From an uncultured delta proteobacterium (lineage in GTDB: Bacteria; Desulfobacterota; Desulfobacteria; Desulfobacterales; B30-G6), in the NCBI GenBank assembly GCA_963823335.1, contig CAWGLD010000007.1, positions 288,001-352,000 on the forward strand: DNA of 64,000 bases. The letters run 5' to 3'. The notes under the pieces are model-generated. The model did not search any database, was not told the DNA's origin, and worked only from the letters and a program-made list of their open reading frames with translations. Both the position numbers and the translations under genes were made by a program. This document shows, piece by piece, positions 1 through 64,000 of the stretch. Numbering within the stretch: position 1 is the stretch's first letter; each line of letters starts with the position of its first letter.

Positions 1-45
1 TGGAAATTTGTTTGATAAAGGGGTCGTCTCGTATTATGAAACTTT

Positions 46-1833
46 ATGGTTAAAAAAGGCGCCACTGACAGACAAAGGCTCTTGGACGCGGAAATCTCCT
101 TTGTGGGAAAGCAGGAACGGCACGGGAAAACGGCCGTTGCCCTGATATACCCGAATACGTATCACCTGGGCATGTCAAACCTGGGTTTCCAAACAGTCTA
201 TCGGCTTTTGAACGAATTGGATGGTATCGTCTGTGAAAGGTCCTTCCTCCCGGATCAAGACGTGGCCAACACAGGCGATATCATCTCAATCGAATCCGGA
301 CGACCCATTTCGACCTTCGATATCGTTGCCATCTCCTTGTCCTTTGAGAACGACTATCCCAATCTGCTCACCATTCTTCAAAAAGCCGGACTTCCCTTCC
401 GTTCCATCCACAGAAACGAAACCCACCCCCTCATCATTGCCGGGGGGGTTACCTGTTTGCTGAATCCTGCGCCCATCGCACCTTTTATAGACTGTTTTCT
501 GATCGGCGAGGCAGAAGCCAATCTGCCCGGTTTTATGAGAATCGTCCAGGAAACAGACACGCGGGAAACCTTGTTGCTCCGGGCCTCGCAGGAAATAGAG
601 GGTATTTATGTCCCCGGTTTCTACAGGGAAATCTATCATCCGGACAATACGTTCCAGGAATTGAAACCCCTGAAAGATGTCCCCCACGTGATCAAAAAGG
701 CCTATGTCCGGGACATCACCCGGACACCGGCCTGCAGCGCCATCGTGACACCCAATACCACGTTTGATCAAACCTACCTGATCGAGGTGTCCCGAGGCTG
801 TCCTCACGGATGCCGCTTTTGCGGTGCTGGTTTTGTGTATCGCCCTCCCCGTTTCAGAGATCCGCATCTGCTGGTATCGTGTCTTCATCATGGACGTGCC
901 CAAACCCATAAAATTGGTCTTGTAGGGGCAGCGGTCTCCGATCTTCCTGGACTCGGCGATATCTGCAGGGCTGCCGAAAGCACCCAAGCCCTTGTTTCAT
1001 TCAGTTCGCTCAGGGCGGATGCCCTCGACCAAGACCTGATTTCCCATCTGTCTAAAAGCAAGGTCAAAACAGCCACAATTGCACCCGACGCCGGGTCTGA
1101 ACGCTTACGACGCTGTATCAACAAGGGTATCTCCGAAAAAAGCATCCTGGCTGCGGCGGAAGCCCTTGTCACCGAAGGCATCCCCAATCTCAAGCTCTAT
1201 TTCATGATCGGTCTGCCCACCGAAACCATGGAAGATATCGAAGCCATCATCGAGCTCTGCAAAAAGGTGAAACACGTTTTTTTAAAATCGAGTCGTATCA
1301 AAGGTCGCATGGGCACAATAAGCGTGAGTATCAATTCTTTTGTCCCCAAACCCCACACACCGTTTCAATGGGCGGCCATGGATGACATCCAGACATTAAA
1401 GTTGAAACGCAAGCATATTCAAAAAGGTCTCAAACGTGTCCCAAACATCCGCATGAATGCCGATATCCCCCGAGGTGCATATGTACAGGCCCTCCTGTCC
1501 CGTGGTGATATGCGCGTAGCAGACATCCTTGAGGCAGCACATGGCAATGAGGGCAACTGGCCAAAAACTCTCAAGGCCTCCACCCTTGACACCGATTTTT
1601 TTGTGCACCGGCAAAGAGCTACCAACGAAAACTTCCCCTGGGATTTTATAGATCATGGCATCCGGAAGTCCTTTCTTCTGGCTGAATATCGAAAAGCGGT
1701 GCGTGGTGACACAACACCCCCCTGTGATGTGGAAGTCTGCCGGAAGTGTGGCGTCTGCAATGATAAAAATAACTTGAAAGCCTTCTTACATTATGGTAGT
1801 TCGTGCAAGGCTATTGAAAAGCCAAACAGTTGA
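46..1833 (+). CDS. B12-binding-domain radical SAM protein (TIGR03960/YgiQ-like)
   Basis: N-terminal YPNTYHLGMSNLG, radical SAM motif EVSRGCPHGCRFC, LKLYFMIGLP, C-terminal CxxxxCxxCxxC. Confidence 0.85.
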   Translation: MVKKGATDRQRLLDAEISFVGKQERHGKTAVALIYPNTYHLGMSNLGFQTVYRLLNELDGIVCERSFLPDQDVANTGDIISIESGRPISTFDIVAISLSFENDYPNLLTILQKAGLPFRSIHRNETHPLIIAGGVTCLLNPAPIAPFIDCFLIGEAEANLPGFMRIVQETDTRETLLLRASQEIEGIYVPGFYREIYHPDNTFQELKPLKDVPHVIKKAYVRDITRTPACSAIVTPNTTFDQTYLIEVSRGCPHGCRFCGAGFVYRPPRFRDPHLLVSCLHHGRAQTHKIGLVGAAVSDLPGLGDICRAAESTQALVSFSSLRADALDQDLISHLSKSKVKTATIAPDAGSERLRRCINKGISEKSILAAAEALVTEGIPNLKLYFMIGLPTETMEDIEAIIELCKKVKHVFLKSSRIKGRMGTISVSINSFVPKPHTPFQWAAMDDIQTLKLKRKHIQKGLKRVPNIRMNADIPRGAYVQALLSRGDMRVADILEAAHGNEGNWPKTLKASTLDTDFFVHRQRATNENFPWDFIDHGIRKSFLLAEYRKAVRGDTTPPCDVEVCRKCGVCNDKNNLKAFLHYGSSCKAIEKPNS

Positions 1834-1849
1834 AAGGATTGGTTTCCTT

Positions 1850-2284
1850 ATGATCTCGAAACAAAAGATGAAGGTTGTGTATGGCCTCACGGCTTATTTC
1901 CTGGTTGTTGGCGTTTTATGCTATGCCGCCTTTCCTGTTTCAGCACCGGAAGAGCCCATGAGAATAATGTTCAAGGTCACGGCCGGCAAGGTTCTCTTTG
2001 ACCATTATTCGCATACATCCGAATCAGGCTACGGACTTTCCTGCTGGGATTGCCATCATCATCCCCTGGACGATGATGCGGCACTCATTGCTTGTGGGGC
2101 GTGTCACACTGCCAATGAAAACGCGGCGCAACCTCCCGAAATATGTAGTGATTGCCATGAACCTGATGAAATTAAAGATACGCCGATCATGAAACGGTCT
2201 GATGCCTTCCACAAGGGATGCATCGACTGCCATCAGGCGTTCGAGGCCGGTCCCATCGAGTGTGCATCATGCCATATCATGTAG
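1850..2284 (+). CDS. membrane-anchored multiheme cytochrome c (class III/c3-like), 5 CxxCH motifs, first gene of rnf operon
   Basis: ATG 1850 with AAGGA upstream; N-terminal hydrophobic helix; VLFDH; CWDCH, CGACH, CSDCH, CIDCH, CASCH. Confidence 0.85.
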   Translation: MISKQKMKVVYGLTAYFLVVGVLCYAAFPVSAPEEPMRIMFKVTAGKVLFDHYSHTSESGYGLSCWDCHHHPLDDDAALIACGACHTANENAAQPPEICSDCHEPDEIKDTPIMKRSDAFHKGCIDCHQAFEAGPIECASCHIM

Positions 2285-2355
2285 CGATCTAAGGGCGAAT
2301 GCGCTTGTCCAGATGGTTTTTCAATGTCAAGCGGTCAAGGATAAAAGGTACTCAT

Positions 2356-3639
2356 ATGATGAAACGGTCATTTTTTTCCGTAACGGCACCACGTTTTCAG
2401 GTTGATTCGATACCGGGCGTGTTACCTGATTCTGTCCGGATTGAGACACCTCGTGAGATCATGCTTCTGATCGAAGAGACTGCTGAAAACGGGCATGAGA
2501 TGATGATCCATAAGGGTGACCCCGTCAAAACAGGACAAAAAATATCCCTGACACCTGACTCGGGGGCCTATGCCATCTCCACCGTAACCGGTACCATTAC
2601 CCATATCGAGTCCTTTCCAGGAGAGTCCGGAAAGCAGTTTACGGCAGTATCTGTTGCCGCGTCCAAAGAGGCGGACCTTGACGGGCACTTTGCCGCCTAC
2701 TGCCAGGCACCCTCCCTCAAAGGCGCTGTCGACCTGCTGCAGTGCTTGCCCGGAAGTCCTACATTTGAAATCTTTAGCGATGCGGACAAACCAATCCAGA
2801 CCATCGTCATCAATGCCATGGACCAGGATCTGTTTATCATAACCGCGCAATATGCCCTGAAAGCTTTTTATCAAGAACTGACGCAGGGTATCCAACATCT
2901 CAAAATCATTACCGGTGTCGAAAACATCGTTATCGCCGCCCCGCAGGACGCCATCCAGGGCTATGGTGACATGGGCGCATCCGTCATAAGTGTCGGCAAA
3001 AGCTATCCTGAAGGATTGCCGCATCTTGTAGCTCAGAAAGTGATGGGCCATGAAATCTCTGTCGGAAAAAATTTCCAGGATCTTGGCCTGGCCTTTCTGA
3101 GTGTGGAAGCAGTCGCTTCACTGGGCCGCTCTTTACAAAACCAGGTAATGACCAAGACCAAACTGGTCACCTTTCTGGACAAGAAGGGAAACCGTTCACT
3201 GGTATCGGCCACCGTGGGCACTCCCATCCGGGATATCTTCAAGCGCTTTCAGGTGAACGTAAACGATCAGGATCGGATTATCATCGGCGGCCCGTTAAAC
3301 GGCTACAGCACCTACACGGATGCGTTTCCCGTCAGACCCGATACCGATGCCGTTCTCCTGCAGGATAAGGACGATGTTGCGTTTGTTTCGGATTATCCGT
3401 GTATCAATTGTGGTGATTGCATTCGCGTCTGCCCCGCCAGAATGCCGGTCAACATGCTGATTCGCCTTCTCGAAGCCGGGGAGTATGAAGAAGCCGCGGA
3501 AAGTTACGATCTCTATTCCTGTCTCGAATGTGGGCTCTGCAGTTATGTGTGCGTATCAAGAATACCCATCTTTCAATCCATCAGACTGGCTAAATATGAG
3601 CTCGGTCGCGCGGCTACCGGGGAGGCAGCAGATGAATAA
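2356..3639 (+). CDS. rnfC: RnfC-like subunit (divergent), 2x[4Fe-4S]
   Basis: GDPVKTGQ, STVTGT, YPEG, VGTP, GGPLNG, CINCGDCIRVCP and CLECGLCSYVC; first rnf gene of the rnfCDGEA run. Confidence 0.85.
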   Translation: MMKRSFFSVTAPRFQVDSIPGVLPDSVRIETPREIMLLIEETAENGHEMMIHKGDPVKTGQKISLTPDSGAYAISTVTGTITHIESFPGESGKQFTAVSVAASKEADLDGHFAAYCQAPSLKGAVDLLQCLPGSPTFEIFSDADKPIQTIVINAMDQDLFIITAQYALKAFYQELTQGIQHLKIITGVENIVIAAPQDAIQGYGDMGASVISVGKSYPEGLPHLVAQKVMGHEISVGKNFQDLGLAFLSVEAVASLGRSLQNQVMTKTKLVTFLDKKGNRSLVSATVGTPIRDIFKRFQVNVNDQDRIIIGGPLNGYSTYTDAFPVRPDTDAVLLQDKDDVAFVSDYPCINCGDCIRVCPARMPVNMLIRLLEAGEYEEAAESYDLYSCLECGLCSYVCVSRIPIFQSIRLAKYELGRAATGEAADE

Positions 3640-4594
3640 CCCAAGAAAACTGATCGTATCCCATGCGCCTTTCATCCATATCGGGAGCAGCATACCCCAG
3701 ATGAGTCTTCATATCATTCTGGCCGCGCTACCGGCCGTCATTTTAGGGGGCATGTTCAGATTTGGCGCGCCTGCCATCGCTGTGGTAAGTTTTTCCATTG
3801 CTACCGCCATGTTATGGGAAATAGCCATCAATCTTGTTTCCAAAAAACCCGTTACAGTGGGCGACGGCAACGCCGCAGTCATCGGTCTCATATTCGCCAT
3901 GTTTCTGCCGGCCACGGCGCCCTGGTGGTTTGTCCTGACAGGGACATTTATTGCCATCGTGATCGGGAAACAGATTTTTGGCGGCATAGGCAGCAACCCC
4001 TTCAATCCCGTAGCCCTGGCCCTTGCCATCCTGATGGTTTCCTGGGGTGATTTTCTTGACTTCGATGAAATGTATCGTCATTTTCATTTTGACTTTGTGC
4101 CGACATACCATTTGGCGACTCTGAAGCACTTTGGTCTCGATGCCGTCGAACCTCTCAGGTTAATGGATCTGCTTCTCGGACGACAAATCGGCGGTATCGG
4201 CGCTACTTTCGGCATCGGTCTCATTCTGGGGGGCGCCTATCTGATGATCAGAGGCTTTATCCGCTGGGAAATCGCCCTCTCGTTCCTGGGGGGTATTTTT
4301 ATCACCGCCCTCATATTCAACATCATCGACCCGGCCCGCTTCGCAGACCCGTTTTTCCACCTGTTGACCGGATATACCCTGGTGGCAGCGTTCTTTCTGG
4401 TACCTGAGGACTCTTCTTCACCCGTCAATTTCATTCCCATGCTCATATATGGGACACTTGGCGGTATCATGACCGTTTTGATACGTAATATCGGCGCCTA
4501 TGTCGATGGAGCAATCCTGGCTGTTCTGGTAATCAATCTGCTGAATCCATTGCTGGATAAGATCCGGCCCAAGGCACTGGGAAAGGTTGAATAG
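3632..4594 (+). CDS. rnfD: RnfD-like membrane subunit
   Basis: SHAPFIH, KQIFGGIGSNPFNP, multiple TM helices; overlaps rnfC end; GGAGG SD. Confidence 0.9.
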   Translation: MNNPRKLIVSHAPFIHIGSSIPQMSLHIILAALPAVILGGMFRFGAPAIAVVSFSIATAMLWEIAINLVSKKPVTVGDGNAAVIGLIFAMFLPATAPWWFVLTGTFIAIVIGKQIFGGIGSNPFNPVALALAILMVSWGDFLDFDEMYRHFHFDFVPTYHLATLKHFGLDAVEPLRLMDLLLGRQIGGIGATFGIGLILGGAYLMIRGFIRWEIALSFLGGIFITALIFNIIDPARFADPFFHLLTGYTLVAAFFLVPEDSSSPVNFIPMLIYGTLGGIMTVLIRNIGAYVDGAILAVLVINLLNPLLDKIRPKALGKVE

Positions 4595-4595
4595 T

Positions 4596-5186
4596 ATGCG
4601 TGAAATGATCAAGATGATCGTTGTCCTGACAATTCTCTGTTCATTTTCGGGCGGCCTGCTGGCCGCCATCAGGGATAAAACCAAAGACAGAATCGAAAAC
4701 CAGCAATTGACATTTGTGAAGGGCCCGGCCATTATGGCCATCCTGAACGGCGCATCCAACGACCCTATCGCCGATCGTTTCAAGATAGATGACCAGGGCA
4801 TCGAGCGTACTTTCTTTATCGGCGTATTCGACGGCAAGTCCGAATCGGTGGCTTTCGAAAGTTCGGGAAAAGGCTTCGGTGGCGATATCGGCGTCATGGT
4901 GGGGGTAAATACAACCGATGACCAGGTCCTGGGCGTCGGCGTCACCACCCACAGTGAGACACCCGGTGTGGGGTCAAAGGCCAAAACCGAACCGTCTTTT
5001 ACAGCGCAATTCAAGGATAAGCCGCTGATCGGTACCTTTCAGGTCAAGACCGATGGTGGCCAGGTGGATATCATCTCCGGGGCAACCGTGACATCGCGGG
5101 GGGTCAGTGTGGCGCTGACAGAGGCCAGCGCAGTTTATCAGAGGCTGAAACCCCAGATCGTTGAAAAATTAACGGCATTCAAGTAG
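4596..5186 (+). CDS. rnfG: RnfG FMN-binding subunit
   Basis: N-terminal TM, GFGG, HSETPGVG, flavinylation motif DIISGATVTS. Confidence 0.93.
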   Translation: MREMIKMIVVLTILCSFSGGLLAAIRDKTKDRIENQQLTFVKGPAIMAILNGASNDPIADRFKIDDQGIERTFFIGVFDGKSESVAFESSGKGFGGDIGVMVGVNTTDDQVLGVGVTTHSETPGVGSKAKTEPSFTAQFKDKPLIGTFQVKTDGGQVDIISGATVTSRGVSVALTEASAVYQRLKPQIVEKLTAFK

Positions 5187-5196
5187 GGAGAAGGCC

Positions 5197-5799
5197 ATGG
5201 CGAAAACAATCGCGCAAGAATTTACAAAAGGCTTGTGGAACGAAATACCCCCATTTCGACTCGTTCTGGGGTTGTGCCCGGTACTGGCAGTAACCAAAAC
5301 AGTGGAAAATGGTATCGGGATGGGCCTGGCAACCACTTTTGTGCTGGTCTGCTCCAATATCCTTGTATCTTCCCTGCGCAAGGCTATTCCGAACAAGGTC
5401 AGAATCGCCTGTTTTATCATTATTATTGCCACCTTTGTCACGGTTGTCGAACTGGTCATGCAGGCATATACCTATCCCCTGTTCCTGAAGTTAGGTATCT
5501 TTATTCCCCTCATCGTGGTCAACTGTATCGTTCTGGGGCGGTCTGAAGCGTTTGCCTTCAAGAACGGTGTTGTGGCCTCTTTTGCGGACGGGCTTGGCAT
5601 GGGCATTGGCTTCACCTTGTCTCTGGCGGCTCTGGGTGCTGTACGTGAATTGTTCGGCAACGGCACCCTGACGATCTGGGAAACACCCATTCAAATATTC
5701 GGTCCCTCGTTTCAACCATTTACGTTCATGGTCGAAGCACCCGGTGCATTTATCTGCCTCGGTCTTATGCTGTGTGTCATGAACATGGCCGGAGAATAA
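5197..5799 (+). CDS. rnfE: RnfE membrane subunit
   Basis: LGLCPVLAVT, FIPLIVVNC, RELFGNG. Confidence 0.95.
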   Translation: MAKTIAQEFTKGLWNEIPPFRLVLGLCPVLAVTKTVENGIGMGLATTFVLVCSNILVSSLRKAIPNKVRIACFIIIIATFVTVVELVMQAYTYPLFLKLGIFIPLIVVNCIVLGRSEAFAFKNGVVASFADGLGMGIGFTLSLAALGAVRELFGNGTLTIWETPIQIFGPSFQPFTFMVEAPGAFICLGLMLCVMNMAGE

Positions 5800-5812
5800 C
5801 AGGAGAACAGAG

Positions 5813-6388
5813 ATGGGCGACTACATTGTCCTGGCAATCAGCTGTATACTCATCAACAACATCTTACTGGCACAGTATTTGGGCAACTGCCCGTTTCTTG
5901 GCACATCCAAGAAAATGGAAACCGCCGTGGGCATGGCCATGGCTGTTGTGTTCGTCCTGGTACTGGCCGGGGTGATTACCTGGCTCGTCAATACCTATGT
6001 TCTGCAGAAGTTCGGCCTGGAATATCTTCGCACCATTGCCTTCATCTTCGTGATTGCATCTCTGGTGCAGCTTGTTGAAATGTTTCTGAGAAAAAGTATC
6101 CCGGCTCTCTATGCCGGCCTGGGGATTTTTTTACCCCTCATCACCACCAATTGTGCCGTCATGGGTGTCTGCCTTATCAATGTCAACGAAGAATACACCT
6201 TTCTTCAGGCCCTGGTGGCCTCCATGAGTTACGCCATCGGGTTCGGGCTGGCACTCATCCTATTTGCGGGTGTAAGGGAACGCATACTCCTGGCCAGGGT
6301 TCCCAAACCCCTCCAGGATACCTCCATCGCCCTGGTCACCGCCGGTATTCTCTCCCTGACTTTCTTCGCGTTCAAAGGGATGGTCTAG
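5813..6388 (+). CDS. rnfA: RnfA membrane subunit
   Basis: LGNCPFLG, FLPLITTNCAVMG, AGVRER. Confidence 0.95.
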   Translation: MGDYIVLAISCILINNILLAQYLGNCPFLGTSKKMETAVGMAMAVVFVLVLAGVITWLVNTYVLQKFGLEYLRTIAFIFVIASLVQLVEMFLRKSIPALYAGLGIFLPLITTNCAVMGVCLINVNEEYTFLQALVASMSYAIGFGLALILFAGVRERILLARVPKPLQDTSIALVTAGILSLTFFAFKGMV

Positions 6389-6441
6389 CCTGAAAACATC
6401 TGAACTGAATGATAGAATGTGATATCTTTTCTGCGAATATC

Positions 6442-7032
6442 ATGCCGAAAATCACAGCCATTTATGGAAGCCCGCGGCGAAAAGGCAACACCAGTCGATT
6501 GCTGAAGCAAGCTGTTGCCGGTGCCAGGGAACAAGGTGCCGTGGTAAACGAATTCTTTCTACGTGAAGAAAAAATATCCCCCTGTCTGGAAATCTACGGT
6601 TGTAAAATGGACGGCAATTGCGTCATCAAAGACGATTTTCATCGGGTACGCAACAGCATGTTGGAATCCGGCGGTGTCATGCTGGCTTCACCGATCTTTT
6701 TCTACACCGTCAGTGCCCACACCAAAATATTCATGGACAGATGCCAGTCCTTATGGGTAAAAAAATATTGGATCGAGGGACTGCCTTTCAGTCAGTGGGA
6801 AACAAAACGAAAAGGTCTTTTCATTTCCGTCGGGGCCACCAAAGGTAAAAAACTTTTTGATGGGGCCTTGCTCACCGTTAAATACTTTTTTGACGTTATT
6901 GATGCCAACCTTTGGAAATCCCTGCTTTATCGCGGACTTGATTTTGAAAAAGACATCCTTGATCACCCGGACTATCTCCAGGAAACCTATGAAGCGGGAA
7001 AGCAGTTAGCGATATCACTGCAAGTTAAATAA
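6442..7032 (+). CDS. flavodoxin-family / iron-sulfur flavoprotein-like FMN reductase
   Basis: GSPRRKGNT, SPCLEIYGCxxxxxCVIKDD, ASPIFF, KIFMDR. Confidence 0.85.
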   Translation: MPKITAIYGSPRRKGNTSRLLKQAVAGAREQGAVVNEFFLREEKISPCLEIYGCKMDGNCVIKDDFHRVRNSMLESGGVMLASPIFFYTVSAHTKIFMDRCQSLWVKKYWIEGLPFSQWETKRKGLFISVGATKGKKLFDGALLTVKYFFDVIDANLWKSLLYRGLDFEKDILDHPDYLQETYEAGKQLAISLQVK

Positions 7033-7331
7033 GTTGGGAGAAAGGGTTCAAGGAGTCCAGGATTCAAGGATTCAAGTGTTTGTTTTCCAGGGATGTGATC
7101 ATCGCTTTTAGCATTCTCTCTACATCCCCAAGCTCCTCTCTTAATCCCTGAAGCTTTTCCTTGTTCATATAATCCAAATCACCGGATATCATCGTCTGCG
7201 TTTCTAATTCACAGCCTTTAACTCTTTATAATTCTTAAGCATTCAGCTGGTGCCTCACTTCGTCTCACTCGAACCCTGGACCCCTATAATCCTTGAATCC
7301 TTAATTTGGATCAACTCTTTGGGGATGATCC
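7028..7331 (-). mobile_element. non-autonomous cassette, copy 1, with internally deleted four-helix-bundle gene
   Basis: Minus strand begins GGATCATCCCCAAAGAGTTGATCC, has 8-mer GGATTCAA/GAATCCTT repeats, and aligns with copies at 40720-41014 and 47105-47298. Confidence 0.8.
7064..7242 (-). pseudogene. four-helix-bundle (23S rRNA IVP-like) pseudogene
   Basis: MLKNYKELK joined out of frame to CELETQTMISGDLDY...VERMLKAMITSLENKHLNP*; central part missing. Confidence 0.8.
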
Positions 7332-7361
7332 AATAGGTTAACAATACACATAGGGAGGGAC

Positions 7362-7556
7362 ATGAACAATTATGAGCTTCTGCTTCCCTTTACTATTTGT
7401 GAGCTTATCGATGAACTCAATCGAAAGCTGACCTCTCAGAGTAAGCGCTCAGCCGGTGTAGAACGCGACTTGCTTCAGCTCCAGATTGAAGAAACTCCCC
7501 TCCTTGTATCGTATCGGTCTTGGATGTCAAAAAGCCAAGATAACTTGACAAGTTAA
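7362..7556 (+). CDS. possible small protein (64 aa), unknown
   Basis: GGGAGG SD just before ATG; no recognisable motif. Confidence 0.35.
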   Translation: MNNYELLLPFTICELIDELNRKLTSQSKRSAGVERDLLQLQIEETPLLVSYRSWMSKSQDNLTS

Positions 7557-7722
7557 TAAAAATACAAATTATTACTTAAACACCACCACCTGATACATAT
7601 TCTTTGATGTCAATCAAGATCCTTTTGCCTAAACATTGATCTTGAAACAAAAACCTAAACAGGCTTTGGGTAAAATGACCATTTGTTAGGCTAACGTGTA
7701 ATAAACCATGGAGGGTAGAACA

Positions 7723-8790
7723 ATGAAAAAAAACTGTTATAAATTATTTACGTATTCGTGCACGATTGCGGTCATTGTCTTATTGGGACTGCAGCCTGTG
7801 CAGGCGCTGGAGGCAAAGCTTTCCGGTCAAATCAACAGAGCACTCATGTGGGCCGATAATGGAAAAGATACGTCGGTTTTGAATGTGGACAATGACAATT
7901 CCTCCACCCGCTTCAGCTTTACAGGTTCCGAGGAAGTCAGCGATACCGTCAAAGTTGGTGTTGTTTGGGAGACCGAGTATCAATCCAATGCATCCAACAA
8001 TGTGGATGTCGGGCAGGATGATGATGGGACATCAGCTTTTAATGATCGAAAACTGGAGGCCTATTTTGTGGTACCCTTCGGTAAGATTTCCATCGGTCAG
8101 GGTGATGGCGCGGCCAATGGAACCTCCGAGGAGGATTTGTCCGGTACCAGCGTGATCATGTACTCGGGAGTTAATGATACAGCCGAGAGTATCCAATTCC
8201 GCGACAAGAACGATACGCCGATTACCAAGGTTGGCAGTACTCGCAGCAATTTTGATGGGTTAAGCCGTAACGATCGCTTGCGATACGACACGCCCAACTT
8301 TGGAGGCGCAACATTCTCGGTCAGCGGCACCAATGGCGATGCCTATGAACTGGCAGCACGCTATTCGGCAGATTTCGACGGTTTTGGAAAAATCACCACT
8401 GCCATCGGATATGTAGATGCCAACAATCGAACGGATCCGGAATACACCCAGATTGGCGGATCGGTGTCCTGGTTGCACACCTCGGGTATCAACCTGACCG
8501 TTTCTTCCGGAACACGTGACATCGACGATACCAGCAGGAACCCTGTCAACTACTACGGCAAACTGGGATACAAATTCGACATCCACGCCATTGCCGTTGA
8601 ATATGGCATGACCGAAGACCTGGCTCAAAAAAAGGATGAATCGAAAAACTACGGTTTGGCTTATGTGATTACCCCCTGGAATGGCGTAGAATTCTATGGT
8701 GCATATCGTACATATATGCTTGACCGCGATGGGACTTCAAACATAGAGGATATTCGTCAGGTCATGCTAGGTACACGTGTCAAATTCTAA
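7723..8790 (+). CDS. outer-membrane porin (Gram-negative porin family)
   Basis: Signal peptide ending VQA, SSTRFSFTG, FGKISIGQG, LRYDTP, C-terminal Phe (GTRVKF). Confidence 0.88.
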   Translation: MKKNCYKLFTYSCTIAVIVLLGLQPVQALEAKLSGQINRALMWADNGKDTSVLNVDNDNSSTRFSFTGSEEVSDTVKVGVVWETEYQSNASNNVDVGQDDDGTSAFNDRKLEAYFVVPFGKISIGQGDGAANGTSEEDLSGTSVIMYSGVNDTAESIQFRDKNDTPITKVGSTRSNFDGLSRNDRLRYDTPNFGGATFSVSGTNGDAYELAARYSADFDGFGKITTAIGYVDANNRTDPEYTQIGGSVSWLHTSGINLTVSSGTRDIDDTSRNPVNYYGKLGYKFDIHAIAVEYGMTEDLAQKKDESKNYGLAYVITPWNGVEFYGAYRTYMLDRDGTSNIEDIRQVMLGTRVKF

Positions 8791-8811
8791 AATTATTTCA
8801 TGGAACTTATT

Positions 8812-9192
8812 ATGAAGGCAAGTACGATGCTTACCCGTATGGCGTTGCTGGTGTCCATACTGATCATGGGTGTTTGGAGTTGTGCCGCCAAGCCTTTTGA
8901 TCCACCCCAGACTGGTGAAATCCCTAAAGGACCCGGTGTATTTTCCAAGGGAGAGGATGGAGTGGTACTTTACGATTCAAACAAAAAGCGTTCGCCGGCT
9001 GTATCAACTCCGACACCAACGACCTCGTCAGGGGACGCGGAACAGCCTGCCATTGGATCCGACTATGAAGATTATGAAGGTTACCGACAATGGTTGCTCT
9101 GGAAAAAATCGGCCGTCGGTACCCCGGAATACGAGGAATTTCAACAATGGCGGGAGTGGCGCAAATACCAGGAATGGAAAAAACAAAAGTAA
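8812..9192 (+). CDS. putative lipoprotein, unknown function, Trp-rich C-terminus
   Basis: Hydrophobic signal ending VWSC; directly after porin; start uncertain (8800/8812/8827). Confidence 0.65.
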   Translation: MKASTMLTRMALLVSILIMGVWSCAAKPFDPPQTGEIPKGPGVFSKGEDGVVLYDSNKKRSPAVSTPTPTTSSGDAEQPAIGSDYEDYEGYRQWLLWKKSAVGTPEYEEFQQWREWRKYQEWKKQK

Positions 9193-9245
9193 ACCATCGC
9201 GTCAGCGTTCACTGGCGAGGTTGAAGGTTAAGCAAATTTGTCCAG

Positions 9246-10226
9246 TTAGTCAAGGACGTCCCCTAATTGTGCCAGACCATCCATGATCCGCTGCATATCC
9301 TTTGGAATGGGTGCTGTAAATGACATGGCCTGCTGCTCCACAGGATGGACAAAGCTTAAATGCCTGGCGTGCAGCATCTGTCTCCCGGCCGATCTCAGCA
9401 ATGTTTCCAGGGGAGTGCTGTTACGCTTCTTGTTACCAAGCTTTCCGTAAGTATATACGGCATCGCCAACGATCGGATGATGCATGGATGTACAATGTAC
9501 CCGGATCTGATGCGTCCGGCCGGTTTTCAACTCCAGTTCCAGCAGGGTCGCGGCTGTATAGCGTACCTTTACACGCCAGTGTGTTTCGGCATCACGCCCT
9601 TTGGCACTGACCACGGACATCTTTTTTCGGTCTACAGGGTGCCGGCCGATGGGAAGCGAGATATTACCGGATTCAGACCCTAACACACCGTGGACCAAAG
9701 CCAGGTAAGTTTTCTGAACCTCGCGATTCTTGAACTGCCGGCTCAGGTTTTCAAGCGTCAACCGGTTTTTAGCCACCACCATGGTTCCCGAGGTGTCCTT
9801 GTCGAGCCGGTGAACGATCCCGGGTCTCAGTTCCGCGTTGATACCCCCGAGTTCGGGACAATGGTACAGCAGTCCGTTAACAAGGGTGCCGTCATCGTTA
9901 CCTGGCGCAGGGTGAACCACCAGACCGGCAGGCTTGTCGATGACGATGAGGTGCCTGTCTTCAAACAGTATGTTCAGGGGTATGGCTTGCGCTTGCAGAG
10001 AAGGGGGTTCATACACCGGGATGCAACCTTGGATCTTTTCTCCGGGTTTGACACGGTAACCTGGCTTTTTCAGGTTGTTTTGGATCGTAATACGGCCTTC
10101 CTGAATGAGCGTGGCGGCAAAAGATCTGGAACAATCCGAACGGTAAAAAGAAACCACCCGATCAAACCGTTGGCCGGCGTCAGATTCAGCGACGGTGATG
10201 ACAAATTCATCTGGGGGGAACATCAT
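9246..10226 (-). CDS. rluD: RluA/RluD-family 23S rRNA pseudouridine synthase
   Basis: S4 domain, IDKPAGLVVHP, HRLDKDTSG, TGRTHQIRVH. Confidence 0.92.
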   Translation of the reverse strand: MMFPPDEFVITVAESDAGQRFDRVVSFYRSDCSRSFAATLIQEGRITIQNNLKKPGYRVKPGEKIQGCIPVYEPPSLQAQAIPLNILFEDRHLIVIDKPAGLVVHPAPGNDDGTLVNGLLYHCPELGGINAELRPGIVHRLDKDTSGTMVVAKNRLTLENLSRQFKNREVQKTYLALVHGVLGSESGNISLPIGRHPVDRKKMSVVSAKGRDAETHWRVKVRYTAATLLELELKTGRTHQIRVHCTSMHHPIVGDAVYTYGKLGNKKRNSTPLETLLRSAGRQMLHARHLSFVHPVEQQAMSFTAPIPKDMQRIMDGLAQLGDVLD

Positions 10227-10237
10227 GTGGATGGGAA

Positions 10238-10786
10238 TTACTTTTCTTCGGGTACGAACAAAGATTCTATTTCGGCAACAATGGTCTCTTCTTTTGTGTT
10301 CCTGGCCGTGGACAGCTCCTTGACCAGAAGGCCCTGGGCTGTATCGTAGAGTTTTCTTTCACCAAAAGAGAGATCTTTTGTCAACCGCAGTATGGAGAGA
10401 TCCCGAAACACTTCCGCGACTTCATACAGAGAGCCGGTCTTAATTTTATCCATATATTCGCGATATCTGCGATTCCATGTCTGGTTATCGATGGTGGATT
10501 CCTGTCTGGTTTTCATGACCTCGATAATCTTGGGAATTTCCTTCTCACTGATCACTTCCCGCAACCCCACTGATACGACATTCCAGGTAGGAATCATGAT
10601 CACCATGCCATTCTCGACGATTTTCATGATATAGAAATCGTGGGTTTCCCCATTGATCACACGGCTTTCGATTGCTTCGATCTTGCCGACACCATGGGCC
10701 GGGTATACAGCCAGATCGCCCACCTCGAATGTTCTGGCAGGCACATCGCTTTTTATATCGGATTCATTCTCGGATTTATTTGACAT
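10238..10786 (-). CDS. carD: CarD/CdnL-family RNA polymerase-binding regulator
   Basis: FEVGDLAVYPAHGVG, TWNRRYRE, LSFGER. Confidence 0.92.
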   Translation of the reverse strand: MSNKSENESDIKSDVPARTFEVGDLAVYPAHGVGKIEAIESRVINGETHDFYIMKIVENGMVIMIPTWNVVSVGLREVISEKEIPKIIEVMKTRQESTIDNQTWNRRYREYMDKIKTGSLYEVAEVFRDLSILRLTKDLSFGERKLYDTAQGLLVKELSTARNTKEETIVAEIESLFVPEEK

Positions 10787-10872
10787 TCTCACACCACAAA
10801 CAGTTGAAACACGTGGATCAAACTTACTTATATGAAAGGGAAATATAACACTCTTGAACCAAACAAGCAACG

Positions 10873-10909
10873 AAAAAAAGGATTGGTGCATCTCTGCACC
10901 AATCCTTTT
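10873..10909. terminator. intrinsic terminator downstream of hppA
   Basis: AAAAGGATTGGTGCA-TCTC-TGCACCAATCCTTTT perfect stem with A/T tails. Confidence 0.85.
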
Positions 10910-10937
10910 CTAAATACAACGTTTGGATCGTGTTAAA

Positions 10938-12950
10938 CTACATCAGGAACGGTACCATCAGCAGTGCCACCACATTCAGAATCTTGATCATGGGATTCAC
11001 TGCGGGTCCAGCGGTATCCTTGTATGGATCGCCAACCGTATCACCGGTAACGGCCGCTTTGTGTGCGTCACTCCCCTTGCCGCCCAGGTGACCATCCTCG
11101 ATATACTTTTTGGCATTGTCCCAGGCAGCGCCTCCGGTGGTCATGGAGATGGCCACAAAAACACCCGTGACAATACTACCGATCAGCAGACCGCCCAGGG
11201 CCACCTTGCCCAGCAGAAAGCCAACCAGCAGCGGTGCGATAACCGGCAGAAGGGCCGGAACGATCATTTCTTTCAGTGCAAACTTCGTCACGATATCGAC
11301 GCATGCACCATAATCGGGTTTGGCCGTACCTTCCATGATACCCGGTATGTCGCGGAACTGACGGCGAACTTCGTCAACCACGGCACCCCCGGCATTACCC
11401 ACCGCTTTCATGGCAATGGAAGCAAAGAGGTAGGGAAGCAGCCCGCCGATAAAGAGCCCGATGATGACATTGACATCACTCAGATCGAATCGAATCAAGC
11501 CCTCTTTACCGCCATGCAAGGTAAATTCCTGTACATAGGCCGCAAAAAGAACCAGGGCTGCCAGGGCTGCCGAGCCGATGGCATATCCCTTGGTGACGGC
11601 CTTGGTGGTGTTGCCCACCGCATCGAGAGGATCGGTTACGGCGCGGACACTGTCATCCATGTTGGCCATTTCGGCGATCCCGCCGGCATTGTCGGTAATG
11701 GGTCCGTAAGCGTCGATGGCAATGACCATACCGGTCATGGAGAGCATGGACATGGCTGCCATGGCGATACCGTACAGACCGGCAAAACTGAAGGCCAGCC
11801 AGATGGCAAGGCAGATGGCCAGAATCGGTGCGGCCGTAGCCTGCATGCTGACTGCCAGACCAGCAATAATGTTGGTGCCGTGCCCGGTTGTGGACGCTTC
11901 TGCAATGGCTTTTACCGGACCGTAGATACCGGTATAATACTCGGTGATAATCACGATCACGACGGTCAGGATCAGTCCGATCAAGGTACAGTAATAGATG
12001 GACATTGTTGAAAGATCACCCACGCCCACAAACATCTTGGTTGTGGCATAATAGAAGGCGATGGCAGCCAGAATAGCCGCTCCGAACATTCCTTTGTAGA
12101 GCGCGCCCATGATGTACTCGCTCTTGCCGAGTTTTACAAAGAAAATCGCAATAATGGATGCGATGATCGATATGGCGCCCAGTACCAGCGGAAATTCTGT
12201 AGCGATCTGCACATCCGGAAAAAGCAGATGCCCGATGAGCATGGCCGCCACGGCAGTCACCGCGTAGGTCTCGAAAAGGTCGGCCGCCATACCGGCACAG
12301 TCGCCCACATTGTCGCCTACATTGTCGGCAATGGTGGCCGGGTTTCGCGGATCATCCTCCGGAATACCTGCCTCAACCTTACCCACGAGATCGGCGCCAA
12401 CGTCGGCACCTTTGGTAAAGATACCGCCGCCGAGACGGGCGAAAATGGAAATAAGACTGCCGCCGAATCCAAGCGCCACCAGTGCGATGACATCATGTGT
12501 AGCGGCGTAGTAGCCTGCGGTGACGGTCAAAGCCAGACCGGCAACGATCATTCCGGTTACGGCACCACCCCTGAATGCCATGGCAAGACCTGCTGCCATG
12601 CCCTTCCTTGCGGCCTCTGCCGTTCTGACATTGGCGATAACAGACACACGCATGCCGATATAGCCTGCCAAAAATGAAGCCACGGCTCCGATAAGGAAAC
12701 CGATGGCGGTCTTGGCGCCCATGGCGGCGAAGATCACGATAAAGATGATGACCCCGGCAACACCCATGCTTTTCATCTGACGGTTCAGATATGCGATGGC
12801 ACCTTCCTTGATGGCATTGGCAATCCCCTGCATCTTCTCATTACCTGCCGGAGCACTCTTTACAATCGTGGCAAGGATAACGGAAAATAAAACGCCGACA
12901 ACGCCGACCAGCGAACAGATTAACGGTATATTGTTCATTACAACGTCCAT
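10938..12950 (-). CDS. hppA: membrane H+-translocating pyrophosphatase, predicted K+-independent
   Basis: [32 protein letters not shown] (Lys at the K+-dependence position), [17 protein letters not shown]. Confidence 0.95.
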
Positions 12951-12969
12951 TCTTTCCTCCATCTGGTGT

Positions 12970-13566
12970 TTAACTTGAGGGTTGAATTGTTCTCTCGTTA
13001 AATCGATTCATACCTTCCCTTGTGCCTTCACAAAGGATTGTTACAGCAGCATCCCGAGAACGCGTCACAATCTGTTCCAACAGGTTTGCTTCATCGGGTC
13101 GGAACCGCCCTAAAACATGGCCGGTGACATTGCTTTCATTCTCGGAACGACCGATACCCACACGAAGACGGATGAAATTTCCGTCTCCCAGCGTATCGAT
13201 AATAGACCTCACTCCATTGTGCCCTCCGTGCCCTCCTTTCACTTTTATTTTAATTCTGCCATAAACAAGATCAATATCGTCATGAATGACCAACATGTTC
13301 CTGTGTTCTATGCCAAAGTACTCAATTATCCGGTAAATGGGAATGCCACTCCTGTTCATATAGGACTGGGGCTTGATAAGAACGACTTCCCTGCCCTTTA
13401 CAGAGCCCCGTCCATAAAACGCATCGAATTTTTGTCTGTCAATCGGGATCGCATATTCCGACGACAGGGCGTCAGTTACAAGGAAACCCACATTGTGTCG
13501 GGTTCCACGATATTTGTCGCCGGGATTGCCCAACCCTGCGACAACATGTAGTGTCCTGTCAGACAT
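12970..13566 (-). CDS. pth: peptidyl-tRNA hydrolase
   Basis: [24 protein letters not shown]. Confidence 0.96.
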
Positions 13567-14220
13567 TTATTCAGCACTGTCAGGCTCGACCTCGCCCTCA
13601 ACGGCTTCCTCTTCGCCCTCTCCTTCTTCTTCTTCCTCTACGACTTCTTCTTCTTCAGCTTTCGGGCTCAGGACCGTCACGATCGTGAAATTGGATTCGT
13701 CAACCAGTTCAAACGAGTCATCGATGGACACTTCATCCATGTGTTTCGAGTCTCCGATGCCCATATCGGTCACATCGACTTCAATCGACTCGGGAATGTT
13801 GTTCGGATAACAGAAGACTTCCACTTCATGCCGAACCAGTTGAAGCACACCACCCTCCTCGACGCCTATTGACTGGCCAATGGCCACAACCGGAATGCTG
13901 ATTTTGATCTTTTGATCCATGGTTACTTCATAAAAGTCCACATGCAGCAAGCTGCCGGAAACCGGTTGGGTCTGCAACTCCTTGATCATGGCCGTCCTTG
14001 ATGTCTGCTTTCCGTTCTGAATCAGCAGATTGAGCAGTACCTGTCCGATACCGGATGTCTTCAGAATGTTCTCGAGCTCTTTTGATATTACCGAGAGCAT
14101 CACCGGTTCTGCCTTGGGTCCATAGAGTATGGCAGGAATCATGCCTTCCCGTCGGAGTTCTCTTGCGGCGCCGTTTCCCACTTTATTTCGTACCGTTACC
14201 TTCAATTCAATCTTTTCCAA
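13567..14220 (-). CDS. rplY: 50S ribosomal protein L25/Ctc
   Basis: ARELRREGMIPAILYG, LLHVDF, acidic tail; TTG start with AGGAGG SD. Confidence 0.95.
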   Translation of the reverse strand: MEKIELKVTVRNKVGNGAARELRREGMIPAILYGPKAEPVMLSVISKELENILKTSGIGQVLLNLLIQNGKQTSRTAMIKELQTQPVSGSLLHVDFYEVTMDQKIKISIPVVAIGQSIGVEEGGVLQLVRHEVEVFCYPNNIPESIEVDVTDMGIGDSKHMDEVSIDDSFELVDESNFTIVTVLSPKAEEEEVVEEEEEGEGEEEAVEGEVEPDSAE

Positions 14221-14308
14221 AAAATATCCTCCTTTTAGCCCGCAACCAAACAGGCGGGTAATCTTTCGTCATAAAAGCGACAACGTCGCGCTAAATAAAT
14301 TCGCAAAG

Positions 14309-14358
14309 TGAACCGAAACAGCGAGCGCATTCCCCGTAGCTTGCTGCGAGGTTCTTCA
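14309..14358 (+). repeat. 50-bp REP-like element, family A
   Basis: TGAACCGAAACAGCGAGCGCATTCCCCGTAGCTTGCTGCGAGGTTCTTCA; near-identical copies elsewhere in window. Confidence 0.85.
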
Positions 14359-14364
14359 ATTTAT

Positions 14365-15303
14365 TTATACAAACAAAGATGTTACGGAATCGCCTGTGAA
14401 GCTCCGTATAATTGCTTCCCCCACGATTTCAGAAATAGTCAATATTTTCAATTTGTCGCAGCTTCCCGCTTTGTCACTCAATGGAATCGTGTCCGTCGCG
14501 ACGAGACTCTTGAGCGATGATGCATTGATCCTTTCTATTGCCGGACCGGAAAGCACCGGATGGGCGCAACATGCGTGAACTTCCTGGGCGCCCTCGCGGG
14601 TGAGCGCTTCGGCCGCCTGTGTCAACGTGCCGGCCGTATCCACCATGTCATCCAGGATAATCGCTACCTTGTTCTTTACATTTCCGATCACTGCCATGGC
14701 CTTGGCCACGTTGGGTGCTGAACGTCTTTTGTCGATTATGGCAAGGTCGGCCGCCAGGCGTTTTGCAAATGCCCTGGCCCTCTCGACACCCCCGGCATCC
14801 GGGGAGACAACCACCAGGTTGCCATTGAAATTTTCTCTGATATAGTCGATCAATACGGGGGCAGCAAAAAGATTGTCCACGGGAATGTTAAAGAATCCCT
14901 GAATCTGCCCGGCATGCAAGTCCATCGTAATCACTCTGCTCGCACCGGCGGTTTCGATGAGATCCGCCACGAGTTTGGCACTGATGGGTACACGGGGAGC
15001 GACCTTCTTGTCCTGCCGTGCATACCCGAAGTAAGGAATAACCGCACCGATTCGAAGCGCCGACGACCGCTTCAGTGCATCCAGCATCATCAGCAACTCC
15101 ATCAGATTGTCATTAACCGGGCGGCACGTGGATTGAACGACATAGACGGTCTTACCGCGCACGTTCTCGTCGATCTCGACCTGCACTTCGCCATCACTGA
15201 ACGTGGCGACTTTCGCACCACCCAATGGCAACCGAAGATAGTCACAAATCTGTTTTGCCAGTACCGGATTCGAATTGCCCGAAAAAATCAGAGGACCTGT
15301 CAT
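14365..15303 (-). CDS. prs: ribose-phosphate pyrophosphokinase
   Basis: [40 protein letters not shown]. Confidence 0.97.
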
Positions 15304-15372
15304 GACGCTCCTGGAATCTGAGTTCTCGATACATGTCTCAATATTTTACTTCTCTCTCACAATAGCGGTTCA

Positions 15373-15447
15373 TGGCTGGGGCGGGAGGATTCGAACCTCC
15401 GAATGCAGGAACCAAAGTCCTGTGTCTTACCGCTTGACGACGCCCCA
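15373..15447 (-). tRNA. tRNA-Gln(UUG)
   Basis: Minus strand TGGGGCGTCGTCAAGCGGTAAGACACAGGAC-TTTGGT-TCCTGCATTCGGAGGTTCGAATCCTCCCGCCCCAGCCA; anticodon TTG; usual ispE-tRNA-prs synteny. Confidence 0.97.
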
Positions 15448-15465
15448 TCATGATCTTTAACAGGT

Positions 15466-16335
15466 TCAAATCAACGTCTCAGCCATAAACAGCCGCCACC
15501 GGTGATGTGCTGACAACAGTTCACACGCACGCCTGGCTTTGCGTGAATCCGAATAAATTCCGAAGACCGCCGGACCACTGCCAGACATCAATGCTACATC
15601 GGCCCCCGCCTGGAGAAGTTGCCTTTTTATATCCGATATTAAAGGATATTCTGAAATTGTCACCGTCTCGAGATCGTTACACGAATAGTGTTTGAAATCG
15701 AATGTCGATTTGTCAGAAAAGAAATTTTTAAGTTTTTTTCCACAATTTGTCAATCCCAAATTCAGTTTTTTATACACGGCCGCCGTTGAAACAGGAATAT
15801 CAGGGCAGGCCACAACAATCGGCAAAACCTGCAGTCCATCATAAATCTCGAGACACTCCCCGATACCGGTTGCCACAGCCGGTTTTTGCTGAAGAAAAAA
15901 AGGTACGTCAGCACCGATGGAAAGCCCCATACGGTTCATTTCCGCTGTCGAAAAAGGCATCCCATGATATTGATTGAGATGCAACAGCGTCCGACCCGCA
16001 TTGCTGCTCCCGCCACCCAGACCCGCAGCCACAGGTATGTGCTTCTCTATGAATATGGATACACCCCCATGACCCCCAGGTTCCGGGTGATCTTGGTGCA
16101 CCATCGACAATCTATTGTAAAACAGGCTTGCAGCCTTGAATGCCAGGTTACCCTCATTGTCCGGCACCCCTGGATTGTCACATCGAACAGAAATCCCCGG
16201 TGTTTCAAAATTGAATGTCATTACATCATACAGACTGATGTGACTCATGAGGGTCACGAGTTCATGATACCCGTCAGGCCGTTTGCCCGTGACCTGAAGA
16301 AACAAATTAATTTTAGCGGGTGAGAGAATCTTCAT
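15466..16335 (-). CDS. ispE: 4-diphosphocytidyl-2-C-methyl-D-erythritol kinase
   Basis: PAKINLFL, KHIPVAAGLGGGSSN, GADVPFF, MSGSG. Confidence 0.96.
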   Translation of the reverse strand: MKILSPAKINLFLQVTGKRPDGYHELVTLMSHISLYDVMTFNFETPGISVRCDNPGVPDNEGNLAFKAASLFYNRLSMVHQDHPEPGGHGGVSIFIEKHIPVAAGLGGGSSNAGRTLLHLNQYHGMPFSTAEMNRMGLSIGADVPFFLQQKPAVATGIGECLEIYDGLQVLPIVVACPDIPVSTAAVYKKLNLGLTNCGKKLKNFFSDKSTFDFKHYSCNDLETVTISEYPLISDIKRQLLQAGADVALMSGSGPAVFGIYSDSRKARRACELLSAHHRWRLFMAETLI

Positions 16336-16380
16336 TTACCGGTCAAAAATCGTTTTACCTAAATTGAGCGATTGTCGAGG

Positions 16381-16797
16381 TTATCGACGTTCCTTTACAT
16401 AAAGCATTCTCAGTTCATACAGCATGGTTTTAAGCATATTGGCCTCGTCATCCGACAAATTCCCCTTGGTCTTTTCTTCCATCATTCCCAGTATGTCGAT
16501 GGTCTGTTTGGCCAATGGCAAATTCCTTGCCTTTTGGTTCGTCGCTGGGTCTTCGATAACACCCAGATTTACGAGGGCAGATGAATTGAGCGAGAAAATA
16601 AAGGTCGGAAAATTGATTTCCGGTAAGCGGTAGTCTTCATTGGCGGTGGCCTTTTCAAATTCCTTAGCTTTTTCTGCTGCTTTTTCTGGGCCTTCATTTT
16701 CAACGGTCTCAGTCTCTTTCGTTGTTTCATCTTCCGGGGTATCTCCGGAAAACAATCTTTTGTCCTTGACCACAAAGTCTTTTTTCTCGTCTGGCAT
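16381..16797 (-). CDS. DUF1844-like conserved protein
   Basis: PEINFPTFIFSL, AKQTIDILGMMEEKTKGNL, LRMLYV. Confidence 0.8.
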   Translation of the reverse strand: MPDEKKDFVVKDKRLFSGDTPEDETTKETETVENEGPEKAAEKAKEFEKATANEDYRLPEINFPTFIFSLNSSALVNLGVIEDPATNQKARNLPLAKQTIDILGMMEEKTKGNLSDDEANMLKTMLYELRMLYVKERR

Positions 16798-16832
16798 TTT
16801 TTTCTCCTATAGAGCCCTGTGGGGGTCACGTT

Positions 16833-16903
16833 GCCTTCGGCTGTCATTTGCCTTTCAGGCGTCATTTACACTTCGTGTGACATTACGCCCTTCGGGCGTG
16901 ATT
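16833..16903. repeat. array of 4 mini-hairpins (period ~18 nt)
   Basis: GCC-TTC-GGC, GCCT-TTC-AGGC, ACAC-TTC-GTGT, ACGCCC-TTC-GGGCGT separated by GTCATT/GACATT linkers. Confidence 0.8.
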
Positions 16904-16976
16904 TATTGCCGCTTATAGCTGATAGTTTTCAGCTGTAAACAAACCTAAAACGTAACACATAAAACCTAAAACCTCA

Positions 16977-18557
16977 TCAAAACTCGAGTGGGACAATACT
17001 TTTTACCGAACCCAGGCCATTCAATACTGCCAGGGTCGTATCATCAATCCTGGTATCGGTCTGCATGAAAATGATATTGTGATCCCCGCCCTCTTCCTGG
17101 CCTACCTGCATTCTGCCGATATTGATTCCATGATCTCCCAGTGTCGTACCGATTTCACCGATGGAACCGGGACGGTCAATATTATAGATCAATGCCATAT
17201 GCCCCTGGGGTATAAGTTCGAGCCTGAAATTGTTGATCTTGATTATCCGCGGGTCCTTTTTGCCGAAAATCGTTCCCGAAACACTGTTGGCCATCTCGGT
17301 CGTCAGGACATGAACTGTCAAGAGATTGGCATAGTCTTTTGATTCGGCCGTGCTGGTTTCCGTGATCTTGATTCCCATCTCTTTGGCCAACGCCCGGGCG
17401 TTGATGAAATTCACCTCGTCAGTCACCATAGGCGTCATCAATCCTTTCATGACCGAGGTCGAGACCGGGGTCAGATCGACCTTTTGGAAATCACCGTCAT
17501 AGGCGATGGTGACCTCCTTCACGGGTCCTTTGATCAACTGCGTCTGAAGAGATCCCATCTTCTCACCTAATTCCAGAAGCGGACCTATTTTCTCCAGCAA
17601 CTCGCCTGTTACCGACGGAACATTGACGGCGTTGACAATGGTACCTGTTTTTAGAAATGCAATAATCTGTTCGGCTACCGATACAGCCACATTGGTCTGA
17701 GCTTCACGGGTGGACGCACCCAGATGAGGTGTACAAATCACCCTGTCGAGTCCAAAAAGCGGGTTTTCACCCGGTGGTTCGGTAGCAAATACATCCAGGG
17801 CGGCCCCGGCGACCTTCCCGCTGACAATGGCCGCATGCAGGTCCGACTCGTTCACGATACCACCCCGGGCGCAGTTGATGATCATGACGCCCTCTTTCAT
17901 CAGACCAAAGGATTTTTTGTCCAGAAAATTGAGGGTACTCTCCATTTTCGGAACATGAACCGAAATATAATCGGACCGCCGATACAGTTCTTCCAGCGCA
18001 ACACTTTCGAACCCCGAAGTTTCAATCTGCTCCGGTGCGATATGCGGATCGTAAACCACCACCTTCATTTTCAATCCACGTGCGCGGTCCGCAACGATAG
18101 ACCCGATCTTTCCAAACCCAATGATCCCTAAAACTTTATTGAATATTTCCCTTCCCTGCAAGCGCTTCTTCTCCCACAAACCCTCTTTCATGGTTGTCGT
18201 ACCCGTGGGGATATTTCGTGACAGTGAAAGCATCATGGCAATGGCATGCTCGGCTGTTGTAACAACATTCCCTTCCGGTGTGTTCATCACCGCGATCCCT
18301 TTTTTGGTGGCCGCGGGTATATCCACATTGTCGAGTCCGATCCCGGCTCTTCCGATAACCTGTAAGTTGGTCGCGGATTCCAACAAGTCTGCCGTCACCC
18401 TGGTCGCGCTCCGGATAACCAGTGCATGATAATCACCGATGATCTCCTTGAGGGCTTCAGGTGCTAGCCCTGTCTTGACATCAACCTCGATGCCATCAGC
18501 CTCCTGAAACATCTTGACGCCAATGTCACCCAGAACATCGCTTACCAGCACTCTCAT
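16977..18557 (-). CDS. serA: D-3-phosphoglycerate dehydrogenase (ASB+ACT)
   Basis: GRAGIGLDNVD, GFGKIG, NCARGG, TPHLGAST, C-terminal DRPG ACT domain; AAGGAG SD. Confidence 0.96.
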   Translation of the reverse strand: MRVLVSDVLGDIGVKMFQEADGIEVDVKTGLAPEALKEIIGDYHALVIRSATRVTADLLESATNLQVIGRAGIGLDNVDIPAATKKGIAVMNTPEGNVVTTAEHAIAMMLSLSRNIPTGTTTMKEGLWEKKRLQGREIFNKVLGIIGFGKIGSIVADRARGLKMKVVVYDPHIAPEQIETSGFESVALEELYRRSDYISVHVPKMESTLNFLDKKSFGLMKEGVMIINCARGGIVNESDLHAAIVSGKVAGAALDVFATEPPGENPLFGLDRVICTPHLGASTREAQTNVAVSVAEQIIAFLKTGTIVNAVNVPSVTGELLEKIGPLLELGEKMGSLQTQLIKGPVKEVTIAYDGDFQKVDLTPVSTSVMKGLMTPMVTDEVNFINARALAKEMGIKITETSTAESKDYANLLTVHVLTTEMANSVSGTIFGKKDPRIIKINNFRLELIPQGHMALIYNIDRPGSIGEIGTTLGDHGINIGRMQVGQEEGGDHNIIFMQTDTRIDDTTLAVLNGLGSVKSIVPLEF

Positions 18558-18715
18558 GGTATTCTCCTTATTGAATAAATTTGCCATGCAAATTTATGTG
18601 ACGCGACTTTGTCGCTATATTCATACCTGCCATAGGAACAGGGTCTGCGGAACAGTTTTTATAGTATTCGATATTTTTTCTCAAGATTCAACTTAAATAA
18701 AACCGATATACGTTT

Positions 18716-19366
18716 TTATTTCTTGGGTGACATATGGCAGAGAATAGCCGGCATGCAGGTGTCTTCAGACCGTATTGAATACTTATTGATTTGTACATCG
18801 AAATAACGGTGCAACCTGCGCAGGATATCCAATACACTCTGGCGAACACCCGAGGCAATGATGATGCGGCCATTCGGCTTCAGGTAGATGCGGAACAGAT
18901 TCAAAAGGGGGGTGCAATCCCGTTCGTGAAACATTACCTCCGACCCGATGATGGTATCAAATCGGTCTTCGAGATCCGGTCTATGCCAATCAAGTCGACA
19001 TATTCTTATTTCCGGGCAGTGGTTGATTTCAGCATTGGCCGAGGCGAATTGAAGGGCGTTTTCATCATATTCCGTCATGGTGACATCGTGCCCGAATGAA
19101 GCGGCAACAACACCGACAACGCCGATTCCCGATCCGATTTCGAGAACTTTTTTCATTTGGGACGGCGGAGTTCTGGCAACATGTTCGGCCAGAATCCATG
19201 AGGGCTCCCAGATCTTGGCCCACAGAGGAAAACCGCATACAATATTTTCAAAATCAATGAACGGGTCGATCGTTTTGGGGACAACAAAATTGAATTGCCG
19301 ACCATGGATCTTCAGGTCTCTGCTTTCGGTGCTGTAGTTTCGGTAAAAAGAGGCAAGTGTAACCAT
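18716..19366 (-). CDS. class I SAM-dependent methyltransferase, Methyltransf_16/METTL21-like (putative protein-lysine MTase)
   Basis: PLWAKIWEPS, VLEIGSGIG, VTMTEY, LDW, DTIIGSEVMF. Confidence 0.75.
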   Translation of the reverse strand: MVTLASFYRNYSTESRDLKIHGRQFNFVVPKTIDPFIDFENIVCGFPLWAKIWEPSWILAEHVARTPPSQMKKVLEIGSGIGVVGVVAASFGHDVTMTEYDENALQFASANAEINHCPEIRICRLDWHRPDLEDRFDTIIGSEVMFHERDCTPLLNLFRIYLKPNGRIIIASGVRQSVLDILRRLHRYFDVQINKYSIRSEDTCMPAILCHMSPKK

Positions 19367-19372
19367 GTTCAC

Positions 19373-19400
19373 ACTATAGCGGATCCTTCCGACCTGTCAA
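19373..19400 (-). promoter_or_regulatory. sigma70-like promoter for the methyltransferase, likely leaderless transcript
   Basis: TTGACA-16-TATAGT ending 6 nt before ATG 19366; no SD. Confidence 0.55.
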
Positions 19401-19406
19401 GGCAAC

Positions 19407-19444
19407 AAAAAAACACCCGCGCACTGCGTGTGTGCGGGTGTTTT
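19407..19444 (-). terminator. intrinsic terminator after dnaK
   Basis: AAAACACCCGCGCAC-loop-GTGTGCGGGTGTTTT with A7 tail on plus strand. Confidence 0.8.
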
Positions 19445-19528
19445 AAGTATTTCATTCGAACCCCTGGGTCATCAACCCCTGGAGCCCTTCAGGGGATCGC
19501 CTTTTACTTGAGACGATCCCAAAGTAAA

Positions 19529-21451
19529 TCATTTTGGGTCCTCTTCCTTGACCTCTTCAAAATCAGCATCCACGACATCATCGTCAGCAGCACCGGAAGT
19601 CTGATCTGACCCCTGAGCACCGTCTGCGCCCTGTCCCTGGTCCTTTGAGGCCTGCTGATACATTGCCTCGGCCAGCTTATGGGAGGTCTGCGTCAATTCT
19701 TCACTCAAGCGTTTAATTTCCTCGGCATCCTCGGTTTCCATGGCCGCCTTGAGTGATGCGATGGCTGATTCCACACCCGTTTTGGTGGTATCGTCAACCT
19801 TATCTCCCATCTCCTTGATGGATTTTTCCGTGGAGTAGATCAATGCGTCGGCATGATTCCGGGCATCCACAAGGACCCGCTTCTTCTTGTCGTCTTCGGC
19901 ATGCAATTCGGCATCCTTGATAAGTTTGTCGATCTCTTCCTTGGAGAGACCGCTGGAGGCCGTGATCTGTATGGATTGCTCCTTGCCCGTAGCCTGATCT
20001 TTGGCGGAAACATTCACAATACCATTCGCATCGATATCAAAGGCCACTTCGATCTGTGGAATGCCCCGAGGTGCCGGAGGAATCCCCACCAGTTCAAATC
20101 GTCCCAGGGTTTTATTCCCCGCCGCCATTTCACGTTCACCCTGCATGACATGAATGGACACTGCCGGCTGGCTGTCAGCCGCTGTAGAAAATATTTGGCT
20201 TTTCTTGGTCGGAATCGTGGTATTCTTTTCGATAAGCCGGGTCATGACACCGCCGAGGGTTTCAATTCCCAGCGAAAGGGGGGTCACGTCCAGCAGCAGC
20301 ACATCCTTGACATCCCCTTTGAGCACACCACCTTGAATGGCAGCGCCGATGGCAACCACTTCATCAGGATTCACACCCTTGTGGGGATCCTTACCAAATA
20401 ATTTCTTTACACGATCCTGTACCGCCGGCATCCGGGTCATACCACCCACTAAAATGACCTCGTCGACTTCCTGAGCTGACAGGTTGGCATCTTTCAGAGC
20501 TGTCCGGCAGGGTCCTTCCAGCTTGTTGAGCAGATCGGCGATGAGTGCCTCCAGCTTCGCCCGGGTAATCTTGATATTGAGATGTTTGGGACCACTGGCA
20601 TCTGCCGTGATAAAGGGCAGGTTGACATCCGTTTCCAGAGATGTCGACAATTCCATTTTCGCCTTTTCCGCCGCTTCCTTGAGTCGTTGGAGCGCCATTT
20701 TGTCGTTTCGGATATCGATACCCTGATCTTTTTTGAATTCGTTGGCAAGATGGTCGATGATGCGTAAGTCAAAATCTTCACCACCCAGATGGGTATCCCC
20801 GTTGGTGGATTTCACTTCGAAGACACCTTCACCGATTTCCAGAATCGAAACGTCGAATGTGCCACCACCCAGATCAAAAACAGCGATTTTTTCTTCTTTT
20901 CGTTTGTCCAGTCCATATGCGAGGGATGCTGCCGTGGGCTCATTGATAATTCTCAAAACATTGAGACCCGCTATCTTTCCAGCGTCCTTGGTCTCCTGGC
21001 GCTGGCTGTCATTGAAGTATGCAGGGACCGTAACCACAGCATCGGTAACCGGCTCACCCAGGTACTCTTCGGCTGTTTTTTTGATGTTGGCCAGTATGTA
21101 GGATGAAACTTCCGCCGGGCTGACAAGCTTGCCCCTCAGATTGATGCGGACACCGCCGTCGCTGGACTGCTCGATTTTGTATGGAAGTATCTTCATGTCA
21201 CTCTGGATTTCGGGTGAACTAAATTTCCGCCCAATCAGCCGTTTCACGGCAAAAATCGTATTTTCAGGATTGGTAATCGCCTGACGCTTTGCAATCTGTC
21301 CCACCAACCTTTCATTGCTCTCTGAAACAGCGACAATCGATGGTGTCGTCCGGCCACCTTCCTGGTTCGTGATCACTTTGGCTTCGCCACCTTCCATCAC
21401 CGCCACACAGGAGTTGGTGGTTCCGAGATCAATACCGATTATTTTTCCCAT
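19529..21451 (-). CDS. dnaK: chaperone DnaK
   Basis: [41 protein letters not shown]. Confidence 0.99.
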
Positions 21452-21501
21452 CTTGCTCTCCTCCTTGCCTTGAATAGATTCAACCTTCTGTTTATATTTT
21501 T

Positions 21502-22113
21502 TTAATTTTTATTTTCATCATCGTTACCAGAACCCGCCGGCGACGTGGAAACAACGACCATGGCAGGTCTTAAAAGTCTGTCATGAATCATGTATCCCTT
21601 TTGAAGTTCATTGAGAACGACATTCTCGGGCTGCTCGGCCGTTTCCTGCTGCATCATGGCCTGGTGATAGCCGGGGTCAAAGGGCTCGCCGAGAGATTCG
21701 ATGGGAGAGACATGAAAGGTCTTGAATATCTTTAGAAGCTCCTTGATCGTTAAATCCAATCCCACCGATAGCTGTCCATCCTCCTTGCTTCCACTCGATG
21801 ATTCAATGGCTCTTTCAAGATTGTCCACAACACCCAGGAGTTCTTTGAGCAGCGAAGCATTGGCATACTTTCTGAAATCCGCCATCTCTTTCTGGGTTCG
21901 CTTCTTATAGTTTTCGAGTTCGGCTGAAGCCCGCAAAAAACGATCGTAGGCTTCTTTTGCTTCTGCTTCTGCTTTTTCGATCCTTTCTTCCGGCGTTAGC
22001 GGTGCAATGTCTTCGGGGGGCACATCACCGGAATCACCTTCCAAGGAGGCTTGTTTCTGAATGTCGGGATCTTCTGATTTGACGGTAACCTTGATCTTGT
22101 CGTTCTTTGTCAT
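21502..22113 (-). CDS. grpE: nucleotide exchange factor GrpE
   Basis: [41 protein letters not shown]. Confidence 0.96.
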
Positions 22114-22405
22114 TCGGTATGCTTTCAATCTGTTAAATATGTAAATATTCCGTATACCTGCTTACTTTTTTCAAAACATAAGACGCTATGGTACAATGTC
22201 AAGATTGTCGAAAATTTTTAAATCCCCATGCAAAAACAAGCTGAATGCGACACAATTTTGTAGATAAACAGGAGGTTCAGAGTCTACAGGATATTCGTGC
22301 TTCGGATTTAATTCGTATTGCCTTCGGCAGAGCCTAATGTCTCTGACCTGGCCCAACAAAGGACCCGGTTTTAAATGAGGGGATATAATGACTTCTTATA
22401 TGACT

Positions 22406-22653
22406 GGTTGTGCACCCTCTGTTGTGTTATTTCAAAGCTCCCTGGCCTGTTATTGATCGAGATCGATCCACGACACAGAACCCATCACTTATCGCTGCTT
22501 CCTTCCGGACCTGACGAGGTTCGTGAGTGTCTGTTGCGTAGCGTCCGATCAAACAAAACCTGGGAATTCCAAAAATACCCTAAAGAGGGAGTTCAGCCCC
22601 GCATAAGCGGATTTCGGGACGAGGGCACCGCTAGCTCCCCGCCTAGCACAACC
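22406..22653 (-). ncRNA. ffs: signal recognition particle RNA, large (Alu-domain) type
   Basis: Minus strand has helix-8 TCAGGTCCGGAAGGAAGCAGC and a Bacillus-scRNA-like 5' GTGCTAGGCGGGGAGCTAGCGGTGCCC; 5' GGTTGTGC pairs with 3' GCACAACC; promoter TTGATA-17-TATATT. Confidence 0.93.
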
Positions 22654-22690
22654 GCAGAGAATATAAACACGACCAACCGGTTTATCAAGG

Positions 22691-22715
22691 AATAAAATCG
22701 TTCCACGATTTTATT
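22691..22715. promoter_or_regulatory. 25-bp palindrome between divergent ffs and tilS promoters
   Basis: AATAAAATCGT-TCC-ACGATTTTATT between TTGATA (-35 of ffs, minus) and TTGAAA-17-TATTGT (tilS). Confidence 0.5.
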
Positions 22716-22750
22716 TGAAACCAGGCCCTGGCTGATATATTGTCTGAAGT

Positions 22751-24199
22751 ATGAAACAACATCCCCTGATTCAATCGGTTGAAAAAACCCTTCTTGAATT
22801 CAGAATGCTGCAATCGAGAGACAAGGTGCTCGTGGCTGTTTCCGGGGGCCCGGATTCAGTCGCCCTGCTGCATGTTCTGCTGGCCCTCCAGACAAAATTT
22901 GATATCCAGATAGGGGTGGGCCATCTAGATCACGGTTTACGGTCATCAGCGGCCGTCAGGGATGCTGCCTTCGTGACATCACTGTGCAATAAACTGGGTC
23001 TGCCGTCACATGTGGCAGCAGCAGATATCCAGGGTCTTCATCAGCAGCAAAAGGGCTCTCTCGAAGCATTGGGGAGAAAAGCACGCTATAATTTTTTCAG
23101 CCGTATCGCTCGAAAATTCAACTACAACAAAATAGCCCTGGGACACCATGCCGACGACAATGCCGAACTTGTTCTCATGAACCTGCTCAGAGGCAGTGGA
23201 CGGCTGGGGCTTTCCGGGATACCCCCGGTCCGAAACAATCGATATATTCGTCCGTTGATTGAACAGCCACGGGAAGATATCATGAAATTTCTTGAGGATA
23301 CCCAGGTGCTCTTTGTTCTGGACGCCACCAACAATGATTTAAGATTCCTGAGAAACCGGATCCGGCACGAATTGATACCCGGGTTAATGCATCGCTATAA
23401 CCCCAATATAGTGGATACGCTGAACCGGACCGCTGCCATTTTCAGGGCTGAAGAGGACTGGTTGAACCAATATTCAGGCCGGATTTTCAGCACCCTGGCA
23501 GAGGGTGACACCACCTCCGTTCGACTGCCTGTTTCAAAGCTTCTGAAAAACCATGGGGCAATTCAGCGCCGCACGATCCGAACAGCCATCGGGTATATCA
23601 AGGGCGATCTCAAAAGCGTCACGCTTCAGCATATCGAGGCCGTGTTGCGTCTCTGTCGGGAAGGATCTTCCGGCCAACGGTTGTGTCTACCCGGCGAGCT
23701 GACTGTGCAGAGACTGTCTGAGGGCTATCTACGAATTTACAGGCTCCCATCACTGCCTTCATCCCGGTCACGTTCACATACCGGGACGATACCTCTCTAT
23801 AGGGTTCCGCTTCCACATCCCCATGACGGCACCCGGACCGTGATGATCAAAGAAATAGGAACAACCCTTGTGCTGGATTCCATACCGGTTAACTCCATCA
23901 ACAGCCTGACTTCTGCTGGACAAAACACCGCTTTCTTTGATATGGACAAACTCACTTTCCCCATGCTGCTAAGGAACACGCTTCCAGGGGATAGATTTAT
24001 GCCACTGGGAATGCGGGGCACTCAAAAGCTGAAAGATTTCTTCATCAACAACAAAGTACCCAGGGAAATTCGCCGAAAGACGCCCGTGCTTGTCAGTGGA
24101 AACGCGATTGCCTGGATTGTGGGTCATCGAATCGACGAGCGGGTAAAGATAACCCAACAGACCAGAAATGTTCTTAAAGTTGAACTTTTTCTTGCCTAA
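22751..24199 (+). CDS. tilS: tRNA(Ile)-lysidine synthase
   Basis: VAVSGGPDS, LGHHADDN, IRPL, RNRIR, C-terminal KLKDFF. Confidence 0.96.
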   Translation: MKQHPLIQSVEKTLLEFRMLQSRDKVLVAVSGGPDSVALLHVLLALQTKFDIQIGVGHLDHGLRSSAAVRDAAFVTSLCNKLGLPSHVAAADIQGLHQQQKGSLEALGRKARYNFFSRIARKFNYNKIALGHHADDNAELVLMNLLRGSGRLGLSGIPPVRNNRYIRPLIEQPREDIMKFLEDTQVLFVLDATNNDLRFLRNRIRHELIPGLMHRYNPNIVDTLNRTAAIFRAEEDWLNQYSGRIFSTLAEGDTTSVRLPVSKLLKNHGAIQRRTIRTAIGYIKGDLKSVTLQHIEAVLRLCREGSSGQRLCLPGELTVQRLSEGYLRIYRLPSLPSSRSRSHTGTIPLYRVPLPHPHDGTRTVMIKEIGTTLVLDSIPVNSINSLTSAGQNTAFFDMDKLTFPMLLRNTLPGDRFMPLGMRGTQKLKDFFINNKVPREIRRKTPVLVSGNAIAWIVGHRIDERVKITQQTRNVLKVELFLA

Positions 24200-24384
24200 T
24201 CAGGAAAAATGTTTACTGTTACAACGGGATGTGGGGCAGGGTAACCGGCATCAAAGGCGCAACCCGGACCCCCCAAATTCCCTTTTTTCCCGGACGGACT
24301 GTTTCGACGCTTGGAAATGCTTAACTGTTTGCAAAGAATCTGGGATTTCATTCTCCCTTAACTCATCGCTGGAGGACATGTCAT

Positions 24385-26250
24385 TTGAACCCGTTTTATA
24401 AGAATCTTTCACTTTGGCTCGTCATCACACTGATGATGATAATGCTATACAACCTATTCAACCAGCAGAACCAGCCCGAGACCAATATCAGCTATACGAG
24501 TTTTCTCTCCATGGTCGAGAATGAACAAATCGCCGAAGTCGTCATTCAGGGTCAGGAACTCATCGTCACGGATACGGGAAGAAATCGTTTCAAGATATTT
24601 GCTCCCCAGGATCCAGACATGATTTCCTTTCTGAGGTCCAAGGGTGTGGCCATCAATGCCAAACCACCTGCTGAATCCCCCTGGTACATGTCTGTTCTTA
24701 TCTCCTGGTTTCCCATGATTCTTCTCATCGGCGTCTGGATCTTTTTTATGCGCCAGATGCAGGCCGGCGGTGGCAAAGCCATGTCTTTTGGGAAAAGCCG
24801 GGCAAGGCTGCAATCCGACCAGCAGGAAAAAGTAACCTTCGAAGACGTGGCCGGTATTGATGAAGCCAAAGAGGAACTGGGTGAAATTGTCGAATTTCTC
24901 CGGGAGCCCAAGAAATTCACCCGGTTGGGTGGACGGATCCCCAAGGGGGTTTTACTCATGGGGCAGCCTGGTACCGGTAAAACCCTTCTCGCGAGAGCTA
25001 TTGCCGGAGAGGCCGGTGTTCCCTTCTACAGTATCAGTGGATCAGATTTTGTGGAAATGTTTGTGGGTGTGGGTGCTTCGCGCGTGAGGGATCTGTTTGT
25101 ACAAGGCAAAAAGAATGCCCCGTGTATCATTTTTATCGACGAAATAGACGCAGTGGGACGACACAGGGGTGCCGGTCTGGGGGGAGGTCACGATGAAAGG
25201 GAACAAACCCTCAACCAACTCCTGGTTGAAATGGATGGTTTTGAATCCAATGAGGGCGTCATCCTGATATCGGCCACCAACAGACCCGATGTTCTTGATC
25301 CGGCGCTGCTGCGGCCTGGCAGGTTCGACCGCCAGGTGGTGGTACCATTGCCTGACATCAGAGGCAGGCAAAAGATCCTGGAAGTCCACATGAAAAGAAC
25401 ACCTGTTGCCGCAGATGTGAACGTCACCACGCTGGCCAAGGGAACGCCCGGTTTTTCAGGGGCAGATCTTGAAAATCTGGTCAACGAAGCCGCCCTGGTT
25501 GCCGCCAAACGGAACAAGGAAAAACTCGACATGACCGACTTCGAAGACTCCAAAGACAAAATCTACATGGGTCTGGAAAGAAAATCAAAGGTCATCAAGG
25601 AGGAAGATCGCAAGACAACCGCTTACCACGAGGGGGGACATGCACTGGTGGCTCGCTTTCTTCCCTACACGGACGCGGTCAACAAAATCACCATCATACC
25701 CAGGGGTCGGGCGGCGGGTGTTACCTGGTTCCTCCCCGAAGAGCGGGACTTCAAGTATAAAGACCAGCTGCAAAGCGAACTTGCGGTCGCTTTTGGCGGT
25801 CGTGTTGCCGAAGATATCATTTTTAAACGGATCAGTACGGGTGCCTCGAACGACATAAAGCAGGCCACGGACCTGGCCCAAAAAATGGTTCGGGTTTGGG
25901 GCATGAGTGAAAAACTGGGGCCTCTTTCCTATTCCAAAGAAGAAGAACAGATCTTTTTGGGCAGGGAAATCTCTCAGCACAGAGACTATTCCGAAGACAC
26001 CGCCAAAAAGATAGATGATGAGATCAACCAGCTCATCGGTGACGCCTATGAAAAAGCCGCGGCAGTCCTGAAAGAGAACATCGATATTCTGCATAAACTA
26101 GCGGAAAGTCTCCTTGAAAAAGAAACCGTCATGGGGGCTGAGCTGGATGAGCTTATCAACACCATGAGACCCGGCATTGAACTGCCATCAGTGGCTACGG
26201 CAGAAAAAACAGAAAGTGACGAAGCCTCCCCGGAAACCAGTGAACAATGA
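24385..26250 (+). CDS. ftsH: ATP-dependent zinc metalloprotease FtsH
   Basis: 2 [31 protein letters not shown] start with GGAGG SD. Confidence 0.98.
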
Positions 26251-26409
26251 TGGACAGCGTCTTTATTGAACATCCCTCGTCTACAGGGCGAAGGGTTCTA
26301 TTATGAGTTATAGGGGTTGTCAGAAAAACGTTCCGATTGAGGACCTTTTTTCTGCTACAACCCCTTATGCCGCCATCCTATTTTCGGAATATTATTATGA
26401 CAAGCGGTA

Positions 26410-26482
26410 TAAACCACAACAGCGAGCGCATTCCCCGTGGGTTCTGCCTGCGGCAGTGCTTCACATGCTGCGAGACTCTTCA
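26410..26482 (+). repeat. family A repeat with internal ~25-bp insert
   Basis: AACCACAACAGCGAGCGCATTCCCCGT...TGCTGCGAGACTCTTCA. Confidence 0.7.
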
Positions 26483-26519
26483 ATAAAATCAGAATCATAT
26501 ATCGGGAATTGAAGCACGT

Positions 26520-27395
26520 ATGGCATCATTCGATCTGACATGGGGGGAACATCGATTGACATTCGGCACTCGCCCCCTCATCATGGGCATACTCAATGTC
26601 ACCCCGGATTCTTTCTCAGACGGCGGTCGTTTTTTTTCCACCCGAGATGCCGTTGCCCAGGCAGAAAAGATGGTCCGGGAAGGTGCCGATATCATCGATA
26701 TCGGCGGTGAGTCAACCCGGCCGTTTTCCGAGGCTGTTTCCGAAGCGGAAGAAGTCAGACGTGTTATCCCGGTTATCGAAGCCCTGGCAGATCGTGTCAA
26801 AATTCCCATTTCAATAGATACGAGCAAAGCGGCAGTTGCCAGACAGGCGTTGAATGTCGGCGCGTCCATGATCAATGACATCAGCGCTCTTCGGGCAGAC
26901 CCGGCCTTGGCCGGAGTGGCCGCAGATAGCGGCGTACCCGTTATCCTGATGCATATGAAGGGCACGCCCGGAGACATGCAGGCTTCACCCAGATATGACG
27001 ATCTGTTCGGTGAAATAGACGCGTTTCTGAAACAGGCTGTCGCCACGGCCGAACAAAAAGGGATTCAACGCTCCAAGATCATCGTCGACCCCGGTATCGG
27101 TTTTGGTAAAACCGTTCTGCACAACCTCCTCCTGCTGAAACATCTTTCCAGGTTCAAAACCATGGAATTACCTGTATTGATCGGGCCTTCCAGGAAGGCT
27201 TTTGTGCGAAAACTTCTGAAACCGGACCACCTGGCGGATATCGACCCACAGCAGCCCATGGTGGAAATCGGCACGCAAGCAACGGTTGCCATCGCTGCAT
27301 TGAACGGGGCTGATATCCTTCGCGTACACAATGTCGCCGGCACGCTTGCCACGTTGAAAATTGTGGCCGCCATACAGACGGCCGGGCCGGACTGA
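26520..27395 (+). CDS. folP: dihydropteroate synthase
   Basis: MGILNVTPDSFSDGG, DIGGESTRP, DPGIGFGK, SRK, RVHNV. Confidence 0.97.
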   Translation: MASFDLTWGEHRLTFGTRPLIMGILNVTPDSFSDGGRFFSTRDAVAQAEKMVREGADIIDIGGESTRPFSEAVSEAEEVRRVIPVIEALADRVKIPISIDTSKAAVARQALNVGASMINDISALRADPALAGVAADSGVPVILMHMKGTPGDMQASPRYDDLFGEIDAFLKQAVATAEQKGIQRSKIIVDPGIGFGKTVLHNLLLLKHLSRFKTMELPVLIGPSRKAFVRKLLKPDHLADIDPQQPMVEIGTQATVAIAALNGADILRVHNVAGTLATLKIVAAIQTAGPD

Positions 27396-27471
27396 GCCGT
27401 TGCGCATCCAAAATGCATTTGGAATCGCCTTAAGCTGTAAGCAATAAGCGATCAACCGCTTACAGCTTAAG

Positions 27472-27719
27472 ACTCAACTTTCGGTTTTCACCATCGATAG
27501 AGCGAAATGGGTGATCCAATGGCGATTTGCGCTGTTTGAGGCGTTTAGGGACCCTTACATCAGCGTATGGCAATGAAAATCCAATATGAAAACCAGGTCA
27601 GTTGAAAGCCATGCCTGTTTAACCATATGGCCGGCGCTGGTGTTAGGAGCCCTTACGGCGAGTTCGCAAAGCGCCAGGGGATGATTCATTTCGTGTTCGC
27701 TGAACCCCGAAAGTTGAGT
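27472..27719. mobile_element. MITE family B, 248 bp
   Basis: TIR ACTCAACTTTCGG/CCGAAAGTTGAGT, flanking direct repeat TAAG; shorter copy at 63867-63985. Confidence 0.85.
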
Positions 27720-27776
27720 TAAGACTTATTGCTTAGGGCTGACCGCTCAAAGACAAACAGACAAAGGGAGTCATGT

Positions 27777-28541
27777 ATGCTATTCGTCATCGATGTAGGC
27801 AATACCAATATCGTCATGGGTGTATACAGCGGGAAAACACTCTTGAAAAGCTGGCGGGTTCGCACCGAGAGAAACACCACGGAAGATGAATTCAATATTC
27901 TCGTGACAAACCTGTTCTCGGCCAGCGGGTTCATGCTGGATGAAATTGAAAAAACCCTTGTTTCATGTGTTGTACCGCCCATGGTCACGATTCTCGATTC
28001 GTTCTGCCGCAAATACCTGGGCCACTCACCCCGCTGGGTCAATGCAAAATCTTACGCACAAATGCCCATAAGGATCTCCAACCCATCTGAACTGGGGGCC
28101 GATCGAATCGTAAATGCTGTGGCTGCCTACCATAAATACCAAACAAGTCTGATCGTCATCGACTTCGGTACAGCCACCACGTTTGATGCTGTCTCTCAAA
28201 AGGGTGAGTATCTTGGTGGTGCCATCAGTCCCGGAATTATCATTTCGTCGGAGGCCCTCTTTCTAAAAGCCTCAAAGCTTCCAAGAATCGAAATCTTTGA
28301 GCCTCCTGAACGTGTTGTGGGCAAGGATACCGGTCAGAGTTTGAAAGCCGGCATTATCTTCGGGTATGCCGGGCTGGTGGACGGTATTGTCAAACGTATG
28401 AGGACCGAGATGGGAACTGACCCAAAAATTATAGCGACGGGAGGCCTGGCATCACTCATCAGCCATGTCTCTGAAACCATAGAGTTTCTGGAGCCTGACC
28501 TGACACTGGAAGGGTTGCGGATTATCAGCAATTCCCAATAA
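27777..28541 (+). CDS. coaX: type III pantothenate kinase
   Basis: IDVGNTN, LGADR, IDFGTATT, ATGG. Confidence 0.96.
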   Translation: MLFVIDVGNTNIVMGVYSGKTLLKSWRVRTERNTTEDEFNILVTNLFSASGFMLDEIEKTLVSCVVPPMVTILDSFCRKYLGHSPRWVNAKSYAQMPIRISNPSELGADRIVNAVAAYHKYQTSLIVIDFGTATTFDAVSQKGEYLGGAISPGIIISSEALFLKASKLPRIEIFEPPERVVGKDTGQSLKAGIIFGYAGLVDGIVKRMRTEMGTDPKIIATGGLASLISHVSETIEFLEPDLTLEGLRIISNSQ

Positions 28542-28720
28542 AATTGCCGGGCGGTTTTATTGAATGTCCAGGGATTTTTCCAATTCCTGGATTCTGGCGC
28601 GAATAGCCGGTTTCTCTTCCTCTGAAACGCCCGGATCTTCAAGACGTCTTCGAAGACCCAAGAGCATCATCTCTTCCCGGTAATCGGCACATGTATAGGC
28701 TGAGTTTTGTGTCATCCAGA

Positions 28721-29371
28721 TTATATCAGTGATTCCTTGTAGATACGATAAAACATTTCATAATCCGAAATATTTCTCGATAAAATCTTCTCAATATCTT
28801 CCATGTTTTTTTTGTTGATGATGAGATTGACGCTCTTACAGAAGGCCATCATATGGTCCATGGTACGAAAACGGTCGCTGATCATCGTAACGAACATGTT
28901 CCGCCGCACATCCATGTGAAGCCGTTCCACATAAATCAAAACACCGTTTCTTTCGGGGTCTTTGGTACCAAAATATTCATCCACCACAACCAGATCGTAT
29001 ACCTTGTAGCGAAGATTTCTCAAAGCATCCCGGTTGCCCGTGGCCACACTGACATGATATTCCAGAAGCTCGAGTGCCCGCACAATACCATCACGGACAA
29101 CCGTATCCGATTCACAGACCAGGGCGATTTTTCCCTCTTCCTCTATAAAATCAAACGGTTTTTCGGTGTTTTCATAGTCGTCTTCTTCAAAGTCGAATTC
29201 CGCTGCCGCGCTGCCTGCTTCATCGTCCGTTGCTGTGTTCTTGATCTCCGGAGCCTTGATGAAGATTGTTTTCTTACATTTCGGACATGGAAGCGTAGCG
29301 GTCTTTCCATTGGGTATGGATTCATCAGGAATCTTGAACTTGCTCTGGCAACTTTCACAGATTATGTCCAT
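28721..29371 (-). CDS. zinc-ribbon (MJ0042-like) protein with degenerate receiver-like domain
   Basis: CESC...CPKC N-terminus; ALVCE and YDLVVVD receiver-like motifs; downstream of pilU. Confidence 0.7.
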   Translation of the reverse strand: MDIICESCQSKFKIPDESIPNGKTATLPCPKCKKTIFIKAPEIKNTATDDEAGSAAAEFDFEEDDYENTEKPFDFIEEEGKIALVCESDTVVRDGIVRALELLEYHVSVATGNRDALRNLRYKVYDLVVVDEYFGTKDPERNGVLIYVERLHMDVRRNMFVTMISDRFRTMDHMMAFCKSVNLIINKKNMEDIEKILSRNISDYEMFYRIYKESLI

Positions 29372-29386
29372 AAGGCACCGTCTCCA

Positions 29387-30553
29387 TCACATGTTTTTTT
29401 CATATTCTCTGTCCATTTGCAGAGAGTCAATATCCGTCGTCGTTTCCCCTCTGGCCGCCTTGACAGTATCGATCCCTCTACCGGTAACACCCTTGCGTGA
29501 CGAATATGCCAGGGCATTTTTCTGCGTAATGAGTCCCTGTTCGTAAAGAGCCACCAAAAAGTCATCAAAGGTCGTCATGCCAAATGGCTTTCCAGCCTGC
29601 ATGATCTCATAGAATGTTTTCCCTTCGGATTCACCCTGCAAAATACTATCCTTCACCCTCAGATTCGAACCCAGCACTTCAAATGCCGCCACCCTGCCCC
29701 CACCTACCTTGGGTACCAGTCGTTGGGCTACAATCCATCGAACCGTATCTGATAGTCGTATACGAATCTGATTCTCTTCTTCGATACTGAACATACCCAG
29801 TATGCGGTTAATGGTTTGACCCGCATCGACGGTATGGAGTGTGGTCAACACCAGGTGGCCTGTTTCAGCAGCACTCAGGCCGATTTCCACGGTTTCGCGA
29901 TCCCGCATTTCGCCCACCAGAATGACTTTGGGAGCCTGCCGCAAGGCAGCCCTCAGACCGCTGGCAAACGAATCGAAATCGGTTCCCAGTTCTCGTTGGT
30001 TGAATGTGGATCCTTTGTGTGGGTGCTGGTATTCTATCGGGTCTTCGAGGGTAACGATGTGCACGGATTTTTGTTCATTGATGACCTCGAGAATAGCGGC
30101 CAACGATGTCGACTTTCCAGAGCCGGTGGCACCGGTGACAAATACGATGCCGTTCAACTCCTCGGCTATTTTATAGAAGACTTCCGGAAGTCCCATTTCT
30201 TTGATGGTGGGAACCTTTGATTCCAACTGTCGCAGCACCACCGAATAATTGCCCTGCTGTGAAAAGACATTGACCCTGAAACGTGCCTTTCCCGGCAGGC
30301 TGTAGGACATGTCACAGGAGCCATGAGATATCAGGGTCTCGGTCAGACGACGGTCCCTGTTCAACAGATTCAAGGCGAATATTTCACTCTGAAACGGCGT
30401 CAATTCCTTAATTGGCGGAGCCATGTCCACTGGAACCAACTGACCGGCACTTTCAACTTGCAGGGATTTTCCGACGGTTAGATTCAAATCCGACACATTG
30501 GTATGAGAGTCTAACATTCTCGTAAGAATATGATCGACTTCCTGTTTCCTCAT
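29387..30553 (-). CDS. pilU: PilT/PilU-family type IV pilus retraction ATPase
   Basis: GATGSGKST, LEDPIEY, ALRQAP, GEMRD, TGHLV. Confidence 0.85.
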   Translation of the reverse strand: MRKQEVDHILTRMLDSHTNVSDLNLTVGKSLQVESAGQLVPVDMAPPIKELTPFQSEIFALNLLNRDRRLTETLISHGSCDMSYSLPGKARFRVNVFSQQGNYSVVLRQLESKVPTIKEMGLPEVFYKIAEELNGIVFVTGATGSGKSTSLAAILEVINEQKSVHIVTLEDPIEYQHPHKGSTFNQRELGTDFDSFASGLRAALRQAPKVILVGEMRDRETVEIGLSAAETGHLVLTTLHTVDAGQTINRILGMFSIEEENQIRIRLSDTVRWIVAQRLVPKVGGGRVAAFEVLGSNLRVKDSILQGESEGKTFYEIMQAGKPFGMTTFDDFLVALYEQGLITQKNALAYSSRKGVTGRGIDTVKAARGETTTDIDSLQMDREYEKNM

Positions 30554-30604
30554 CTGATGACCTCCCTCACATGATCGTATCTCAATACCTGAGATGACGT
30601 CATG

Positions 30605-31687
30605 TTATGCCTCTGTAAAATCCGAAGGCGGCTCGCGCAGCAATGGACGAAATTTGGCCTTGTCGTTTGCCTTTTGGTAGGCATCGTCTCCAGAAATCCA
30701 GCCCTTGTTGTAAAGATCCATAATGGCTTCATCGAGCAACTGCATGCCGTATTTTTTCCCGGTCTGTATCATCGAATTGAGCTGATGGGTCTTGGATTCT
30801 CTAATCAGGTTTCGCACGGCCGGTGTAGCGATAAGGATCTCGAGTGCGGGAATCCTGCCCTTTTTGTCCGACCGTTTGAAAAGTACCTGGGCAACGATGG
30901 CACGTACACCGTCTGCCAGGGTCGATCGAATCTGGGCCTGCTCATTGGAAGGAAACACCTCGACAATTCGATCTACCGTCTTGGCCGCGCTGGTGGTATG
31001 CAGGGTTCCAAAAACAAGATGGCCGGTGGACGCTGCTTCTATCGCCAATGAAATGGTTTCCAGATCCCGCATTTCGCCCACCAGGATGATATCGGGGTCT
31101 TCCCGGAGCGCTCCCCGAAGGGCTGCGCTGAAAGACTTGGTGTGAATACCTACCTCCCGGTGGTTCACGAGACAGGACTGGCTGTTGTGAACAAATTCAA
31201 TGGGATCCTCAACTGTAATGATATGATCATGCCGTGTCTTGTTGGCCTCGTCGATGATGGCCGCCAGGGTGGTTGACTTACCGCTGCCCGTAGGCCCGGT
31301 GATAACCACAAGACCCCTGGGGAGACTTGATAGTTTTTTAATGACCGGTGGCAGACCCAGGTCCTCGGCCGTCATGATCGTGCTCGGGATCTCCCTAAAA
31401 ACAGCCCCGACACCATTTTTCTGCATAAAGAAATTGGAGCGGTATCGTGCCAGCCCCGGAATCTCGTATCCGAAATCGACATCGCCCGTCTCTTCGAACA
31501 CCTTGACCTTGTCCTCGGGGGTAATCTCATACAGCATCCCTCGAAGGTCGTCGTTGCTCAATACCTTGTATTTGACCCTCTCGATATCGCCCCGGACTCT
31601 TAGGGCCGGCGGCTGACCCGCCACAAGATGTAGATCTGATGCCCCTTGCTCATGCATCAATTTGAAAAAAGCGTCGATCTTAGCCAT
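30605..31687 (-). CDS. pilT: twitching motility ATPase PilT
   Basis: ASDLHL, GPTGSGKST, ALREDPD, AVRNLIRE. Confidence 0.93.
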   Translation of the reverse strand: MAKIDAFFKLMHEQGASDLHLVAGQPPALRVRGDIERVKYKVLSNDDLRGMLYEITPEDKVKVFEETGDVDFGYEIPGLARYRSNFFMQKNGVGAVFREIPSTIMTAEDLGLPPVIKKLSSLPRGLVVITGPTGSGKSTTLAAIIDEANKTRHDHIITVEDPIEFVHNSQSCLVNHREVGIHTKSFSAALRGALREDPDIILVGEMRDLETISLAIEAASTGHLVFGTLHTTSAAKTVDRIVEVFPSNEQAQIRSTLADGVRAIVAQVLFKRSDKKGRIPALEILIATPAVRNLIRESKTHQLNSMIQTGKKYGMQLLDEAIMDLYNKGWISGDDAYQKANDKAKFRPLLREPPSDFTEA

Positions 31688-31722
31688 GGCCACTCCTCAT
31701 AGTTATGTTTCACCGTTGGTGT

Positions 31723-31863
31723 TGAACCGCAACAGCGAGCGCAAACTCCGCAGATTGCCTCAGGGTTAGCGAGCAAATCTGGATTAGACAGAGTTTCTTA
31801 CGGTCGCTGCGAAGCACTGCCACACGGCAGAACTTTCCTTGCAGCTTGCTGCAAGGTTCTTCG
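31723..31863 (+). repeat. long form of family A repeat (two palindromic cores)
   Basis: TGAACCGCAACAGCGAGCGC...GCAGCTTGCTGCAAGGTTCTTCG. Confidence 0.75.
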
Positions 31864-31922
31864 ATCTTATACTGACAGGTTGTTCATGGTCAAACCCAAG
31901 ACCGGAAAGCATCCTAAATGGT

Positions 31923-32222
31923 TTACACCAGCGACATCGCCACCCTGCTCAGACTGCTGACCAGGAACGTTCGAAGAAATATCACAGCCATAAAAACCAA
32001 AATCGGCGAAAAATCGATACCACCTATATTGATGGGTATTCGTCGGCGAATGGGATAGAGGATCGGTTCTGTAGCATTATGAATAAAGCGTACAATGGGG
32101 TTGAACGGGTCCGGGTTTACCCACGACAACAACGCTCGGGCGATGACAATCCACATGAATGCAATCAGCACGATGTCAAGCACCTTGGCTACAGCCATCA
32201 GAAAATAGCCGATAATATACAT
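31923..32222 (-). CDS. yggT: YggT family membrane protein
   Basis: LSWVNPDPFNP, TEPIL, GGIDFSP. Confidence 0.92.
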   Translation of the reverse strand: MYIIGYFLMAVAKVLDIVLIAFMWIVIARALLSWVNPDPFNPIVRFIHNATEPILYPIRRRIPINIGGIDFSPILVFMAVIFLRTFLVSSLSRVAMSLV

Positions 32223-32382
32223 AAAACAACACAGTCCTTCGATCTTTTTTTTGGGCCTGGTTAATAAAATCAGGTTGAAATTTTGATGTCAAACCTAAGT
32301 ACATAATGAACAAGAAGTCAAGAATTTTCATGTAAAGTCACCGGCCCCATTCAAGGGAAATAGGGCCTCATCGTTCCGAAAT

Positions 32383-32416
32383 TGAAGAACCTCGCAGCAA
32401 GCTGCAAGGTTCTTCA
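32383..32416. repeat. palindromic fusion of two family A right ends
   Basis: TGAAGAACCTCGCAGCAAGCTGCAAGGTTCTTCA. Confidence 0.75.
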
Positions 32417-32564
32417 ATAGCTTTTTTTTGTCTTGCTTATTAGGCACTTTGTCATTAGGGTATGGTCCGTTTTGTTTTATCCGGTTCCAACACGATTTTC
32501 TGCTGTCTTGTTCGTACAAATCCGTATAGACGCACTGTGAGACGGCAAGAGGGGGTATGCGTTA

Positions 32565-33437
32565 ATGTCTACAGGAGAAAAGACACTGCTTCAGGGGAAA
32601 AAAATCTGTTTTATCGGCACGGGCAACATGGGCGAAGCGCTGTTGAGTGGACTGGTTTCAAATTCCATCAGACCCGAGGATATCATCTGTACCGATGTAC
32701 GCGAATCTACCTTGACGCTCATCGCTGAAAAATACCGGGTCCGCACCACCACGGACAACAAGGCTGCCATTCGATCATCTGAGATTGTCATTTTCGCGGT
32801 CAAGCCGCAGATACTGGCCCTTGTTCTCAAAGAGACCGCCGAGTGCCTGGACATGAGCAAACTGATCATTTCAATCGCAGCCGGTGTTCCACTCGCTGCG
32901 ATTGAATCCTGTCTCAACAGGGAACTGCGACTTATTCGGGTCATGCCGAATATCGCAGCCTTTGTAAAGGAAAGCGCCACAGCCATCGCCCCGGGCAGAA
33001 ATGCCGGCAAAGAAGATATCGCCATGGCAAAAGCCATCTTCGATTCGGTGGGCAGGTCTGTTTTTATCGATGAAACAAATCTCATGGATGCCATTACCGG
33101 TTTGAGCGGCAGCGGTCCTGCATACATTTTTCTGATTGTGGATGCCATGGCTGATGCCGGTGTCAAGATGGGGCTCTCCAGACAGGATTCCCTGTTCCTT
33201 TCCATGCAGACCGTGCTGGGGTCGGCCAAGGTTCTCCTGGAAACCAAAGAGCATCCCGGCCAGCTCAAAGACAGGGTTACGTCACCGGGTGGAACCGCTA
33301 TTGCCGGAATCCACACACTTGAAAAGGGGGGGCTCCGGACAACCTTGATCAATGCAGTGGAAGCAGCCACCAATCGATCCAAGGAACTCGGAGAATTGAT
33401 GATTAAACATTTCGCCGAAAACGGCACCAGCAAATAA
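32565..33437 (+). CDS. proC: pyrroline-5-carboxylate reductase
   Basis: IGTGNMG, AVKPQ, RVMPN, SGSGPAY, VTSPGGTAIAG. Confidence 0.97.
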   Translation: MSTGEKTLLQGKKICFIGTGNMGEALLSGLVSNSIRPEDIICTDVRESTLTLIAEKYRVRTTTDNKAAIRSSEIVIFAVKPQILALVLKETAECLDMSKLIISIAAGVPLAAIESCLNRELRLIRVMPNIAAFVKESATAIAPGRNAGKEDIAMAKAIFDSVGRSVFIDETNLMDAITGLSGSGPAYIFLIVDAMADAGVKMGLSRQDSLFLSMQTVLGSAKVLLETKEHPGQLKDRVTSPGGTAIAGIHTLEKGGLRTTLINAVEAATNRSKELGELMIKHFAENGTSK

Positions 33438-33579
33438 AACCCGGTTTCGGAAACCTCTATGACGTTGATATCTTAAGGGAATATACTGGTATACGACCTT
33501 CTAAATTCGACATTAAAAAAAAGATCTTTTATCACGAAAAAGACCATGACATTTTTATTATAACTATTTGATATATATC

Positions 33580-34284
33580 ATGTTTACTGAAACCGTTTCC
33601 TATTCCGCCGCGTTTGTGGCCGGACTGTTATCCTTTTTTTCTCCGTGTGTCCTCCCGCTGATACCGGCCTATTTTACCTTTATTTCCGGATTGTCTCTGG
33701 AGGAACTTACCCATGGCTACACTGCTGAAATCCGGAGAAAAGTCTTCTTCTCGACCATGTCTTTCATCGCAGGCTTCTCGGTAATTTTTATCCTGCTGGG
33801 AGCTTCCGCGTCTTATCTGGGTGGACTGACACACGATTACCGGGGTATCATCCGTGTTGCCGGTGGGGCTCTGATCGTTATACTGGGAATTCATTTGACG
33901 GGTATTGTCCGAATACCGTTCCTCGAATTTGAAAAAAAATTTCACCTGAAACAAAAACCATTGAATATTTTTGGAACATTTCTGGTGGGCATGGCATTCG
34001 GTGCCGGGTGGAGCCCCTGTACAGGGCCACAACTCGGATCCATTCTCGCTCTGGCCATGGGTAAAGGAACCGTCTGGCACGGCATCGGACTGTTAAGCAC
34101 CTACTCGGCGGGGATGGCGCTACCCTTTGTGGCCATATCGGTCTTTATCAATTATATGCTCGTTTTTGTCCGCAAAACATCCCGTTTTATGCCACTATTC
34201 AACAAAGTAGCAGGAACCATATTGATCCTGATCGGCCTGCTTCTCCTGGCGGACAAGCTCTATATTCTGACAGGAACAGGATAA
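33580..34284 (+). CDS. ccdA: cytochrome c biogenesis / disulfide transport protein CcdA
   Basis: SFFSPCVLPLIP and GWSPCTGP motifs, multiple TM. Confidence 0.92.
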   Translation: MFTETVSYSAAFVAGLLSFFSPCVLPLIPAYFTFISGLSLEELTHGYTAEIRRKVFFSTMSFIAGFSVIFILLGASASYLGGLTHDYRGIIRVAGGALIVILGIHLTGIVRIPFLEFEKKFHLKQKPLNIFGTFLVGMAFGAGWSPCTGPQLGSILALAMGKGTVWHGIGLLSTYSAGMALPFVAISVFINYMLVFVRKTSRFMPLFNKVAGTILILIGLLLLADKLYILTGTG

Positions 34285-34291
34285 TCACAAC

Positions 34292-34753
34292 ATGAAAAAT
34301 CACATAAAATTCAGCATATGCCTGACAGCAGCCCTGCTGATATGGGCTGTAGCGCTGCCTGTAACCGGTGCCGACCAGATTAAGTGGTACCCCCATGAAG
34401 AGGGGACGGCCCTGGGAGTCTTGGAAGGCAAAAAAGTTTTCATCTTTTTCCACGCGGACTGGTGCAGATACTGTGAAACCATGGACCGGAAGACCTTTCA
34501 GGATGCCGGCATCATCTCTTATTTAACTTCACACTTCATCTCTATTAAAGTCGACGTGGAACGGGAAAAATCCATTGCAAAGAAATACAATATCAATCCC
34601 CTGCCGGACTGCTGGTTTCTATCCGAAAAGGGAGACATCATTGGGAACAGACCTGGATATCTGTCGGCCGAAGACCTGATGCCGATTCTCCAGTTTATCA
34701 AGACGGAAAGCTTTTTAAAGATGAGTTACCAGCAGTTCAAAGAGAGCCTGTAA
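34292..34753 (+). CDS. exported thioredoxin-family protein (SoxW/DUF255-like)
   Basis: Signal peptide, FHADWCRYC; follows ccdA. Confidence 0.85.
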   Translation: MKNHIKFSICLTAALLIWAVALPVTGADQIKWYPHEEGTALGVLEGKKVFIFFHADWCRYCETMDRKTFQDAGIISYLTSHFISIKVDVEREKSIAKKYNINPLPDCWFLSEKGDIIGNRPGYLSAEDLMPILQFIKTESFLKMSYQQFKESL

Positions 34754-34799
34754 GCAGATTAAATCCTGTTGAACCCGTTCTTTTCATGTACAAAAGCTG

Positions 34800-35075
34800 C
34801 TATCGGAAGAGATCTCCCTGTCTCGAAAATCGCCGGACAAGTCGAATCGATATTGAAATAATGACATAAAGACACATGAGTAACAGACTGGCCGGTAACC
34901 ATTGATGGGAAGTGTATTCTGAATTGACCTGTGCGACCCATAAACCACAAGCACTGAACAGCGACACTATAACCATCAAGAAGATGACCACGACACACAA
35001 CGTTTCGGAGTCATACCAGGGAGAAATGGTTTTTCTGAACAAAGGGCTTTGGTCGAATCTCATAATCTGACCCAT
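34800..35075 (-). CDS. small 2-TM hypothetical membrane protein
   Basis: Two hydrophobic segments; occupies otherwise empty interval. Confidence 0.55.
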   Translation of the reverse strand: MGQIMRFDQSPLFRKTISPWYDSETLCVVVIFLMVIVSLFSACGLWVAQVNSEYTSHQWLPASLLLMCLYVIISISIRLVRRFSRQGDLFR

Positions 35076-35112
35076 ATCACGTGGCCCGTCAACATATCAA
35101 GTAAAAGTGATT

Positions 35113-35184
35113 GGATCATCTCCCATTGGGTTGATCCAGTTGAAGGGTTCGAGGGTCCGAGGGTGATACAAGGGTTCGAGAGTA
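35113..35184 (+). repeat. left-end fragment of four-helix cassette plus 8-mer repeats
   Basis: GGATCATCTCCCATTGGGTTGATCC; GGGTCCGAGGGTGATACAAGGGTTCGAGAGTA is the reverse complement of 62781-62812. Confidence 0.7.
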
Positions 35185-35275
35185 GCTAACGGCTGTAAGC
35201 AGAAAGCAACATCCCAGCCTTCGAGCATCCAAGCATAAATAGGGTGCTATAATTCCTTTGCCACGGTGGAATAGA

Positions 35276-35323
35276 TCACAACATATTGTAATATTTGTGT
35301 TGACAAGTATCAACATGTTGTTG
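35276..35323 (+). promoter_or_regulatory. tandem NrdR-like boxes flanking the nrdD -35
   Basis: TCACAACATATTGTAA (35276) and TATCAACATGTTGTTG (35308), 32 bp apart, around TTGACA 35300. Confidence 0.7.
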
Positions 35324-35573
35324 TAGAAGCGGTTTCATCCTTCAGTATCCATCGTGTGGTACGTTGACTCCAAAAACCTTCAATTTACAAGTGGCGCATC
35401 CATAGCAGAACAGCAATTTGACAGTTTCTGCTCTGGCTTTTCGGTCAAAGGAGACGGCATGTCTCCGTTAGTTCAGGTTCGGAACCGCGTGCCAAGCACG
35501 CGGTTTGTAGAACAATGAAAACAGGGGATTTTTCAGCGATCTCCTCCAACAAGACAGGCGAGAGGAAAAACAC

Positions 35574-37787
35574 GTGTTCGAGCAGATAAAGAAACGGGAC
35601 GGCAGAATTCAGAAATTCGATTCAAAAAATATCATAGAAGCTATCGCCAAAGCTGGAAAAGCCACCGGAGAATTTACAGAAAGAGAAGCCAAAAAACTGA
35701 CGCTTCGCGTCCTTACCCTGGCCCATGAACTCAGACTGGCCTCGATACCGGAAGTGGAAGAAATTCAGGACATCGTCGAAAGAGTACTGCTCGATTCACC
35801 CTTTTACAAAACAGCCAAGGCCTATATCCTTTATCGGGAGCAGCACGCCCAGATCCGCCGAATTGCCACGGAAGCCAATGTCGATCTGGTTGAACACTAT
35901 ATCCAAAAACTGGACTGGAAGATTAAAGAGAACAGCAATATGTGCTATTCTCTGCAGGGACTCAACAATTACATCAGTTCGGACATCACCTCGGAATATT
36001 GGCTCAACAGTATCTATCCCCCGGAAATCAGGCGGGCGCATAAAACTGGTGACATGCATATACACGACCTCAGTCTCCTGTCCGTCTACTGTGTGGGCTG
36101 GGACCTGAAGGATCTTCTCGTCATGGGTTTCAGAGGGGTTGAGGGCAAGGTTGAAAGCGCCCCGCCCAAGCACCTCCGATCAGCCCTGGGTCAAATCGTC
36201 AACTTTTTCTATACGCTGCAGGGTGAAGCAGCCGGCGCCCAGGCGCTATCGAATTTCGACACATTGCTAGCGCCCTTTATCCGCTACGACAACCTCGACT
36301 ACAAGGATGTCAAACAAGCGTTGCAGGAATTCATTTTCAATATCAACATCCCCACACGGGTGGGGTTCCAGACTCCCTTTACCAACATTACCATGGATCT
36401 CTATGTTCCATCCATCCTTAAAGATCACCCGATCATCCTGGGAGGTCAGGAACAAGATGCCACCTATGCCGATTTTCAACCGGAGATGGACATCCTGAAT
36501 ATGGCTTTTGCGGAGGTTATGATGGAAGGCGACGCCAAAGGCCGGGTCTTTACCTTCCCCATACCGACGTATAACATTACAAAAGACTTTGACTGGGAAA
36601 ATCCCAACCTGGACATGATATGGAAAATGACCGGCAAATACGGCATCCCCTATTTCTCCAATTTCGTCAATTCGGACATGTCGCCTGAAGACGCACGATC
36701 CATGTGCTGTCGACTTCGCCTTGACAACCGTGAACTTCTAAAACGGGGCGGTGGTTTGTTCGGTGCCAATCCACTCACCGGATCCATCGGTGTTGTCACC
36801 ATCAACCTGCCGAGGATTGGCGTTTCAGCAGAGAATAGAACCGAATTCTTCCAGACCGTCCAGGAAAACATTCTTCTGGCCATCAAGAGCCTGGCCATCA
36901 AACGAAAGGTCCTGGAACGATTTACCGAAAAGAATCTCTATCCATATTCCAAGTTCTATTTGAGGGACATCAAGGAGGGATCCGGTCTTTACTGGAAAAA
37001 CCACTTCTCAACCATCGGGATCATCGGTATGAACGAAGCGTGCCTGAATTTTCTGGGAGAAGACATCGCCAGCAAAGCAGGCCACACGTTTGCACTGGAA
37101 GTCATGGACTATATTCGTGATATCATTTCTGAAATTCAAGAAGAAACCGGCGATATCTTCAATCTTGAAGCAACACCGGCAGAAGGAACTTCTTATCGAC
37201 TGGCCATGCTGGATAAAAATCTTTACCCGGAAATCATCTGTGCCAACGAGGCAGATTACCAGACCGGCGCAGCTCCCTATTACACCAATTCGACCCAGCT
37301 GCCGGTCAATTACACAGATGATGTTTTTGAAACCCTGCAACTTCAGGACACGCTTCAGACAAAATATACCGGTGGAACAGTCCTGCATATTTTTCTAGGA
37401 GAACAGGTTGAAGATCCAGCAGTAACCAAACAGCTCATCAGGAAAATTTCCAATAAATTTCACCTGCCCTACTTTACCCTCTCTCCTACATTCAGTATCT
37501 GCCCTTCCCACGGCTACCTGAAAGGCGAAAAGTCCCTGTGTGACTGCTGCAGCCAGGACACCGAAATCTACTCGCAGGTGGTGGGGTACTTGAGACCGAT
37601 CAAACAGTGGAACCCCGGTAAGCAGGCTGAGGTCAATCTGCGAAAAACCTACAAGGCGCTCGACCAGGCCAACCATCCGGGCACGGGAGCAGAAATAAGA
37701 CCTTCTGGGGAATGCTATAATCCCGCCCCATCATGTGACAGCGGTATAAACCGGGAAAAGACACCGCAACAGCGCGTGGCAAAATAG
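35574..37787 (+). CDS. nrdD: class III anaerobic ribonucleotide reductase with ATP cone
   Basis: IKKRDG ATP cone, YCVGW, SMCCRL, EATPAE, YTGGT, CxxH..CxxC, glycyl loop VVGYLRP; GTG start. Confidence 0.96.
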   Translation: MFEQIKKRDGRIQKFDSKNIIEAIAKAGKATGEFTEREAKKLTLRVLTLAHELRLASIPEVEEIQDIVERVLLDSPFYKTAKAYILYREQHAQIRRIATEANVDLVEHYIQKLDWKIKENSNMCYSLQGLNNYISSDITSEYWLNSIYPPEIRRAHKTGDMHIHDLSLLSVYCVGWDLKDLLVMGFRGVEGKVESAPPKHLRSALGQIVNFFYTLQGEAAGAQALSNFDTLLAPFIRYDNLDYKDVKQALQEFIFNINIPTRVGFQTPFTNITMDLYVPSILKDHPIILGGQEQDATYADFQPEMDILNMAFAEVMMEGDAKGRVFTFPIPTYNITKDFDWENPNLDMIWKMTGKYGIPYFSNFVNSDMSPEDARSMCCRLRLDNRELLKRGGGLFGANPLTGSIGVVTINLPRIGVSAENRTEFFQTVQENILLAIKSLAIKRKVLERFTEKNLYPYSKFYLRDIKEGSGLYWKNHFSTIGIIGMNEACLNFLGEDIASKAGHTFALEVMDYIRDIISEIQEETGDIFNLEATPAEGTSYRLAMLDKNLYPEIICANEADYQTGAAPYYTNSTQLPVNYTDDVFETLQLQDTLQTKYTGGTVLHIFLGEQVEDPAVTKQLIRKISNKFHLPYFTLSPTFSICPSHGYLKGEKSLCDCCSQDTEIYSQVVGYLRPIKQWNPGKQAEVNLRKTYKALDQANHPGTGAEIRPSGECYNPAPSCDSGINREKTPQQRVAK

Positions 37788-37823
37788 CAACAATGTAAGG
37801 ATTTCATTGATCGGCAACCCTTC

Positions 37824-38522
37824 ATGATATTCGGTGGTCTTCAAAAACAGTCCCTGATCGACTTTCCCGGAAAGATCAGCTGTGTCCTTTTTACATCCGG
37901 ATGCAATTTCACCTGTCCCTACTGCCACAATCCTGACCTGGCCCGTGGACAGATTCATCCGTCCCGTATCTTGACAGAAGAAAGCATATACGATTTTCTT
38001 GAAAAACGTAAAGACTTCCTGGATGGCGTCGTCATCTCGGGTGGAGAGCCGACCCTCCACCGGGATCTTTCGACCATCTGTCACACCATCAAAAAAATGG
38101 GATATCCCGTCAAGCTGGATACCAATGGAAGCCGGCCTGAAATTCTGGAGCAGTTAATCCAGAACCAGGATGTCGACTACATCGCCATGGATATCAAATC
38201 AGACCCCGCCGCCTATCCTCGCGAAATTTCGAGCAATGAGCATACGGCCGCTATTCTTGAGAGCATTGCCCTCATCATGACCGCCGGAATTTCATATGAA
38301 TTTCGTACGACATGCATCAAGCCGTTTTTAGACCGACCCATTGTCGAAAAAATAGCACACGCCATCCAGGGTGCTCAATGTTATGCCCTGCAACAATTCA
38401 AGGATGCGAACGTGCTGTCACCGGAGTATTTTCGCCACAGATCACCCCACTATTCACGCGCAGACCTGGAACAGTTTCAGACCCTGGCAGCCCCTTGGGT
38501 AGAAGCGTGTATTGTTCGTTAG
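37824..38522 (+). CDS. nrdG: anaerobic RNR-activating radical SAM enzyme
   Basis: GCNFTCPYCHNP, SGGEPT, KLDTNG, EFRTT. Confidence 0.94.
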   Translation: MIFGGLQKQSLIDFPGKISCVLFTSGCNFTCPYCHNPDLARGQIHPSRILTEESIYDFLEKRKDFLDGVVISGGEPTLHRDLSTICHTIKKMGYPVKLDTNGSRPEILEQLIQNQDVDYIAMDIKSDPAAYPREISSNEHTAAILESIALIMTAGISYEFRTTCIKPFLDRPIVEKIAHAIQGAQCYALQQFKDANVLSPEYFRHRSPHYSRADLEQFQTLAAPWVEACIVR

Positions 38523-38620
38523 TGCCCATCCACAAATGGTCTTTTCACGCCCTGCCGGCAACAAGAATCTTTTATTAGCTCTAAACGCGATTCATAAATC
38601 ATATCGGATTCACATATTTC

Positions 38621-38675
38621 TTGACACATTGGATTTATATTCTCTATGTTAATTAAATTGTTGCACGATTTAATT
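38621..38675 (+). promoter_or_regulatory. promoter and palindromic operator upstream of prpE
   Basis: TTGACA-18-TATGTT followed immediately by AATTAAATTGT-TGC-ACGATTTAATT. Confidence 0.55.
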
Positions 38676-38806
38676 AAACACGTCGTTATCGCTATTTGGA
38701 TGAAAGGTTTACAAGGTATCGGTCTTATCCCTGGCCTTACCAGGCAAACAGGTTTTACATAGTGAAATACACATGATTCCCTGTCTTGACAAAAGGAGGA
38801 GATGAT

Positions 38807-40717
38807 ATGACAACCCCGTACGATGCAGTGTTTAAAAAATCCATTGAAGACCCGAACGCGTTCTGGGCCGAAGCCGCTGAAGACTGTCACTGGTATAAAA
38901 AATGGGACAAGGTCCTCGACGACACCCACAAACCATTCTACCGCTGGTTTGCGGGCGGAGAAATCAATACCTGTTACAATGCCCTGGATTTTCACGTAGA
39001 GCAGGGCAGAGGGGACCAGTATGCCTTGATATACGACAGTCCTGTCACCAATACCGTTAAAAAATATACCTACAGCGAACTCCGGGACGACGTTGCCAAA
39101 TTTGCCGGTGTTCTGGCAGATCTGGATGTGCAAAAAGGGGATCGGGTCCTGATCTATATGCCCATGATCGCCGAAGCAGCCATTTCCATGCTGGCCTGTG
39201 CACGTATCGGGGCTGTTCACTCGGTCGTATTTGGTGGGTTTGCACCAAACGAACTGGCAACCCGCATCAATGATGCCAAGCCAAAGGTCATTGTTTCAGC
39301 GTCCTGCGGTATCGAAGTTTCCCGCGTCATCCCCTATAAACCCCTGCTGGATGCGGCCATTAACATGGCAAAAAGTGATTCCAAGCCCCAAAATTGTGTC
39401 ATTCTGCAGCGACCCATGGAAACAGCCGGTATGGTAGCGGGACGAGACCTGGACTGGCATGAGGCCGTGACGGCCGCAACACCCCACGACTGTGTTCCGG
39501 TGGCAGCTACAGACCCCCTCTATATTCTGTACACATCAGGTACGACGGGTGAGCCCAAAGGTGTTGTGCGGGACAACGGCGGTCATGTGGTGGCGCTGAA
39601 GTGGAGCATGAAGAATATCTACAACATCGATGCCGGTGATGTCTATTGGGCGGCTTCCGATGTAGGATGGGTGGTGGGTCACTCCTATATCATTTATGCC
39701 CCGCTCTTTAAAGGTTGCACCACGATTCTGTTCGAAGGCAAACCGGTTGGCACACCGGATGCGGGTGTTTTCTGGCGCGTCATATCAGACCATGGCGTCA
39801 AGACCATGTTTACCGCACCTACGGCTTTCCGTGCCATCAAACGCGAAGATCCAACCGCCGCGCTTACCAAGAAGTATGATCTCTCGAAATTCAAAACACT
39901 ATTTTTGGCGGGTGAACGCCTCGATCCGGACACACTCCACTGGGCGGAAAAGCATCTGGGAATTCCGGTAATCGATCACTGGTGGCAGACGGAAACCGGT
40001 TGGGCCATATGTGCCAACCCCATGGGCATCCACCCCTTTCCCGTCAAGGAAGGCTCACCCACAAAGCCGGCCCCGGGATGGGATGTCCAGGTCGTAGATG
40101 CCGAGAACCGTCAGGTCAAAGATGGCGAAATCGGTGCACTGGTTGTCAAACTACCGCTTCCCCCGGGCAGCCTGCCGACTCTCTGGAAAAAGGATGAGCG
40201 ATATATCAGCTCCTATCTGGAAGAATTTCCAGGGTATTATAAAACCGCCGACGCCGGTTTTATCGATGCCGACGGGTATGTTTTCGTCATGTCACGAACC
40301 GACGACATCATCAATGTCGCCGGCCATCGTCTTTCAACGGGTGCCATGGAGGAAATCCTGGCAGACCATCCGGATGTAGCTGAATGTGCCGTCCTGGGAG
40401 TGGCGGACGAACTCAAGGGACAGGTCCCGGTAGGTTTTCTGGTTCTGAATGCGGGCGTCGAAAGAGATCATGAAGAGATCATCAAAGAGGTTATCCAGTC
40501 TGTGAGAGATCGTATTGGTCCGGTAGCTTCGTTCAAGAAAGCCACGGTTGTCAAACGACTGCCCAAAACGCGGTCCGGCAAAATATTACGGGGTACGATC
40601 CAGAAGATTGCCGACAACAAGGAATACAAGGTCCCGGCAACCATCGATGATCCGACGATTCTGGGGGAAATGGAAGATGCACTGGTGGGCATCGGCTACG
40701 CCAAGGCCCGTAAATAA
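38807..40717 (+). CDS. prpE: propionyl-/acetyl-CoA synthetase
   Basis: YTSGTTGEPKG, VVRDNGG, WWQTETG, VAGHRLS, PKTRSGK; AGGAGG SD. Confidence 0.88.
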   Translation: MTTPYDAVFKKSIEDPNAFWAEAAEDCHWYKKWDKVLDDTHKPFYRWFAGGEINTCYNALDFHVEQGRGDQYALIYDSPVTNTVKKYTYSELRDDVAKFAGVLADLDVQKGDRVLIYMPMIAEAAISMLACARIGAVHSVVFGGFAPNELATRINDAKPKVIVSASCGIEVSRVIPYKPLLDAAINMAKSDSKPQNCVILQRPMETAGMVAGRDLDWHEAVTAATPHDCVPVAATDPLYILYTSGTTGEPKGVVRDNGGHVVALKWSMKNIYNIDAGDVYWAASDVGWVVGHSYIIYAPLFKGCTTILFEGKPVGTPDAGVFWRVISDHGVKTMFTAPTAFRAIKREDPTAALTKKYDLSKFKTLFLAGERLDPDTLHWAEKHLGIPVIDHWWQTETGWAICANPMGIHPFPVKEGSPTKPAPGWDVQVVDAENRQVKDGEIGALVVKLPLPPGSLPTLWKKDERYISSYLEEFPGYYKTADAGFIDADGYVFVMSRTDDIINVAGHRLSTGAMEEILADHPDVAECAVLGVADELKGQVPVGFLVLNAGVERDHEEIIKEVIQSVRDRIGPVASFKKATVVKRLPKTRSGKILRGTIQKIADNKEYKVPATIDDPTILGEMEDALVGIGYAKARK

Positions 40718-40719
40718 AA

Positions 40720-41014
40720 AAAGGGTTCGAGGGGTAAGGGGTCAAGGGTTCGAGTGACACGAAGTAGAGCGTCAGCGCTCAATGCTTAAGAATTATAAAG
40801 AGATAAATGTTCGGAAAAATCGTATAAACAACGATGATATTCGGTTAGTTGGGCTAGGCAGAGAAAGAAAGGCGTCAGAAATTGAGAGAGGAGATCGGAG
40901 ATGTAGAGAGACTACTAAAAACGATGATCAACTATCTGGAAAACAGACACTTGAATCCTTGAATCCTTGAATCCTGGACTCCTTGTACCCTTTCTCCCAA
41001 TTGGGAGAAGAAGC
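40720..41014 (+). mobile_element. four-helix cassette copy 2 (degenerate, left end missing)
   Basis: ATGCTTAAGAATTATAAAGAG at 40782, eroded C-terminal coding segment, GAATCCTT repeats, TTCTCCCAATTGGGAGAAGAAGC right end. Confidence 0.75.
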
Positions 41015-41020
41015 TTATTT

Positions 41021-41371
41021 TTAGCCGATAGTGTTTTTAACGATCCCGATAATCTTTTCAGGATCGAATGGTTTGCTCACGAAGGCCACGGCATTTTGAA
41101 CGGCATGATCGCCGTCGATCCCGCTGATGACAATCACCGGTATATCTTTAAGCCCTTCTTCCTTGCGCAGTTTACGGTAAAACCTGGGCCCCCATTCACC
41201 TGGCATTTGAAGATCCAGTGTGATCAGGTCCGGTTTTTCTTTCCTCACAACTTCCAGGCCTTCCATACTGCTGGATGCCGTACAGGTTCGATAGCCGTTG
41301 TCACTGAAAACGGCTTGGAGATATTTCACAATTATCGGATCGTCGTCGATGATCAGTATTTTTTTTGCCAT
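41021..41371 (-). CDS. single-domain response regulator (DivK-like) in tmc locus
   Basis: ILIIDDD, DLITLDLQMP, VIVIS, SKPF. Confidence 0.93.
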   Translation of the reverse strand: MAKKILIIDDDPIIVKYLQAVFSDNGYRTCTASSSMEGLEVVRKEKPDLITLDLQMPGEWGPRFYRKLRKEEGLKDIPVIVISGIDGDHAVQNAVAFVSKPFDPEKIIGIVKNTIG

Positions 41372-41382
41372 TGTGAGCCCCT

Positions 41383-41793
41383 CTATTCCCTCTTTGTAAC
41401 GTTAGACATCTGTTCCTTCCGATGGCACTCACCGCACATGATGGGACCTTTCTTTTCAGACAGATGGCAGCCTTTACAGTTCGTATGAAAGGCCTGCATC
41501 AGGGAAGGCTGCCCGTCAGATACCCCTATTTCATGGCAGTCGGAACACAGCATGTCTTCCGAGGATTCGTATTCGAGTTTGACGCCGTCTTCGTAGACAT
41601 GATGGCACTCGTTGCATTCATCGATTTCAGCTGCCTCGTTGTGGGCGTCGTGATTGAAGGTCGACGCCACTCTTTCAGGTTTGGGAAATACGCTGTTGTC
41701 TACGGCTGCCATTTCCTCCTGAGAGTAGGCAGCCACAAGAAGAAAAACAGTCAGCAACAAGACCGTCAGTAGACCAATGCCACGTTTTCTCAT
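41383..41793 (-). CDS. tmcA: acidic tetraheme cytochrome c3 TmcA
   Basis: Signal peptide, FNHDAH, CNECH, CSDCH, CKGCH, CGECH; tmc synteny. Confidence 0.88.
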   Translation of the reverse strand: MRKRGIGLLTVLLLTVFLLVAAYSQEEMAAVDNSVFPKPERVASTFNHDAHNEAAEIDECNECHHVYEDGVKLEYESSEDMLCSDCHEIGVSDGQPSLMQAFHTNCKGCHLSEKKGPIMCGECHRKEQMSNVTKRE

Positions 41794-41892
41794 CTTCTCC
41801 CTCCCCCACCCAATTCACCGATGGAAATGAATACCTCTATCTTAGCGGTTAGTTTGGCAACACATCTGCCTTGATTGGTAAGTTTCAAAGGC

Positions 41893-42019
41893 AGCCTTGA
41901 AATTTCACGAAGTGAGATTATTGCAGCCGCAAGGCGTCGGACCATGAAGCTGTAGTTTGCTACCGCGAATGGTCCGCAACACAGCGGATGCGGTAAGATC
42001 GTTTCGTGAAATTAAGGCT
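41893..42019. mobile_element. MITE/REP-like element family D
   Basis: Imperfect TIR AGCCTTGAAATTTCACGAA / TTCGTGAAATTAAGGCT; internal CGGACCAT...ATGGTCCG stem; overlaps the tmcB stop codon. Confidence 0.6.
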
Positions 42020-43343
42020 TTTCCATTACCTCATACAATATGTCACTGATAAATTTTAGATCCAAACCGACTTCGTAGTGATGAACGATATCTTCCAACC
42101 CGCTGTGACAGTTATGACAAGGGGTAACCAGGGTCTTGGCACCCTTGGCCTTTACGGCAAACAACTGTTCCGCTTTGACCTTGTTGCCTAGGACGCGGGT
42201 CATTTTATAGGGTGGTCCACAATTAATTACACCGCCCCCGGCGCAACAACAGTAATTGTGCTCCCGGTTGGGATGCATCTCGACAAGTTCGTCACATAGG
42301 GTTCTGATCACGTAGCGGGCCTTTTCATGAAGACCGCCGCCCCTCACCACATTGCATGGATCGTGAAGTGTGACGGGCTGGTCATATTTCTTGGCGATCT
42401 TGATTTGTCCTGATTTGAGCAGTTCATAGTAGAAATCGATGGCATGCACGATGGGTATGGGAGGCTCTCTCCATCCAAGCCACCGGTTTCCCATGTCATA
42501 GACCGATCGGAAAGCGTGCCCGCATTCACCCATGACAATCCGTTTCACCTTCAGCCGCGAGGCCGCCTCATAGTGCGTCCGTTTGATACGCCCCATGATT
42601 TCATTGTCCCCGGTAAACATGGCCATATCACTGTTGTCCCATCCGATACCGGAGGGCATGGTCCAATCGACACCGGCCGCATTCATGATCACTGCCGCCT
42701 GGTATATCAACTGAGCCTGGAATTTCGGCTCAGGCGCAATGACGGAATACATGATATCCGCCCCCTCCTTGTCGAGGGGGATCCGCAGGGTGGGCATTTC
42801 GGCCTGAGCTTCCTCCTCCTGCCACTGAAGTGTGTCCGGCCACTCATCCCCCTTGACCCACATCTGGTTCATGGTGACGGCGTGGCTGTGAGCCGTATCC
42901 TGGATATACAGAGGCGTAACCCCCAGTCGATGGATGATCCGCCTGACAACGCTCATGATGTATGCGATATCGATGCCGAAGGGGCAGTACATTGCACACC
43001 GCTTGCAGAGGTTGCATTCCGTGTGCGATATGACGGCGGCCTTTTTGATGAAATCGGGTGACACCTTTCCTTTTCTCCTGAGCATCTCCCACATGGTCTG
43101 TTTGACCTTGCCCACAGGAGAGTAACGCGGGTCGTTGTCATGGGACAAATAGTAATGACATGCCTCCGAACACAACCCACAATGGATACAGGTATCTACA
43201 TAGGTCTTGAGACGTGCCCCGGTTTCATTGGCAAGGACGCTCTTGATGACCCCTTCTATCTTCTCGTCCGTAAGACTGGCCGCACCAACCTCGATTCCCT
43301 GGTCCAGTCCTTTGGGTTCTTCCTTCTTAGCAGGTTCAGTCAT
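42012..43343 (-). CDS. tmcB: TmcB, HdrD/DsrK-like Fe-S CCG protein
   Basis: CIHCGLCSEAC, CNLCKRCAMYCP, GECGH, HDPC, CCAGGG, PCHNC. Confidence 0.9.
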   Translation of the reverse strand: MTEPAKKEEPKGLDQGIEVGAASLTDEKIEGVIKSVLANETGARLKTYVDTCIHCGLCSEACHYYLSHDNDPRYSPVGKVKQTMWEMLRRKGKVSPDFIKKAAVISHTECNLCKRCAMYCPFGIDIAYIMSVVRRIIHRLGVTPLYIQDTAHSHAVTMNQMWVKGDEWPDTLQWQEEEAQAEMPTLRIPLDKEGADIMYSVIAPEPKFQAQLIYQAAVIMNAAGVDWTMPSGIGWDNSDMAMFTGDNEIMGRIKRTHYEAASRLKVKRIVMGECGHAFRSVYDMGNRWLGWREPPIPIVHAIDFYYELLKSGQIKIAKKYDQPVTLHDPCNVVRGGGLHEKARYVIRTLCDELVEMHPNREHNYCCCAGGGVINCGPPYKMTRVLGNKVKAEQLFAVKAKGAKTLVTPCHNCHSGLEDIVHHYEVGLDLKFISDILYEVMEKP

Positions 43344-43382
43344 ACTGGTTGCCTCCGAGGGTTGTTATAACCATTTGTGGTA

Positions 43383-44042
43383 TCACCAATCTTTTGCATG
43401 CCTGACAGCGCCGAATTCCGATCCCATATAGGCCCGTGTGAAGGGGGCGAATATCATGTGACTCAGTCTTGTAAATGGGATGGCGGCCAGCATGATTTCT
43501 CCGGAAAGAATATGGAGATTGAGAAACAACGGATAATTGAACCACTGGTGATAGGCTACAAATCCGGTTACAAACGGTGCTGCAACAATAAGCAGAATCA
43601 CATAATCTGAAGCTGATGTGACATATTGAACCTCAGGCAGCGATATCCTTCGAATCAAATAAAAGACACAGGCTCCCACCACCACCAGGGTCATCATATC
43701 GGCCAGGCTGTCCGGTAGCGACCACCAGCTGATCTGCCAGGCTTCATCCCACAAAATGACGTGTGCCATAAGAAATAAAGGCGTCAGGATAAGACAGCAA
43801 TGAAAGGCGAATGTCACAATGGTCAAGACGGGGTGTTTCTTCCAGTTGGTCGTGGCAAAGGGGACAGCCCAGTGCAAAATGGAGCGTAAGCTGTATTTCC
43901 AGCTCATATAGGTGAAAATAAACTTTTCTTTCTTGTGTACCAGAACCAGCATCGCCGTCAGCCGATACAAACTGCCGAGAATGAAAATAAAAAACGCCGC
44001 CCAGGCCAATGGTCCGGTCAACAACCCATAAAATTCGTGCAT
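43383..44042 (-). CDS. tmcC: TmcC, NarI-like membrane cytochrome b
   Basis: GPLAW, TM helices with His (AFH, MAH, NLH), IPFTRLSH. Confidence 0.9.
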   Translation of the reverse strand: MHEFYGLLTGPLAWAAFFIFILGSLYRLTAMLVLVHKKEKFIFTYMSWKYSLRSILHWAVPFATTNWKKHPVLTIVTFAFHCCLILTPLFLMAHVILWDEAWQISWWSLPDSLADMMTLVVVGACVFYLIRRISLPEVQYVTSASDYVILLIVAAPFVTGFVAYHQWFNYPLFLNLHILSGEIMLAAIPFTRLSHMIFAPFTRAYMGSEFGAVRHAKDW

Positions 44043-44053
44043 GCCCCCTCCCC

Positions 44054-45316
44054 TTATCGAGCGAATTCACCGACAGGTACCACCCGCCGGTAATAGGTGT
44101 TGTCTTCGATGGATCTGAGAAGTATCTTGTCACCCTCCGGGCTGAAAATCGGATCCCAGGCTGCATCGCAGATATGGGGGCCCAGCTGACCGTTCAGCGC
44201 CACGGCAAACTTTCCATTCTTTTCGATTTTCGCGGCCACATATTCCCCATCAGGGCTGAAAACCGGCTGCCAAGCCATATCAAAGGCGTTGGACCAGGGA
44301 ATGCCATCCGTTACCACATACCAGTTCCGGCCTTCCTTGGCCAAAGCCCCCACTCGTTTACCATTGGGGCTGAATACGGCATCGGTGACCATATCTCTGA
44401 AACTTTGTTTCCATGGCAAGCCATCGATAGCGACCGTCCAACGGCCATATTTGGGTGCCACGATAGCTGCTATTCGATCCCCTTCAGGGCTGAACATCTG
44501 GTGCCACAGTTGCACAAAGGGCCGGTCCCATAGAAATTCGCCATCCTGAGCCAGCATCCATTGCCCGCCCACGCGAACCGGAGCCACCACATGATGCTTC
44601 TTGGGATGGAACACCGGCTCCCAGACACAGTTGTACACACGATTCCAGGTCCGACCATCAACGGCAATGGTATAGTCATAGAGGCTTTGTCGAACCTCTG
44701 CAGCCAGGTGCTCGCCATCCGGACTGATGGTCAGGTTCCAGACATTGACAAATGTCGTATCCCAGGCTTTTCCCTGCAATGCCGCTGTAAATGTTCCCTG
44801 CTTGAATTTATGAATCTCACCCGAATCGGCAGCCACAACCTGGACGGCTCCCGCGGTTTTTCTTCCACAGTCGCTCAAGGCAAAATAAGTCATATTGGCA
44901 TAGGTCTCGTCCCATGGCTTTCCATCCAATACCATGCAGTAACGCATGTCCTGCTGGACGGCCACGGCCATACGGCCACTGTGCCTGCTGTAAAGTGGAT
45001 TCCATACATAGTCGAAGGTGTTTTCCCAGGTGGTCCCGTCTATGGCGACGGTCCATTGGCCCTGCTCCGACACCAGAGCGGCCAAACCTCCGTCCGACAA
45101 GAATCTGAGATGCCATATTTTATCATAATCGCTTTCCCATGTATCACCGTTCACACATACATTGAAAGCTGCCTCACCAATATTGACGATGGCGGCCACT
45201 TTTTCGCCATCCGGACTTGCATACGGCTCTTCAACCCATCCGAAGCGGTCTTGCCAGTCTGTCATGGGGATCTTTTTTTGGCCTGTCTCCCAGTCCCAAT
45301 CCCTGCCGTCGATCAT
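44054..45316 (-). CDS. tmcD: TmcD, Trp-rich beta-propeller
   Basis: Repeated FSPDGxxVAA and VDGxxW blades; upstream of tmcC. Confidence 0.88.
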   Translation of the reverse strand: MIDGRDWDWETGQKKIPMTDWQDRFGWVEEPYASPDGEKVAAIVNIGEAAFNVCVNGDTWESDYDKIWHLRFLSDGGLAALVSEQGQWTVAIDGTTWENTFDYVWNPLYSRHSGRMAVAVQQDMRYCMVLDGKPWDETYANMTYFALSDCGRKTAGAVQVVAADSGEIHKFKQGTFTAALQGKAWDTTFVNVWNLTISPDGEHLAAEVRQSLYDYTIAVDGRTWNRVYNCVWEPVFHPKKHHVVAPVRVGGQWMLAQDGEFLWDRPFVQLWHQMFSPEGDRIAAIVAPKYGRWTVAIDGLPWKQSFRDMVTDAVFSPNGKRVGALAKEGRNWYVVTDGIPWSNAFDMAWQPVFSPDGEYVAAKIEKNGKFAVALNGQLGPHICDAAWDPIFSPEGDKILLRSIEDNTYYRRVVPVGEFAR

Positions 45317-45558
45317 ACGTCCCCCTTATTCCCACTTGAACTGACCCTCTCAGTGTGCTGATAATTTAGTAGCATCTCCTCAACACGAAAGATGCTAATT
45401 TATACAGAATATGTGCTGAAATAGCAACCTTGAACAGATTCCTGAAACGATTTTACCTGACCAACCGTCGATGCTTAAAGAACCCCTTGTCTAACACGAC
45501 GTTACATGCTATCAGAAGACATCGTTTCAGGAATTTCCCGGCAGCAATTTAGGGGGTA

Positions 45559-45747
45559 GAGACCTTTGAACCGCAGCAGCGAGCGCATTCCCCGTAGCTT
45601 GCTGCGAGGTTCTTCAAAAATGCTCAATTTCGTTATGGTTCAAGGAAGGCGAAATTTTTAACCGCAGGAATACATTGAGTATTTTGAGGATTAAAATTTG
45701 AGCCTGACACCGAAATTGAGCGAAACGGGGTGTTTTGCAAAGGTCTC
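45559..45747. mobile_element. MITE family C (IS5-family/IS1106-like ends) with family A repeat nested in left TIR
   Basis: GAGACCTTTG[46-bp insert]CAAAA ... TTTTGCAAAGGTCTC; GGTA direct repeat on both flanks. Confidence 0.85.
45567..45616 (+). repeat. family A 50-bp repeat (nested)
   Basis: TGAACCGCAGCAGCGAGCGCATTCCCCGTAGCTTGCTGCGAGGTTCTTCA. Confidence 0.88.
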
Positions 45748-45781
45748 GGTATTTTTTTGTTTTAACAAGGAGGGTAGCTCA

Positions 45782-46279
45782 ATGCCAGATGTAAGCAAGT
45801 ATGTACCACTGCTTGTGGTGATTTGTGTTGGAATCGTCGTTCAATTACTGCTGATCCCGCTCGATTGTATCAACAAGCCCCACAAAACAGCCGTTGCCTT
45901 TACAGAGGCTTATTTAAAAATAGACCCGTCCATGGCCAACTATTTATGCGAAGACAGCAAAACAGCCGATGATATCGACACGGTGACGCAGTATGTCTAC
46001 GACATGACAAAACAGGCCCGGGATCGCGGATTTAATAAGATCTACATCAAAAGCAAGCTCTACCATGTCATGACGCACACCACATATCTTGGCGATTCAG
46101 AAGCAACGGTTTCCATTTCTGCCGAGAGGAGAACCGCTATCAACCCGGTTTTTGCGTTAATTGCCAAGTTGTTTCACATAGGTGAAACCCACCCATTCGA
46201 TGAAACCTTAGAAATCGTCAAGGAAGACGGCAAATGGAAAGTCTGCGGATCTCCCTTGGCCTTGCATCAGAATGTCTGA
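45782..46279 (+). CDS. membrane-anchored hypothetical protein (possible NTF2-like fold)
   Basis: AGGAGG SD, N-terminal TM, C-terminal VKEDGKWKV. Confidence 0.75.
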   Translation: MPDVSKYVPLLVVICVGIVVQLLLIPLDCINKPHKTAVAFTEAYLKIDPSMANYLCEDSKTADDIDTVTQYVYDMTKQARDRGFNKIYIKSKLYHVMTHTTYLGDSEATVSISAERRTAINPVFALIAKLFHIGETHPFDETLEIVKEDGKWKVCGSPLALHQNV

Positions 46280-46287
46280 TTTAAGAT

Positions 46288-47058
46288 ATGGAGACGGTTT
46301 ACACAAGGATCCGGACTATAGCCCGTGAGATTGTCTCTAGATTTCCTACGCCCGATTTTTACAAAGAAGAAGCCGACGCCATCGCATCCTCTCGCAAGTT
46401 GATGCAGCAGAGCAGGCACATTTCCGATCTCAGAACCATCGTTACCAAACACCTCGAAGACGACTTTGGACATGGCCTGCAGCATGCCGTTAAAGTCAGC
46501 CTTGAAGCCGGCTCCCTGGCTCTGATCGAGGGGCAACGGATGCCTCTCTCCGATCTGACCATCGCCAGACAGGTCCTCCTGGTCCAATGTGCGGGACTGC
46601 TGCACGATATTCGGCGGAAAAAGAAAAATCACGCCATCAAAGGGGCTGAATTTACCAAAAAACTGCTCCAGGATTTTCCCCTGTCATCCCGAGAGGTGGC
46701 GGATATCTGCCTTGCCATTCAAAATCATGAAGCTTTTAAAAATAAAATTGAGATCGACTCAGCCCGGGGAAAACTCATCTCGGACTGTCTCTACGATGCC
46801 GATAAATTTCGATGGGGCCCGGACAATTTTACGGACACACTTTGGGAGATGGTCTCCTTTCTGAATCCGCCGCTGAAAACATTTATCGCGCACTACCCCA
46901 AGGGCATGAAAGGCCTCGAAAGAATCAAACAGACCTTCAGAACCCAGGCGGGACAACGATACGGCCCTCAGTTCATCGACATCGGCCTGGCTATCGGTGA
47001 AGAACTGTACCGCGTGATTCGGGAAGAATTTGTGCAGCCGCCGGCAGGAAGTTATTAA
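46288..47058 (+). CDS. HD-domain phosphohydrolase
   Basis: HGLQH, LLHDI, NHA, NHE, YDADK. Confidence 0.85.
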   Translation: METVYTRIRTIAREIVSRFPTPDFYKEEADAIASSRKLMQQSRHISDLRTIVTKHLEDDFGHGLQHAVKVSLEAGSLALIEGQRMPLSDLTIARQVLLVQCAGLLHDIRRKKKNHAIKGAEFTKKLLQDFPLSSREVADICLAIQNHEAFKNKIEIDSARGKLISDCLYDADKFRWGPDNFTDTLWEMVSFLNPPLKTFIAHYPKGMKGLERIKQTFRTQAGQRYGPQFIDIGLAIGEELYRVIREEFVQPPAGSY

Positions 47059-47104
47059 CCTGCCCGAAGGCTCTCAGCAACACAACAAACACAATAGACA
47101 ATAT

Positions 47105-47298
47105 GGATCATCTCCCAAAGAGTTGATCCAAATTAAGGATTCAAGGATTCCAGGGGCCCAGGGGTCGAGTGAGATGAAGTGAGGTACCAGCTAAATGCTT
47201 AAGAATTATAAAGAGTTAAAGGTCTGGAAAACAAACACTTGAATCCTTGAATCCTGGACTCCTTGTACCCTTTCTCCCAACTTATTGGGAGAAGAACC
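47105..47298 (+). mobile_element. four-helix cassette copy 3 (both ends intact, gene almost fully deleted)
   Basis: Ends GGATCATCTCCCAA / TTGGGAGAAGAACC; flanks GACAATAT / AACAATAT; MLKNYKELKVW fused to the ENKHLNP-coding tail. Confidence 0.85.
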
Positions 47299-47326
47299 AA
47301 CAATATAAACCATCAGGAGGCATTCT

Positions 47327-47980
47327 ATGGATCAACCGATCGATATGTATTGGAATATTAGATTAAATGAGACAAAAGAACAATTGGAAGCCAACAATTT
47401 CGAGGTTACCATCGCCACGGATATGTCCCATGCCAAAACCATTGTCCTGGAGAAACTCATCCCGCAGCTGAAACCCCAGAGCATCTCCTGGGGTGGCTCC
47501 ATGACATTTGTCGCCAGTGGTCTGTATCAGATCCTCAAGGATGCCCAGGACATGCAAGTTGTGGACACCTTTGACAAATCGCTTTCGGCATCGGAGTCGA
47601 TGGAACGGAGGCGCGCGTCGCTGCTGGTTGACCTCTTTATTACCGGAACCAACGCCGTTACAGAAGATGGACAACTGGTTAATCTAGACATGATCGGCAA
47701 CCGGGTCGGCGCCCTGACATTCGGCCCAAAACATGTCATAGTACTGGTGGGACGCAATAAAATTGTCCCGGATATAGAGGATGCCATGGCGCGTATCAAG
47801 GACTATGCAGCACCAGCCAATGCCATGCGTCTCGACAAGAAAACGCCCTGTACCAAAACAGCTTTTTGCCATGAGTGTAACAGCCCGGATCGCATATGTA
47901 ATACCTGGACCATTACGGAGAAATCATTCCCCAAGCACAGGGTTAAAATCGTACTGATCAATGACGTCATGGGGTTGTAA
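47327..47980 (+). CDS. LUD-domain (lactate-utilisation-like) protein
   Basis: WGGSMT, TGTNAVTEDG, NLDMIGNRV, GRNKIV, Cys cluster; AGGAGG SD. Confidence 0.85.
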   Translation: MDQPIDMYWNIRLNETKEQLEANNFEVTIATDMSHAKTIVLEKLIPQLKPQSISWGGSMTFVASGLYQILKDAQDMQVVDTFDKSLSASESMERRRASLLVDLFITGTNAVTEDGQLVNLDMIGNRVGALTFGPKHVIVLVGRNKIVPDIEDAMARIKDYAAPANAMRLDKKTPCTKTAFCHECNSPDRICNTWTITEKSFPKHRVKIVLINDVMGL

Positions 47981-48097
47981 TAGTTTGAGGGTACAAGGGT
48001 TTGATGGTGGCTGACAGCTTATAGCCGATAGCAGCATCCCAGCTTCCAAACATCATAGCCTCCCAGCATACAAGAACCCTCACAGACGGAGGTAAGC

Positions 48098-49942
48098 ATG
48101 TCTGAACAGGTACATCCGGGGTCAAAGCAATCCCATGGCCAGCCGATCGCCCTGCTACTCATATGCCTGGCGATACTGGTCGGTGCCATGGCGCTGGCGT
48201 CTGCCGTACAAAGAGATTTCGGGAATGTCCATATCTCGAATGTGACTTTCCGTAACTTCAACGGCATAGCGGTCCGGGCAAAGCTGCTTGAGCCCGGAAA
48301 AAATCCTGGCCGACAGACATTTCCGGGAGTCGTCTACATCCACGGCTACCAGAACAATCGGGAAACAGGTGATGCATACTGCATCGAGCTGGCAAGAAGG
48401 GGCTTTGTTGTCCTGAATATCGATGCCATCGGCAGGGGCAACTCCGGGGTCCCCAACGACCCTTCCGCCCCCGACTTTGACAGCAGCTACGGTGGTCTTT
48501 CAGCGTTGAATTATCTTCGAGCCCTCCCTGGTGTCAATCCCCAGGCTCTCGGTATGATGGGGCACAGTCTGGGCGCGGAAATGGCCTACCAGGTTGCCAT
48601 GCAAAACCCATCGGTAAAAGCCCTTGTCATCACCGGATTCGCCTATACAGCTGCTGCGAATACATCCGTTCCCAGGAACATGCTGATGGTTATCGGTAAA
48701 TGGGACGAATTTCGTGATCGCATGACCCGTACCCGGGATATCGAAAAAGAGTGGATGAAGACCGACGAGACACGCAGGGTCATCTCCCATCCAAACCCGC
48801 AAACAGGTGTGACCTATGGTGAGTTCGAAGATGGTACCGCCCGCCGTGTGGTGGTACCGAACGCGATTCACATTCAGGAATCCCATAGTCGCCTGGCCAT
48901 CACAGAGTCCCTGATATGGATGAAGCAGGCCCTGTCTCCACCCGCAACCTTCTGGATCGACCCTGATCGCCAGATATGGCCTGTCAAGGAATGGGCGACG
49001 CTGATAGCCATGCTAGCCGGCCTGTGGTCGCTGCTCCCCCTGGGGTCCCTACTGGTCCGGATGTCGTTTTTCAGCGACCTCCAGGCGGCACCGTCAACCC
49101 GTTATGCCTGCAAAAGAAACACCTGCCTTGGATACGCCTTTGTCAACGGCTTGCTCATGTGGCTTTATTTGCCCCTTATTTTCGTTCTTTTCGGTATTCA
49201 TATTTATATCGTCCGTATCGACAAAGCCTTTCCCATGATGATGGTGAATGCCATCGTCTGGTGGTTTCTGTGGGTCAACGTAATTGGATTTGTCCTTTTT
49301 CGAAGATGGTTTAAGAAGAATCAAGTAGTTGAAAACCTGTCCCTTGCCGACCTGGGTGTTTCCTGGAACCCGGACCGGTTTTATCTCGATGGACGGTGTC
49401 TGGCTAAAACCGCCCTGCTGGCTTTTTTTCTGTTCGGGTTTGCCTGTCTGGGTGAACACATCCTGGAACAAATTTTTATCGTCGACTACCGTTTTATCTT
49501 CCCCTTTGCCAGTGATCTGACACCCTATCGCGTTAAGATGGCGCTTTTGTACTTCCCGTTTCTCCTGCTGGGTTTTCTTCAGACCGGTGTTTTCCTTCAC
49601 GGCCAAATGAGACGTCCGCAAAGATCCACACCCATTGCAACCTTTTTGCACGGGTCCTTCACAAATATCATGATCATGGTTCTTCCTTTGCTGCTATTTG
49701 CGGCTGTACAATACGTCCCCCTGTTCCTCAACGGTTTCATTCCCCTGGTGGGTCCGGGCGGTATGTTCGTTTCATTTGTCATCAACCTGTTGCATATCAT
49801 CGGGGTACTCATTGTGGTGATACCCCTTTCCACCTGGCTGTTTCAGCTTACCGGGAAAATCTATCTCGGCGCCATGACCAGCGCGGCACTGGTATCCTGG
49901 ATGTTTGCATCGTCCCAGGTGATAGCACCGATACCGATATAG
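48098..49942 (+). CDS. membrane-bound alpha/beta hydrolase
   Basis: YIHGY, GHSLG nucleophile elbow, multi-TM C-terminal half. Confidence 0.8.
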   Translation: MSEQVHPGSKQSHGQPIALLLICLAILVGAMALASAVQRDFGNVHISNVTFRNFNGIAVRAKLLEPGKNPGRQTFPGVVYIHGYQNNRETGDAYCIELARRGFVVLNIDAIGRGNSGVPNDPSAPDFDSSYGGLSALNYLRALPGVNPQALGMMGHSLGAEMAYQVAMQNPSVKALVITGFAYTAAANTSVPRNMLMVIGKWDEFRDRMTRTRDIEKEWMKTDETRRVISHPNPQTGVTYGEFEDGTARRVVVPNAIHIQESHSRLAITESLIWMKQALSPPATFWIDPDRQIWPVKEWATLIAMLAGLWSLLPLGSLLVRMSFFSDLQAAPSTRYACKRNTCLGYAFVNGLLMWLYLPLIFVLFGIHIYIVRIDKAFPMMMVNAIVWWFLWVNVIGFVLFRRWFKKNQVVENLSLADLGVSWNPDRFYLDGRCLAKTALLAFFLFGFACLGEHILEQIFIVDYRFIFPFASDLTPYRVKMALLYFPFLLLGFLQTGVFLHGQMRRPQRSTPIATFLHGSFTNIMIMVLPLLLFAAVQYVPLFLNGFIPLVGPGGMFVSFVINLLHIIGVLIVVIPLSTWLFQLTGKIYLGAMTSAALVSWMFASSQVIAPIPI

Positions 49943-50067
49943 CCTTCGGCTGTCATTAGCGCTATGCGCGATATTTGCCCTTACGGGCGTCATTAGCGCT
50001 ATGCGCGTCATTAGTCCTGCGGACGTTATTTACCCTTTCGGGTGTAATTTATCCTGCGGATGACATT
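49941..50067. repeat. array of 7 mini-hairpins (period 18-19 nt)
   Basis: AGCC-TTC-GGCT, GCGC-TAT-GCGC, GCCC-TTAC-GGGC, GCGC-TAT-GCGC, GTCC-TGC-GGAC, ACCC-TTTC-GGGT, ATCC-TGC-GGAT, each followed by a GTCATT-like linker. Confidence 0.85.
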
Positions 50068-50095
50068 TGCCTTTCGAACTCTCGATCCTTGCTTT

Positions 50096-50177
50096 CCCCC
50101 TCCACCCCTCCAAACCTCTGACCCTCCAACCCTGCCTTCCCCCCTCCAACCCTCCAAAACTCAAACCCTCCAACCCT
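50096..50177. repeat. degenerate 8-mer tandem repeat (CCCTCCAA)n
   Basis: About 9 imperfect units just after the hairpin array. Confidence 0.7.
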
Positions 50178-50291
50178 TTTCTTAATTGACACGTCTTTTA
50201 GATTTCACTATACTCTCCCAGAATTAATGAAAGTCGGTTTTCTCAGTTTTTCTGCAATCTCTACAAGATGTTATCAACAAAGGAGCGTATT

Positions 50292-52037
50292 ATGGCGGAC
50301 AGACCCTGGCACGGAAAAAAATGGCCCAAAGGTGTACCCTTGGAAATTTCCGGGTACGACAACCCCCTGTACAATATTCTGGACGAGTCGGCGGAAAAAT
50401 ATCCGAATAATGTATATACGATCTTTAACGATGCGACACGAACGTATGCCCAGGTAAAAGACACCGCCGACCGGATCGCCAATTTCCTGGTATCCAAGGG
50501 TATCAAGAAGGGTGACCGGGTCGCCATCTTTCTCCCCAACCTACCGCATTATCCGGCCATTTTTTTTGGTATCCTCAAAGCCGGTGCTGTCTGTGTAACC
50601 TGCAACCCTGTTTACACTGCCAGTGAACTGAATTACCAGTTGGGTGATGCAGGCGCCAAAATGGTCTTCTGCATGGATCATCCCCTCTTCTACCCCACAA
50701 CCGTCAAGGCCATCAAAGACACCAATGTGGAAAACGTGGTTGTCTGCAGCGTCAAATCTTATCTGCCCTGGATCAAAGGCTTTCTGGGGGGTCTGCTGGG
50801 TAAAATTCCCAAAGCGGAGAGCTATCAGACCGGTCATCTCTTTTTTGACGATGTGGTGGCATCTGCCCAACCGCAGCCACCTGTGATCGATATCGATCCC
50901 ATGAATGATCTTGCCTTGATCATCTATACCGGGGGAACAACCGGTCGCCCCAAAGGCGCCGCTCTCACCCACGCCAATTTTTATCACAATGTTCTGGCCC
51001 TGGGGGAATGGGGCCTGCTTCCCCATGAGCCCAATGGTGCGCCGGAAAAAATCCGCCACGGTGGCTTTCACACCTATCTTGGCGTATTGCCGTGGTATCA
51101 CAGCTTCGGCCTGACCGTGGCCATGCTTTCCGCCTGCGGCTCAGGCAGCAAACTGATCTGTATTCCAGACCCTCGTGCCGGCGATCCCCCATTTACAGAC
51201 GTCCTCAAGGCCGTCCAAAAATATCGACCCACATTGATGCCGGCCGTGCCTACGATTTTTGTGGCCTTTACCAATCATGCACTGCTGGATCAATTTGACC
51301 TGACATCCCTCATGGGTTGTTTTTCGGGTGGTGCACCACTTCCGCCCGAAGTCTGCAAACAGTTCGAGGATAAAACAGGTTCGATTATCTTCGAGGGTTA
51401 CGGGCTCAGTGAAACATCCCCTGTGGTCACAGCAAATCCCACCAACCAAAAGGATCGTAAAATCGGCTCCATTGGGTTTCCCGTACCCAGCACCGATGTG
51501 AAGATCGTGGATCTCGACACCGGTTTGAAGGAACTCCCCCAGGGTGAAGATGGAGAGATTGCCATCAATGGGCCACAGGTCATGCAGGGTTACTGGAACA
51601 AACCCGATGCAAATAAAGAGGTTTTCAGAGAACTCGATGGCAAGCGCTATTTTCTCACCGGTGACATCGGCCATATTGATGACGATGGATACATACTGAT
51701 CACCGACCGTAAGAAAGACCTGATCATCGTCGGGGGATTCAACGTTTATCCCAGAGAGGTTGAAGACACACTCTTTACCCATCCCAAGGTCGCCCTGGTC
51801 GCCGTTGTGGGTGTTCCGGATGCCAAGAGTGGTGAAATTGTAAAGGCCTACATACAACTGAAACCCGGAGAAACCGCAACCGAAGAAGAGATCACAGCCT
51901 TTTGCAAGGAAAACATGGCCGGATACAAACGCCCCCGCGTTATCGAGTTCCGGAATGAGGTGCCGGTGTCGAATGTCGGTAAGGTCCTGCGGCGGGTTCT
52001 GAGGGATGAAGAAATAGAGAAACAGAAAAACCAATGA
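50292..52037 (+). CDS. fadD: long-chain fatty acid--CoA ligase
   Basis: [38 protein letters not shown]. Confidence 0.9.
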
Positions 52038-52921
52038 AACAAAAATTCGACAAAGTCGGCAGGAACGACCCCTGCCCCTGCGGAAGCGGTTTGAAATACA
52101 AGCGCTGCTGCATCGGCAGGGATCCTGCGTCCCGGGAAAGCCTGGAAAAACGCTATGAGAAGGAACACCAGATTCATCTTAAAAAGGGGCTGGACATCGA
52201 AAGAATCCGCAAGGCCGGGAAGCTGGTTGTAGAAACCCTGGATCTTGCGGAAACCATCGTCAAACCCGGTTTGAAAACAGATGCCATCAATACACTGGTA
52301 CATGACTTCACCATTCAGAACCACGCCATACCCGCACCACTCAATTACCGTGGGTTCCCCAAGAGTGTCTGCGTCTCGGTCAACGATGTTATCTGTCACG
52401 GTATCCCGGGAGACTATCGGCTGGCAGATGGTGACATTGTCAACATAGACGTCACTTCGATTCTGGACGGGTACTACGCCGACGCCAGCAAAACTTTTTT
52501 TGTCGGATCTCCCGGCCCCGAAGCCAGAAAAATTGTCCGGGTTGCCAGACAGTCTCTCAAAAAAGGCATGGCCATGGTAAAGCCCGGAAACAGAGTCGGT
52601 GACATCGGCCATGCCATACAACACTATGCCGAAAGCAAAGGCTGCTCGGTTGTGCGGGATTTTGTGGGTCACGGCATCGGCACGGACTTTCATGAACATC
52701 CGCAAATCCCCCATTTCGGAAATAAAGGCGAGGGAATTGAACTGGTGCCGGGTATGGTGTTCACCATCGAGCCCATGATCAATCTGGGAGGATTATCCCT
52801 GCGCATTCTCAAAGACAAATGGACCGCCGTAACCAGAGACGGCTCCCTGTCCGCCCAGTTTGAACAGACCCTCCTGGTGACAGAAAATGGACTGGAGAGC
52901 CTGACCCCGTATGATCTGTAG
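52034..52921 (+). CDS. map: type I methionine aminopeptidase with N-terminal SEC-C motif
   Basis: [47 protein letters not shown] overlap with fadD. Confidence 0.93.
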
Positions 52922-53127
52922 CAATGGAACCCCTGGTCATCTCTCTGGTACCGATTCATTCGAACGCTGTTTTCCATAGTCATATTCGTCGGCTGCTATC
53001 TTATCGCCATTGCAGGCGGATAGGTTTTTTCATCAATATCCTGAAATGTGATTGAACTGAATTGGTGCGCGCTGACCCCGTGGCCTGCTGCAGGGTACTC
53101 TTCAATCATTGTTGCCGGTATTCGTTC

Positions 53128-53156
53128 TTGACACAGAACTGGGATCCTAGTATCCT
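53128..53156 (+). promoter_or_regulatory. sigma70 promoter with overlapping near-palindrome upstream of gntR
   Basis: TTGACA-17-TATCCT; GGATCCTAGTATCC at 53142-53155. Confidence 0.5.
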
Positions 53157-53206
53157 AATCTCACTTGACGATTTTATTGACAACCGCGATAATACCGGAT
53201 CAAGAC

Positions 53207-53893
53207 ATGTCACCTATTCTCACCCAAAACAACTGGAGTCTGCGCAAGGAGATTTTCGATTATCTCAGCAGCCAGATAGAAAAAGGTACCCTGATACCGG
53301 GCTCCCTCATCAACGTACGCAAGTTGACCGAAAAGCTGAATGTAAGTCGCACACCACTGCGCGAGGCCCTTGCCCAGTTGGAGATCCAGGGTCTGGTCTC
53401 CATCTTGCCCCAGCGTGGCGTACGGATCAATGTCCTGATGTATGAGGACCTGCTGGATCTTTTTGAAATTATCGGGGCGCTAGAGTCCCAGGTGATTTTG
53501 ACGATTTTTCATCAGATCACGGAGAACAAGATCAATCTGATGAAACGCTACAACCGGGCCATGGAGAAAGCCCTCAAACAAGGCAAAAATAGGGCTTTTC
53601 ATGAAACCAACATTCTCTTTCACCGGGTTTTTCTCGATCTGTCTGCCAACCGGGAACTGACCGTGTATGTGAGCAGCCTGAAGCTGAGATTGTTCGGGTT
53701 TGCGCTCAAGAGTTACCGGGATCGTTTTAAAAGGGCGATTATCGCAGAACACGATGTGTTTATCGCACTGCTGAGGAAAGGCAAACGGCAATCCGCTGCG
53801 GATTATCTGAAAGACGTTCACTGGAAATTCAATTATCCTGATAATTTTATCCGGCCCGATGCAGTTGAAAACAACAATACTGCAACCGTATAA
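53207..53893 (+). CDS. GntR-family (FCD) transcriptional regulator
   Basis: VSRTPLREAL HTH; NILFH, EH and H of FCD domain. Confidence 0.92.
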   Translation: MSPILTQNNWSLRKEIFDYLSSQIEKGTLIPGSLINVRKLTEKLNVSRTPLREALAQLEIQGLVSILPQRGVRINVLMYEDLLDLFEIIGALESQVILTIFHQITENKINLMKRYNRAMEKALKQGKNRAFHETNILFHRVFLDLSANRELTVYVSSLKLRLFGFALKSYRDRFKRAIIAEHDVFIALLRKGKRQSAADYLKDVHWKFNYPDNFIRPDAVENNNTATV

Positions 53894-53992
53894 ATTGCAT
53901 AAGCTTCTCCGAAAGAGTTAAATAAAATGAAAGAATTATAACATTGATACATGCAAAAAGACTCACACCAAGCCGATAGAAGGAGACCGAAA

Positions 53993-55774
53993 ATGAGCAA
54001 ACAAAAAATGACCACCGAAGAAGCTTTTATTAAAGTTCTTCAGATGCATGGGATCGACAGCGCCTTTGGTATTATTGGTTCTGCGATGATGCCGGTTACC
54101 GACCTGTTTCCCAAAGCAGGTATCACTTTCTGGGATTGTGGGCATGAATTCAGCGCGGGCATGATGGCGGACGGGTTCACCCGCGCCTCCGGCAAGATGA
54201 GTATGCTGGTCGGTCAGAACGGCCCCGGTATCGCAAATTTTGTTACACCGGTAAAAACCGCCTACTGGAACCACACGCCTCTCTTGCTGATTACCGGCCA
54301 GGCTGCCAACATGACCATGGGGCAAGGCGGTTTTCAGGAAGTCCCGCAGATGGCCATGTTTGAGGACATGGTTGCCTACCAGGAAGAAGTTCTTCATCCA
54401 TCCCGTATGGCCGAGGTTCTCAATCGTGTGATCATGCGAGCAAAGCGTGCCTCTGCACCGGCCCAGATCAATATCCCGCGTGACTTCTGGACCCAGGTCA
54501 TTGACATCGAACTGCCCCCCATTATTGACTTTGAGCGTCCGGCGGGTGGTGAGGAAGCCATCGCCCGCGCAGCCGAACTTCTGTCCCATGCCAAATTCCC
54601 CGTCATCCTGAACGGCGGCGGCGTTGTGATCGGTGGTGCCATCAAAGCTTCCATAGCGCTGGCCGAGCGCCTGGACGCCCCGGTCTGCTGCAACTATCAA
54701 CACAATGACGCTTTCCCCGGCAGCCACCCGCTGTTCCTGGGCCCTTTGGGTTACAATGGTTCAAAAGCCGGGATGAAAAGTATCGCCAGGGCCGACGTTG
54801 TACTGGCCCTGGGCAACCGCTTGAATCCTTTCTCAACCCTGCCATGCTACGGTATTGAATACTGGCCAACCGATGCAGCCATTATTCAGGTCGACATCAA
54901 CCCCGACCGTATTGGCCTCACCAAACCCATCACTGTGGGAATTGTAGGGGATGCCTCGAAAGTGGCCAATTCCATTCTGGAGAAACTGTCTCCCACTGCC
55001 GGTGATGATGGCCGTGAAGAACGCAAGGCAGTCGTCAAAAAAGCCAAGGCGGACTGGGGTCTGGAGTTGGCCACCATGGATCATGAAGAAGACGATCTCG
55101 GTACCACATGGAACGAACGTTGCCAGAAGCGTGAACCGGAGAAAATAACGGCGCGTATGGCCTGGCGCGCCATCAAGGCCGCTCTTCCCAAAGAAGCGAT
55201 CATCTCTTCGGACATCGGGAACAACTGTGCCATTGGTAATGCGTATCCGGACTTTGAAGAAGGTCGCAAGTACCTGGCACCAGGCATGTTCGGTTGCTGC
55301 GGCTATGGTTTTCCGGCCATCCTGGGTGCAAAAATCGCCAAGCCCGGCGTACCTGTGGTTGGTTTTGCCGGAGATGGGGCCTTTGGTATCTCAATGAACG
55401 AAATGACTGCCTGTGGTCGTGACCAATGGCCTGCCATCACCATGATCATTTTCCGCAACTACCAGTGGGGCGCCGAGAAACGGAACACCACCCTTTGGTA
55501 CCACGACAACTTCGTCGGAACCGAGTTGAATCCGAAAGTCTCCTACGCCGACATAGCCAAGGCCTGCGGATTAGACGGTGTCCAGGCGACCACCATGGAG
55601 GATCTAACCGAGAAACTGAATACGGCCATCAAAGCACAAATGGAAGAGGGTAAAACCACTTTCATCGAGGTTATGACGAACCAGGAACTGGGTGAACCGT
55701 TCCGTCGCGATGCCATGACAACCCCCGTTCGGATTGCAGGAATTGACAAGGCTGACATGCGTCCTCAAAAATGA
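53993..55774 (+). CDS. xsc: sulfoacetaldehyde acetyltransferase (ThDP-dependent)
   Basis: MTTEEAF, FGIIGSAMMP, QNGPG, AYWNHTP, DIGNNC, GDGAFG..N, QWGAEKRN, GEPFRRDAM; AAGGAG SD. Confidence 0.92.
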   Translation: MSKQKMTTEEAFIKVLQMHGIDSAFGIIGSAMMPVTDLFPKAGITFWDCGHEFSAGMMADGFTRASGKMSMLVGQNGPGIANFVTPVKTAYWNHTPLLLITGQAANMTMGQGGFQEVPQMAMFEDMVAYQEEVLHPSRMAEVLNRVIMRAKRASAPAQINIPRDFWTQVIDIELPPIIDFERPAGGEEAIARAAELLSHAKFPVILNGGGVVIGGAIKASIALAERLDAPVCCNYQHNDAFPGSHPLFLGPLGYNGSKAGMKSIARADVVLALGNRLNPFSTLPCYGIEYWPTDAAIIQVDINPDRIGLTKPITVGIVGDASKVANSILEKLSPTAGDDGREERKAVVKKAKADWGLELATMDHEEDDLGTTWNERCQKREPEKITARMAWRAIKAALPKEAIISSDIGNNCAIGNAYPDFEEGRKYLAPGMFGCCGYGFPAILGAKIAKPGVPVVGFAGDGAFGISMNEMTACGRDQWPAITMIIFRNYQWGAEKRNTTLWYHDNFVGTELNPKVSYADIAKACGLDGVQATTMEDLTEKLNTAIKAQMEEGKTTFIEVMTNQELGEPFRRDAMTTPVRIAGIDKADMRPQK

Positions 55775-55863
55775 AAAGATGAACATCGAACGTTGGACGT
55801 TCATCAGTAGGAAGTTCGTAGAATATTCTGTATCTTTGATTAGTATAATCCTGGAGGAGGCCT

Positions 55864-57087
55864 ATGCCCACGCAGAATAAATTCGCTGTGCTGGTAATCA
55901 ATTCAGGAAGTTCATCCGTAAAATTCAGCCTGTACCGGATGCCTGAAGAAACCATTCTGGCATCTGGTGCCGTGGATCGTATAGGTCTTCAAACCCCTCT
56001 GCTGGAGTTCCGAAACAATCGGGGGGATATCCATCGCCGACCAGCATGCGGAAACAGCGTCCAGGAGGCCGTTGCAGAACTTATCGGTCTCCTGACCCAT
56101 GATGAATTCGGTGTAATAAAGACAAAAGGGGATGTTTACGCCGTGGGCCACAGGGTGGTGCATGGGGGCGAAGCCATCGCGGTACCCGTGATCATCGATG
56201 ACGCCGTCAAACACGTCATCACCGAAAACAGCAGACTGGCCCCCCTCCACAACCCTCCCAACCTGGAAGGCATCCAGGCCTGCGAACAGTTTTTCCCGGG
56301 CATCCCCCATGTGGCCGTATTCGACACGGCCTTTCATGCCACCCTGCCCGAGCATGCCTATCTTTACGGATTGCCTTATGAAATGTACAAAGATGAAGGC
56401 ATTCGGCGATACGGGTTTCATGGCACGAGCCATCGGTTCGTGGCCGGGAAAGCGGCTGTCCATCTCAATCGCTCTCTGGCGGAGCTCAGGCTGATTACCT
56501 GTCACCTGGGCAACGGCAGCAGCATCACCGCCGTGAAAGACGGTCGAAGTATCGACACCAGCATGGGATTCACCCCCCTGGAAGGCACCATCATGGGCAC
56601 CCGCTGCGGCAGCATCGACCCGGCCATCGTCGTTCACATGATGACCCGCCTCAAGATGCAGCCCCACCAGATAGACCACCTGCTCAACAGGAAAAGCGGC
56701 TTTAAAGGATTGGCAGGCATCGACAGCGGTGATATAAGGGATGTGCTCTCTGCCATGCAAACCGGCAACACCCGTTCCGCCACCGCCATCAATCTCTATG
56801 TGTACCAGATCAGAAAATACATCGGGTCCTATATGGCCGCCATGAACGGCCTGGATGCCATTGTTTTTACCGCGGGCATCGGAGAGAACTCACCGGCCAT
56901 ACGGGACCTGGTCTGCAACGGCGGTGATGGGTTGGATAAACTCGGTATCGTCCTGGATCCGGAAAGAAACACGGCCGTACCCCTCACGACGCCTGAAATT
57001 CAATCAGACAACAGCCGGGTCAAAATCCTGGTCGTCCCCACGGATGAGGCCCTTGAAATCGCCAGACAGACGTGTGTATTGCTTTGA
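55864..57087 (+). CDS. ackA: acetate kinase
   Basis: INSGSSSVK, GHRVVHGG, APLHNP, YGFHGTSH, HLGNGSS, FTAGIGEN, PTDE. Confidence 0.96.
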   Translation: MPTQNKFAVLVINSGSSSVKFSLYRMPEETILASGAVDRIGLQTPLLEFRNNRGDIHRRPACGNSVQEAVAELIGLLTHDEFGVIKTKGDVYAVGHRVVHGGEAIAVPVIIDDAVKHVITENSRLAPLHNPPNLEGIQACEQFFPGIPHVAVFDTAFHATLPEHAYLYGLPYEMYKDEGIRRYGFHGTSHRFVAGKAAVHLNRSLAELRLITCHLGNGSSITAVKDGRSIDTSMGFTPLEGTIMGTRCGSIDPAIVVHMMTRLKMQPHQIDHLLNRKSGFKGLAGIDSGDIRDVLSAMQTGNTRSATAINLYVYQIRKYIGSYMAAMNGLDAIVFTAGIGENSPAIRDLVCNGGDGLDKLGIVLDPERNTAVPLTTPEIQSDNSRVKILVVPTDEALEIARQTCVLL

Positions 57088-57106
57088 TGTCAACATTGAG
57101 GTTGCC

Positions 57107-58249
57107 ATGAAACGACGAATTTTCAAACCCGAGCACGAAATATTCAGAAAATCCTTTCGAGGCTATTTAAAAGATAAAATCATCCTTCAATACGATGAAT
57201 GGGAAAAAGCCGGCATAACCCCCAGACAGGTGTGGCTGGAAGCCGGGGAAAATGGTTGGTTATGTCCAACAGCTGAAAAACGCTATGGTGGTCCGGAAGG
57301 CGACTTTCTGTATTCCCTCATCATCACCGAAGAAATTTATTATCACGCCTTGAATGGCCTTTTCTGGTGGGTACACAGCGACATTTTTCTGCCTTACATT
57401 GAAAAATATGCCAATGAACGGCTCAAACAAAAATGGATACCCAGATGCATAAGCGGGGAAAGCATACTCGCCCTTGCCATGACGGAACCCGAGGTGGGTT
57501 CGGATATCGCCCGACTGACGACTTCCGCCCGGCGAGAGGGCGACCATTATGTTGTCAATGGAAGCAAAACCTTTATCAGTAACGGCCAGTTGGCCGATGT
57601 ATGTATCGTGGCGGTACGAACCGCCGAAACCGATCGAGCCCATGATGGCATCAGTCTGTTACTTGTCGAGACAGATAGAAAAGGCTTTCACAAGGGCGCG
57701 AACCTGAAAAAAATCGGTCTGCATGCTCAGGATACGTCTGAACTGTTTTTTAATGACTGCCGGGTTCCAATTGAAAACCTTCTGGGCGTTGAAGGATGCG
57801 GTTTCAAATACCTGATGGAAAACCTGCAACAGGAGCGGCTCTTATTGGCCATCGGCGCATGCGCTGCGGCCAGGGGTGCTTTCGATTTAACCTTAAAGTA
57901 TGTCAAAAAGCGCCGGGCTTTCGGGCAATCGCTTGGTGAATTTCAGAATACCCGCTTTAGCATGGCAGAGATGCTCACCAAAATTCAACTGGCCCAATCC
58001 TTCCTGGATGATTTGATCCCGAGACATATGGCGGGTGAAGACATCGTCAGTGAAGTCAGTATGGCCAAGTACTGGATAACGGATTTGCAGTTCGACGTGG
58101 CCCATCGTTGCCTGCAGTTTTTTGGTGGTTACGGATACATGAAGGAATTCCCCATTTCACGGCATTTTGTTGACGCCCGGGTCCAAAGCATTTATGGAGG
58201 AAGCAATGAAATCATGAAAGAGCTCATTGCGCGTCGGATGGGTCTATGA
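57107..58249 (+). CDS. acyl-CoA dehydrogenase
   Basis: AMTEPEVGSD, NGSKTFISNG, QERL, GGYGYM, IYGGSNEIMK. Confidence 0.94.
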   Translation: MKRRIFKPEHEIFRKSFRGYLKDKIILQYDEWEKAGITPRQVWLEAGENGWLCPTAEKRYGGPEGDFLYSLIITEEIYYHALNGLFWWVHSDIFLPYIEKYANERLKQKWIPRCISGESILALAMTEPEVGSDIARLTTSARREGDHYVVNGSKTFISNGQLADVCIVAVRTAETDRAHDGISLLLVETDRKGFHKGANLKKIGLHAQDTSELFFNDCRVPIENLLGVEGCGFKYLMENLQQERLLLAIGACAAARGAFDLTLKYVKKRRAFGQSLGEFQNTRFSMAEMLTKIQLAQSFLDDLIPRHMAGEDIVSEVSMAKYWITDLQFDVAHRCLQFFGGYGYMKEFPISRHFVDARVQSIYGGSNEIMKELIARRMGL

Positions 58250-58393
58250 ATTTCCATCAGACATGACGATACAAAATTCTCGTATGCGGCCGCTGAAACC
58301 CGGTGTTATAAAACTTTAAAGGATAAATTAATTTGGATGCTTGTTTGGTTAATTATTAGAACCCATCTGAAAAATCGATCCGGCACCGCTTCG

Positions 58394-59422
58394 TTATTGC
58401 CCGCCGGAAAGCGATTTCACACCCAGTGTTTCGATCAAGCGGTTGATGTTTGTGGTTTTGAGATTCATTCCACCCTCCGAGACCGGCAACAGTATAATAC
58501 GCTTTCCTTGAATCGCCTCGGCAATTCTCAGTTTTACAATCGCCTCGCCACCTGATCCGGCAAGCGCATTGTTCATTTCCTGGATTCCGGTCGCTTCTGC
58601 AATGCCTTCTGCCTGGATGGCTTTGGCGAGAAGCTGTTGCTGTTCCTGGTATACATCTGCCTCGATCTTGTCCTTGAGGTATTGACCGTCGGCATCCGCC
58701 ACCATCTTGTTGACTTCGCCACGGGCTTCTTCCAGTTTTCGCTTGTATTCCTCTGCAGCGGCGTGCTGGGCCGACTTGTTCTTCTCCACCTGCTGATCAG
58801 CCACTTTCTTGTCCTCGATGGCTTTCTGATACTCGGGGTTGAAACGATAATCATTGGTCAGCACTTTCTCCACGACGATACCCATGGGCCCTAAGATCTC
58901 CTGAAGCGCCTCCTTGGCCTTGATCGCCTGGGCCTCCCGAGCATCGGCCACATAGAAGGCTTCCGTTTTAAGTTCGCCGAAAATGTCTCTCGGCTTGCTG
59001 CGGGCCACGGTTCGGACAATTTTATCCCGCAGGGTTGCGTCATTGCGGGCCACGTACTGGAGGATGTGGGGAGCCATCTTCGCATCGATGCGGTAGGCGA
59101 TGATCACATCCAGGCTGATGTCGTTGCCGTCAATGGTTTTGAGTACCAGATCATCTCTGGATTTGCGGTCTCCCCGCACTTGCGAATATGTCATCTCAAG
59201 ATTCTGCAGTTTGGTGTCAAAAACATCCCAGTCATTGATAAACGGCAGAAAAAAATAGGTGGCTCCCGGAGCGTAGGACCGGTCCTCAACGCCCTTTGGT
59301 CCGAAAAAAGCCATTTTACGGGTCCTGACCCCCACCTCTGTCTCCCCGGTGGTATGGGGGACACAACCGGCCACGGTTAACAGGGCCAGCAATATCACAA
59401 TCCAGTAAAAAAAGTGTTTCAT
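58394..59422 (-). CDS. SPFH/band-7 protein B, predicted lipoprotein
   Basis: Signal ending TVAGC; KTIDG..LDV SPFH motif; AIEDK and coiled-coil C-terminus. Confidence 0.8.
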   Translation of the reverse strand: MKHFFYWIVILLALLTVAGCVPHTTGETEVGVRTRKMAFFGPKGVEDRSYAPGATYFFLPFINDWDVFDTKLQNLEMTYSQVRGDRKSRDDLVLKTIDGNDISLDVIIAYRIDAKMAPHILQYVARNDATLRDKIVRTVARSKPRDIFGELKTEAFYVADAREAQAIKAKEALQEILGPMGIVVEKVLTNDYRFNPEYQKAIEDKKVADQQVEKNKSAQHAAAEEYKRKLEEARGEVNKMVADADGQYLKDKIEADVYQEQQQLLAKAIQAEGIAEATGIQEMNNALAGSGGEAIVKLRIAEAIQGKRIILLPVSEGGMNLKTTNINRLIETLGVKSLSGGQ

Positions 59423-60519
59423 TTGCCGTCTCCTTTGCGAACATCGAATAATTGCAGGGTGTTGTCCAAATTCAGCGGGTTGACCCCGTCCGGACCGTCA
59501 CTGGGCAGGATGATCACCTCGAGCCCCTGGTAGGCATCGGCCATTTTCAGACCCACCATCCGTTCGGAGCCGATCCCTTTCAGGGCCTCGTTTTTAAGGC
59601 GTACGCGTTCCGCTTCTGCCAGCTTCACCAGAAGGTCGGCTTCTGCTTTTTTCTTGCGAACGTAAAAATCCTTTTCAGCCATCTTGCGGGTGACATAGGC
59701 TTTGCCCTTTTCGAGCTCAACAGCGGCGATGACCATACCTTCTTGCACGATTTTCTTCAATTCGGCTTCTTCCTTGGCCGCACGGGCCGCCGCCTGATTG
59801 GTGAACACCATCTGGTCCTGGAGTTTTTTTTCTTCGATGTTTTTCTGGATTTCTTTACTGTATATAAAATAGCGAACCAGCACCTGGTCTACCTCGAGAC
59901 CTTTTAAATTCAATTCTTTGTTGAGCCGTTGCTTGGCCTCTTCCGCTTTTTGGACTCGCATGGGGCTGTTATAAAATTCCTCGGTGGTCAGCTTACCCAG
60001 GGTCTCCTTGAGAGCCGGCTCTGCCTTGGGAATAATGCCGTTGTCTTCAAAAAGGGTTCCAGGACCGATGGTGGTAAAAACCATGTAGGGGTCCTTGATG
60101 TGGTAAAGAAAAGAAACGTCCACATCGACAAAAAAGCCATCCGATGTCTGAATGTGTGCCGCCCGGTCTTTGCGCGCCATCGCTGCGGCAGTATCGGGAA
60201 AATTGGTCAACTCCAGCACCTGAATGCCCTTGGGGAGCTGGTACATCTGCTGCAGCCCGAAGGGTAAAACAAACGTCAGGCCCGCCGGATAGATCTTTTT
60301 CTGAACGCCGCGGTTTATTCCGACTCTGGCCACCTTGATCCCGTATTTGTCCGGCTGCACATAAACGAAAAAGAGATTAAAGCCGATAACTATCAGCACG
60401 ATCACCACAATGAAGATCTTAACGCTGCCGGCCAGCCGGAGATTGAGCCGGGGAAACTTGAATCTTCCTATCCATTCATTGATGTTCGATGACATCTTGT
60501 CCATCGGGTCATTCTCCAT
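59419..60519 (-). CDS. SPFH/band-7 protein A
   Basis: N-terminal TM, QTSDGFFVDVDV, NIEEKKLQDQ, coiled coil; 4-bp overlap with partner. Confidence 0.82.
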   Translation of the reverse strand: MENDPMDKMSSNINEWIGRFKFPRLNLRLAGSVKIFIVVIVLIVIGFNLFFVYVQPDKYGIKVARVGINRGVQKKIYPAGLTFVLPFGLQQMYQLPKGIQVLELTNFPDTAAAMARKDRAAHIQTSDGFFVDVDVSFLYHIKDPYMVFTTIGPGTLFEDNGIIPKAEPALKETLGKLTTEEFYNSPMRVQKAEEAKQRLNKELNLKGLEVDQVLVRYFIYSKEIQKNIEEKKLQDQMVFTNQAAARAAKEEAELKKIVQEGMVIAAVELEKGKAYVTRKMAEKDFYVRKKKAEADLLVKLAEAERVRLKNEALKGIGSERMVGLKMADAYQGLEVIILPSDGPDGVNPLNLDNTLQLFDVRKGDGK

Positions 60520-60593
60520 GATCCATTTCTCCTTTCAAATCGTATCGCCTCGACTGACGAGGTTGATGGGTGTCTTATCGTTTGTTTCTCCTG

Positions 60594-60620
60594 AGGGAAT
60601 GCGCTCGCTGTTTCGGTTCA
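60594..60620 (-). repeat. truncated family A repeat
   Basis: AGGGAATGCGCTCGCTGTTTCGGTTCA is the reverse complement of the family A left half. Confidence 0.75.
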
Positions 60621-60709
60621 TTTCTTGATGGATTGATAGGATCATACAAGATGCATCGGGATCGATCAATAGCGTAACGTGACATCATTGCACGATAGAG
60701 CAGCCATGG

Positions 60710-61576
60710 CTACCCGAGTATCGGCCGGATCCATGCCGTCACCAACACAACGACCACACAGGCGAGCGCTCCAAACTGAATTCGCCACGCGAAGGGATAT
60801 CGGACCAACCGGTAATAGACGAGCCCCAGAGCCACACCCGACAAAAAGCCGAACAGATGGGCCATGATGTCCGTGTGGCTGGACGACCCTAAAAATGCCA
60901 GGAGAGCCAGACCGGCCCCCAAGGGCAGCAGGACCTGAAATCGGGAAAACGGTGTGTGTATTTTTTTCAGGAACTGGTAGGAAGACAGAAGACCCAGGGC
61001 GCCGAAAACGGCGGTGGATGCACCGATGGAGCTGTGGCCGTACCCATACGCATAGGCATTGATGAGATTGCCGGATATGCCGGAGGCAAGAATCAGCAGC
61101 CACCCCACCCCCCATCCAGTAATGGAACAGACCGCCGTGGCAAAAATTGCCATTCCCGCCAGATTCCCTGCCAGGTGCAGACTGTCTGCGTGAAGAAGCA
61201 GTGCTGTGGCGCAGCGGTACCATTCACCATTGACAACAAGGCCTGCGGACGATCCATACAACCTGTGCAACAGACCGGCATCATTCCCCGCCAGCGTAAG
61301 GCCTATATGCAGGACCAGCAGAACGAACACACCCCCTGCACCTGACCAGGTTCTTGGGTACGTCTCCCCAAGAGATTTTTTTGAGGTTTTGAAGCCCTTG
61401 TTCTCCTCCAGATAGGTTTTCAACAGGCTTTCAGCCACTTCCGATGCATCTTCCGCAACCCACAGTGCCCAGTCCTTTTCCCCTCGCCGGATCTCATGGT
61501 CTATCCCCGAGGACAAAAGAACGAGTCCAAAAGTGTCTGCCTGTTCTCTGCTTAGATTGCCGAGAAGGATCTGCAT
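60710..61576 (-). CDS. rhomboid intramembrane serine protease with soluble N-terminal domain
   Basis: EWYR, LLHADSLHLAGN, GAS (catalytic Ser), AHLFG (catalytic His). Confidence 0.9.
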   Translation of the reverse strand: MQILLGNLSREQADTFGLVLLSSGIDHEIRRGEKDWALWVAEDASEVAESLLKTYLEENKGFKTSKKSLGETYPRTWSGAGGVFVLLVLHIGLTLAGNDAGLLHRLYGSSAGLVVNGEWYRCATALLLHADSLHLAGNLAGMAIFATAVCSITGWGVGWLLILASGISGNLINAYAYGYGHSSIGASTAVFGALGLLSSYQFLKKIHTPFSRFQVLLPLGAGLALLAFLGSSSHTDIMAHLFGFLSGVALGLVYYRLVRYPFAWRIQFGALACVVVVLVTAWIRPILG

Positions 61577-61614
61577 GCCGCTCCCCTCTTCGCACTGCTT
61601 CAGCACTTCGATAT

Positions 61615-61664
61615 TGAAGAACCTCGCAGTAAGCTACGAGGAATGTGCTCGCTTTTTCGGTTCA
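61615..61664 (-). repeat. family A 50-bp repeat
   Basis: TGAAGAACCTCGCAGTAAGCTACGAGGAATGTGCTCGCTTTTTCGGTTCA, flanked by ATAT/ATAT. Confidence 0.85.
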
Positions 61665-61713
61665 ATATTCCTTGTTCGACATTCTGCGGTTCAATAAAAT
61701 ATCCAACTGCCGA

Positions 61714-62697
61714 TTATAGACCGTGTCCTTCATTCAACCAGCAAGCCACCCTATGACCCACAGCAATTTCGACAAGTTTTGGCCGCTCCACCCGACAGCG
61801 GTCAAAACAATACGGGCATCGCGTATGAAACAAGCAGCCGGAAGGCGGGTCCACCGGGCTGGGAATCTCTCCCTCCAGAGCAACGGGTAACTGTTTTCGG
61901 TGTGGATCCGGTATGGGGACTGCGGAAACAAGCGCCGCTGTATAGGGGTGCCGCTGGTTGCTGTCGAACATGCTGGACGACGCCATCTCCACGATAACAC
62001 CCAGATACATGACGGCAACACGTTCACACATGTGACTGACGACACTCAAATCATGGGAAATGATCAGACTGGAAAAATCGAATGACGTCTTGAGGTCTGC
62101 CAGAAGATTCAACACCTGGGCCTGAATGGACATATCGAGGGCGCTCACCGGTTCATCGGCAACAATCAGACTCGGGTTGAGACAAAGAGCCCTGGCAATA
62201 CCGATACGTTGCCGCTCACCGCCTGAGAAAGCATGGGGGTACTTATCCAGATCAGCCGCCTTCAGACCGACCTTTTCCAGCAGGTTCACCGCCCTGGCGC
62301 GAAGTTCCTGCCTGCCGACCTTCTGAAACGCGCGCAGGGGCTCCGTAACGATCGACGCCACCGTCATCCTTGGATCCAGGCTCGCGTGGGGATCCTGAAA
62401 AACCATCTGTACATCCCGGCGAAGAGGTCGCATCTCTCTTCGATTCAACCGGGTAATTTCAACACCATTGAGCCGGATTTCACCGGAAGTAGGCTCCAGC
62501 AACCGGAGTATGATGCGCCCCAAGGTGGTTTTACCGCAGCCGGATTCCCCCACCAGACCGAAATTTTCACCTTTGTGTATCTGGAAAGAGACACCATCGA
62601 TGGCTTTTATCCAGGATTTCGGCTTTGACCAGAGACCCGTCGCCACAGGAAAGTATTTAACGATATCCTGAACGTCAAGTAGGGGCTTTTGTGGCAT
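61714..62697 (-). CDS. oppF: oligopeptide/dipeptide ABC transporter ATPase (OppF/DppF-like)
   Basis: GESGCGKT, FSGGERQR, DEPVSALD, HPYT, C-terminal Cys cluster. Confidence 0.9.
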   Translation of the reverse strand: MPQKPLLDVQDIVKYFPVATGLWSKPKSWIKAIDGVSFQIHKGENFGLVGESGCGKTTLGRIILRLLEPTSGEIRLNGVEITRLNRREMRPLRRDVQMVFQDPHASLDPRMTVASIVTEPLRAFQKVGRQELRARAVNLLEKVGLKAADLDKYPHAFSGGERQRIGIARALCLNPSLIVADEPVSALDMSIQAQVLNLLADLKTSFDFSSLIISHDLSVVSHMCERVAVMYLGVIVEMASSSMFDSNQRHPYTAALVSAVPIPDPHRKQLPVALEGEIPSPVDPPSGCLFHTRCPYCFDRCRVERPKLVEIAVGHRVACWLNEGHGL

Positions 62698-62780
62698 GTC
62701 AGTTATGTTCCTTCCTATAACATATAGCCTTTTAGGGGGTTGGACTGTAGGCTATAGGCCGCTTATTGCCGATAGATTTT

Positions 62781-62820
62781 TACTCTCGAACCCTTGTATC
62801 ACCCTCGGACCCTGGACCCT
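62781..62820 (-). repeat. 8-mer repeat fragment shared with 35145-35184
   Basis: TACTCTCGAACCCTTGTATCACCCTCGGACCC is the reverse complement of a stretch at 35153-35184. Confidence 0.7.
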
Positions 62821-62821
62821 G

Positions 62822-63805
62822 TCATACACCATAAAGCCAGCACCGCGCCTGCTGGCCATCCTGAACACGTAACAGGACAGGTCTTTTTTGCCTGCAGGGT
62901 TCGAAGACCTCAGGGCATCTGTCTGCAAACCTGCACCCGTATATGGGTTTGTCCAGGGACGGCAGCGAACCCCGTATCTCCTGCAAGCGCGCTCCAGGTC
63001 CATCTGCGGACCGCCCCATACGGGGTATGGATTTCAGCAAACCCTTTGTATATGGATGCGCAGGTCTGTCAAATATGTCGATAACCGTCGCCGTCTCTAC
63101 AACCTGTCCGGCATACATTACCACCACCCGATTGGCCGTCTGGGCCACGATGCCCAGGTCGTGTGTTATGAACAGTACCGACATCTTGAGCTCTGTCTTG
63201 AGATTCTCGATAAGGGTGAGTATTTGGGCCTGCGTACTCACATCCAGCGCAGTGGTGGGTTCGTCCGCAATCAGCAGAGCGGGTCTGCAGATCATGGCCA
63301 TGGCTATCATCACACGCTGCCGCATACCCCCGGAAAGCTGGAAGGGATATTCCCTGATCCGCCTCCCGGCCATGGGTATGTTGACACGTTCCAGCCATGC
63401 CTCTGCCGAAATGTAGGCTTCGGTTTTTGACAGCCCCTGGTGAACCATGAGGGGTTCGGCGATCTGTCTACCCACAGGCAGAATCGGATTGAGAGATGTC
63501 ATAGGCTCCTGAAAAACCATGGAGATCTCATTACCCCGCAACCGACGCAGTGCTTGCGGGCTGATGTTCAGAAGATCTTGCCCTCTGAACAGAATACGCC
63601 CTGAGTCCACGACACCCGTTGACCTATCCACCAAGCCGAGAATACTCAGAGCGGTTACACTTTTGCCACATCCGGATTCGCCCACAAGCCCCAGGGTCTC
63701 TCCTTCTTGCAGGGAGAAGGAGACATGCTCCACCGCACCCTTAACACCTTGCGGTGTATGAAAGGAAACCGACAGATCCTGGATTTCCAGAAGCGTTGCG
63801 GGCAT
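62822..63805 (-). CDS. oppD: oligopeptide/dipeptide ABC transporter ATPase (OppD/DppD-like)
   Basis: GESGCGKS, FQEPMTSLNP, LSGGMRQR, DEPTTALD. Confidence 0.9.
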   Translation of the reverse strand: MPATLLEIQDLSVSFHTPQGVKGAVEHVSFSLQEGETLGLVGESGCGKSVTALSILGLVDRSTGVVDSGRILFRGQDLLNISPQALRRLRGNEISMVFQEPMTSLNPILPVGRQIAEPLMVHQGLSKTEAYISAEAWLERVNIPMAGRRIREYPFQLSGGMRQRVMIAMAMICRPALLIADEPTTALDVSTQAQILTLIENLKTELKMSVLFITHDLGIVAQTANRVVVMYAGQVVETATVIDIFDRPAHPYTKGLLKSIPRMGRSADGPGARLQEIRGSLPSLDKPIYGCRFADRCPEVFEPCRQKRPVLLRVQDGQQARCWLYGV

Positions 63806-63866
63806 GGTGATTATCCTTTTAGCGGTAAGTTTTAGGTTTTAAGTAGCTTACAGCTTAGTGCTTAGT

Positions 63867-63985
63867 GCTCAACTTTCGGGTTTCACCGCAGATAGAGCAA
63901 AATGGGTGATCCAATGGCGATTTGCGCTGTTTGAGCCAATTAGGGGATGATTCATTTCGCGTTTCCTGAATCCCGAAAGTTGAGT
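63867..63985. mobile_element. MITE family B, internally deleted 119-bp copy
   Basis: GCTCAACTTTCGGG...CCCGAAAGTTGAGT; shares AAATGGGTGATCCAATGGCGATTTGCGCTGTTTGAG and AGGGGATGATTCATTTCG with 27472-27719. Confidence 0.85.
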
Positions 63986-64000
63986 TATAGCATATACGGA

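Follow-up and report, generated by a model that had tools for sequence, protein, structure and literature searches.

An Rnf2 (Tol2-type) gene cluster of Desulfobacterales without an adjoining rnfB

Identity and organization of the locus

The stretch of DNA analysed here (the window, 64,000 nt, C7:288001-352000) carries rnf genes behind a cytochrome gene and raises the question of what kind of Rnf complex is encoded where rnfB is missing, and by which way electrons would enter it. Nt 1850 to 6388 of the plus strand contained a cytochrome c3-family gene followed by rnfC-D-G-E-A, as judged from open reading frames, Pfam and NCBIfam (Table 1), which bore out the order given in a preliminary description of this DNA. 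They are the six-gene core (pentahaem cytochrome c, RnfC2, RnfD2, RnfG2, RnfE2 and RnfA2) of the Tol2-type Rnf, or Rnf2, of Desulfobacterales. Rnf2 is an already described redox pump of marine sulfate-reducing bacteria and belongs to the core genome of Desulfobacteraceae (Dörries et al. 2016, PMC5109826; Sci Adv 2025, PMC11887813), and the statement that the cluster type is not new was therefore right, the type having been published as Rnf2 of the Desulfobacula toluolica Tol2 kind.

Table 1 Features of the locus in the window
Feature	Position (nt)	Strand	Details and evidence
TIGR03960-like B12-binding radical SAM protein	46-1833	+	Upstream synteny anchor; Pfam, NCBIfam, related loci
Membrane-anchored pentahaem cytochrome c	1850-2284	+	144 aa; Pfam Cytochrom_CIII 9.9e-11
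CxxCH motifs of the cytochrome	2042-2056, 2093-2107, 2144-2158, 2219-2233, 2261-2275	+	Residues 65, 82, 99, 124, 138
RnfC2	2356-3639	+	427 aa, RnfC fold; ORF, Pfam, NCBIfam, structure comparison
CLPGSPTF of RnfC2	2743-2766	+	Replaces the FMN loop
INAMDQDL of RnfC2	2809-2832	+	Replaces the NADH/FMN motif
Two [4Fe-4S] motifs of RnfC2	3400-3432, 3520-3552	+	CxxCxxCxxxC, residues 349 and 389
RnfD2	3632-4594	+	320 aa; Pfam NQR2_RnfD_RnfE 7e-81
Tyr159 of RnfD2	4106-4108	+	Position of the FMN-bearing Thr of canonical RnfD and NqrB
RnfG2	4596-5186	+	DVU2794-type RnfG family
SGAT of RnfG2	5076-5087	+	Flavinylation motif
RnfE2	5197-5799	+	Cys27 (LGLCP) and Cys110 (VNC), intramembrane [2Fe-2S] ligands; Pfam, NCBIfam
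RnfA2	5813-6388	+	Cys26 (LGNCP) and Cys114 (TNC); Pfam, NCBIfam
Variable segment	6389-9245		Slot of type A rnfB in relatives; holds flavoprotein, truncated IVS-protein-like element, porin (7708-8790), 130-aa ORF; synteny, tblastn
FMN_red-family flavoprotein	6409-7032	+	Pfam FMN_red 2e-18
Downstream synteny anchors	9246-12962	-	RluD-like 9246-10226, CarD-like 10238-10891, membrane pyrophosphatase HppA 10938-12962; ORFs, names from reading the translations

Synteny and orthology with related Rnf2 loci held for all six core genes, and the cluster was intact in most of these loci, some genes being split into pieces in two (L023 and L025). Orthologues of RnfC2 (E<=1e-60) were present in 342 of the 401 genomes sampled from the order, and its gene was found in all 12 sampled genomes of the window's family in addition to the window's own. 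The core is an Rnf2 paralogue that stands alongside a canonical Rnf1 (rnfCDGEAB) and an Nqr (nqrABCDEF), both encoded on contig C1 of the same genome; the genome search proposed in the preliminary description thereby recovered a canonical rnf cluster. None of the 37 whole-genome matches to TIGR01944 fell within the window, and no apbE was found there, the single ApbE match of the genome lying on C1, in agreement with what had been stated for both genes.

The cytochrome gene was always the first of the cluster. Its product has an N-terminal hydrophobic helix (a hydrophobic 19-mer, residues 9-27) that was conserved across an alignment of 38 orthologues, with five haem motifs in members of the family and four in many other orthologues. 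The first-gene position, the conserved helix and the DVU2794-type RnfG2 partner suggest that the cytochrome is a subunit of Rnf2, and the view of the cluster as a cytochrome-linked Rnf paralogue was supported. A multihaem cytochrome c gene is also found directly 5' of rnfC in Methanosarcina acetivorans (MmcA) and in Desulfovibrio (DhcA) (PMC12174285; PMC4841214), and RnfG2 is a member of the NCBIfam family that takes its name from Desulfovibrio vulgaris DVU2794 (NF045876 RnfG_DVU2794, 261.8 bits versus a cut-off of 205), on which the canonical RnfG of the genome scored only 67.9. However, the M. acetivorans and Desulfovibrio operons keep a small RnfB, and that of Desulfovibrio keeps apbE as well (PMC4841214); Desulfovibrionaceae have RnfB and RnfC of the Rnf1 type (PMC11887813).

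Cofactor sites of RnfC2, RnfD2, RnfG2, RnfE2 and RnfA2

RnfC2 scored below the cut-offs of both TIGR01945 (163 bits versus 246) and Complex1_51K (23 bits versus 31). Its structure model (pLDDT 78.9) matched RnfC best in Foldseek (9eri_C, 4.7e-24), followed by NqrA (8acy_A, 4.2e-17). In HMMER alignments with 9eri_C, 7zc6_C and 8ahx_C, LPGSPTF was placed opposite the glycine-rich loop GLGGATFP and NAMDQDL opposite NGAECEPY, confirming that the NADH/FMN motifs are missing, and these substitutions were family-wide, with the consensus 'clPG.P.f' and 'ng.D.DLlv.T' among 116 homologues. Both [4Fe-4S] motifs were confirmed, all eight cysteines being invariant in 41 homologues, so that the earlier view of a ferredoxin-like RnfC, reduced to a two-cluster protein, and of a paralogue other than a canonical ferredoxin:NAD+ oxidoreductase was supported. 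The loss of the RnfC motifs in Tol2-type Rnf2 has been published (PMC5109826; PMC11887813), and in Rnf2 the NAD(P)H site has left RnfC.

RnfD2 was aligned, both as a single sequence and as a profile, with 7zc6_D and 9eri_D to locate its FMN-attachment position. Among 42 sequences, this column held Y in 31, F in 4, S in 2, D in 2, and H, N and W in one each, and T in none; the Thr that carries covalent FMN has thus been lost from RnfD2. This loss appears to be undescribed in the main text of the Rnf2 papers (PMC5109826, PMC11887813). The SGAT motif of RnfG was kept in 40 relatives, and SGAT and the Cys pairs of RnfE and RnfA were present here and conserved in 38 to 40 relatives. Thus, the cofactor sites of RnfG, RnfA and RnfE, previously described as intact, were confirmed as such; the absence of the flavinylated Thr from RnfD had been missed.

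The absence of this Thr bears on the conduit proposed in the preliminary description, in which the six proteins alone would link the pool of periplasmic cytochromes with an acceptor in the cytoplasm (ferredoxin or the flavoprotein encoded next to rnfA), electrons passing through the cytochrome, FMN of RnfG, RnfD and the [4Fe-4S] clusters of RnfC2. The invariant Fe-S cysteines of RnfC2 favour such a conduit, as does the lack of rnfB at the cluster in every family locus extending past rnfA. However, the FMN of RnfD has been called a strictly conserved cofactor of the path in a 2025 review (PMC12174285), and since its attachment residue is missing in 42 of 42 sequences, the route through RnfG and RnfD is weakened. 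We consider this conduit unlikely, although the non-canonical, cytochrome-linked character of the complex and its ferredoxin-like RnfC were upheld.

Loss of the adjoining rnfB

In relatives, the locus reads radical SAM gene, cytochrome-rnfCDGEA, large rnfB and rluD-carD-hppA, the same trio (322, 192 and 627 aa) lying 3' of the large rnfB in L066, among other loci. The large RnfB adjoining the Rnf2 cluster, a protein of about 700 aa referred to here as type A, is composed of a transmembrane helix, an RnfB Fe-S domain, a ferredoxin domain and a GltD/NfnB-like FAD/NAD(P)H module (matches to FeS, Fer4, Fer4_20 and Pyr_redox_2). Its gene adjoined the cluster in all 16 sampled loci outside the family, after rnfA in 12 and before the cytochrome gene in four, and was absent from all 11 family loci extending past rnfA. 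When type A was used as the query, full-length matches in the 15 family genomes (15/15) were only to a paralogue named type D below (37-41% identity) or to an unrelated third paralogue. No remnant of a large RnfB of either type was detected by tblastn in the syntenic slot (best E-values 2.7 and 0.07). Because the flanks are syntenic and the slot holds no remnant, the type A gene has been lost from this slot: the family of the window has lost its cluster-adjacent rnfB, while the six core genes stay under purifying selection. The lack of rnfB noted earlier is thus a trait of the cluster in this lineage rather than of the system, a NAD(P)H-binding RnfB adjoining all 16 clusters sampled outside the family. 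The absence of type A from this family (15 genomes) appears to be undescribed in the main text of the published accounts of Rnf2. The predicted cofactor losses of RnfC and RnfD are older than the loss of rnfB and are common to clusters that keep rnfB.

The flavoprotein in the variable segment, earlier taken as a member of the operon, had no homologue in 14 related loci, and its orthologues in four genomes of the same genus (80-88% identity) were located away from the rnf cluster. Contigs from RNA libraries span from rnfA into the flavoprotein gene, which would suit a conduit of six proteins ending on this acceptor, but the gene is not conserved at the locus and is a neighbour in this genome only rather than a conserved part of the system.

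Selection and RNA libraries

For the six core genes, dN/dS against three family members ranged from 0.02 to 0.15 and was lowest for rnfA2 and rnfE2 (0.02-0.06). Contigs with at least 95% identity, which cannot prove transcription, covered 24 to 30 of 30 bins in four metatranscriptome runs. The dN/dS values and these contigs suggest that the Rnf2 core is still functional. A cluster that is decaying, or merely structural and without redox function after the loss of rnfB, would fit the disappearance of three cofactor sites (FMN and NADH of RnfC, the FMN Thr of RnfD) together with the dedicated RnfB. It is nevertheless very improbable, given the low dN/dS, the retention of RnfC2 throughout the sampled family, the mostly intact clusters, the invariance of the remaining cofactor ligands, the presence of the sequence in four RNA libraries, and the fact that the RnfC and RnfD losses predate that of rnfB and occur in rnfB-keeping clusters. 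The conserved [2Fe-2S] cysteines and lowest dN/dS of RnfA2 and RnfE2 are also hard to explain by a conduit without RnfB, which would leave them with no electron feed.

RnfB paralogues and RseC

Searching the genome for rnfB, as had been proposed, yielded two candidates, a canonical RnfB (303-aa polyferredoxin) in the Rnf1 cluster on C1 and, on contig C2, a large RnfB paralogue, here named type D, followed by RseC_MucC (3.4e-28). This RseC is the only one of the genome, and the pairing was also present in all four other genomes examined. These two are candidates for the distal RnfB that, on co-purifying with the complex, would by the preliminary description count against its reading. In Clostridium ljungdahlii, Rnf function requires RseC, and in Escherichia coli RseC works with Rsx (PMC9124969, PMC12174285).

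Several lines of evidence connect type D and RseC with Rnf2. In another family, the four loci extending past rnfA all read cyt-rnfCDGEA-rseC, and an RnfB of 266-270 aa was encoded within about 4 kb upstream in all four loci examined; this RnfB shared 52-57% identity with type D versus 42-47% with type A and clustered with type D in the tree (support 81/96). In a second lineage (L028, genome G003), the cluster was likewise RnfB-less and type D alone was present, and one closed genome that carries Rnf2 possessed type D and no canonical RnfC orthologue. Two further families had three loci with rseC directly 5' of the cytochrome gene; a large RnfB (E<=1e-100) was found in 0/11 and 0/4 genomes of these families, which speaks for operation without RnfB. 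The two RnfB lineages and RseC at Rnf2 appear to be undescribed in the main text of PMC5109826 and PMC11887813.

Type D was never next to the Rnf2 cluster in the five genomes whose type D locus was examined, and its GltD part had diverged further (TIGR01316, 210 bits versus 398 for type A). Counted by hand in the 401 genomes, about 195 had two large-RnfB matches, about 65 a match at type D level only and about 66 at type A level only. Since the two types coexist in most genomes, type D would have its own function and does not have to act with Rnf2.

Borrowing of the RnfB of Rnf1 was also considered, whereby the Rnf2 core would act as a ferredoxin:cytochrome c oxidoreductase resembling that of Methanosarcina. 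The canonical RnfB is available in the genome, all RnfB types share 38-48% identity in their N-terminal regions, and Rnf with a multihaem cytochrome sends ferredoxin electrons outward in M. acetivorans (PMC12174285). However, of the RnfB types, the canonical one shares the least identity with those at Rnf2 clusters (38-42%), gene neighbourhoods gave no link between parts of Rnf1 and of Rnf2, Rnf2 is far too widespread, and the closed genome mentioned above has Rnf2 without a canonical RnfC orthologue; such sharing is thus improbable.

Comparison with known systems

Like Tol2-type Rnf2, the complex has an RnfC without the NADH-dehydrogenase and SLBB domains that keeps its Fe-S clusters, coexists with an Rnf1 of the Acetobacterium woodii type and is near-universal in the order; in contrast to it, the cluster lacks the large NAD-binding RnfB that defines the type, the family has no orthologue of that protein, and the only large RnfB is the paralogue paired with rseC. 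With the solved canonical Rnf complexes (A. woodii 9eri, Clostridium tetanomorphum 7zc6, Azotobacter vinelandii 8ahx) it has in common the C-D-G-E-A order of homologous subunits, SGAT of RnfG, the [2Fe-2S] cysteines of RnfA/E and the RnfC fold with two [4Fe-4S] clusters, whereas the RnfC FMN/NADH site, the RnfD FMN Thr and the polyferredoxin RnfB of the operon are missing and a cytochrome c gene comes first. As in Na+-NQR (NqrABCDEF), the soluble RnfC/NqrA-type subunit is stripped of its NADH/FMN site and a NAD(P)H-oxidising flavoprotein (transmembrane helix, small Fe-S domain, flavin domain) occurs, the large RnfB taking the role of NqrF. In contrast to Na+-NQR, whose NqrA has no Fe-S cluster, RnfC2 retains both of its own; the module of the flavoprotein resembles GltD instead of FNR, the FMN Thr present in NqrB is missing from RnfD2, and no quinone site is evident. 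Nqr has been proposed to originate from rnf duplication, rnfB loss and RnfC decay (PMC4014512), and features of Rnf2 resemble that path.

Proposed electron path

The best explanation, which in our estimate has about an even chance of being correct, is an Rnf2 core that has no rnfB in its cluster and is served in trans by type D RnfB with RseC. An exit through the cytochrome gives no reason for the invariance of the eight Fe-S cysteines in RnfC2, and the published working model, in which Rnf2 connects the ferredoxin and NAD pools (PMC11887813), also counts against this path. The two clusters of RnfC2 might constitute a second, cytoplasmic port of the ferredoxin type, its link through the Thr-less RnfD2 being uncertain. 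In the proposed path, type D RnfB, together with RseC, would dock in trans on RnfA2/RnfE2 and supply electrons from NAD(P)H, which would pass over FAD and Fe-S clusters to the [2Fe-2S] cluster of RnfA/E and then to the FMN of RnfG2 at the periplasmic face. From there, the membrane-anchored cytochrome c would deliver them to the periplasmic cytochrome pool; ion translocation would be coupled to this electron flow, or the flow may run in reverse.

Organization of the cluster

The cluster consisted of a cytochrome gene followed by genes for RnfC, RnfD, RnfG, RnfE and RnfA (RnfC2 to RnfA2 hereafter) and lay between the flanking genes listed in the table below. The gene order given in the preliminary description, and its statement that neither rnfB nor apbE is present in the window, proved correct by the ORF, Pfam and NCBIfam calls and by scans of the whole genome: an rnfB model gave 37 matches, weak or strong, with none inside the window, and the sole ApbE match was on another contig, C1. 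Between nt 1600 and 7800, promoter-like sites numbered 10 versus 7.7 expected, none of them informative, and the terminator-like sites found by a scan were mostly intragenic.

Features of the cluster and its surroundings (cluster genes and flavoprotein gene from the ORF listing, Pfam and NCBIfam)
Feature	Coordinates (nt)	Strand	Remark
Radical-SAM gene	46-1833		upstream flank
Cytochrome c3-family protein	1850-2284	+	first gene of the cluster
RnfC-like protein (RnfC2)	2356-3639	+
RnfD	3632-4594	+	8-nt overlap with rnfC
RnfG	4596-5186	+
RnfE	5197-5799	+
RnfA	5813-6388	+
FMN_red flavoprotein	6409-7032	+	starts 20 nt past rnfA
Slot after rnfA	6389-9245		flavoprotein, degenerate repeat-flanked element, porin, small ORF
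Intergenic stretch with repeat-flanked element	7042-7303		3′ of the flavoprotein gene
rluD, carD, hppA	9246-12962	opposite to cluster	downstream flank

The flavoprotein had been counted within the operon. None of 14 related loci carried a homologue, which ruled it out as a conserved partner, and its orthologues in four same-genus genomes (80-88% identity) were located at other places; on these comparisons it stands outside the Rnf2 system.

In comparison with three family members (the family being the window's own within Desulfobacterales), dN/dS was 0.02-0.15 for all six core genes, lowest for rnfA and rnfE, with dS saturated and two estimates failing. Contigs of at least 95% identity from four estuary metatranscriptome libraries covered 24-30 of the 30 bins of the stretch, and single contigs spanned the radical-SAM gene to rnfC, or rnfG through rnfA to the flavoprotein gene; such contigs record that the sequence occurs in RNA libraries and do not prove that it is transcribed or that it forms a single transcript, and no weight was given to window parts that had no such cover in some runs. 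Set beside these ratios, the reading of the cluster as a relic left by the loss of rnfB is hardly credible.

Relation to known Rnf and Nqr complexes

Canonical Rnf has a polyferredoxin RnfB in its operon, whereas the window cluster had none. Na+-NQR has NqrF, with FNR-like FAD/NADH and [2Fe-2S] ferredoxin domains, and a cofactor-free NqrA, whereas the cluster had no NqrF-like gene and its RnfC2 kept both Fe-S motifs. Membership in Nqr was ruled out by the score of RnfC2 on the NCBIfam NqrA models (70.9 bits versus a cut-off of 450), and a true nqr operon, nqrABCDEF, was located on C1 (L040, G000:C1:1864000-1880000, G000 being the window's own genome). The same contig carried a canonical rnfCDGEAB (L017, G000:C1:236000-249000), encoding an RnfC of 498.8 bits with intact GLGGAAFPT and NGCECEPYL motifs and an RnfB of 303 aa. 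Thus, counting the window cluster, three complexes of the Rnf/Nqr superfamily are encoded in this genome of 4.4 Mb.

The Desulfobacula toluolica Tol2-type Rnf, or Rnf2, was reportedly first described by Wöhlbrand et al. in 2013. Its RnfB is about 700 aa long and has NAD-binding sites, and in Desulfococcus multivorans and Desulfobacterium autotrophicum Rnf2 occurs beside an A. woodii-type Rnf1, both being made (Dörries et al. 2016, PMC5109826). A 2025 study placed Rnf2 in the core genome of Desulfobacteraceae, reported its abundant, constitutive formation in six strains and proposed a working model with ferredoxin at RnfC2 and NAD at RnfB2 (PMC11887813). Like this type, the present cluster coexisted with an A. 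woodii-type Rnf1, shared core orthology, synteny and the same flanking genes with loci carrying a large RnfB (identities of 41-48% for RnfC2, 57-66% for RnfD2 and 70-92% for RnfA2), and had an RnfC that lacked the NADH-dehydrogenase and SLBB domains and kept two [4Fe-4S] clusters. It differed in that no NAD-binding RnfB of about 700 aa was encoded with the cluster in the window or in the family loci. An RnfC2-type gene (E<=1e-60, a threshold that the genome's own canonical RnfC falls short of) was found in 342 of 401 genomes sampled from the order. The preliminary description had proposed a rewired complex passing electrons between periplasmic cytochromes and a cytoplasmic partner at RnfC; what it observed was confirmed and its interpretation was supported in part, but the variant as it was described had already been published, so that it is mostly a rediscovery of Rnf2.

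RnfC2

RnfC2 scored 23.3 bits on Complex1_51K (cut-off 31.2) and 163 bits on TIGR01945 (cut-off 246), gave no match to SLBB, and also touched the NqrA models. Two CxxCxxCxxxC motifs were kept, and their eight Fe-S cysteines were invariant in a 41-sequence alignment. Loss of the FMN and NADH binding motifs, which are present in canonical RnfC, had been claimed from the sequence and was upheld by HMMER alignments to three solved RnfC chains (9eri_C, 2.8e-27; 7zc6_C, 2.8e-22; 8ahx_C, 2.7e-21), in which LPGSPTF aligned with the glycine-rich loop GLGGATFP, and NGAECEPY had NAMDQDL as its counterpart. The replacements were themselves conserved, with the consensus clPG.P.f and ng.D.DLlv.T in an alignment of 116 of the 120 listed homologues (all at least 400 aa, the window's protein included). 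An AlphaFold model (pLDDT 78.9) had RnfC 9eri_C as its best match (4.7e-24), followed by NqrA 8acy_A (4.2e-17).

RnfD2 and the covalent FMN

Two covalent FMNs, one on a Thr of RnfG/NqrC and one on a Thr of RnfD/NqrB, are described as strictly conserved core cofactors in a 2025 review (PMC12174285). Canonical Rnf has this Thr in both subunits, whereas in the window it was present in RnfG (SGAT) and absent from RnfD, where Tyr159 occupied the position. A single-sequence alignment of RnfD2 to 7zc6_D had a gap there; a 41-sequence RnfD2 profile matched its consensus Tyr to the Thr that precedes Pro-Leu in 7zc6_D as well as in 9eri_D, and the same Tyr aligned with a Tyr of NqrB chain 9ud3_B. The column contained no Thr in 42 cluster-type RnfD proteins (Y31, F4, S2, D2, H1, N1, W1). 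Of the 150 best matches among 1.84 billion cluster representatives, the 115 with lengths of 280-470 aa were aligned, and 81 of these had the Thr; in this alignment, the [ST]xAT-P motif was mostly missing from the approximately 25 representatives nearest the window's RnfD and near-universal further out. Named members of the Thr-less clusters were uncultured Deltaproteobacteria or Desulfobacterales MAGs, or MAGs labelled "bacterium". No published mention of the Thr loss was found in a search that did not extend to the supplement of PMC11887813 or the 2013 Tol2 description. On these alignments, an RnfD without the FMN-Thr is a new, family-wide point about Rnf2 in general, and the textbook route RnfG to RnfD to RnfC may as a consequence be broken.

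Among NqrB chains, 9ud3_B ranked first against the RnfD2 profile because of the Tyr at its FMN-attachment position. This chain is presumably an engineered FMN-less Thr-to-Tyr variant of NqrB, in which case the natural RnfD2 family would mimic it.

Cytochrome, RnfG2, RnfE2 and RnfA2

The cytochrome had five CxxCH motifs, and its N-terminal region held a single strongly hydrophobic segment (residues 9-27); its gene ended 72 nt ahead of the start of rnfC2. A multihaem cytochrome c gene directly 5′ of rnfC is likewise found in the cytochrome-linked Rnf of the Methanosarcina/Desulfovibrio type. The conserved transmembrane helix and the RnfG family assignment hint that the cytochrome may be bound to the complex. 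The SGAT of RnfG and the Cys pairs of RnfE and RnfA, which in canonical Rnf hold the intramembrane [2Fe-2S] cluster, were kept and were conserved in 38-40 relatives.

RnfG2 was only 62-66% identical to its counterparts in five related loci (L019, L020, L021, L022 and L024), in three of which (L019, L020 and L024) RnfC2, RnfD2, RnfE2 and RnfA2 were 84-92% identical to those of the window; in L023, L025 and L026 the identity of RnfG2 was 81-88%. This pattern suggests that the rnfG allele may have been exchanged, or may be fast-evolving, within the genus.

Loss of the RnfB next to the cluster

Four of the 14 related loci, all from named MAGs, carried a large RnfB of 686-701 aa (type A) directly after rnfA, one cut by the contig end; seven were without RnfB despite continuing sequence and three ended too early to tell. 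Type A joined the RnfB Fe-S domain (PF04060) and a ferredoxin domain to Fer4_20 and Pyr_redox_2, which make up a GltD/NfnB-like NAD(P)H flavoprotein. Twenty further clusters were fetched on long contigs spread over families: type A adjoined all 16 non-family clusters, 12 times after rnfA and 4 times between the radical-SAM and cytochrome genes, and none of the 4 family clusters. Since the flanks were constant across loci and relatives carry rnfB in the corresponding slot, the window's slot after rnfA once held rnfB. Queried with both large RnfB types and with RseC, tblastn found no trace of these genes in nt 6301-9300 (best E = 0.07). A type A query found no orthologue in any of 15 family genomes; its full-length matches there were only a paralogue of 37-41% identity plus, in two of these genomes, a third paralogue that contains an in-frame TGA. 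The loss is not confined to the window's family, since the cluster of a distant locus (L028, genome G003), the RnfC2 of which was 43% identical to the window's, also had no adjacent rnfB, and its genome had only the paralogous type D described below. That the core works as a conduit without any RnfB is unlikely in our judgment; absence of the gene from the cluster would agree with it, but the conserved RnfA/RnfE [2Fe-2S] ligands would need a cytoplasmic donor.

The element 3′ of the flavoprotein gene had 22-103-fold RNA-library contig cover, with many loose ends at 7028-7042 and 7217. Read on the minus strand, it was a truncated, 12-codon copy of a small gene, the intact form of which (115 aa) lay in L025:11338-11685, and it was flanked by inverted GGATTCAAGGATTCAAG-type repeats. 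Rfam gave no match in nt 6300-9300. It appears to be a widespread repeat element, at the site of rnfB loss.

Type D RnfB and RseC

The strongest match to the rnfB model in the genome was a 691-aa protein on contig C2 (type D; L039:8893-10968, minus strand), which had the domain set of type A yet only 37-38% identity to it. Its gene was directly followed by one for an RseC_MucC protein (3.4e-28), the only RseC in the genome, and then by one for a PilZ protein. The pairing of type D with RseC recurred in 4/4 other genomes examined, one of which also had type A at the cluster. A large RnfB (E<=1e-100) was present in 326 of the 401 genomes of the order; a hand tally, in which two candidates were scored per genome and fragmented assemblies blurred the classes, gave approximately 195 genomes with two matches, 65 with a type-D-level match only and 66 with a type-A-level match only. 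Compared by eye, approximately 310 genomes had both RnfC2 and a large RnfB, 32 RnfC2 only and 16 a large RnfB only, the last being mostly incomplete assemblies.

In one family other than the window's, the order cyt-rnfCDGEA-rseC was found in 4 of 5 fetched loci, namely those reaching past rnfA, and an RnfB of 266-270 aa was encoded at most about 4 kb upstream in 4/4 loci examined. Over its N-terminal 215 residues, this RnfB shared 52-57% identity with type D, 42-47% with type A and 38-39% with canonical RnfB, and in a tree it grouped with type D with support of 81/96, below the star threshold of the tool. Two more families, represented by 3 loci, had rseC directly 5′ of the cytochrome gene. 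These two arrangements and L028 are three neighbourhood links that appear to connect type D and RseC to Rnf2. In Clostridium ljungdahlii, rseC lies upstream of rnfC and its deletion abolishes autotrophy, as rnf deletion does, and in Escherichia coli RseC acts with Rsx (PMC9124969, PMC12174285). One closed genome had type D and no canonical RnfC orthologue, which argues that type D is not tied to Rnf1. The window's genome has only two RnfBs, the canonical one and type D; that the Rnf2 core borrows the former, RnfB1 of C1, is quite improbable, the neighbourhood evidence favouring type D with RseC as the likely donor. New here are the architecture of the family, a core without its own RnfB and a paralogue with RseC in trans, and, for Rnf2 as a whole, two RnfB lineages linked through RseC.

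In three other genomes, the type D rnfB (L094, L095 and L096) had an in-frame TGA opposite the first cysteine (Cys46) of the PGAN-C-GGCG Fe-S motif near the N terminus, and more than 12 type D genes with one TGA were seen among genomes of the order; selenocysteine as an Fe-S cluster ligand is a candidate explanation. The third large RnfB-like paralogue (L047, G001:C3:409995-415052; G358:C2:124793-126835) also contained one in-frame TGA, was 36-42% identical to both type A and type D and, in L047, adjoined a putative 2-oxoacid:ferredoxin oxidoreductase beta subunit, read from translation only.

Proposed electron route and implications

A reading that we consider to have an even chance of being correct is that type D RnfB and RseC dock in trans on RnfA2/RnfE2 and that electrons pass from NAD(P)H through these subunits and RnfG2 to the cytochrome. 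From RnfA/RnfE, the electron would reach RnfG-FMN at the outer face. The cytochrome would be the most likely next carrier, because RnfD2 is without the covalent-FMN site and because the first gene of the cluster always encodes a membrane-anchored multihaem cytochrome. The complex would then be an NAD(P)H:cytochrome c oxidoreductase, working in either direction and coupled to an ion gradient. To judge from the invariance of the RnfC2 Fe-S clusters, a cytoplasmic port of ferredoxin type would persist as well, and non-covalent flavin in RnfD2 might connect it. The published working model, with ferredoxin at RnfC2 and NAD at RnfB2, may still hold.

It is also conceivable, albeit somewhat doubtful, that Rnf2 pumps ions as an NAD(P)H:cytochrome c oxidoreductase, having evolved independently as an analogue of Na+-NQR, and is not an end-swapped ferredoxin:NAD+ enzyme. 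The RnfB-GltD fusion would take the role of NqrF, electrons would exit at RnfG-FMN to the bound multihaem cytochrome, and the RnfD/RnfC half would be disconnected by the Thr-less RnfD, partway from RnfC to NqrA. If so, type A and type D would be interchangeable input modules, RseC would be a general Rnf accessory, and in the window's family the pump would depend solely on type D, encoded in trans.

Desulfobacteraceae account for much of marine-sediment carbon oxidation (PMC11887813). The Thr-less RnfD2, the two RnfB lineages and the RseC linkage narrow the options for the Rnf2 reaction: whole families have only the non-cluster lineage of NAD(P)H-binding RnfB, and RseC accompanies either RnfB or the core. 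Rnf2 also provides a present-day counterpart to the path along which Na+-NQR is proposed to have arisen from Rnf.

Follow-up and report, generated by a model that had tools for sequence, protein, structure and literature searches.

Among the closest described counterparts of the repeats analysed here is the Gut-1 RNA motif (RF01706), which Weinberg et al. (2010) list in a table as 'Human gut only', and for which the passages of that paper dealing with the motif give neither a function nor a gene partner (PMC2864571). The Gut-1 seed alignment shows short hairpins, variable in their stems and in some cases with 4-bp stems and UUC loops, that are separated by a constant linker of ~7 nt (GUGAAAUU or GUGAUAUU). 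A second counterpart is provided by the 23S rRNA intervening sequences that carry an open reading frame, in which a gene of the PF05635 family (TIGR02436, S23p) lies between inverted arms that form one long stem; rRNA intervening sequences are excised by RNase III. REP elements, in turn, are imperfect palindromes of ~20-40 nt with a conserved GTAG head tetranucleotide, and REP/BIME elements occur as many small palindromic intergenic units, at times clustered. Finally, DNA mini-hairpins of the type d(GCGNAGC) or d(GCGNNAGC) carry GNA or GNNA loops closed by C-G. Kimoto and Hirao (2026) describe mini-hairpins as resistant to exonucleases, and the parts of their paper that concern us state that their stability is missed by standard parameters and place single mini-hairpins at phage and plasmid priming and promoter sites (PMC13037366). 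Our searches of the literature found no description of hairpin-linker arms around a four-helix-bundle gene, and nothing relevant that would link tandem, heptamer or STRR repeats to proteins of the intervening-sequence or four-helix-bundle type; in the relevant parts of one further paper, such genes appear in tables only (PMC5524665).

Seven mini-hairpins downstream of a hydrolase gene

The window, the whole 64-kb stretch of DNA that was analysed, comes from a Desulfobacterales genome and holds on its + strand a gene for a 614-aa alpha/beta-hydrolase-fold protein (48098..49942) and, further downstream, a gene for an AMP-binding enzyme of the acyl-CoA synthetase type (50268..52037, + strand). 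Between them lies an array of seven units (49941-50067, + strand), each of which was read directly as a perfect 4-bp stem with a 3-4-nt loop, followed by a GTCATT-like linker. In order, the hairpins are AGCC-TTC-GGCT (49941-49951, linker GTCATT), GCGC-TAT-GCGC (49959-49969, linker GATATT), GCCC-TTAC-GGGC (49977-49988, linker GTCATT), a further GCGC-TAT-GCGC (49996-50006, linker GTCATT), GTCC-TGC-GGAC (50014-50024, linker GTTATT), ACCC-TTTC-GGGT (50032-50043, linker GTAATT) and ATCC-TGC-GGAT (50051-50061), with the last linker, GACATT, at 50062-50067. An earlier note on this DNA had described seven mini-hairpins with six different stems, all perfectly paired and joined by GTCATT-like linkers, and the direct reading agrees with it, as Watson-Crick pairing was found in 28 of 28 stem pairs, six stems are distinct, and the linkers fit G(T/A)(C/T/A)ATT. 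The minus-strand loops were also as listed there (GAA, ATA, GTAA, ATA, GCA, GAAA and GCA, all closed by C-G); two of the seven are ATA, and hence not GNA. GTCATT on the + strand is the form seen in the 5' arms of the cassettes described below. A degenerate eighth unit, GCCTTTCGAAC, was read directly at 50069-50079 on the + strand, in the region that includes the junction (50068-50091), and the family's terminal module, ATTnATTGy, is absent.

The TAG stop codon of the hydrolase gene (49940-49942) overlaps the first two bases of stem 1. Beyond the hairpins, C-rich octamer words of the CCCTCCAA type form an array of their own at 50092..50177 on the + strand (period 8, 10.5 copies), in which a 44-nt block is present twice (period 44, 2.0 copies). 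A sigma-70-like promoter, TTGACA-17-TATACT, matching at 11 of 12 positions (50186..50214, + strand), precedes the acyl-CoA synthetase gene; it is also kept in three relatives without the hairpin array (G008, G009 and G015), and is the host's, outside the repeat. Neither a four-helix-bundle gene nor a partner arm was found at the locus of this array. A second array of the family in the window (16830..16925, + strand) consists of four units and has ATTTATTGCCGCTTATAGCTGATAG as its terminal module. This array precedes the start of a minus-strand gene by ~30 nt; its sense strand carries AATGAC, which is the orientation typical of the family.

A coding reading of the seven-unit array was rejected, since 18- and 19-nt units follow each other in mixed order and no open reading frame spans them. 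The array is not a CRISPR array either, as the earlier note had recognised, because its constant part is a linker of 6-7 nt and its variable part a palindrome of 11-12 nt; no CRISPR repeat family reached the gathering score within the window. An intrinsic terminator requires a G+C-rich stem of 5 bp or more with a T run behind it, and the array does not qualify: even a loose terminator pattern fitted only one of the seven units (unit 6). Tandem Repeats Finder caught the array in part (49952-50014, period 18). The predicted RNA fold of the + strand had a z of -2.35 and the predicted DNA fold of the - strand a z of -2.56, with 2 of 200 shuffles folding equally well in each case, and the thermodynamic signal predicted from this array alone is modest.

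The design that characterises Gut-1, a constant short linker with variable, covarying hairpin stems, is also that of the present family, down to the 4-bp stems and the UUC loops of some Gut-1 hairpins, and the variant linker GATATT of unit 2 adds to the likeness. However, the main linker here is GTCATT or GACATT, unlike that of Gut-1, and in contrast to the entry 'Human gut only' the family occurs in sediment and aquatic Desulfobacterales, in Bacteroidales and in Calditrichia. An Rfam scan of 49000-51000 by E-value gave nothing relevant, and at gathering level the whole window gave SRP RNA and tRNA only. RF01706 itself had no match in 49000-51000 at E <= 10, and three matches in the whole genome (E > 2.6), none of them within arrays. 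For one cassette arm of the family (L161:1373-1444), Gut-1 was the top Rfam match, aligned over the full model with three hairpins in register; its 27.6 bits, the highest score in related cassette arms, fall short of the gathering threshold (50 bits). The arrays are thus not matched by the Gut-1 model at threshold, but the remark of the earlier note that it knew no named class has to give way to an orphan motif with the same linker-plus-variable-hairpin design. On the AATGAC strand, the hairpins also resemble DNA mini-hairpins, with GNA or GNNA loops closed by C-G in five of the seven local units and in most units genome-wide; the mini-hairpins in the parts of the paper cited above (PMC13037366) are single, whereas those described here stand in tandem.

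Distribution, pairing and turnover of the array family

At least 46 strict arrays of 2-7 units each were found in this Desulfobacterales genome, all of them intergenic, with placement and orientation taken from crude ORF calls. The module ATTnATTGy terminates 37 of the 46, and 22 are followed by C-rich words, which also form the 3' arm in another four-helix-bundle cassette family of the genome (cassette at C7:178049). Picked blind to hairpins, chains of at least four strict linkers at a spacing of 17-20 nt occurred 35 times in the genome, and neither of two whole-genome simulations under a first-order Markov model contained one. A looser linker definition used earlier had yielded 98 real chains against 32 simulated ones, and because of this high background the strict definition was used instead. 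A two-linker pattern was present in all nine genomes of the same genus, in 5 of 5 others in the family and in 1 of 16 from other families of the order, while the reversed pattern gave no match in 30 of 31 genomes and one match in the remaining genome. Both the scan of the genome and its relatives and the random-sequence control, which the earlier note had proposed as checks, thus speak for a real family, and at the level of the family chance is excluded.

We then considered the stems in a fixed register, where 98 of 115 18-nt units had a perfect 4-bp stem and 17 had a single mismatch. Among 86 distinct units, 96% of stem cells pair, compared to a mean of 70% and a maximum of 75% in 500 partner shuffles, and two or three types of Watson-Crick pair occur at three of the four stem positions. 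The stems therefore covary, indicating a constraint either by structure or by a process that makes palindromes. Perfect pairing had earlier been taken as a product of selection; template-switch correction of quasi-palindromes, a possible mutational route to perfect pairing, stands as its rival. On the GTCATT strand, the genome-wide loops were TTC (64), TGC (32), TAC (13), TTT (9) and TATC (6), and 3' arms from metagenomes had GAA (51) and GCA (24). Loops on the AATGAC strand begin with G, finish with A and are closed by C-G. The bare unit GCGAAGC recurs within many 3' arms and is not over-represented genome-wide (473 occurrences against 533 expected under equal base use). A wobble test for the folding strand, which is a weak test, gave ratios of 8:1 for this genome and of 3:1 and 4:5 for metagenome arms.

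Unit number was polymorphic, as the earlier note had suggested checking. At the local site, four members of the genus carry 7, 4, 4 and 2 units; the terminal module and AGCT words are retained in G003, G004 and G006, and G008, G009 and G015 have no hairpin array. The site of the window's second array holds 4, 5, 2, at least 6 and at least 10 units in this genome and four relatives, and contigs from other samples part from the window sequence inside the local array. Units are gained, lost and reshuffled fast at fixed sites.

Arrays between same-direction genes have AATGAC on the sense strand in 28 cases and GTCATT in 4 (binomial p = 1.9e-5), and the split is 15:3 for those without adjacent C-rich words. 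The 28 AATGAC-sense arrays lie near the start of the next gene, at a median of 58 nt. A bias of the replication strand was rejected, since the arrays whose same-direction genes run opposite to the GTCATT strand split 14:14 by GC skew, with no relation between the two. At 50 loci of gene-bearing cassettes, an open frame was present on the + strand only in 26 and on the - strand only in 2 upstream, and on the + strand only in 28 and on the - strand only in 1 downstream. Gene-bearing cassettes and gene-less arrays are both oriented by the neighbouring genes, not by GC skew.

Cassettes with a four-helix-bundle gene

In what appears to be its complete form, a cassette would comprise GTCATT-linked mini-hairpins, a gene of ~120 codons from the PF05635/TIGR02436 family (the '23S rRNA intervening-sequence protein' family) and inverted AATGAC-linked mini-hairpins. 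In this genome, both arms flank a decayed PF05635 gene, the only cognate copy, at G000:C1:744710-745430. Of eight relatives, seven have at the homologous locus an intact ORF of 118-149 aa flanked by both arms, and the eighth copy is truncated. A tree built from 44 four-helix-bundle proteins placed all nine with arms (seven flagged by an automatic rule and two judged by eye) in a single clade with support of 85/97, which takes in two Bacteroidales genes, and arms were seen in none of the 35 others. We also took the best 80 metagenome relatives, 70 of which had at least 150 nt on both sides. At least three linkers upstream together with at least three reverse-complement linkers downstream were found at 62 of these 70 loci, and 69 loci had them on one side or both; the corresponding number for the control strand was 11 of 70. 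Gene and arms are inherited together within one protein clade, in Desulfobacterales and in Bacteroidales, and the co-occurrence with four-helix genes that had been put forward from the window alone is real.

At least two strict hairpin units were present in 20 of the 70 metagenome cassettes. Many metagenome 5' arms are made of plain 10-11-nt GTCATTnnnn words devoid of hairpins, so hairpins are not obligatory for the cassette; in this respect one arm in many relatives of the clade is built as short word arrays are. Compared to such arrays, for example the cyanobacterial STRR heptamers, the word of the armed clade holds a self-complementary insert, a second structural level. Hairpin cassettes are also built like the word-array cassettes of this genome, in which a word array, a four-helix-bundle gene and an inverted word array follow one another.

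A PF05635/TIGR02436 gene between inverted arrays of the same word, found across the family and lacking at the local locus, recalls the ORF-bearing intervening sequences of 23S rRNA. The protein family is common to both, and the gene stands between inverted arms, which in the array family are likewise predicted to pair. However, the cassettes lie between protein-coding genes and not inside 23S rRNA, their arms are arrays of linkers and mini-hairpins and not one long stem, and the local copy has neither gene nor partner arm. In the predicted RNA fold of one cassette (G004), the gene was enclosed between paired arms (z = -3.42). Collinear complementarity of the arms ends beyond ~12 inner bases, and a closed stem therefore rests on a single prediction.

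PF05635 has 20 matches in the genome; one of them is an intact gene of the sister clade (C1:756937), whose arm words differ. Among solved structures, the closest relative is 2gsc, a deposition with five chains, and Avd-type relatives are pentamers. At least 7,940 protein clusters resemble the armed clade at E <= 1e-20. The clade includes a 119-aa ORF of G004 (L156:1404-1760), and a homologue with 64% identity is named by NCBI in the cultured Roseimarinus sediminis. Carriage by phage was rejected, as no relative of the clade proteins was found in viral contigs.

Origin of the local array

The local array is probably a solitary arm of the 5' type, without its gene, from a hairpin-linker family whose complete form is an arm, a four-helix-bundle gene and an inverted arm. 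Arrays of this kind would be selfish, minisatellite-like passengers between same-direction genes, and may grow and shrink by slippage or by recombination between their constant linkers. Folding of the mini-hairpins would take place where the nucleic acid is single-stranded, in the transcript or in the non-template strand of the DNA. The two arms of a complete cassette may also pair with each other around the gene, in the manner of rRNA intervening sequences, and the constant linker between hairpins is the likely recognition site for the cassette's own protein. Since the gene and the 3' arm are lost at the local locus, and the sole cognate gene copy is broken, we take the local copy to lack a dedicated function and to contribute, at most, small hairpins at the 3' end of the hydrolase mRNA.

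Some observations run against reading the array as an arm remnant. At least 46 well-paired arrays persist although the cognate gene is broken, which argues against a strict need for the protein, and the local array has grown to seven units against two to four in its relatives. The word remnant describes the parts of the local array, not its dynamics.

Alternatively, dispersed arrays could act in trans, as platforms by which a four-helix-bundle protein (perhaps a paralogue) is titrated or positioned along single-stranded DNA or RNA; they could then be functional even with no gene beside them. The tie of the linker word to one clade (nine of nine proteins inside, 0 of 35 outside, and 62 of 70 metagenome loci) would fit such a role, as would the 20 PF05635 matches and the intact sister-clade gene at C1:756937, and an oligomer of the kind suggested by the five chains of 2gsc would suit a periodic array. 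However, co-inheritance of a single element can explain the association, the cognate gene is broken in this genome and the arm words of the sister gene differ, and a platform therefore seems unlikely.

We regard as quite unlikely the suggestion that the array serves the host as an RNA element, namely as a REP-like 3'-end stabiliser or terminator of the hydrolase mRNA, with the C-rich words aiding Rho-dependent termination before the next promoter. The array does begin on the stop codon, a separate promoter follows downstream, unit 6 fits the loose terminator pattern, and mini-hairpins are resistant to exonucleases, as stated in the parts of Kimoto and Hirao (2026; PMC13037366) that treat them. 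Moreover, one contig from RNA library X7 (record 28) follows the hydrolase gene to 49944 and continues into a variant array of at least 255 letters, but neither strand nor RNA ends can be read from contigs, and the library may contain DNA. Assembled contigs from the RNA library X6 do not reach the array, and leave 49905-50105 uncovered. Against a host element, only one of the seven units is terminator-like and the stems are merely 4 bp long, G008, G009 and G015 manage without an array at this site, and 28 of the 32 oriented arrays face the opposite way and sit close to where the next gene begins (median 58 nt), not at 3' ends.

The earlier note had raised an HUH nuclease or RAYT partner, and a REP/BIME-type element handled by a RAYT or other HUH (Y1) enzyme would share with the present family its dispersed, intergenic, palindromic units; the genome also encodes eight Y1_Tnp matches. 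The nearest of these is at least 7.2 kb from any of the 46 arrays, and GTCATT/AATGAC hexamers within 1.5 kb of Y1 genes number 0-4 against ~1.6 expected, which is no clear enrichment. The units also fail on size, being hairpins of 11-12 nt with linkers of 6-7 nt, far smaller than the 20-40-nt imperfect palindromes with a GTAG head, and they differ in their tandem arrangement in one orientation, their constant linkers and their partner gene, so this idea did not hold up and is highly improbable. A plain slippage microsatellite or a chance arrangement free of structural constraint, with which the fast shifts in unit number and an apparently duplicated two-unit block within the local array would agree, is already contradicted by the 35 chains against 0 in two simulated genomes, by the 96% of cells that pair with two or three pair types at three of four stem positions, and by the recurrence of the design in three phyla.

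The preferred reading of the local array as a solo 5'-type arm can be extended into a wider proposal, which we put forward as speculative and more doubtful than the reading itself. Hairpin-linker arrays might be the cis partner of PF05635 proteins, with an oligomer binding the single-stranded linker between extra-stable mini-hairpins, either in the transcript or in the non-template strand of the DNA, in a very widespread, self-propagating, cross-phylum system of gene plus repeat. Gut-1, the ORFs of rRNA intervening sequences and short word repeats would then be faces of this system, and gene-less arrays its footprints, bound in trans.

PF05635 four-helix-bundle genes are among the commonest uncharacterised small genes in Bacteroidota, Desulfobacterota and other phyla, and Gut-1, published in 2010, is still an orphan motif. 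The family ties one protein clade to one linker word across three phyla, and this word can carry covarying mini-hairpins of the DNA type, so that the protein and oligonucleotides made of linker plus hairpin form a concrete, testable pair. Arrays of this kind make sense of many puzzling repeats between the genes of environmental genomes and, for annotation, account for hypervariable intergenic regions, assembly breaks and repeats that touch stop codons.

The focal array and its repeat family

By direct reading, the focal array (49941-50067, plus strand) consists of seven hairpin-and-linker units: AGCC-TTC-GGCT with linker GTCATT (unit 1), GCGC-TAT-GCGC with GATATT (unit 2), GCCC-TTAC-GGGC with GTCATT (unit 3), GCGC-TAT-GCGC with GTCATT (unit 4), GTCC-TGC-GGAC with GTTATT (unit 5), ACCC-TTTC-GGGT with GTAATT (unit 6) and ATCC-TGC-GGAT with GACATT (unit 7). 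Every one of the 28 stem base pairs is Watson-Crick. An earlier note had given the coordinates, the stems and the loops on the minus strand, and all of these were confirmed; two loops out of seven, both ATA, do not have the GNA form. The first stem starts within the TAG stop codon (49940-49942) of a 614-aa alpha/beta-hydrolase gene, and unit 7 is followed by a degenerate eighth piece, a C-rich octamer array (50092-50177), a near-consensus promoter (50186-50214) and, last in order, an AMP-binding enzyme gene. The octamer array contains a 44-nt block twice, and its opposite strand could form G-quadruplexes, since it carries GGG runs at 5-8 nt spacing.

The fold energy of the focal array was modestly below that of shuffles (z = -2.35 as RNA, -2.56 as DNA). 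Using a unit definition blind to hairpins (chains of at least four strict linkers at 17-20 nt spacing), we counted 135 units in 35 chains across the 4.37-Mb genome that holds the window (G000) and none in two simulated genomes. The earlier note had named arrays in shuffled controls as refuting; the simulations gave none. In the 18-nt units, read in one fixed register, the stem was perfect in 98 of 115 and had one mismatch in 17. One pair position was C-G in 43, G-C in 25 and A-T in 17 units, another was C-G in 52, T-A in 21 and G-C in 10, and 96% of cells were paired compared to a mean of 70% (maximum 75%) over 500 partner shuffles. The repeat family is far from chance, and the focal array is real, structured and non-random. 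Perfect pairing had earlier been taken to indicate selection; pairing and covariation are indeed seen, but perfect stems need not imply selection, and template-switch correction of quasi-palindromes could likewise yield them.

A strict scan of G000, which required a perfect stem and allowed no more than one linker mismatch, gave 616 units, with 50 clusters of at least two; four clusters were dropped as A/T-only junk, leaving 46 arrays of 2-7 units. A terminal module, ATTnATTGy, closes 37 of the 46 arrays, with AGCT-rich words usually next; the focal array is among the nine that lack it. C-rich octamer words come after 22 of the 46 arrays, AACCTAA-type heptamers after 12, and small reverse units such as AATGAC-GCGAAGC after 11. 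A second array in the window, at about 16830-16925, has four units and the terminal module, followed by AAACCTA-type heptamers to 16974, and sits ~30 nt ahead of the start of a gene on the minus strand. Five arrays lie inside 17 kb at G000:C8:94204-110654, where the near-identical unit order at 96045 (+) and 101258 (-) suggests local inverted duplication.

The two-linker pattern was present in all nine same-genus genomes (3 to 95 matches each), in all five further genomes of the host family and in one of 16 other families of the order, while the reversed-pattern control gave no match in 30 genomes and one match in one. A two-unit pattern scan with one genome per species returned at least 125 stretches. 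The matches listed came mostly from Desulfobacterales-type MAGs, and 28 loci among them were inspected. Six, from one Calditrichia MAG, had the hairpin-linker design; twelve, from MAGs labelled Bacteroidales, Rikenellaceae, Lentimicrobiaceae and Saprospiraceae, had the same design with GTCATT or GTAATT linkers. Of the other ten, nine bore no relation to this design, most of them being serine-aspartate repeats in coding sequence, and one was too incomplete to judge.

Turnover at fixed sites and the gene partner

At the focal site, unit number was seven in G000 and four, four and two in the relatives G003, G004 and G006, with an identical first unit on the stop codon in all four. G008 and G009 had AGCT words only and G015 had none; the promoter was kept in all seven genomes compared. 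The second window site had four units in G000; in four relatives it had 5 units, 2 units, at least 6 units and at least 10 units. Unit-number polymorphism, a check suggested earlier, was thus found at both sites. The flanks of contigs from other samples matched and divergence began inside the focal array; one DNA contig from other samples was identical across it. The repeated GCGC-TAT unit resembles a two-unit duplication. Unit numbers differ at fixed sites and contigs diverge inside the array, and the arrays therefore act like minisatellites, with exchange between constant linkers. At the second-array site, an extra conserved insert of ~250 nt between AGCT words and heptamer words was seen in G004 (L286, C17:about 344020-344290) and G007 (L285, C1:about 153260-153530), and is missing in G000, G002 and G003.

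G000 has 20 matches to the four-helix-bundle family PF05635. One of them, a gene at C1:744972-745094, is broken by stops and frameshifts, with GTAATT/GATATT-linked mini-hairpins upstream and their reverse complement downstream; most other PF05635 genes of G000 are bordered by different words. This locus lies between aminotransferase-like and glyoxalase-like genes, and an intact 118-149 aa ORF with both arms was present there in seven of the eight relatives inspected (G002, G004, G007, G009, G012, G013 and G015), the ORF being truncated in G005. Stems and unit number vary among relatives, and arm complementarity is limited to the inner ~12 bases. In five GTCATT-array-carrying genomes of other phyla, 30 PF05635 loci were inspected; GTCATT and AATGAC arms were found at two, both Bacteroidales, and GATATT-type hairpin arms at one, in Calditrichia.

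Nine of 44 proteins placed in a maximum-likelihood tree have GTCATT/AATGAC-type arms (seven flagged by an automatic rule, two judged by eye); these nine formed a single clade (support 85/97), and arms of this type were absent from the remaining 35. The nine share the C-terminal motif G-(V/I)-K-L-N-N-Y-I-K-S-I-G. TIGR02436 is matched by the clade protein, and there is a weak match to the solved structure 2gsc. Protein clusters similar to the clade at E <= 1e-20 number at least 7,940, and the few named among the matches listed were from the cultured Roseimarinus sediminis and from MAGs of Bacteroidales, Thermodesulfobacteriota and Cloacimonadota. A metagenome scan with the clade alignment gave at least 468 confirmed relatives, of which the best 80 included 70 with at least 150 nt on each side. 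At least three linkers upstream and three reverse-complement linkers downstream were present at 62 of these 70 loci, and such sets of three or more on at least one side at 69, versus 11 on the control strand. Co-occurrence with four-helix genes, which the earlier note had proposed to check, was thus found, and the repeat family is firmly tied to one four-helix-bundle gene clade. Strict hairpin units numbered at least two at only 20 of the same 70 loci; many of the 70 cassettes (gene plus two inverted arms) have plain GTCATTnnnn words upstream and AATGAC with GCGAAGC-type hairpins downstream, and 14-16-nt units numbered 99 in metagenome 3' arms and 20 in 5' arms. Hairpins are not universal in cassettes.

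A Calditrichia locus (L189, G031:C56:101964-102284) has a four-helix-bundle gene from a neighbouring tree branch. Its arms carry GATATT/GATGTT linkers and larger imperfect palindromes, so that words with hairpins occur beyond the GTCATT clade as well. In the window, 47105-47300 and 40715-41015 each hold a remnant of another family of four-helix-bundle cassettes, with AAGGATTC/AAGGGGTC words to one side and CTTGAATC words to the other, the outer ends being GGATCATCTCC.../...GGGAGAAGA. They match the flanks of intact four-helix-bundle genes at C2:127769 and C1:412444; the gene appears absent from the remnant at 47105-47300.

Orientation and strand

By crude ORF calls, all 46 G000 arrays lie between ORFs, and with co-oriented neighbours AATGAC was on the sense strand in 28 arrays and GTCATT in four, the focal array being one of these four (binomial p 1.9e-5). 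The bias persisted without adjoining C-rich words (15:3), and in the usual orientation the median distance from array end to next start codon was 58 nt. Array orientation in G000 showed no relation to GC skew (14:14). At 50 metagenome loci, gene-bearing cassettes were co-oriented with both neighbours: the upstream outer flank was open on the plus strand only in 26 and on the minus strand only in two, and the downstream flank in 28 and one, respectively. The 28:4 sense bias, the lack of relation to GC skew and the co-orientation of cassettes tie polarity to transcription, which argues for either the transcript or the non-template strand as the site of folding.

On the AATGAC strand, loops have G first, A last and C-G closure, a rule that points to this strand. 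Among the tetraloops GATA is the most frequent; it obeys GNNA, the rule for DNA, and not GNRA, the rule for RNA. Single G·T mismatches in G000 numbered eight on the AATGAC strand and one on the other; metagenome arms were mixed (3:1 and 4:5). Loops that start with G, end in A and are closed by C-G characterise mini-hairpin DNA (Kimoto and Hirao, 2026, PMC13037366).

Known systems and proposed working

The earlier note knew no named class for the array, yet the seed and model of the orphan RNA motif Gut-1 (RF01706) have the same design as the focal family, in which variable hairpins are separated by linkers, here GUGAAAUU or GUGAUAUU. Gut-1 was the top Rfam match on a related cassette arm, although its score of 27.6 bits stayed below the threshold of 50, and its model matched no array in the G000 genome scan; the motif is listed as human gut only (Weinberg et al., 2010, PMC2864571). 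REP/RAYT, CRISPR and intrinsic terminator identities each fail a defining feature, which tells against the RAYT/HUH idea raised earlier and bears out the view that this is not CRISPR. Rfam matches in the window at gathering level were a bacterial large SRP RNA (22408-22651) and a tRNA (15376-15447), both on the minus strand. In the literature searched we found no paper linking PF05635-type four-helix-bundle proteins to such repeats. The family adds a new lineage to a design represented so far by an orphan motif alone.

Anatomy, gene partner, inheritance, turnover and polarity of the repeat family are shown by these data. A complete cassette would ride between co-oriented genes and be transcribed through along with them. 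Its arms would fold into local mini-hairpins and may, in addition, pair arm to arm so as to enclose the gene, as predicted for the G004 cassette (z = -3.42), like the arms of rRNA intervening sequences, which are cut by RNase III. The constant linker would be a natural candidate for recognition by the protein of the cassette, and gene-less arrays may be leftovers after gene loss, or independent spreaders. The focal array, a solo arm, has the less common orientation, lacks a partner arm and has no intact cognate gene in G000; we therefore expect it to have no dedicated function, and at most to place small 3' hairpins on the hydrolase transcript.
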